Notes under the pieces: generated by a model | What the model was told of the DNA's origin: nothing | Databases searched by the model: none | The model's input: only the letters and a program-made list of their open reading frames with translations | Program-made: the position numbers and the translations under genes | Source of the DNA: Octopus sinensis | Taxonomy: Eukaryota | Direction: 5' to 3' | Length of the DNA stretch: 33,000 nucleotides | Assembly: GCF_006345805.1 (NCBI RefSeq) | Contig: NW_021833731.1 | Coordinates: 31,001 to 64,000 of the forward strand | Shown: positions 1-33,000 of the stretch, piece after piece | Position numbering within the stretch: the stretch's first letter is position 1 | How the letters are laid out: each line of letters begins with the position of its first letter

Positions 1-705
1 ATGATGAGGTCCTTAAAACCTTCCCCCCAAAAAAAAATTAAAAAAAAAATTTTCTGCATTTTGGTTAAAATGAACAACTACGATGTCCTCGACTTACATG
101 ATGAGGTCCTTAAAACCTTCCCCCCAAAAAAAAATAAAAAAAAAAATTTTCTGCATTTTGGTTAAAATGAACAACTACGATGTCCTCGACTTACATGATG
201 AGGTCCTTAAAACCTTCCCCCCAAAAAAAAATTAAAAAAAAATTTTCTGCATTTTGGTTAAAATGAACAACTACGATGTCCTCGACTTACATGATGAGGT
301 CCTTAAAACCTTCCCCCCAAAAAAAAATTAAAAAAAAAATTTTCTGCATTTTGGTTAAAATGAACAACTACGATGTCCTCGACTTACATGATGAGGTCCT
401 TAAAACCTTCCCCCCAAAAAAAAATTAAAAAAAAAATTTTCTGCATTTTGGTTAAAATGAACAACTACGATGTCCTCGACTTACATGATGAGGTCCTTAA
501 AACCTTCCCCCCAAAAAAAATTAAAAAAAATTTTCTGCATTTTGGTTAAAATGAACAACTACGATGTCCTCGACTTACATGATGAGGTCCTTAAAACCTT
601 TCCGCCAAAAAATCAAAAAATTATTTTCTGCATTTGATTAAAATGAACAACGTTAATGTCCTCAACATTCATGATGAGGTCCATTAAAACCTTCGAGGCA
701 AAAAT
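1..705. repeat. ~97-bp tandem satellite/minisatellite, 6 near-identical units plus 1 diverged and 1 partial, running off the window start
   Basis: Unit ATGATGAGGTCCTTAAAACC...GATGTCCTCGACTTAC restarts at 1, 98, 195, 291, 388, 485, 579, 671. The first six units differ only in A-homopolymer length; the last two carry substitutions. Confidence 0.95.
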
Positions 706-1049
706 CTCACGTATTAAGAATATCCTTGATGAAAACGACAGCGAGAATATTAACAATGATGAACTCCAATTATTCGCGATAAAGAAATTCAATTCATCCT
801 ATTATTTTCTCTTTAAAATTAAATGCATATATCATTATCGACCATGAATCAAAATTAAAGCTATTATCATATTTGACTTTGACAGAATGTGCAATTACAG
901 ATTGCACGACCTTGAATAGAGTGTGCAATTAACAGATTTTGAAAAACACTTTGATAGTTGAAACCACATTAGCACAATCATTAACACAATTTACCACCAA
1001 TTGACAGCGCAATCAGAAGAATTTGCGTAAAAATATTAACTATTTAGTT

Positions 1050-1288
1050 AAGTTTTTCGTAAAGATAAAATTTATTTTCGGTATGCCTCTTTTCCTAAAC
1101 TTTTTTATTATTCAAAAATAATTTTTTCAATAGATAACCGAAGGAGGGAAGACGACCTTAAGAAAAGAAGTTTTTCGTAAAGATAGAATTTATTTTCTGT
1201 ATGGCTCTTTTTTCCTAATATTTTTTATTATTCAAAAATAATTTTTTAAATAGATCACCGAAGGAGGAAAAACGAAGCTGAAGAAAAA
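1050..1288. repeat. Imperfect tandem duplication of ~119 bp
   Basis: AGTTTTTCGTAAAGATA(A/G)AATTTATTTTC...TTATTATTCAAAAATAATTTTTT...CCGAAGGAGG occurs at ~1050-1168 and again at ~1169-1288. Confidence 0.85.
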
Positions 1289-1435
1289 ACGGTCAGCTTA
1301 AGGTAATTAATTAAATCTTTTTTGTGTGTCGCTTTTTTGGCTGCTGCTAAGTTTTTTTTTTGTTTTTTTTATTTTTTTGTTTTTAAATTATTTATTTTTA
1401 TTTGTTTTTTTTATTTTTTTTGTTATTTTCTAAAA

Positions 1436-1973
1436 ATTCAACCGGATTGAATTTTTAAACTCCTTAGATCCCTTTGGAATGCCGAATCATTTTTTTAAGT
1501 TAAAAATAGGCGTTCCAGTAACTTTATTACGAATTTTTGCATTACTTAAATTATGGAACGGAACGAGAATTTGATGGTTAAAAGCGACGGTATTAACAGG
1601 TAAATATAGAGGTGAGGATGTTTATATCCCAAGAATTCCCATTATATCTGATAAATTACCGTTTAGGTGAGTTTTTCCATGAAAATAAACATGGCCCAGC
1701 GACAGTCATTAAAGGTAGCTGGCTTATTTTTAAAAAGCGAGTGCTTTTCACATGAACAGCTGTATGTGGGATGCTCAAGGATCGGCAGAAGAGAAACTTT
1801 ATTCATACATGACAGGGGTGAACGAACGAAAAACATGGTTTATCAACAGGCGTCAAAATAGGGTTAAATCAAATTAGGTCGTATTATATATCTACATACA
1901 CTTATAGCTGTTTGATGAAACAGGCCCTTCGCAGAAGCTAGGTCGCGGTGAGCGAAGCGAGCTGCCGAGCTAG
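1436..1973 (+). mobile_element. Helitron 3' remnant (PIF1-like helicase C-terminus plus CTAG terminus)
   Basis: Broken frames read EFLNSLDPFGMPNH, KIGVPVTLLR..KLWNGTR, GEDVYIPRIPI and KINMAQRQSL..CFSHEQLYVGCSR..TKNMVY, matching Helitron helicase motifs. A GC-rich subterminal segment containing GCGAAGC is followed by CTAG (1970-1973) and then T, the typical Helitron 3' end. Confidence 0.85.
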
Positions 1974-2353
1974 TATATAATATGGAGAAACTACAAATGG
2001 CATATTATAACACCCATTGCCATCATATTAATCGTCACTTTCATTTTACTGATTATATACGCAGTGCCTGTATTCCCACCTCTCACCATCCTATAGGCTG
2101 CCACTGTGGAGAAGATGATTAATTAATTACTAATAACTTTTTAACATGCTTCTCATGAGATTTGACATATGTTTTAGCTTTAAGTAAAAATGTTAATAGT
2201 TATTTGTTAGTGGACTAAAAAATATATAATCGCAATGCTAAGACAAACACTTGACGAATGACGCCGTCATAGAAATTTCGTCACACGCGGATTCCTAGTA
2301 CTAATTGGAACCGGATGGGACATCACGAGCTTCATAGTCTTTTCAGCCACACG

Positions 2354-2563
2354 CTAATGAAAATAAAACTCAAAAGACAAGAAAAACCAACTCAATCGGA
2401 TTAAATAGACAATAGAAAAAAAATCTTCGACGTCTTTTGCCATTTGTTCGATTTCTTTCTTTACCGTCTCTAAACAAGTCAACAGGTTATTCAAATCGGT
2501 GGCTGTCATGTGTAATTCCACCAACGTTTTGATAATTTTACTTAACGTTTGCTCCCAGTCCAC
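2354..2563 (-). CDS. Possible small hypothetical protein or exon (helical segment plus hydrophobic C-terminus)
   Basis: 69-aa open frame with protein-like composition. No recognisable homology, and no convincing start or upstream exon. Confidence 0.2.
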   Translation of the reverse strand: MDWEQTLSKIIKTLVELHMTATDLNNLLTCLETVKKEIEQMAKDVEDFFSIVYLIRLSWFFLSFEFYFH

Positions 2564-3804
2564 CAGAGAAGTTGCAAACCAAAACTATCAACTAAACGAT
2601 AACAAACATTTCATTAATCTAATTAAGTTGTTTCCAACGGGTTCCTCATTTTGAGAGACACAAATTTTAGTTTTGAAAAATGAATAAAAATGCAATATAA
2701 CAAAAATAAGGCTAAAAAAAGATAAAAATTACAAAGAAAATAATAGTAAATTTCAAGGTATGTAAAATAAAACAGATCAAGAAAATAAAATCGGACAATA
2801 TCACAAAAAGGATGGAATTTCGGTTAACTTAATCATTAAAAGAAACTACATCATGAATTATTCCCTTTGAATCCAAATTAAATATAAAAGACGACTACAT
2901 AGTGAAAAAACACCCAGCTTACACATGGCTTAATTTATTATATTTTCTATTTAAAATTAAGATTAATTAAACAATTATTAATAAAAAAACGTATTTTAAT
3001 TAAAACGATTTTAATGATAGGACAAAGTCAGGGAACGTAGCCACTACCAACCAAACCGTTGACAGGTTGGTTGGCAAGGGGAAGAGGTTGGTTCTGTTTG
3101 TTACTGAAGGAAAATCAGGATCCAATCGTCTCCACGAAAAGGCGAATCACATGACGATCATCATATTGGGCTAAGCAATTATCGTCGAAGAATAGGCCTT
3201 GCCGAATCCACGCATTCCCACTCTCTCAGTGACCTTTTCTCGTGTCCAGGCCCATTTTCTGCTTCCCCAAAACACCGGATCGCGATCGGGGATCTTTGGG
3301 AGCGTCCAACATTGACAATTTCGTTCTGTTAGCCACCGGTTTCCTTCAATTGAAGGAGCCGAAGACCTTCTGTCTTAATTTCAACAAATTTTTAAAATGT
3401 GAAATTAGATTTTATTAAGTTTTCATTAAATGCCTTAAAACGTCAATTCCAGGCACTGTACCCGTCATTAGAATAATTCTGACAAACTGTTCTGACAAAC
3501 TGTTAACAAAATACAGCAAGTTGAGAAGTTTCTCTCTTTTATGCATGCTGAATTTGTCAAATGGGATTGAAAAATATTCAAAATTTTCAAAAACTTTTTT
3601 TTGAAAAGAGAGATGAAATTTTTTACTCTTTTAATGACAGTTCTTGGAGATAATCAGATAATTTAATAAGTGAAAAGATTTGGTATTTGCTGATTAACGA
3701 ACGTTTTGTCTTGTTTTCTGCGTGTTAAATGATAATGTCCGACCAATGAGATGATGTTTGACTACAAAAATGTGTCGGCGATAGACTACTAAGTACTAAT
3801 ATTT

Positions 3805-3935
3805 GTTCCGCAGGGATCTGTCTTGAGTCCACTTTTTTTCAATTTCATCTTGTCGGACATTCTCCTGCAGTCGGTACGTACTGGCAAGCTTGTCATCTAC
3901 GCTGATGATATCCTGGTTATAGATACCTCAAAAAG
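3805..3935 (+). pseudogene. Non-LTR (LINE) reverse transcriptase fragment
   Basis: Reads VPQGSVLSPLFFNFILSD...LVIYADDIL, i.e. RT motifs PQG..LSP and YADD. Confidence 0.85.
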
Positions 3936-4030
3936 GATATCAAAGTTGCCTTTCAATGTTGACAAAATTTCCTTTAAGAAGAATAGTAATTTCATTAAAT
4001 TTTGTAAAAATCCAATTAAAATAGAATATA

Positions 4031-5208
4031 TCATTTTTTTCGTGAAATGATTTCTTCAGTCAAAACCAAGTTTTCTTCAGTTTGCAAAAATACGACTATT
4101 GCATCGTAAAAATTAAAAAATCTTTCTAAAGTATTTCCTTTTGAAAGCCATCTTACTTCCGTATGTAATAAAAGTCGAATAAAATCTTCACCAGCATCCT
4201 TACAAAACTTTCTAAAAAGACGATCACATTTCCTTCTTGTTTTTATTTTGTTAATTGTTTTGATTACAATGTTTAAAGATTGATGTAAATCATAACATAA
4301 AATCTTCGATACCAGTTGACGGCGATGTAAAATACAATGAACGGTAATGACCCATGGATAATCTTTTTTAAGAAGAGAAACAATTCCCTTATATCTTCCA
4401 ACCATTGACATCGCAGCATCAGTCGCACCGGAAATCAAATTTTCAAATAATATTTCATTTGTTTCAAAAAACACTTTTACTACGGAATATATTGACATTC
4501 CAGTTGTACAGGTTTCTAATAATTCGACAAACAATAAATCCTCATTTAATACACATTCATTATCGAAATACCTAAATTTTATAAAAAAAATTCGAAAATA
4601 ACCTCACAAATCCCATTAAAATAGCTTTACTCTCTACAAAGACGCTTTCATCAATTTGTAAAGAAAACTTACTTCGTTTCAGTCTTTCAATAAGAATTTC
4701 TTTTACTTTATCATCCATTTCATCGATTCTTCGACGAACCGAATCATTGCTAAGAAATAGACTTTTAATATTTTAGAAGCATCTTGATGCATTACATCCG
4801 ATATTATTACTTCCAATGGAATTATTACATTTTCTGGATAGTATGAGAACTAGAAGTTTTCACAATAATTTCAGCAATTTTATAAGAATGGATCTGCGCT
4901 TCCACAACTACGTGTAAATAAATTTAAATACCATCATGTACTGGCTTTGTGAATAACGATTTGATCGTTTTCTTATTTTGAAAATTGTACTTTAAAGTTT
5001 GAAAATATTCAATCGGCTTTGACATTTTATCCGGGTGCTTGGGTTTGAAAAGATCCTGTAATCGTGATGGCTTCATTGCTTCATTTGAGAAAGAACATTA
5101 ACAAATTTGACAATAAGGCTGTTTTGTATCTTCAGTACATTGAATAAACCCATATTTTAAATATTCGTTTTGATAATGACGACTCTTCTTATTTGAGCGA
5201 GAAGACAT
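4031..5208 (-). mobile_element. Degraded hAT (Buster/Charlie, ZBED5/SCAND3-like) transposase, 3'-truncated
   Basis: ATG at 5208 gives KKSRHYQNEYLKYGF..PYCQIC..SNEAMKPSRL, later FSLQIDES, TDAAMSMVG, VHCILHR and LLLHTEVRWLSKG. There are several stops and frameshifts. Confidence 0.9.
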
Positions 5209-6030
5209 CTCAGATATCAAACAAGAATGTAAAAACAGCGTGCTAGTTTGAATATAAAATTTAAGGACACTATAAAAGAAATATTAATAAATCTGATTGT
5301 TTTTTTACAAAAAGGGTGATAATTAGACATTATTTTTGTTAGAAACAATCAAAAAGATATCTAAAATGCTGAAAATTCTAGATTTGTGACGAAAAATTCT
5401 CCAAAGACAGAACCACAATGCAAAAAATTGGATCAGAGCGTCACCCGAAGTTGTCTTCAGATCAAAAAACACATTACAATTACCTTCGAAGAATGAATTA
5501 TCAATTTCTGCCGTGTCTCTTTCTGAAATTGCCAAACTAATATTAATATTGACGTCTCTCCTAAACAATTGGTCTGATAGTGAACTCATTTGAATTGCAT
5601 CCGAATAGCAAAATATAAAATTTATTTGACTTCAAAACATAAATTTAGCCGGTTAATTTCAAAATAAGATTTTATTCATATCTGACGAGGAATTGAAGAA
5701 ATTCATCTGCTCAGATGAATCATGTTTAGAAGCTTATAATAGTCAAGTACGAAGGATTTTTTACCGTGAAAACGTTATTAAAAATCCAATATCGTTTAAA
5801 AAATGCTTTGAAACATAAATTTCTAACAAAAAATTTTTCATACAATCTAAATATAGATTTCAAAAACATCAAGTAATTCACAATATTAAATACTTTAGAA
5901 GAAAAATGTATTATTTACTGATCGTAAGCATCAATAGAAAGATTAATATTTTTCTAAAAGTCGACATATTATTAAATAAAGATTATTTAATATAAAAAAA
6001 TACATTAATAAATAATTTATTTCATTGTGG

Positions 6031-7087
6031 ATGCCACCAAAAGAAGGATTTCTTTGTCCTTCATGTCATAAAAAGTATAATAATGAGAACGAATTAACAT
6101 CACACTTTCTAAACACCCACAATGACCCCATTACCAGTCTATCCCACATTGACTAACCCATAGACTTTGAAGAACAACCCTCCAATCCACAAACAATAAA
6201 ACCCCAAAAAATAGGTCTCCACTAAACCAACCAGAATTATAGGCCTAATGAAGGACGATACTTCTTTACTCAAAAACCTCCGTGAAAAACACGGAAAAAA
6301 CAAAGAAGCCAACGCCAAACTGATTTGGAGACTTTCTCGACTTCTCGCTGGTCTCCGAGAGGCAACGGGGAATCGAGGACTGTCAAAAACCAAGGCTTTG
6401 GAGGTTGAAAAATCCACTGTGCCTTGGATCGATGACAAAATGTCTTCAAATTGTTATTGCTGTAAAAAAACCTACAATTTAATAAACCGACGACACCATT
6501 GCAGAGTTTGTGGCTACATAATCTGTTCGAAATGCTGTTTTTTTATATCCTACGACGACGCAGGCAGATTTGAGAGTTTAATTCCGCAGAATGTTTCACC
6601 ACAGTTTATATGGATTGGCCTGACTGTTCAAAATCTCAAATCCAAGTCGATTTCAACGACAAATATAAAGTCAATTCAATCCGAATTTGTGACATTTGTC
6701 GACAGTTTATCAGCAAACGTGTCAGGACGTTAAACGAGAGCAGTGAAGGGACTGATTTTAAGCGAAAGTACTCGGTAGATGTGAGGGATTGAGGTCACTT
6801 AGTAGAGTCTTATGGAAGCTGTTAAATTTGCGGAGACCGTGGTCGGGCAGTTGGAGGACATGGACAGTTCAGAGGAGGCCTATGAGAGTGTGAAGGACCA
6901 GGCAAGGGTGGCTTGTATTTCTGTGGGGAATTGCAGGTTTTGTTGTATTAAAATGTTTAGTTTGTATTTTTTGGAGATTAATGAGAAATGTAAAGAAGAA
7001 TTCCCACTAAAGTCAAAGATTTGCGTTAATATAAGAAAATTTGCAATTAATGTTGTACAAGACCACATTGGACGTATTTCAAATTGA
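6031..7087 (+). CDS. RBSN: Rabenosyn-5 / Vac1-Pep7 orthologue (C2H2 zinc finger + FYVE), short form of ~306-314 aa
   Basis: Starts MPPKEGFLCPSCH..HFLNTH (C2H2), then KLIWRLSRL, EKSTVPWIDD..C..C..RRHHCRVCG..C..C (FYVE) and IRICDICRQ. The frame is restored by introns 6137-6163 (27 nt), 6215-6242 (28), 6564-6589 (26, GC-AG) and 6775-6805 (31), plus a probable in-frame 6937-6960 (24). Spliced length of 945 nt is a multiple of 3. Confidence 0.9.
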
Positions 7088-7149
7088 ATTAATTTTATTT
7101 ATTGGATTTTATATATTTTTAAATAATTTTTCGTATCGTTATATTAAAA

Positions 7150-7530
7150 TGTCTAAGTATATATTGTGGGTCGGGCTCTAACTGTAATTTTAGAATAATA
7201 TTTGTGCAGAGCTTTAAACTGATAAGACGTGCAAAGGCATTTACATTCACGACATTAAATGAGTTTTCTGGTATTTTCTGTACTGAGTTTCAGATACAGT
7301 AACGGGTATTAGATAAAATGTTGATTACAAATGTTTCAATTTTGTAATGATTAAAAGAACAGAAATAAAAAAGAATGTTTGTAATTTGGAGAATGTTTTT
7401 CCAAAGGGAAATGCAACGTCATGTTAATTAAATTAATTTTGAATGTCTCGCAACATTCTCCAATGAAATCACCGTATCTAAAGCCTTAAGTGATTCTTGA
7501 AACATTTGTGTTAAGTCACAGTCATGTTGG
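7150..7530 (-). pseudogene. Decayed paralogue of the secreted LRR family
   Basis: Shares GACTGTGACTTAACA, GTAATCAACATTTTAT, AAATACCAGAAAACTCATTT and GTGAATGTAAATGCCTTTGCACGTCT with the copies at 7910-8715 and 24318-25118. It has deletions, broken frames and mutated splice sites. Confidence 0.8.
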
Positions 7531-7909
7531 CTCACTTATTTATAGATATTAAGCTTTTCCTGATTGTTATTACTCGTATAATGAAAGTTTAAAAACAAAA
7601 TTAGATGGTAGCCAGGAAAGTAGCTAAGAGAATAGTCGAAAGGCTAATGGTCAAGTCAACGGCAACACTCATCTATCCTCGTGTCCGTACTCTTTTGGCA
7701 GGATACCGGTGCTCGGATGAGTCACAGGTGACCCTTTTCAAAAATGTGTTTAAGCAATACCACTTAAATGAAGTTAATAGCAACTTGCAATCCACGTTGC
7801 AAGTTTGCCTTTAATTCTGACTAGTGCACGTAACAATAAAGAAAAGCGGAAACAAGAAATATCAGAATAAATAATTAGGTTAGTTAATGAATATCGTTAG
7901 AATATTTTT

Positions 7910-8715
7910 TCAGTTACATTCACTTGTGCAGATCATATTATTGGGGATCGGGTGGTCACAGAAGTTACAATCTATTGTGAGTATACAAATACACCAAATG
8001 CTTCTTGCATAGTGAGGGTTATCTTTTGATTTTTATATAATTTTAGTTCCACACTGTTGTCGGCTAACATCATATATGCTTCATCCATCACTTTCGTAAT
8101 TCTTATATGAGAATAACAAAGTATACAGTGTGGGTTGGGACCCGTTTGTGAACATGCACACTTTCTGGTCGTGATACAAACTACACAGTCAGTAATTTAA
8201 AATACTAAAGCGTGGCACGACGACTGATTTTTGGCGACTGAAAGATGGTATTTGACGGCATAAAACTTTAATGTTAGAATAAGATTTGTACAGATGTGAT
8301 AATGCGGCTAGACGTGCAAAACTATTTACATTCACGTAACGAAGGTTATCACAGTAATACAGCATTCTAATAATTCGAAATATTTAAATATACATATAGT
8401 CTAATTTATCCAACCCATCAAATGAGTTGTTTAGTATTTTCTTCAGCGAGTCTCCTTTACACTCACTAATATCAATGAAATATTGATTACAATTGTTTCA
8501 AATTTTTTAGATGGGAGAATATTTCTCCATTAGGAAATGTAACTTTTCTCTTTATGGTAATATCTATCCCATCTCCCGCAGCATTTTCTCCATTGAAAAT
8601 ACAGTTGTATAAATTAAGATATCTTTTAAAATAAGCAATTCTTCAATAACCTTCTTGTCAAATCGCAGTCGTTTTGGATCACTAAATGAATAAAAAATAG
8701 GACAAGTGGAAGCAT
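7910..8715 (-). CDS. Secreted leucine-rich-repeat protein with Cys-rich C-terminus, paralogue 1 (207 aa, 8 exons)
   Basis: ATG at 8715. Seven GT-AG introns (8623-8650, 8466-8490, 8367-8393, 8266-8291, 8181-8205, 8064-8091, 7972-7994; 23-28 nt) give an uninterrupted 624-nt frame: MLPLVLFFIHLVIQNDC...IFSHLKNLKQFECKGDSLKKILNNSFDGLDKLDYIMLYYCDNLRYVNVNSFARLAALSHL...DCNFCDHPIPNNMICTSECN*. It has a hydrophobic N-terminus and about 3 LRRs. Confidence 0.85.
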
Positions 8716-8819
8716 TTTAATTAATGCTGATATTTTATTGTCAATAACTCAGTGGTTAGACATTGAATTGATATATTTATTAAACTGTTTTTTTAATATA
8801 ATATTTAATTTAATTATAA

Positions 8820-11153
8820 ATTAACGTCTTTAGTTACTAATAACTAACTAATCTATATAATTCTCCTCCTTTTTGGACCGTTGCACTGGATCTGCGTATT
8901 CTCCTCTTCTAACACTTCATATGACACATGAGACACATCTTCCGGCAAATCTGATGGATCTGTTGTTTCTCTAGCCAATTTTAGGAGGTGGTTGGTGGCC
9001 CTTGAAACTTGTTCCTCATGTTTTTCAATTTCCACTCCATGTTTATGTTCAACAAGCATGGCCTCCAATGTCTTCTTAATCGTCAGCGATTGTATATACG
9101 ATCTAGTGGAAGCATCCAACTTCAGTCTTTCCATATAAGACTTATAGAATTTAGAAACTATCCCGTCCCATGTGAGGACAATGGGGATTATCGTTCCCTT
9201 CGCACCGTGGATTTGAGATAATTCTCCAGCAAGAAGATCATATTTATGCAGTTTTTCTACTTCCACTTGCTTTAACATGGCGTGGGAAGTAATTCCGACT
9301 TCAATTAGAGTGATTTCGTTTTTCTTTTTATCAAGGACAAAGATATCTGGTATATTGTTTTTTACATGAACATCTGTCTGCAAGGTGATGTCCACTCTTA
9401 TCTCCACTTTATGATTTGAGCTAACTGACTGGACTGTGTGTGACTTTAACCTTTTGGTTTTCCTGATTCCATATTGGCGGCAGAGATGCAAATGGATGCA
9501 TCTTATAACTTCATTATGTCTTCTGGTATAATCACTGTTCAGCATTCTGCTACATCTTGTAGCCATGTGATCAACAGATTTTTTAGCTTGATTACAATGA
9601 TTGCACATTCCTCCGTTATCGTTGAAAAATATATTTCGATCCTGAATAATACAATACATTGCTTCTGATCTCGGACTGTTGTTTCCATTCACTAGCCATT
9701 CCGTAGACATATTGATGTCAACATTCTGATCCTCACAACATTTGAAAAGTACGGAATGCACCATCTTCGATTTAATAATCTTCATTAGACTCTTTTGTTG
9801 ATTCTCCTTGATTATGTTTATATTCAATTCTGAAGGATCTTCAATATTGTATTTGAAAGTAAGAAATCTTGCGATGGTGGCCATATGTGTTTTATTTATT
9901 TTCAGGACCCGCAAGATTCCAGCCTTTCTGAGACACATTGCAGACTTTCTTTCAAGATCAATCAAAAATTGGTATAACATGCATTCACTTTTATGGACAA
10001 TTGAATTAAGTCCTCTTCCAAGGTTATATCTGCTTATATATAATCTTTCCTTATTTGCAGGTTTCAGATGAACATGTAAATTAGATAGAATCCTTCGAAC
10101 TTCGGTATCAATGGCTTGAAACTCGTGTGGCTCAATGTCAATTAGTCCAATATAGTAATTGTAAAGTGATAGAGAATATTCATTAATCGCCTTGAATAGA
10201 TTCACTGCATTTATCTTCGTGCTCACAAAGCTTTCAATTCTCTTCTTTACATTTTCTGCAATTTTTTTCATAACTTCATGCTTCAATACATTGCTTCCTT
10301 TATCCTCCAGGACTCCCAGATATCGATATCCATCATATCCGTCAAAACTTCTAGTTTCTTTAACATAATTCAGATTGGTTGCAGATTTTTCAGAATTCCT
10401 CCTGAGACCAACAACACTGAAGTATTCATCAATACTTTCCATCATCCTCAAGATCGTATTTTCTTTCTCAGCAAGTATTTTCAAATCATCAATAAATAGC
10501 AGATGATTAGTTGAGTATGTTATTTGAGACGGGTCATTATGGTCAATACAGATTTTAGGAAACTTGTGATTTAGTATCCTGCTCAACGGATCCATTACCA
10601 GCGTAAAAAGTTGGGGAGATAGTGAATCTCCTTGAAGAATTCTTCTTTCTAATTTCACTGTTCCAATTCTATTTACATTGAGATTCAGAATCACTTTCCA
10701 TTTACTTATCAAACTTTTAATAAACTTTACAATCCACTCAGGGAGTCCAGAATAATCCAATACCAGCGATAAAAATTCATAGTTAACAGAATCAAATGCT
10801 TTGTTTATATCAATCCATGTCGCAAATAAGTTATTTCCACAGTGATTGTTAATGCACTGGTTTATTAAAGCCTGTTCTTTTGCACCCTGGCAATGTCTTC
10901 TAGCTCCCAGTTTGGTAATCCGAAACAAGACCAAATTTAGTGTTGACACATTTTGTAACAAGTTTGTATAGTATAGGCATGCATGTAATCGGACGCAAGT
11001 CAGTAGGTGATTCACAACAAGCTTTTTTTGGGAGGAGAAATGTAACCCCAGTGTAAAACCACAGACCAGGACAGTAATCTCCATTAATAATCTTCAAAAT
11101 TTCATCACATAAATAATTATGGAGAGATTCAAACTTCTTAATAAAAAGCAGTA
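8820..11153 (-). mobile_element. RLE-type non-LTR retrotransposon (R2/R4/Dong superfamily), 3' part: RT + CCHC + restriction-like endonuclease
   Basis: Motifs include DLRPITCMP, GAKEQALIN, DINKAFDSV, LQGDSLSP, LFIDDLK, YRYLG, CNHC..DHMATRC, RHNE, PDIFVLD, IEVG and KLHKY. There are single-base frameshifts near 11145 and 10910, and a short TTAG/TAA-rich 3' tail at ~8820-8855. Confidence 0.93.
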
Positions 11154-12378
11154 CATAACCTGACGCAAATTTAATTTACCAATAGAATGTGTAAAATCGT
11201 TTTCGAAATCTTGAAAACATAAAAATTCCATTAAGAAAGAGGAATAATAATCTTTAAAAATCTTGATTATTCCCATATCCAAAGGTTGTAAATAGGGCGT
11301 TGTATTTTTCGGCAAAAATAAAAATTCGATGTTCGAACATTCGGCAGTTTTATGGCATCCCGCATTGTCAAGTATTAATAATTTTTTCTGTTGTTTTTGC
11401 AAAACGATTCATTTATAAGTGTAAGCCAACTCATAAAAGTCTTTCCAGTCATCCATGCATTTTGAGAAGATGAATACAATAACCCAAAATCTTGAACATC
11501 AAAATTTTTTAGACACCGAGGTTTTTTATATTTTCCAATAATCAATGGATTAAGTTTTCCCCGATTAAACTGCAGCATAGAAGAACAGTGAGTCTTTCTT
11601 TCCTTGTTTATAACCAAAACACGGTTCGCCTTGTTCAACAAATGATTTTTGAGGAGTTCTTTTTATAAAAAGCGCAGTTTCATCACAATTAAATATATTC
11701 TCAGGTCCATATTTTAATACTTTCTGGTCATATTTTTCAAAATAATTTTTCACCACATATTGACTTGAATTGAAGTTCATGCCGCAATTTAAATCTATCA
11801 AGCCACCCATTGGAAGCTTTAAAAGAAGTAAATCCAATTTTTGAAGCTGTAACTAAGGCAATTTTTTTCAAAATAGGGCCTGAAATCGGAATTTTATCTA
11901 CGCGTAGTCTTTGAAATATTTCAAAGACTTGATCATCAAATTTATCTTTATCGGCTTTAAATGTGTCATATTCCTCAGAAATAGTATTGCCGTGTTGCAA
12001 GAAAGGTACAATATTTCGTTTTATTCTTGATATTGTTCCTTTACTTGTGTTGTACTTTTTCATTAGTTGCCTCTCAGATAAATTTTTCTTCAAAATTTCT
12101 TTAGCAATCTTCAATTTAGTTTCGTAATCCATAACCACAACAATAAAAATATAAATTGAAAATAAAACAAAAAATAATTAATTTATTATAATTTTATTTT
12201 ATTTTTAATTCCTTATAAATGATTTTATGGTGCCCCAAAAATTCCATAATTTTTTATCGATTTTTATTTTTTTTCTGCCAAAATGTACTTTTGGAATAAA
12301 GTGCCCCAAATTGCGGGGGTGCCCCAAAATCCGAGGGTGCCCCACCCCTGGGGTCTGCCCCATTTTGGGGTCGGACTG
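11154..12378 (-). mobile_element. pogo/Tigger DNA transposon, frameshifted and lacking its 3' end, inserted in the retrotransposon
   Basis: The 5' end TA|CAGTCCGACCCC is at 12378, with repeated TTGGGGCAC subterminal motifs. Four overlapping ORFs carry the HTH/CENP-B region (FKASNGWLDRFKLRH), FNCDETALF, NAWMT, LILDNAGCH and LQPLDMGII. No matching TIR is present at 11154. Confidence 0.92.
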
Positions 12379-13583
12379 TATACTCCATTGCATCCAGAAG
12401 TCTTCCAGTTTGGCGCATAGTTAATAATACTTTTGATAAAGTCTGGTTTGATGTCAACTGGGGATTGTTCTATGCCAGTTATACGTTTTCCAACAACATC
12501 AGTAACAATATGATTTTCATCTTTTTTCCATGTCTTTTCCCAAAATGACAAACATTCACCTTCTGGCAACGTATATTTATTATCTTCTCCAGCATTCAGG
12601 TTTCGGGAAAACCTCTTTCTGTTGAGTTCAAAACAAAAATTGTCTCTTCTAAATGATTTTCGTGACTCATAAATCGAAATCCTTTTTTCCATGATTTTTA
12701 TTCTATCTTCAATTAACGTACATATTCTGGTGATTTCTCCCTTTTTCGACTTCTTATATCCAAAGGAGCACATAAAGTCCAGGGCCGTATCCTTTTCACT
12801 TTTGGATTTCAGACTGGAGAAATTAGCAATAAGAGTGAGGTTCTCCTTGCATTTAGTAATTCTCTTCTCAATATTTTCCCTCCAAGAGGTTCTTATTTTA
12901 TTTTTAAGAACCAAATTTTCGTATGCACATTGTCCTGCAAAAATAATATCCGTGATTTCGTTTATATCCTTTGGAGGACAAGTCAATACATAATTTGAAA
13001 TCACTGCATACAAAGCAACCAGAATATCTTTCTTAACCAATTTATATGGAATCTTTTTGGTAGGCTTTCTCGAATCCCTTGATATTGATACAACTCTCTT
13101 AATTTGGAAATTAAATTCTTTTTTACATTTTCCATATAAAAAAATTTCTGTTTTTGACAGTGAATTTCCGTTTTCTGTTACATCCACATCATTTTGAGTA
13201 CCACAAGTCTCATTATGGCGTTTCACTTTCAATAATTTTTTAACATCGGAGATGCTTTTCTGAACAAGAAAACGGGTATTGAAATTATGTACAATGAGGT
13301 TCCATCCACCACGAGGGATTCTTCCAAATCTCCGCTTAGCCGAATCAACAACAGAAGATATCCACTGCAATTTGTCGTTAGAATGTGTTTCAGTTATCAA
13401 TGATTTAAGGGGGAGCAAATGCGTTCGTGAAGGTTCAATATAAGGATCATTGCAAGTTTCAGGCATTCCATGTATCCCTGAAGACACGTTTCCAACTTCT
13501 GATTGATTATTATTATTTGTATTTTGTGTAGGAAGGCCCTCAGGATTTGTTTGCGGACTGGTGAAAACAGACATACACGTCAC
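12379..13583 (-). mobile_element. 5' part of the same RLE non-LTR retrotransposon ORF
   Basis: About 400 codons ending ...YAPNWKTSGCNGVY (cf. APNWKAPGPDGI, just before RT domain 1). The frame resumes at 11153 with CF-IKKFESLHNYLCDEILKIING..WFYTG. Confidence 0.88.
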
Positions 13584-13774
13584 ACTTCAAACTATTTATC
13601 ATTATTATTCGGACAATGATTATTCGGACTATATTACAGTGACTATGCATAATTTGTATCAAACTAGTGAGAGAATACAAAATAGTCAGCCTACACCGTT
13701 TGCTTTTTACTTTCGGCCTGAAGGTAAAATAATCCGAAGGTAAGAAGGTAAAATAAAGATAGGGAAGCCTGGGA

Positions 13775-14330
13775 CTAACTAACACAATCCAAATCATTGA
13801 ATCCATATGGCTTAAACTCCATGGTACCCACATAATCATCAAGCAATGAAATGGCATACTCATTTAATGCTATGAATGAATTCACAGTATTTAAACGAGT
13901 TTTACATAACACTGCTACCCGCACTCCATCTATTTTTTAGTTTCAAAAAGAATGAGCGATTTGGGGCTTTCTATGTACCCGAGGTATATATACCCCTCGT
14001 TATCCTTCAACACTTTCACCAGATTGCCAAAAAATTGCGAATTGGTTTCCAACTTGAAGATATTTAGTTCCAATCCTATTTGCCCCGTGAATTCGCTCAC
14101 GAATTTTCCCGTAGAGTTAATTTGCTTTGAGGACAGAGCAAACAACTTAATTTCGCCGAAAACACAAGGTGGTTCATGTTAAGCACATGTCCCTCTGAGT
14201 TATTGACAGATTTTCGTGTTTTTTATTGAGAAAGCTACTCAATGATTCGAGGCAGAGTACAAAAAGCAGAGGCGACATGTTATCTCCTTGTAGAATCCCC
14301 CTAATTGTTATTCTATTTGAGATGAACACT
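13775..14330 (-). pseudogene. Older RLE-type RT remnant
   Basis: Reads GILQGDNMSPLLFVL, EIKLFA, GYIYLGYIE and YAISLLDDYVG..FNDLD, collinear with the RT of the 8820-11153 element but broken. Confidence 0.8.
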
Positions 14331-14549
14331 CCATAAATAAGTAACACCACTGCACAGCCAGCTTGGAATACAATCACATTATATTGAACATACAGACGTG
14401 CAATGCAATCCAATCGGCAGTGAATAATCACTTCTTTATTCTTGTTATATCACCTTCTTCTGAGTATTTTATTACCGTCCCACCAAGTGTGTGTCAATAT
14501 ACCAACTCACCTAGTCATACCAAAGACCGAGGCCTAATTAATTAGTTAA

Positions 14550-15453
14550 ATGTTGAATAATATAAGTTATATCAAGACATGTAACAAAAGTGTATTGAAT
14601 AAAACACATGTTTTGATGCGCGAGTTGGAGGTTGTGTGTTTAGTGAATTATTTCAGATTACAGATCAAGGAGAGACTCGTTCTACAGAAATGGGTTCCCG
14701 AATGGTGTATGTATTATAACCGAACATCCTATTAGACTCACTGGACTCGGATCCTTGTCTTCCGTTTCCAATAAACGCAAATTCGTTCCAATAAAAAGAG
14801 AAGCATCAGAGAATGAGGGGAAGAGACCTCGTTTGTCACCCTACAGAACAAAGAAATGTGTGCAGGAGAGTCCTCCCATTCGAAAACCTGTGAAGAGCAA
14901 GGAGGAACCTGTATTGAAACCCAAGCGGGGAGTGAGAGGGGAGTGTGGGGGAAGTGTGGCAGGTGGAAGGGAGTGCGTGATGGGAGGACGGAAGGTGGTG
15001 AAGGAGGTGGTGGGTCACAGCAAAGGAGTGATGCCGATAGTGTCGACGGGGGCGAGGAGTGTGGGTTGTGTGTGTCCTATAGCTGGTATGTGTGCTTGTC
15101 ATTGTGCTAGACTTAATGAGAGAACACTTCACGGTGTTGTTTCCCCAGTACTGTCCCCTCCTCCAAGGAAATACTTTGGTTATATTCCTCGTTCATTGTA
15201 GCAATCCACTCGGGCACTCTCCACGGGCATGCAGGCCGTCCTCCACGGAAATGGAAAGGTCTATTTGAACGTCGGGGAGTCCGCGCATACGAACTCCAGC
15301 CAGTCAATACTGTCAGACAGTCCGCGGTTGCCTCCCCCATTCCATTTGCAGGTTCTCAACTCCATATCCTTCAAGGACGGCATCTCTTCTGTCCTCCAGT
15401 TTGGAGAAATGGGGTGTCTCGTCATTGCTGTCCCCGTCATTCCCCCCCACTGA
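14550..15453 (+). CDS. Orphan 5-exon gene (266 aa) with a basic/Pro-rich NLS-like middle
   Basis: Introns 14631-14656 (26 nt), 14707-14735 (29, GTATGT), 15086-15110 (25, GTATGT) and 15179-15201 (23) join track ORFs 14550, 14755 and 15229 into one 801-nt frame. No homology recognised. Confidence 0.65.
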
Positions 15454-17398
15454 TTATATTTCCTTATTTCTTGAATACACTTTATTTATTTGTATAATAA
15501 GTTATTATATTAATTGGGGGCCTGTTCCCCTCAACTCGAGGATTTGCGAAGGTCGTGTTCTATACAATCCACTTCTCCACTCAAACATGGTCATCTCATC
15601 TGGGCTTTTTCCATTCTTACGGTCGAGTCCAACTGGTTTGTGTAGGGAAGGAAATCAGCAGAATTGAGTGGTTTTTTACCATGTTGATGCATTTGGGAGT
15701 AATTTTCTTTTGTCTCGCCGTATGAGTTCCCTGCCAGCCTAGAATAGAGTTCGACTGGTTCATGAGCATCATTGGTGCTGTTTTCGTGATGTCTTTCAAA
15801 AATGTATGTCGGGGAATTAAGACCATTTAAGTTGGTAGACTAATGCACATTGATATTTGAATCTTGGTTTATTTAAATATTCGACAATTGGAAAGTCTAT
15901 TGTGCCAATTCTCAATTTTTGATTTTATTTTAGAGATGGGTTTGACACTCCAGACTATACCTGCGGAAACAGAACATGCACCTTATTAATGGGGCTGACG
16001 AATAATACGCCAAATAATAACATCACTAGTACTAAGTTGCCCAAACTCAGCAAGTACAGGTATTGCCAGTAATAATAGGTCCGTTTCCGATGGAACCTGC
16101 AGTCATTGTAGCTTCATTAATTTTCCAGGTCTTGATTGCAGATTGACTGGAGGGTGGGATTTTCTTTCAAGGTCAGAGAATAATCTTTCTTATCTTCTAT
16201 TCTTTTTTTCTTTTACATTTTCACCAATTGGTTTCATGGCATTGATCCCTCTGTATTCAGCACAACAGTATTTTATATATTATTTGTTGGTTGAGTTGGT
16301 TGACACCTCTCACTTTGTGATGTCTTTATCGTACTCTCGATCTGTCCATCCTACGCTTTTTCCATAGCAGCTTTCAGTGTCAGAGGAAGCGCGTCACTTT
16401 AACAATCAGTTCAATCGGGAGGATACTTCATTGCTCTCACAATTCGACAGCCTCGTTCACTGAAAAATATATTTACAGAGTAATGCTTTGACTGAATAAC
16501 AACAGGTGCAGCGGGTTATGATAATATTTGCTGAGCACACCGACCAAGCTTGCAGAAAGGATAGCCTTTATATTTCAGTAATGTACATTGCAAAAGTAAG
16601 CATAGTGAGTGAATCCAACTCATCTCATTAGTCCAGGTGAGATGCATTCCATTTGCTATTTTTAATAATTTTTGTGAAAAGTAAACATAGTGAGTGAATC
16701 CAACTTCTCCAAAGACCAGCGATAATTTTTGTGAAAGGTATTGCTGAATGTTCAGATTATATTCTTACGTTTTTAATCAACATATTTTGCATGAATCGGT
16801 CAAATAGGACCTCAGTTGGTCCAAGTCATGGTTATTTTCTGCGGACAACTTGTTTTGCAAACACTGAACAACATATTCGTTGTCATCATTTCTCGACTTA
16901 GGTTGTTAAATATCTTCGAGTAATTGAGGGTTGACCATACCTTTGAAGTTGAGCTATTTTTTACACATTTTGTAATGTTCGTCATAGCCATTGAAACAAC
17001 TGCTTTTGAACATGTAAGCTGACTAATTCACGTTGGCAGGCAACAATAATTACATTGCCCTCTTAATTAATCAGACTTAAAAAGGATAAAACTAAGTACA
17101 AATCGAGGTCTAATAACCTCAATAATATTTGATGTTGTATTAATAATTCTCCCTGATGAGTACATTTTAGACACAAACTGACAATATTTAAATCAAGTAT
17201 ATACAGAAGAAAACTAGATGTGAGCTAGAGTAAGTGGCTGAAAGAATAGTCGAGAGCCTAAGGGTCAGCTCAATGCACAGCGCATGTCAGACACAAACAA
17301 CATATTCGGCGGATCTGATGATAAAACTAATAGAGGAATTAGTAGATTACTCAGATGTGATAATGTTCTATAAAAGAATACAGTCTAATCTTTAATTG

Positions 17399-18720
17399 TC
17401 AACTTGGCACTAAGAGGCATTGTCAAGGTGCAAAGGAGCAAGCACTTATTAACTGTTGTGTGAACAGGTCACATGAGTACAAATTATTTTCTTCATGGGT
17501 AGATGTTAAAAAAGCCTTTGACTCAATCAATCACGAATTCCTTGCAGTGATTCTAAAAACTCCGGGCTTCCTGAATGGATAACAAAATTTATAATGTCAA
17601 TAATTCCAAATTGGAAGGTTTCCCTCAAATTAGGAAAGCAGCATCTGGGAATTGTTAACATAGAACGTGGAATACTCCAAGTAGATTCCCTGTCTCCTCA
17701 GTTGTTTATTTTGACTTTGGATCCGTTGAGCAGATTGTTATCAGCTAAATACCTAAATTTATCAGTAAATACCGATCAAGAAAATTTAGTGTTTTTTTCT
17801 ACAAACCATTTTTTGTTCATTGATGATTTGAAACAGCTCGCCAAAGATGAGATCACACTCGGATGTATGATGGAAGACGTGGATTTATTTTTTAAAGCTT
17901 CGGGTTTGGAAAAAAATTGTGAGAAGTCGGCAACAAATAGCTGTTTATTGAGAAAAGATACCAAACTGCTGGACTGGATAGTTACCGTTATTTGGGTGTA
18001 TTGGAAAACAAGTCTAGTCAGGTTGTTAAAGAAGAAGTTTTGAAAAATTTACGGATTGAGATTCAACAACGTATCGAAAGATTGTCGAAAACGAAACTAA
18101 ATTTGGTGAATTTGTTTAAGACAATTAATGAACATGCTTTATCCTTGTACAATTATTATATCGGCCTTCTGGATTTGAAACCGTCCGCTTTTGATGAAAT
18201 TGACAAATTTGTCAGGAAGCTGTTAATGGATCTAAATATTCATATGAAATATTCAAAAAAAGAACCTAATATGGCTTATTGAAATGGGTGTGACTTCAAT
18301 AGATAACCTAAAGAGTGTGGAAGTAAAAAAATTGCACAAATACGACATTTTAGCTAGTGAATTACAACTGATTCACAAGGCTAGGTGAAGATTGTGCCAA
18401 TTGTTATTACGTGGGATAGAATCGTCTCAACGTTCTACCGCAAGTACATGGAGCTCCTTGGGATTGAAGAAAGTGTTTGTTCCTACATCCAGACTGTAAC
18501 GCTGAAGGCCACTCTGGAGAGCATGTTTGTCGAGTACAAACATGGCTTCACTGAAATCCTGGACTCTGCAAATTCCGTAAATAGGGACTGGCGGAAATAT
18601 AATGAAGATCAGCAAGTCCCTTAAGAGACCCAGAGACTGCAGGAGGAGATTGAGGATAATGGCGAGGACGATCAGAGTGGAGTCATGGGGAACTCGGAAA
18701 ACAAAAATTGGAGAGTAATT
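17399..18720 (+). pseudogene. Internally deleted copy of the RLE non-LTR retrotransposon family
   Basis: Reads LGTKRHCQGAKEQALIN, DVKKAFDSINHEF, LSPQLF and FIDDLK. Near 18255 it jumps directly to LIEMGVTS..KLHKYDILA..IVITWD, so the CCHC and most of the RLE domain are deleted. Confidence 0.88.
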
Positions 18721-18778
18721 ATTAATTAGCTAAATTAGATGAATTAAAAGAGGGAATAAAATAGAGTGTAGTGTGGTG

Positions 18779-21537
18779 ATGGATCTGTCAATGTTGTTGG
18801 AGCAATCAGTGTTGGGAAGTAGAGTGTTGTGTAAAGTTGTAGACCCGTGTGAAGTGAAGAAGTGCCTGGAAGTGCTGGAGGAGGCGTGTGAAAGGAATTT
18901 AGTGGGTGGTGTGAGTAAAGTGTAGACGGAAGTGATGTTGGAGCTGTCGGAAGTAATAAAGGGGGAGAGCAAGGAGGTAGTATGTAGACAGGCGTGCATC
19001 CAATTGAAGAATATAATATTTGGGAGTGTGAACAGTGAGAAGCGTGTGTGGCTGGCGCAACGGTGGAGAGAGCAGGAAGAGTGGGCGCGTGAGAGGATAA
19101 AATGGAATGTGAGGAGTGAGTAATGAGGCAGATTGTGTGTGGACTGGGAAAGGAGAGGTGGAGACCGAGCAGTGTGGCGATGGTGTATTCTGCAGTGGCG
19201 TGTGTGGAGATGGCGTTTGGAGAGTGGGAGGAGGGAGTGGTGTTATTGTGCAACAACGTGATGGAGGGGCGTGTGACGGAGGCCAGTTTGGAGGCTCTGG
19301 GGTTCATAGCGAATGACCTGGTGTGGTGTGTGGTAATAGTGCAGGACTGTTCGTACATGGCCCAACACACGGACTTGTTGGTGAGTGCGATTGTGCGTGG
19401 AATGGAGGCGAGTGTGTGAGTGGTGTTTGTCCTATTTAGTGGATATATCCAATTGGCCGCACTGAGGGCTCTCCACTCGACAGTCCCCCTCCTGCAGGCC
19501 AAGGTCCCCCTCCTCTGGTCTACGATAGAATGAACGGGACGTGATAATGAAGGTGGTCTGCCAGTCGTGCCACTCGTCGGACGTGGACGTGGCCGACATG
19601 TCCCTCAGGTGCCTGGATGTCATGGCCGCACACTTTTACGAGTACTTGGAGGACTACATGGCCGACTTGATCTTCCCGGTAGTGAGGACATGACATGTAC
19701 AGATCACGCTCAATGCCATCCAAAGTGAGTCACACGTCCTCCAGGGAATCGAGTTCTGGTCGAGCATTTGTGAGGTGGAGTTGTCCTCCCCCCACTCGTC
19801 CAAGTTGTACGCACAGGCAGCCATGCCCCACATTATATACCCAATACTCACACACCTCCCCAAACAACACGAGGATGACGACACCGACGGCTGCTGGATC
19901 CCCCCCAAAGCAGCCTCCGTCTGTCTCACACTCCTCAGCGAATGCTGCCACGACCACATCCTCCCCCACGTCCTCCACTTTGCAGAACAGTTCATCGGAC
20001 ATGCCCATTGGAATATGCGGGAGGCCGCCGTGATGGCATTCGGTCGTGTTTGTGTGTCACTCCAGGCTGTGTCGTCCGCCACAACATTGCCCCACACGCC
20101 CTCCGCGTCCTCCCCCTCCTCCTCACACTCGCCACTACCGACCCCAGTGTGGCAGTCCGCGACACAGTCGTCTGGGTACTCGGCCAGTTGTGCGAGCACG
20201 TCCCCCACCTCCCCTTCCACGACATTGCCCACACACTCCGCACGTGTCTCACACACGAACCACGAGTGGCCACCAATGCCTGCTACGTTACCATTCTTAT
20301 TCACTTGTAGGCACTCTCCACTCTTGCTTCCACTGCCCCTCACTCACTCTCCCCACACTTTCACCATCTGTTCGACGCACTCTTTCGCCTCTGCACTACA
20401 CACTACGACTCGGTGTACTACGAGACTCTGATCTGTCTGATCACACACAACATACTCCCCGACATGTCTCCTGTCCTCTCACATTACTTCCCACTCATCG
20501 TCCAATTCCTACAACATACACTCCAATTCGACAATCAATTCCACGTACAGTCACTCCTCTGTGCACTCATCAGAGTACTCCTCCCCATCACCACAGTCCA
20601 TTGTCCTCCTCCTCCCCCTCTCACAACTCACACACGCAGACACTGCCTTCCACATCCTCTCCACCTTCCTCTCCTCCCCCGCCCACCACCATGTCCACGA
20701 GGACGCCCTTTACGCCCTCTCTCCCTTTCTCGACGATACTAACACTCACACCATTCTCCCCCTCTTGCTTAATCTCCTCACACCCCACAACGACCAACAG
20801 GTTCTCCACTCTCCCCATCACAGGTCTTGTTCGCCTGTCTGGCACTCCTCGCCGACATCCACTCCCCTCAACACATCCTTCCCTACGCACACCCCCTCAT
20901 GTCCTCTCTCTGGAATATCCTCCTCGTAACTCTCCTCACTATTCCACAGAGTTCACACACCTCCGACAAACTCAAGGCTGTCATTTTGGCCGGCTTCGGG
21001 GACTTGGCCTTGTCACTTGGCCACCACTTTGCCCCATTCGCCACCCTCGTCCTCGACACACTCCAATCCGCTGCCTCCGCCTCTTTCGACCAAGTCCTCC
21101 CTTCCCTCATTCCAGTCCACACAACAAGGCCTCGCTCTCCTCTCACAGACACACGAAGCATGCATTCAGGCATACACTGGCATTGTCCAGGGACTCGCGG
21201 GTGCCTTGTTCTTTAACCACCAGCTTCACACTCTTCCCTTCTCAATCCACATCTCCCCTTCTTGTTCGACTTTCTCACTTCCGTCGCTGCCAACTCTTCC
21301 ATTTACGACATTTCCACCCTCGAAAATTTGTGCGGACTATTGGGGTGTCCACACCTTCTCACTCCTAGGGACATGTTGGGCATGTTTTCCACACAAACTC
21401 GCTCCCTCTTCGCCCTCGACTCCGTCAACCAACTGTTGACCAACGACCGGCTCACATGCACCCCCAACGGCAAGAAGACTGTCAATTGGGTTAAGAAGCA
21501 GTTAAAAAAGGCAAATAAGGCGTATGACTGTGTATGA
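18779..21537 (+). CDS. KPNB1: Importin subunit beta-1 (karyopherin beta 1), 16 exons, ~801 aa
   Basis: Conserved landmarks: MDLSMLLEQSV, QLKN, QRW, RPSS, EASLEALGFI, LQGIEFWSSICEVE, W.PPKAASVCLTLL, REAAVMAFG, DPSVAVRDT, EPRVATNAC, QSLLCAL, HEDAL, FGDLAL, EACIQAYTGIVQGL. Introns: 18819-18842, 18902-18925, 19109-19131, 19321-19344, 19416-19439, 19504-19528, 19679-19702, 20043-20065, 20287-20310, 20575-20596, 20801-20823, 20926-20949, 21094-21115, 21201-21223, 21345-21368. Spliced length is 2406 nt. Four stopless 24-nt introns are inferred from homology only. Confidence 0.95.
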
Positions 21538-21688
21538 TTGTTCTTTCTTTTGTTTGCTTGTTATTCTGTGGCCACCAACGTAGGGACTATTCGAGTAGGC
21601 ATGTCGGTAGTTTACATTACCCACATTTCTCCTCTCCTTATTCCCTTCGTTGGCCCATCTGTATAGTTGTTAATATAGGTGGTGATGT

Positions 21689-22106
21689 GTGCAGGACATA
21701 AATGTGACGAGCAGGGCGAGTAGTACAATATATGATTGATATTGTCGGCCTACATTCACGACAGTGAGTTGGTACGTCTACATGCACTACCGAGTGGGGA
21801 AAAGGTACGAGTCCTCTTTACACGTAGAGACCGCAAGTTGTTGAACTACGACAGTGTGGTGGCCATCGAGCCACTACTCAAAGATAAGTGCCACGTTTAT
21901 TAATATCCCAGCTATGTCAGGCAACTAAAGAAGAACATGGAGGCCGATATCATGAAGGACGTCGAGGGGTGGGCCAATATTAGCCAGTCTACCACAACGA
22001 GGGCGACCACTGGATTGACCCTTCCATCGACGAGTACTACGCCCATGCTCCACGCATGAGGAACCGATTTAAGTACAAAAACACGTCCTTCACTCCCCTC
22101 TTCTAA
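21689..22106 (+). pseudogene. NDUFA13: NDUFA13/GRIM-19 (respiratory complex I accessory subunit) pseudogene
   Basis: Fragments VQD..., VSWYVYMHYR.GKR|DRKLLNYDSVVAIEPLL, YVRQLKKNMEADIMKDVEGW and VYHNEGDHWIDPSIDEYYA match NDUFA13 (IALLPLL..RENLEEEAIIMKDVPDW..VFHT.RWVPP). It retains two tiny introns (21805-21827, 21888-21911) but lacks DMPPPGGY and has frame breaks near 21755 and 21985, a stop at 21737 and no clean start. Confidence 0.7.
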
Positions 22107-23707
22107 TACTCCACTTACTCTCTCTTTACTAATCTCATTCAACAACCTACTCCTTTTAGATCCATCGGGTGCCTGTCAGTCACTTAGTTTGTTCATGACA
22201 GTCCTGTTCACACGTCCCTTCACATTAACGCTTAGAAAATGCGAATGCTGTCAAATGTTTTGCGAAGCTGTGTATAGTTGCTTTTTCTATTCAAGGAACT
22301 CTTGGTGACCCTCTTACTATTACGTCAACACCTGATAATTCCCAATTGTCGACAGGCATATACAACAAATTCATCCGAGAACATTAAACGCTGTGTTACA
22401 TACTAAATGACTATGGTTTATTTTACAGGTCATCTCTTTGACTTTGGCGACACTCAGTAGACTTGGTCCCCTGGGGTTGTCATGTTGAGTAATATGACGA
22501 ATGGATGTGTTTGAGGGAGTGTAGGGACAATATGTTCCCCCAATGGAGTACAACAGAAGTAGGGCCAATTAATTCCCTTGGTTAAGCGCAACAGATCGCA
22601 GTTTTCTTTGGTTAGGTGACCACTATCTCACTATGTAAGGTAGGTTAGTGACCTTTATTTGTGGCTTTTCGCAAGCCATTTTTTACTGGTGTAAACGTAT
22701 TTCACTACATTAAGCAAAGAGTTTAGAGCTTAATTTAGTCAGCAATGCCAATTTGGCAGAGATAGCGACAGATACAGATTACGACAAATATGAGCTCCTT
22801 TTCTGAGCTCCATTGACAATATTGATATATTTTCTGTCAATGAACGACTGATGATTAGTGTAAAATGCAGTATCTAATGATTTGTTGGAGGTTCTGGTAG
22901 ATACTACAATAAATAGTTAAGTTTGATCGGAAACACAAATGAGTAATTATTGAAGAAAGTTATAGGCTGGAAGATGTATTCGTGCAATGTGCTTTCCACC
23001 GAATTATTATTGAATAACCTCACAAATTTTCTTATTTACAGAAATCTTATGAATATGAGTTAGCCAATTTTTGTTCAATTTATAAATGATTTATTTACGG
23101 ATTTTATAGAAGTATCCAGTCGAAACTCAAAATGCTTCAGAGATTGTCCAGGATGAGTTTGGCAATGAAAATAGAGTGTTTGTTGTGGAATACTCCTTTG
23201 GTGTCGCCACGGACTGTTCCGCCATTTCTATTGTCTTGTGATGCATCTCCTTCACTTCACAGTGAAAAACCGCCAAGTTGAAGAAAGGCCCTAGTCGGTT
23301 GAGGTTGTCGGGCTGCAGAGAGAACAGAGACAATTAATGTGCTTACGAATAGGCCTCTAAGATTTGTATCACCTCCTCTACACATGTAAAATAAGAGACT
23401 TTCTTGGTGGGTCGACTATTTCCGTATTGTAGCATAGATGGTCGTCGACTGTTTTGTAGTATTACACCCTAATCTCGGGTGAGTGAGATTGGTGGGGCAG
23501 TCCAACACAATACTGCAAACTTCTTCCCTCTCCTTCTCAATCATTCCATTTATCAGACATCTCGTCAATCGATTTCAGCAGTCGGTGCGACGTAGGTGGC
23601 ATCCAATCCGTGTTTTGTAGGTAATTGAAACCAGGCATTTCTCCTCTTGCTCAATTCTCTACAATTCCTTTGTTAATCATCTTGACTGCTTCCGAAACAG
23701 AAACCAC

Positions 23708-23840
23708 TGCGACACCGCTTGCCTAAAATTTTTTCTTATATGCTATCCGTGGATTAGCACTGCTTGGATGGACGTAAATAATACACAATCTCCCTCTGCT
23801 TTAATAAATGTGGCATTCCAGTAAAAATATATGATTTAAA
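23708..23840 (+). repeat. Direct repeat copy A (~130 bp), upstream of LRR paralogue 2
   Basis: TGCGACACC.CTTGCC..AAATT...GCTTGGATGGA...ACACAATCT.CC.CTGCTTTAATAA.TGTGGCATTCC.GTAAAAAT matches 25186-25316. Confidence 0.85.
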
Positions 23841-24317
23841 CGACAATCATGAAAAAAATAGTGTTCTATCTTTTTGTGAATAGGGACGGAGTAGGTTTAA
23901 AAGTATTACAAAGTGTTCTATCTCCTATATCGAAAGATTATTTGTTCAAGGCCCGACGAGAACATACATTCTGGCACTTGTAATGAAAAATAGAAAGCAT
24001 CGTTCTGGAACATAGGAATGGGAATTAATATGCCTAATAAAGAAGTCATCACGGCAGTTGTTTGCAATGACAAACTAATAATGCGAAAACCCCAGATGAA
24101 ACAAATTGACAAATTATAAATGACTCTGAGCATGAAAGTAAATGTGGAAATAATGAGTTATGGAGTCCCCTCAAGATGAGAAAAATTTCCAAAAACTAGG
24201 ATCAATAATTACTTGATTTCTTATTATTTTCGGTTTTGGATTTAGTTAATAAAATTTTTAATTTATTTGTTGTCTAACCAATGAGTTATTCACAATAAAA
24301 TATTAGTTTTAATTAGA

Positions 24318-25118
24318 ATGCTTTCACTTGTCCTAGTTTTGGTTGACTTAGTGGTCCAAAGTGACTGTGACTTAACAAAACGGTTTTTGAAAAATTGCTT
24401 ATTTGAATTAGAGATTTGCAAAACTGTGAATTTAATGGAGCAAATGCTGCAGAACATAACACAATAATTGTAATTTCTAGAAACGTTATATTTCCAAATG
24501 GAGAAATATTCGCGAATTTAACAAACTTGGAGGATTTGTAATCAACATTTTATTAATACTAGTTACTGTAATGGAGACTCGTTAAAGAGAATACTAAACA
24601 ACTCATTTGACGGGTTGATTCACCTACGCTATATGTACATTCAAATATTTTGAATCATTAGATCACTGTATTCCTGTAGTGACCTTCGTTACGTGAACGT
24701 AGATGCCTTTGCACGTCTAGTCGCATTATCAACTCTGTACAAATCTTATTCTAACATTAAAGTTACATGCCATTAAATGCCATTTTCCAGAGGCCAAAAA
24801 TCAGTCGTCCCCTCGGCATGGGGTATTTTAACTTACTGACTTTGTAGTATTATTGACGGCCAGAAAATGTGCATATTCACAAATGGGTCCCAACCCATAA
24901 TGTATACTTATATATTCAAATATAAGGATTACGACAGTGACGAAATATCTAGCTATCGAATTAACTGATAAAAATGTAGAAATGAATCCACGTACAACTC
25001 CAGACGCAACACTAATCACTGAGGAAGCCTATGGTGTGTTATTTTACTCACAATAGATTGCAACCTCTGCCGATATCCCGCATCAAGCAATCTTCTATGC
25101 GGAAGGGATTGTGCTTAA
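24318..25118 (+). CDS. Secreted LRR + Cys-rich protein, paralogue 2 (~200-205 aa, 8 exons)
   Basis: Same exon/intron layout as 7910-8715: MLSLVLVLVDLVVQSDCDLTKR..IFANLTNLEDFYCNGDSLKRILNNSFDGLIHLRYISLYSCSDLRYVNVDAFARLVALSTL...DCNLCRYPASSNLLCGRDCA*. The homologous intron-6 acceptor is AA (24963-24964), but in-frame AGs lie at 24952 and 24979. Confidence 0.75.
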
Positions 25119-25185
25119 TTTAAATATTCAATGTCATTAATTAACTAACCTAATTATTCATTATAATATTTCCTTGTTCCTCTTT

Positions 25186-25316
25186 TGCGACACCACTTGC
25201 CAGAAATTCTTTTTTAGATGCTATTCATGAATTGGCACAGCTTGGATGGATGTGAAATAAAACACAATCTTCCCCTGCTTTAATAAGTGTGGCATTCCTG
25301 TAAAAATGTAATTTAA
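25186..25316 (+). repeat. Direct repeat copy B (~130 bp), downstream of LRR paralogue 2
   Basis: Diverged direct copy of 23708-23840, offset by ~1478 bp. Confidence 0.85.
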
Positions 25317-25318
25317 TG

Positions 25319-25675
25319 CGCTCTACGCCCTGCTTCCCCGAACAAGAATACTTATTTCGCCTTGATAATCTGGTTTCCAAAGCCCTTGTGCAGTTTTAAT
25401 GATATTTACTGGTGATAAAATTCAAATCTAATGATATTCTGCGTGCTAATTTGCCCATCCGTTATGGGGGCATCGGTATTCGCTCTTGCCGTGATTTATC
25501 CCTCCCGTGTTATCTATCATCGTTGTCCGCTTCCACTAATTTCGTCAACTCTGTTCTTTTTCCCTCTTCTGAACAGTGCGAGTTGTTAGAATATGCGGCT
25601 GGTGTCAGCGTGTGGGTTTCTCGGGGGCTTAAAGTCCCGGACATTCCGTCGGCTCAAAGGAACTGGGACAACATA
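25319..25675 (+). pseudogene. Non-LTR retrotransposon fragment (post-RT region, CRE/SLACS-like)
   Basis: RSTPCF..LFRLDNL..RANLPIRYGGIGIRS..DLSLPCYLSS...QRNWDNI resembles the LLRxxP..FD..ASLPxxxGGLGIR..W motif run of CRE-type elements. It is cut off by the Tigger insertion at 25676. Confidence 0.7.
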
Positions 25676-27469
25676 CAGTAGACTATCCATTTAACGAAAA
25701 AAAATTTAACGAAAATATTCATTTTACGAAAGTCAAAATATTTTTTTACGTTTTTCCTTAGATAAATTCAAAAATAAAATTTTTTTTTCTTTGTATTAGT
25801 GAATATTTAAATATATTTAACGAATATTTAAATAACGAAAATTAAAATTTTTGATAAAATTTTAAAATAATTTTTCCTCGCTATTTCTTTGTAGTAAACC
25901 ATGTGTGCAAGGGTGAACAATATGAAGAAAAAAAGAAAAACTTATCAAATTCAACAAAAACTGGAAGTTATTGATTTCAAGAAGAATAATCCTGCTGTTA
26001 CTCAAGAAAAATTGGCTCAGCGGTTTAATATGCCTATTGGAGTGATCAATTCAACGTTGACGAAAATGCAATTGTATGGATCAAGGCGTCACAAACAAAA
26101 AAAGAATATTACATTTAAAAGTTGTACTGATAAGATATATGAACCACTATATGCATGGATTCAGAACAAACGTTTCTGTAATCACACCATAACTAATGAA
26201 ATGGTACGCGAAATGGCACTCAAAATTGCTCAACGATTTTATATTGAAAATTTCAAAGCATCTCATCCATGGATTTCACGCTTTAAGGAAGAGTATAAAA
26301 TAAAAACACTCACGATTTCTGGAGAAGAACAATTAGTTGATCCCGTTTTGCTTATAGATTCATATGAACGCTTTGCAGCCATGTTAAAAAAATATGGATC
26401 GAAAAATTTTTACAACTGCGATGAAACTGCCCTTTTTTTCAAATGTACTCCAAAAAAACATTAGTTCTTGACTCTGAATCAAGGGCTTCAGGAAAATTTT
26501 CTAAAGAACGAATAACACTGTTATTATGCACAAATATGGAAGGAGATAAAGAGCATCCGTTGGTAATCGGAAAATTCAAAAATCCTCATGGTTTTAAAAA
26601 TATTAATATGAATAATCTTGGGATTCAATATGCAAATAGCAATAAATCTTGGATGACCAGTTTAATTTTTAAAAACTGGGTTGAACGGTTAAATTCCAAA
26701 ATGAGTATGGAAAATAGAAAGATTTTACTTCTTTTAGATAATGCGCCAGTTCACTATTTTGATGGCGAATTCAGTAATATCGAATTGTATTTTCTTCCTC
26801 CAAAGACAACATCTAAGATTCAACCAATTGATCAAGGGATTGTGCATTCATTTAAATCGTTGTATAAAAAAGGAATGACTAGAAATTTGAGTATGGGAAC
26901 AAATATAGGAACATTGTCATATACAGATGAACTTACCAAATTCAAATTAGTGAATGCTCTACCTTTAATTATTGAGGCTTGGAACGAAGTCACAGTGGAC
27001 ACTATCAAAAATTGCTTTAACAAGGCATTAAATAATTGGGCGAAGATAGATGAAAAAATACTTGAAGAATCCACTGACGAAAAAGGTATTAAATTTAAAT
27101 CACCTTACAATTAAAGATAATAAAAGTGAAATTATGATTGAGTTTCCTGTCTGTGCACCTGTCGTCTGCGAAGAAAACGCGTATCTTGATACAATACAAT
27201 GTGAGGAAGAAAATGAGCATGAAGAAATAGATAGCACAAATGACAATCCCATTGGTTATGCAGATGCACTTAAATATTTGGAAAATATTGAAAAATATTT
27301 TTTGCAAGAATCTGGTGAACATATTCACCTAATTACAAATTTGAGAAATATATTGGCAAAAATTAAAAAGAAGGAACCTAAAATTACCGATTACATGACA
27401 CATTTTTAATTAAACAATTTTTTTCATTAAATTCTCAATTTTCATTTTCGTTAAATGAATAGTCTACTG
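25676..27469 (+). mobile_element. Full-length pogo/Tigger transposon with TIRs and TA target-site duplication; near-intact transposase (25901-27409)
   Basis: The left end is TA|CAGTAGACTATCCATTTAACGAAAA; the right end is its reverse complement with 1 mismatch in 25 bp, followed by TA. The transposase has HTH, YNCDETALFF, KERITLLLC, SWMTS, LLLDNAPVH and IQPIDQGIV. It has one frameshift in an A7 run (~26452-26458) and a 31-nt GT-AG intron at 27086-27116. Confidence 0.95.
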
Positions 27470-28058
27470 TATTTGTATTTAAAGAGTTATAACAAGAATC
27501 AAGTCTACGGTTTGAATCACCAGCGATTAAAAAAAACTTTTAATCCAGTATTCTTCCTCAAGTCCTCAATAAACAACTAGATAGAAAAAATGCAGAAATC
27601 CAAATCTATTCGTTCTCGATGTAATGTAATGTAGATAACCAAAAACGGTGAATAGTCTTTGATTCTTTTGTTCTTTGACTATCCTTTCACAATGCAGTTT
27701 CATGGATTCAAAATCATTTGAGGCAATTACCAATATTTTTTTCCATCAGATTGTTTAGAATATAGCACACATATCATTAGATTTGATAGTAGAGTGCCTT
27801 CCTGGAACGAAAATTTCACCACGGGGACGAGTTTTAATGGTTCTTTTCCGGTGGGCATTAGGTGCCCCATTGACGTTTCGAAATACGTTCGAATTGCGAG
27901 ATTCAAGCGAGTTGGTAAACCACATAACGCCACGTCTTGGATTTAATAGTACCTCAAGAATTTACGAAATTTCTACATTTTTTGAAAAAAACGAAATTTT
28001 TTTAGTCTTAAAAATCTTCTGGTATTGTATTATTTATTAAAAATCAAATTAATAAATA

Positions 28059-29651
28059 CACTCAACCCTCTCAAATTGGCCATTTTTAACAATTTACTTC
28101 TGAAAAATTAAAAAACTCTGCAAAATAGCCAATTGTCAAATAACCCTAACCCATTTTTCTTGTCAGCATTTGGCCGAAAAATTTATTTTGTTTAATAAAA
28201 AATTTTTCGAAAAACAATCAACAACATTCTATCGACAACATTTTTTCATCGTCGTCTCAGGCCGATCATGCGGGCAGGATCGAACCTTTCAGAAGGATCT
28301 CCCTCGTTTGGATCGGCGATCACGGGAATAACTATAATTAACTGGCTTTGCCCGTGTTTGGTCTTTAATAAATAATAATAATAATCGAAAAAGATTCTCT
28401 TCTCAAAGGTAGCAAAAACAAAATCTAGCCTCAAAAAGTATCAAATCTTAAGTTTCCTGAACTTGATGCAAAATTGGTTGATTGCATGGATTTGATTCAG
28501 CATCGAGGTATTTAGGGTCTAATATTTAGGCAATTTTCTTAATGATGCTTTAATTTTTATTAAGGCTATGTTTTTAGCGCAACAACTTAAATTAGTAAAT
28601 TTTAAAAACTCAAATGGTTTATTGGAAAAATTTTAAAGACGGCATGGATTTCGAATGCGAAAATTGCATCGCGAAATGAAAACAGACGTTGAAATCGAGT
28701 CATTCTTTCTAAATTTCGTAAAGTTTCACAGAAATACAATGATGATCAAATTTACAACTTAGATGAAACTTGATTGTTTTATAAAATTATTTTTCAAAAT
28801 TCATTTGTTTTAACCGATTTAAAAGTTACAAAAATTTCAGGATCGTATTGCATAATGCTTTCCACGAATATGAGTGGAACTCACAAATTAAAACCTGTGA
28901 TGATATCAAAACCCAAAAAACCCAGATGTTTCAATAACCACAATTACGATCATTTATTGTATATTATGATGGGAAAATCTTCATAGATTGGCTAATAAAC
29001 TTTGATTTAAATCTAAAATACAGAAAAAACAAATTTTACTTATTCGGGATAATTGTCCTTCCCATTGCATACCAAAAAATTTGTCTAATATTGAAATCAT
29101 GTTTATATTGCAAAATAGTACAGTCTTGGTCCAGCCAATGGACCTGGGAATCATAAAAAATTGTAAAACGCTTTTCAATAAGCACAAACCTGCATATTTG
29201 AACATCAAGAAATATCCGTTTATAGTTCATATAAAAACCTCACATTAAAGGATGTTGTGATATTTGTTAAAATGGCATAGGAAGATGTATCCCAACATAC
29301 CATTTCAAATTGTTTCGGAATTCTAAATAATGATAACGTGAAAAATAAATCAGAAGATAGCATACCAATAGAAAGGACAGATATTTTTATCCGTTGGATA
29401 TTGAAGAATTTCTTGCATATGAATATGCAGAAAATGACACAATAGAAGAGATGGAAAATTGCGGAAACATTGAAGATGAAAATGATGAAAATATAAATGA
29501 TCTTAATATTTTTTTAATTTTCTTTAATTTAACAAAATATGCTAACTGAAGACACATTAAAGTAGTTTCTTTGAAAAATTATCGATTTTATTCTCTAATT
29601 GGCCAACAAAATTGAAGGAATCACAAATGGCCAATTTGAGAGGGTTGAGTG
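28059..29651 (+). mobile_element. Second full-length pogo/Tigger-family element with a decayed transposase
   Basis: Perfect 27-bp TIRs (CACTCAACCCTCTCAAATTGGCCATTT) flanked by TA on both sides. Remnant motifs are SNGLLEKF, YNLDET, NMSGTHKLKPVMI.KPKKPRCF, DNCPSH and QPMDLGIIK, with many stops. Confidence 0.92.
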
Positions 29652-31445
29652 TATTGAATCTATTTTACTATGTTTAAGCTGGAATTACTATTCTTTAATG
29701 AAAATATGTGTGTAAGGACATTGACTTTTGTTTTGATCTGCCTCTCTTTTATTTGTCGGGTTTAAAATTCACACTATAATCAGTTTTCGTGATTAAAAAC
29801 ATCTTTCCATACCGTTTACAGTAATCTCAAAGTTGGGATTAACGCCAATTACCTCTCGATTTCGGAATTCAAAAAACCCAATTTAAAAAAAATTATCGGA
29901 ATCTTTTAGATTGTTCTGAACAATCAATTTTTACAATTTTATCGAGAATTTGAAAAAACACTTCGCTTTTTGTTCCTAAACTTTCTGCATTCACATTTTG
30001 CGGATTTTGCTCTCATATCGATAATATATATATAAATAGTAATATTTTTGATTTATAATTAGTGAATTTTTGTGAACTTTGGAACAAAATCACAATCGTA
30101 GACGAATGCGAGATATTTGTGCGAAATTTTGTGTCTTTGATATCTATGATTTCAGATATTAAGTCAAATAAATTGTTCAGTTTATATGGGTTTGAAACTA
30201 AAGTTATTTTAATGTGTTGCATTTGATTGTGATTATCTCGAATAATTAATTTTTTTAGTTTTACAATGATTAATAATTTTTCAGAACAAAAAAGTCATTC
30301 GATCCAAATTTTTTTAAATTTGTCGCAATTCATAAAATAAACTAAATTTCAAATCTCATTTGAATTCGCCAAACAGTTTAAATTTGAATTTATTTTTTTA
30401 TTCTATCTGTAGTTACAATATCTCTAATTTATTGTCTCTCCTCGGATATTCGCTCGATTCATGAGTTTGTTTTTGAAATTTTTAGTGATTTAATTTTTGA
30501 TGATATCGAATGTGAGAGTTCTTTGAGAAAATTATTAAATTTTGTTTTGAGAAACGAGAAATAATCATCGATTGTTCAAAAAATTTTTATAATGTTTTTT
30601 TTTATAATAATTAATTATTTTAGTATTTGGCCGATTTGTTTGTAGAATCCAATTGTAAATTGACTGGTAAATATCAAATGCTTGCTACCACTGACTCATT
30701 AGATGAAATCAAATGTTTATTTGGTTACTATTGTAATTCATCAAATATACATTTTATTAAAGTTATCCTTAGTTGTTTACTTTGTAATGCAGTTGAGGTA
30801 GTATTATATTTTAATCTTTAGATGTTTAAATATTTTATTAGAACTTTCCAAAAAGTTATCAAAACAAATAATCATTTAAACAAGAATATTCGCAGAATTA
30901 TCCATTTGCTATTTGATAAGCTACATGGGAACCCCATACTGTATTAACTTCAAATTCATGATATGATTTGAGTGGTTTCCGGATTTACTTGGTATTTATA
31001 TGGTCGAGAAAATTGTTTTTGTCTAATAAATTCAGTTAACGTTAAATTCAGATGTTATTACTATTTTATTTGATACTTACGCTAATCACAAAATCCAATT
31101 TGTTGAAAAGCTTTTTTCGGTTTGGCTACGAATTCAAAATGAAGAAAAATCAACATTTGTCATGGCATTTTATGATTTTTTCACTCGGTGTGAATATTTA
31201 AAATATAAACAATAGTTTAATATTTCTTTGGAATTCTTTTTTAATCATTTAAATCCCTCAGAAAATAAGAGTCATGAGGATTCAAACATTCATCCTCGTT
31301 GAAGAAAGCAGAAGCGATCTATTTCAGACGATATATTTCCTATTTCACAAAGTCCTGAAGCATTCAAAGTTTCTCTTAAATTATTAGCGACGACTAAATC
31401 TTTGAATGATTCTAACTAATACATATGTCATAAAAATATTAATCA

Positions 31446-32420
31446 TTGGTCGAGGAAACGGCCCCTAGTCAAACTTTGATTCCAAAAGAGACCAAACTAA
31501 ACATTCGGAGTGCAATGGATGATTTCATAAAAATAATTTTGATAATAAATACTGGACTTGCTAAATATTTCGAAGAACGACCAGAAGTAAATGATTTTTT
31601 ATTTGAATTTTCAAAAATTGTCGACAAAATAATTCGATCGCTTGAAAATATTATCAAAATCATTCCAGAAGCTTCATTAAGCGCACAAAAAAATAAAAAA
31701 TATTTATCTTCCATCGAGAAAAAACTTACTGAAACTAGAAAAATGTTAACAAAAACTTCAAGTATGCTGACCATGAAGAAATGGGGTTCGGAAACTTCAC
31801 AATTGTTCAAAATTAACATCAAAAACACAGAATGCTTCAAAAAGATAACCACCGATTTTCAAAATCTGCTCGAGACTGTCCAAATAACCGAAGATCTCGC
31901 TCTATTTGGAGAAAATGAAGCAAGGATTGTTGATAAAATACGAATTGAGTTTAAAAAACAGTACACGGCACTTCAAAAAAATATTGAAAAAATGCAGGAG
32001 ATTCCGCTACTGTCTTCTAATCTCAGTCAAGAGTTCGTTGTGAGAAGAAAAAGGTCCTTCGCTAAAAATGACGTCTTGATCTCACAAATCCTAAAAAATA
32101 TGGACACGGAAATCAAAAAACTCACAAAACAAAAGAAAAAATCAATAAAACAAGGACATAAAAAAATTATCGCACAATTTGCAAATTTTAATTCAATGAT
32201 GTGCAATATGAAATCGGTTTTGGCCCTTCATAATGAAAGCCTCGACTTCAAAAATGTCTTCAACATGATTGAGGATATGATCACATTCATTAGCAGTCAA
32301 ATATCAAACACTTACAAGGCTGCCTGCTATTCATCAAATGAGGGGCCATGTGAGTTTTTTAATCGACTCGAAAATATTCTAAGTGACCTCAGAGGAATTT
32401 ATAATTCAAAATTTGTTTAA
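31446..32420 (+). CDS. Hypothetical all-helical/coiled-coil protein (~300-324 aa)
   Basis: 975-nt open frame in very AT-rich DNA, rich in K/E/I/L. The start is uncertain: either an internal ATG (MDDF) or ATG 31406 with a 28-nt intron at 31427-31454. No family recognised. Confidence 0.6.
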   Translation: MVEETAPSQTLIPKETKLNIRSAMDDFIKIILIINTGLAKYFEERPEVNDFLFEFSKIVDKIIRSLENIIKIIPEASLSAQKNKKYLSSIEKKLTETRKMLTKTSSMLTMKKWGSETSQLFKINIKNTECFKKITTDFQNLLETVQITEDLALFGENEARIVDKIRIEFKKQYTALQKNIEKMQEIPLLSSNLSQEFVVRRKRSFAKNDVLISQILKNMDTEIKKLTKQKKKSIKQGHKKIIAQFANFNSMMCNMKSVLALHNESLDFKNVFNMIEDMITFISSQISNTYKAACYSSNEGPCEFFNRLENILSDLRGIYNSKFV

Positions 32421-32559
32421 AATAATTGTTTTTAAATAATCAATTAAATAAATAATCAATCATCCAGACGAACTAAGAATGTTGACTATCTCCTTGAAAT
32501 AACTAAATAAAATAACAACCCTCAACTCACGTGTCAAAATTGTGAATTCGAGTTCCGCC

Positions 32560-33000
32560 CAAAATAACCTGAAAAGGCCAATTTTCTGATTCCAGGACTC
32601 CAGCCTCAGCATAGGTGACTCATGAATGACTGTTTTTGTTCAAGAAACTCCTCCCAGTATTTTAAATTGTGTTTCTTTTATTAAAGAATGAATAGTTGTG
32701 TTATACATAAAAGTGTTTCGTTTAATAAATTAAATCTAGTTTTTAAATTGAGTCTTCATTCATGAGCTCAGAAAGCGTCGTCAAGTAAATTGAAGTTGAA
32801 TTGTTTTCTCTAAACCCATCTTAAAACGCAGACATTGGGATTTCATCTCAATACAATCATCAAGCATCTCTTCCAAAGCTCTTGAAATCGAGCAAAGGAT
32901 AGAAATCGGTCTGTAAGAAAATGGCTCTTCTGCTGGCTTTCCCGCCTTCCGAATCGGTATTATGTGAGATGTCTTCAAATTTCAGGGATACAATTCGTGT
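32560..33000 (-). pseudogene. Jockey/I-like LINE reverse transcriptase remnant, cut by the window edge
   Basis: IIPIRKAGKP..SYRPISILCSISRALE matches RT domain 1-2; a degenerate AEAGV lies further downstream. Confidence 0.8.

Follow-up and report, generated by a model that had tools for sequence, protein, structure and literature searches.

The window analysed here, a 33,000-nt stretch of the Octopus sinensis assembly (GCF_006345805.1, contig NW_021833731.1, positions 31,001 to 64,000), contains three copies, two intact and one dead, of a large, unannotated family of small leucine-rich repeat (LRR) proteins. The family is of an already known kind, a diversifying LRR multigene family, and the intact genes, copies A and B, are on sequence grounds best explained as functional members of this clustered family. 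We put at roughly 60% the probability of the full account, namely a dicyemid family of diversifying, secreted LRR proteins whose variable face binds a changing partner, likely from the host.

According to this account, the genes would belong to an organism with ~25-nt introns, most likely a dicyemid in the cephalopod kidney, co-assembled with its host. The family would grow by tandem and segmental duplication, lose members by decay and exchange short segments between paralogues. Positive selection would replace the solvent-exposed xxLxLxx residues of the concave β-sheet and those of the C-terminal linker, with the hydrophobic scaffold, cysteines, splice sites, a ~60-bp promoter block and a 3′ block being kept. 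Such selected replacement would raise exon divergence to 4-5 times that of introns, four-fold sites and flanks, and the variable face would bind a changing partner, most likely molecules of the host renal epithelium or fluid. The data below establish how the genes are built, how large the family is, its LRR homology, its pattern of selection, its mosaicism and an origin of the contig outside the host; secretion and the binding of a partner are predicted.

The two intact genes are modelled as follows.

7910..8715, minus strand: LRR gene copy A (A-type subfamily), spliced model of 8 exons, 208 aa
8715-8651, 8622-8491, 8465-8394, 8366-8292, 8265-8206, 8180-8127, 8101-7995, 7971-7910, minus strand: exons of copy A
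24318..25118, plus strand: LRR gene copy B (B-type subfamily), spliced model of 8 exons, 206 aa
24318-24382, 24412-24537, 24563-24634, 24662-24736, 24763-24822, 24848-24901, 24927-25033, 25057-25118, plus strand: exons of copy B

A beam-search exon builder placed both genes at coordinates identical to those of the original prediction, which had described two eight-exon genes missed by the open reading frame (ORF) track; they are invisible there because no ORF of ≥90 aa overlaps either copy. All seven introns in each copy are bounded by GT..AG, with lengths of 28/29, 25, 27, 26, 25, 25 and 23 nt, and the genetic code is standard in both, with TGA (A) and TAA (B) as stops. Since no exon exceeds 44 codons, ordinary gene callers are probably blind to the family. 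Between A and B, intron 4 is identical at 26/26 positions and intron 5 at 23/25, as had been reported, and the remaining introns scored are identical at 21/25, 23/27, 20/25 and 19/23. The predicted codon pattern of exon 4 was likewise recovered (16 codons identical, 1 differing only synonymously and 8 non-synonymously), as was the variable stretch of exon 2 (GDGIDITIKRK vs EHNTIIVISRN). A protein identical to copy A is encoded on contig C10089 (L031) and a 1-aa variant on C12459 (L050), and the closest relatives of copy B (L052, L032, L051, L053 and L040) share 94-95% identity over 1.9-2.4 kb, flanks included.

The encoded protein starts with a hydrophobic leader, which is followed by an N-terminal cap with two cysteines, about five LRRs and a family-specific C-terminal module; exons 3 and 4 each encode one repeat, and exons 2-6 are symmetric in phase. 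The leader has a mean Kyte-Doolittle hydropathy of 2.9 over residues 2-13, and there is no other transmembrane-like segment, no later 19-aa window exceeding 1.4 on that scale; removal of the putatively cleavable leader would leave a mature protein of ~190 aa. Seven cysteines are invariant, and the N-glycosylation sequons N78 and N147 are kept in 20/26 and 25/26 members, respectively. The C-terminal module comprises a QKMCIFTNGSQP motif, a variable linker and a CxxC...C...C knot; residues 140-208, which contain C143, C190, C193, C203 and C207, match nothing in Pfam or PDB. No signalling or anchoring domain was found.

Profile comparisons place the repeats among known LRRs. Pfam LRR_8 matches 22/22 aligned members (best 1.2e-8), the two window copies falling slightly short of the 27-bit cut-off at 26.8 and 23.5 bits. 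LRR_5 gives weak matches in 20/22 members (best 6.6e-7), with LRR_8 scoring better in all and the window copies, at 19.7 and 23.3 bits, below the Pfam gathering cut-off of 27.7. Searched against PDB, the family profile retrieves LRRTM at 7e-16 and LGR4/5, LRRC15, LRRC4 and the variable lymphocyte receptors (VLRs) at 1e-12 to 1e-9. We count the family in the LRR superfamily (typical / extracellular class) by this LRR-profile recognition. LRRCT gives no match. LRRNT gives none at E<=10 or E<=1 either, but invariant C17 and C29 precede the first strand, and a VLR chain aligns from residue 16. The leader, sequons, invariant cysteines and extracellular-LRR homology together suggest a secreted, ligand-binding design, in keeping with the original prediction at the sequence level. 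A homologue search with a single protein and with a 22-sequence alignment against 5.8 billion clusters returned no match, and no exact counterpart of any of 10 spliced proteins turned up among 15 billion; absence from both collections is weak evidence because they probably hold few intron-rich eukaryotic models.

The best relatives of residues ~38-128 are LRRTM, LRRC4/NGL, LRRC15, LGR4/5, the glycoprotein-hormone receptors and the Nogo receptor (E 7e-16 to 1e-8). These animal extracellular ectodomains share with the family an extracellular design and ~24-residue LxxLxLxxN/C repeats, and genes of the LGR and FSHR type likewise encode one repeat per exon. The family differs from them in having about five repeats, no Pfam LRRNT or LRRCT and no transmembrane or other domain, and its Cys-rich C-terminal module sets it apart; it is a large, fast-evolving set of paralogues, whereas they are conserved single genes. 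BspA-like LRR_5 proteins of Trichomonas, Entamoeba and Bacteroidota are also expanded LRR families in host-associated organisms, but they are large and usually anchored, whereas the repeat length and structural relatives of the present family are those of the animal 'typical' LRR class.

Across the assembly, the family occupies ~70 loci, spread over at least 41 small contigs. They include 26 distinct intact genes and at least that many degraded copies, among them ~13 full-length but disrupted copies and ~20 fragments, with contig C9004 carrying at least 14 loci and 6 distinct intact genes among them. Every one of the 26 genes keeps eight open exons and 14 splice dinucleotides, none being an incomplete germline gene, and intron lengths are nearly invariant in all of them (28-30/25/27/26/25/25/23 nt). 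Its unbroken persistence in 26 distinct genes at other places in the assembly puts the eight-exon structure beyond chance. This census, with its tandem and clustered layout and its many degraded members, bears out the birth-and-death turnover proposed earlier. Some degraded copies may be long-read indel errors, and some apparent paralogues on different contigs, which share synteny and 97-99% identical flanks, may be alleles, false duplications or orthologues of co-infecting parasite lineages.

The dead copy and the conserved blocks flanking the intact genes are located as follows.

7139..7536, minus strand: degraded family copy (pseudogene) of collinear fragments, directly downstream of copy A
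8716..8775, minus strand: conserved proximal upstream block of copy A (-1 to -60)
24258..24317, plus strand: conserved proximal upstream block of copy B (-1 to -60)
7842..7909, minus strand: conserved 3′ block of copy A (ATTCATTAACTAACCTAATTATT...)
25119..25186, plus strand: conserved 3′ block of copy B

The pseudogene, claimed at 7150-7530, is present at ~7536-7139 on the minus strand. Its collinear remains comprise exons 2 and 3, introns 2, 4 and 6, parts of exons 1 and 4 and the end of exon 6. It lacks the ATG, exon 5, the greater part of exon 6 and exons 7-8, and it carries internal deletions and one insertion. A and B are homologous from ~47 bp before the ATG to ~68 bp past the stop, a span that covers the ~50 bp of upstream sequence and the 3′ motif said to be shared, with the ...ATTAACTAACCTAATTATT block inside it. 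Within the upstream block of copy A lie a CCAAT-like element, AACCA(A/C)TGAG, and an A/T-rich one, AATAAAATA. Family-wide diversity is 0.06-0.18 in the proximal upstream block against 0.45-0.6 farther out, and its divergence across 12 independent pairs is 0.028. We infer that this block acts as a promoter; the 3′ block is presumed to be the 3′UTR and end-processing region.

Exons outpace introns in divergence, as the original prediction held. Over 12 independent pairs, exons diverge by 0.099 and introns by 0.045, and copy B differs from its closest relative at 53/620 exon sites against 2/180 intron sites. Among close paralogues, introns diverge by ~2%, four-fold sites by 2-3%, flanks by 1.5-3% and exons by 8-10%, the exon changes being almost wholly amino-acid changing. 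Copy B and its five closest relatives repeat this pattern, with 0.015-0.03 in flanks, 0.017 in introns and 0.094 in exons. The introns are not unusually conserved: they are near-neutral, like four-fold sites and flanks, so the contrast stems from an excess of amino-acid change. The family offers a natural gauge of selection strength, its seven 25-nt introns serving as interleaved neutral rulers against which replacement sites diverge 4-5 times faster. An estimate of 2-3 times stronger constraint on introns than on synonymous sites was withdrawn, as four-fold sites match introns in close pairs (0.023-0.034 vs 0.021-0.024); dS by the NG86 method is inflated ~2-fold by two-fold sites and multi-hit codons.

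The excess is concentrated on the predicted binding surface, which is under strong positive selection. In pairwise counts over 12 edge-disjoint pairs, with recombination not modelled, the x positions of the concave xxLxLxx motif give Nd 195, Sd 19 and a dN/dS of 3.04 (binomial p=3e-6), compared with 0.62 at other LRR positions, 0.31 in the Cys knot and 1.66 in the linker. The xxLxLxx positions differ from the rest of the LRR region at Fisher p=2.6e-8, a contrast favoured by the low variability, by construction, of the conserved L positions that define the motif and based on a set picked after viewing the alignment. The concave face is defined here by motif register and HMM alignment to solved LRR proteins. 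Free of this selection of sites is the gene-wide result for the B clade, where ω is 1.86 by NG86 (bootstrap 1.30-2.85) and 1.9-2.4 by LWL85, YN00 and ML, exceeding 1 in 28/28 pairs. The diversifying selection originally proposed from copies A and B therefore holds for the xxLxLxx sites and the B clade but not for the A-B pair itself (0.58-0.86) or for the A clade (~0.9-1.2). With the A-B pair below 1, it is the more closely related paralogues and particular sites that supply the selection signal.

Whole-gene ω across the 12 pairs is 1.0, which, taken with the many degraded copies, might be read as neutrality in unconstrained, decaying duplicates. We consider this very improbable: ω exceeds 1 significantly both at the xxLxLxx sites and over whole genes of the B clade, the cysteines and scaffold residues do not vary and have ω of 0.3-0.6, the promoter and 3′ blocks are conserved, and the 26 distinct genes retain their open exons and splice dinucleotides.

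The pattern of variability invites comparison with the VLRs of lampreys and hagfish, which are likewise small Cys-capped LRR proteins with diversity on concave β-strand residues. VLR chain 2r9u aligns to residues 16-117 (E 1.7e-9), and the family has VLR-like hypervariability at concave positions as assigned by motif and HMM register. VLR diversity is somatic, with cassettes copied into an incomplete germline gene, whereas the family consists of complete, intron-bearing germline genes (26/26 with 8 exons); it also has no VLR connecting peptide, LRRCT or stalk. The plant LRR resistance clusters (Cf, Xa21 and the LRR domains of NLRs) have the same mode of evolution, with clustered birth-and-death families, paralogue exchange and dN/dS >1 limited to the solvent-exposed xxLxLxx residues. 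In the present family these features take the form of clustered paralogues with pseudogenes and dN/dS >1 between recent paralogues. The plant genes differ in architecture, kingdom and size, the family consisting of ~200-aa LRR-only proteins with predicted secretion.

Exons are mosaic between paralogues, with the nearest neighbour switching exon by exon, and the PHI statistic is 0.497 against a permuted 0.531 +/- 0.007 (p<0.001). Copy B offers a clear case: its exon 8 differs from that of L092 at 0/62 sites and its 3′ block at 1/80, compared with 27/107 in exon 7, and the same 3′ block differs from those of its otherwise closest relatives at 14/80. The end of the gene is therefore recombinant, as exon 8 and the 3′ block match L092 rather than the closest relatives. 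A single local conversion tract, named at the outset as a possible source of the intron identity, is not the explanation; exchange between paralogues is pervasive instead. Introns were also considered as favoured recombination breakpoints, a proposal that is not supported: after correction for distance, incompatibility is no higher for site pairs on either side of an intron than for pairs within one exon.

This mosaicism raises a possible, though unlikely, alternative in which concerted evolution is the main source of the exon-intron contrast: frequent gene conversion or unequal crossing-over would homogenise the repeat unit, introns and flanks included, and old exon variants would be kept by selection for diversity or by balancing selection among alleles, as in the MHC. 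Besides the mosaic exons and the PHI signal, it draws support from flanks that are as similar as introns, from syntenic copies beside importin-β on several contigs that could be alleles, and from the deep A-versus-B comparisons, in which introns lag somewhat behind four-fold sites in divergence (0.148 vs 0.204). However, tracts would have to be implausibly short to homogenise seven introns of 25 nt yet spare the 54-132-nt exons between them, and intron-spanning site pairs show no added incompatibility with the extra 25 nt allowed for. In close pairs, moreover, four-fold sites are as similar as introns (0.023 vs 0.021), so the exons as a whole are not older and only their replacement sites have diverged. 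The peptide-binding exons of MHC class I/II do resemble the family in that exons encoding the binding site are more diverged than introns and are exchanged between copies. MHC exons, though, are older than their introns, with raised synonymous sites; the match of four-fold sites to introns here makes the excess one of recent replacement change, unlike the MHC, whose fold is also unrelated.

Evidence on the organism of origin comes from the assembly around the family. Seven-unit haemocyanin genes on chromosome-scale contigs identify the host as a mollusc. The window also carries an importin-β gene with short introns, near-identical copies of which lie on C10089, C10868 and C12459; a second importin-β on chromosome-scale C22 is 36-49% identical to it and has exons >5 kb apart. 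Short introns occur likewise in the neighbouring FYVE gene, non-LTR and pogo elements are present, and TAA and TGA are both used as stops. Among animals, introns under 30 nt are known only in dicyemids and myxobolid myxozoans (PMC13644364). The dicyemid median intron is 27 bp (PMC6543705), and Octopus sinensis, with an assembly of 2.72 Gb (PMC12564688), is a host of Dicyema japonicum (PMC6854800). The family's introns of 23-30 nt, the standard code and the animal-type genome fit a dicyemid, as does the association with a cephalopod host indicated by the haemocyanin genes and the second, long-intron importin-β.

We infer by exclusion, from sequence features, that the contig derives from a dicyemid-like parasite inside the octopus assembly, because short-intron housekeeping genes here have separate long-intron host counterparts. 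A bacterial reading was rejected, there being no tRNA or Rfam matches and the ORFs being transposon or eukaryotic genes. A ciliate origin, suggested by Paramecium-like 25-nt introns and by the chromidinids of cephalopod kidneys, was also rejected, since TAA and TGA both act as stops and no in-frame TAA or TAG occurs. A myxozoan origin, which myxobolid introns of under 30 nt would allow, was set aside, since seven-unit haemocyanin marks the host as a mollusc. That the family belongs to the mollusc itself is barely credible: the contig does lie within the host's public assembly, but the introns of the family and of its importin-β and FYVE neighbours are short, the divergent importin-β on C22 has introns >5 kb, and none of the best 150 family matches falls on C1-C30, those listed being only on small unplaced contigs.

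Secretion of the proteins and binding of a changing partner by the variable face are suggested by the leader and the selected sites, and a role at the host-parasite interface is made more plausible by the apparent parasite origin of the contig itself. A rather doubtful alternative is that the variable face recognises microbes or non-self, forming a secreted pattern-recognition repertoire for the parasite's own defence, like invertebrate LRR-only expansions. The closest sequences are indeed the extracellular LRR receptors of animals, TLR and VLR ectodomains among them, and a germline multigene family with ω >1 on its binding face is equally typical of immune receptors. No evidence separates defence from host binding, however; the proteins have no signalling or anchoring domain, and the dicyemid genome papers report strong gene loss and make no mention of LRR or Toll families, containing neither 'leucine' nor 'LRR' as a word (PMC6736024, PMC6543705, PMC6854800). 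More speculative, and in our judgement improbable, is a germline repertoire shuffled combinatorially in an MHC- or VLR-like manner for host-specific attachment or self/non-self recognition in the octopus kidney. Here the symmetric one-repeat exons, set apart by near-identical 25-nt introns, would allow binding-surface modules to be swapped between paralogues, or between alleles of a clonal population within the host.

On the preferred reading of a dicyemid family with a likely host partner, these secreted-type LRR proteins are candidate molecules for the attachment of dicyemids to, or their tolerance by, particular cephalopod hosts. Dicyemids are among the simplest animals (~30 cells), with strongly reduced genomes. 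Contigs with parasite genes in a host assembly also matter for gene counts, claims of horizontal transfer and repeat analyses.

Copy B is additionally enclosed by a direct repeat.

23708..23831, plus strand: direct repeat of ~130 nt, upstream copy flanking copy B
25186..25310, plus strand: direct repeat of ~130 nt, downstream copy flanking copy B, starting where A/B homology stops

The two repeat copies are spaced 1478 nt apart and are probably the footprint of a tandem duplication.

On the evidence of sequence, the clustered LRR genes are a real, unannotated family subject to diversifying selection, birth-and-death turnover and exchange between paralogues, and the original prediction of such a family holds at this level, with secretion probable. 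The window carries two eight-exon members and a third, degraded copy, confirmed in full as first described, among the following features:

8715-7910, minus strand: copy A, 208 aa after removal of seven GT..AG introns
24318-25118, plus strand: copy B, 206 aa after removal of seven GT..AG introns
7536-7139, minus strand: LRR pseudogene, collinear remnants of exons 1-4, exon 6 and introns 2, 4 and 6
18740-21540, plus strand: importin-beta (karyopherin beta-1-like) gene, a GC-rich block split by many ultra-short introns
6016-7084, plus strand: Rabenosyn-like gene, C2H2 finger (6031-6153) at the N-terminus, then FYVE (Pfam 3.4e-15)
8853-13863, minus strand: non-LTR retrotransposon, 743-aa ORF, RVT_1 2e-20
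17594-18282, plus strand: second reverse-transcriptase fragment
25901-27409, plus strand: pogo/Tc5-type DNA transposon, HTH_Tnp_Tc5 1.7e-12, DDE_1 1e-39
1-694: tandem repeat from the window's first base, 97-nt unit, 7.2 copies, 95% identity
1050-1287: tandem repeat, 120-nt unit, 2 copies

Copies A and B use the standard genetic code, and the exon coordinates obtained by splicing out their 23-29-nt introns are identical to those from an independent beam-search model builder. Alignment of the reverse complement of 7830-8800 with 24230-25200 reveals paralogy from ~50 nt 5' of the ATG to ~70 nt 3' of the stop. The intron identities first noted (26/26 for intron 4, 23/25 for intron 5), the eight non-synonymous and one synonymous codon differences of exon 4, and the hypervariable stretch of exon 2 are all reproduced. 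Missing from the pseudogene are the start codon, exon 5 and exons 7-8. A direct repeat of ~130 nt lies on both sides of copy B (spacing 1478 nt), as expected from tandem duplication.

With copy B as query, a six-frame search of the assembly returned at least 230 matches, counted per exon; the 150 matches listed group into ~70 loci, spread over 41 contigs that measure between 20 kb and 1 Mb, with none on contigs C1-C30. Among the loci retrieved, 34, representing 26 distinct genes, possess the canonical structure, with exons of 65, 126/132, 72, 75, 60, 54, ~107 and 62 nt and introns of 28-30, 25, 27, 26, 25, 25 and 23 nt. A further ~13 are full-length and disrupted, in part perhaps through long-read indel errors, and ~20 are fragments. 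Distinct genes do share single contigs (six intact on C9004, two plus the pseudogene in the window), and this clustering, together with the disrupted copies and fragments, bears out the birth-and-death turnover originally proposed. Five members, on C10228, C12598, C2705, C8638 and C9004 (loci L034, L058, L063, L072 and L082), lack the usual stop; their frame runs on into the conserved 3' block for ten codons (…KNILTVFIN or SKIRISVIN), and in three of the five, two of the C-terminal cysteines are also replaced.

The window belongs to a 67-kb contig of an assembly of 2.72 Gb, the size reported for Octopus sinensis (PMC12564688), in 13,516 contigs, with molluscan haemocyanin genes of seven functional units on chromosome-scale C5 and C28. 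The importin-beta gene of the window, with introns such as that of 23 nt at ~19103-19125, has near-identical copies on C10089, C10868 and, twice, C12459, whereas the importin-beta on C22 (~24.12 Mb), 36-49% identical and with over 5 kb between exons, is the host's own. Two sets of housekeeping genes with two intron regimes thus indicate two organisms. Animal introns below 30 nt have been reported from dicyemids and myxobolid myxozoans only (PMC13644364), the dicyemid median being 27 bp (PMC6543705), and Octopus sinensis is a collection host of Dicyema japonicum (PMC6854800). By exclusion, therefore, the contig is most likely dicyemid DNA co-assembled with that of its octopus host, and the LRR genes most likely belong to this hidden parasite. 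Introns of 23-30 nt also occur on C10089, C10868, C12459, C9004 and ~35 other small contigs, which we infer to be dicyemid-like parasite DNA. A ciliate origin of the contig was ruled out by stop-codon usage. The importin-beta gene has 50-56% GC in a contig of ~31% GC, and GC skew flips sharply across it, from +0.35 to -0.50.

Some copies on different contigs are identical or 98-99.8% identical, reflecting assembly redundancy, haplotigs or several parasite lineages. The copy A region (6820-9715) is 99.76% identical to locus L031 (C10089:51131-54030) and matches C12459 at 98.1% in one place and 94.8% in another (L050, L049); C12459 carries the full LRR-importin-LRR arrangement twice, ~84 kb apart. 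These duplicates could be haplotigs, false or segmental duplications, or several parasite lineages.

In 12 edge-disjoint gene pairs, the share of differing sites is 9.9% for exons and 4.5% for introns, in line with the original observation of faster exons, with 2.8% in the proximal 60 nt upstream and ~3.5% in the first 160 nt downstream. Between copy B and its five closest relatives, exons differ by 9.4%, introns by 1.7%, the 890-nt upstream flank by 1.5% and the 475-nt downstream flank by 3%; against locus L052 alone, the differences are 53/620 in exons and 2/180 in introns. Where the first two positions of a codon are unchanged, four-fold sites diverge much as introns do (B clade, the subfamily of copy B: 0.023 vs 0.021; all 12 pairs: 0.058 vs 0.041, p=0.08); introns fall somewhat below four-fold sites in the deep comparisons of A with B alone (0.148 for introns vs 0.204). 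Introns, flanks and four-fold sites thus give one consistent picture, and the excess divergence consists of replacement changes. First NG86 figures had suggested a slower rate for introns than for synonymous sites, a view then dropped: in this AT-rich, fast-evolving family, NG86 dS is about twice the strict four-fold value, so that dN/dS is understated and introns falsely appear constrained.

Gene-wide dN/dS over the 12 pairs is 1.0, a pairwise estimate that, like all those here, ignores recombination. It reaches 3.04 (Nd 195, Sd 19; p=3e-6) at the 25 x-positions of the xxLxLxx strands, predicted to be solvent-exposed, a class taken from the motif and chosen after the alignment was seen, and 1.66 in the linker (156-187), falling to 0.62 at other LRR positions, 0.41 in the QKMCIFTNGSQP block and 0.31 in the Cys knot. 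In the B clade, dN exceeds dS in 28/28 pairs, four independent pairs give 1.86 (bootstrap 1.30-2.85), LWL85, YN00 and ML give 1.9-2.4, and replacement divergence (0.114) is 3.4- to 4.6-fold above introns or four-fold sites. The diversifying selection originally predicted is thus recovered at the x-positions and gene-wide in the B clade, but not gene-wide in the A clade (near 1) or the A-B pair itself (0.58-0.86).

Exon-by-exon comparison reveals that the nearest relative changes from one exon to the next, and PHI is significant (0.497 vs 0.531 +/- 0.007). Copy B and locus L092 differ at 0/62 sites in exon 8 and 1/80 in the next 80 nt, yet at 27/107 in exon 7; from its otherwise closest relatives, copy B differs at 14/80 in that 3' block. 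PHI-type site-pair analysis of the family found no demonstrable concentration of breakpoints in introns. Concerted evolution alone is an unlikely source of the intron identity, since it must homogenise 25-nt introns yet spare the exons between them, within which four-fold sites are as similar as the introns.

All members possess a hydrophobic 16-residue leader with no second TM-like segment beyond it, and are probably secreted LRR proteins. Five xxLxLxx strands lie within residues ~38-139; seven cysteines (17, 29, 68, 95, 143, 190 and 203) are invariant, two others nearly so, and the N78 and N147 sequons are retained. Every member matches LRR_8 in profile searches, with neither LRRNT nor LRRCT found in Pfam, and the family profile hits structures of extracellular LRR proteins from animals, led by LRRTM (7e-16) and followed by LGR4/5, LRRC15, LRRC4 and VLRs. 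Residues 140-208 matched nothing in Pfam or structure profile searches, and large protein collections yielded neither a homologue nor an identical sequence. In all 26 genes, exons 2-6 share a common phase and lengths divisible by three, and introns 2-4 fall within the codon for the leading hydrophobic residue of consecutive LxL strands (F66, I90 and L115), which together indicate one repeat per exon, as exons 3 and 4 each illustrate. LGR and glycoprotein-hormone-receptor genes, also among the best structural matches, share this unit.

Given the probable dicyemid origin, a function at the host-parasite interface is the leading candidate role; its main rival is non-self recognition by the parasite itself. 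The family is new, also for the dicyemid phylum, and the kind of system is already familiar: plant R-gene LRRs are comparable as a system, VLRs in binding surface and MHC in exon/intron contrast.

The window as a whole is AT-rich, eukaryotic DNA, with no tRNA or Rfam match found on scanning. The Rabenosyn-like gene has short introns and its 3' end is near the end of the LRR pseudogene. The 743-aa ORF of the non-LTR retrotransposon weakly matches a restriction-endonuclease-like domain, and the 3' end of the element lies ~140 nt from the ATG of copy A, just outside the conserved upstream block on its 5' side. The pogo/Tc5 transposon, ~0.8 kb downstream of copy B, comprises three overlapping ORFs, split by either a frameshift or short introns. 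The 97-nt tandem repeat may extend upstream of the window.
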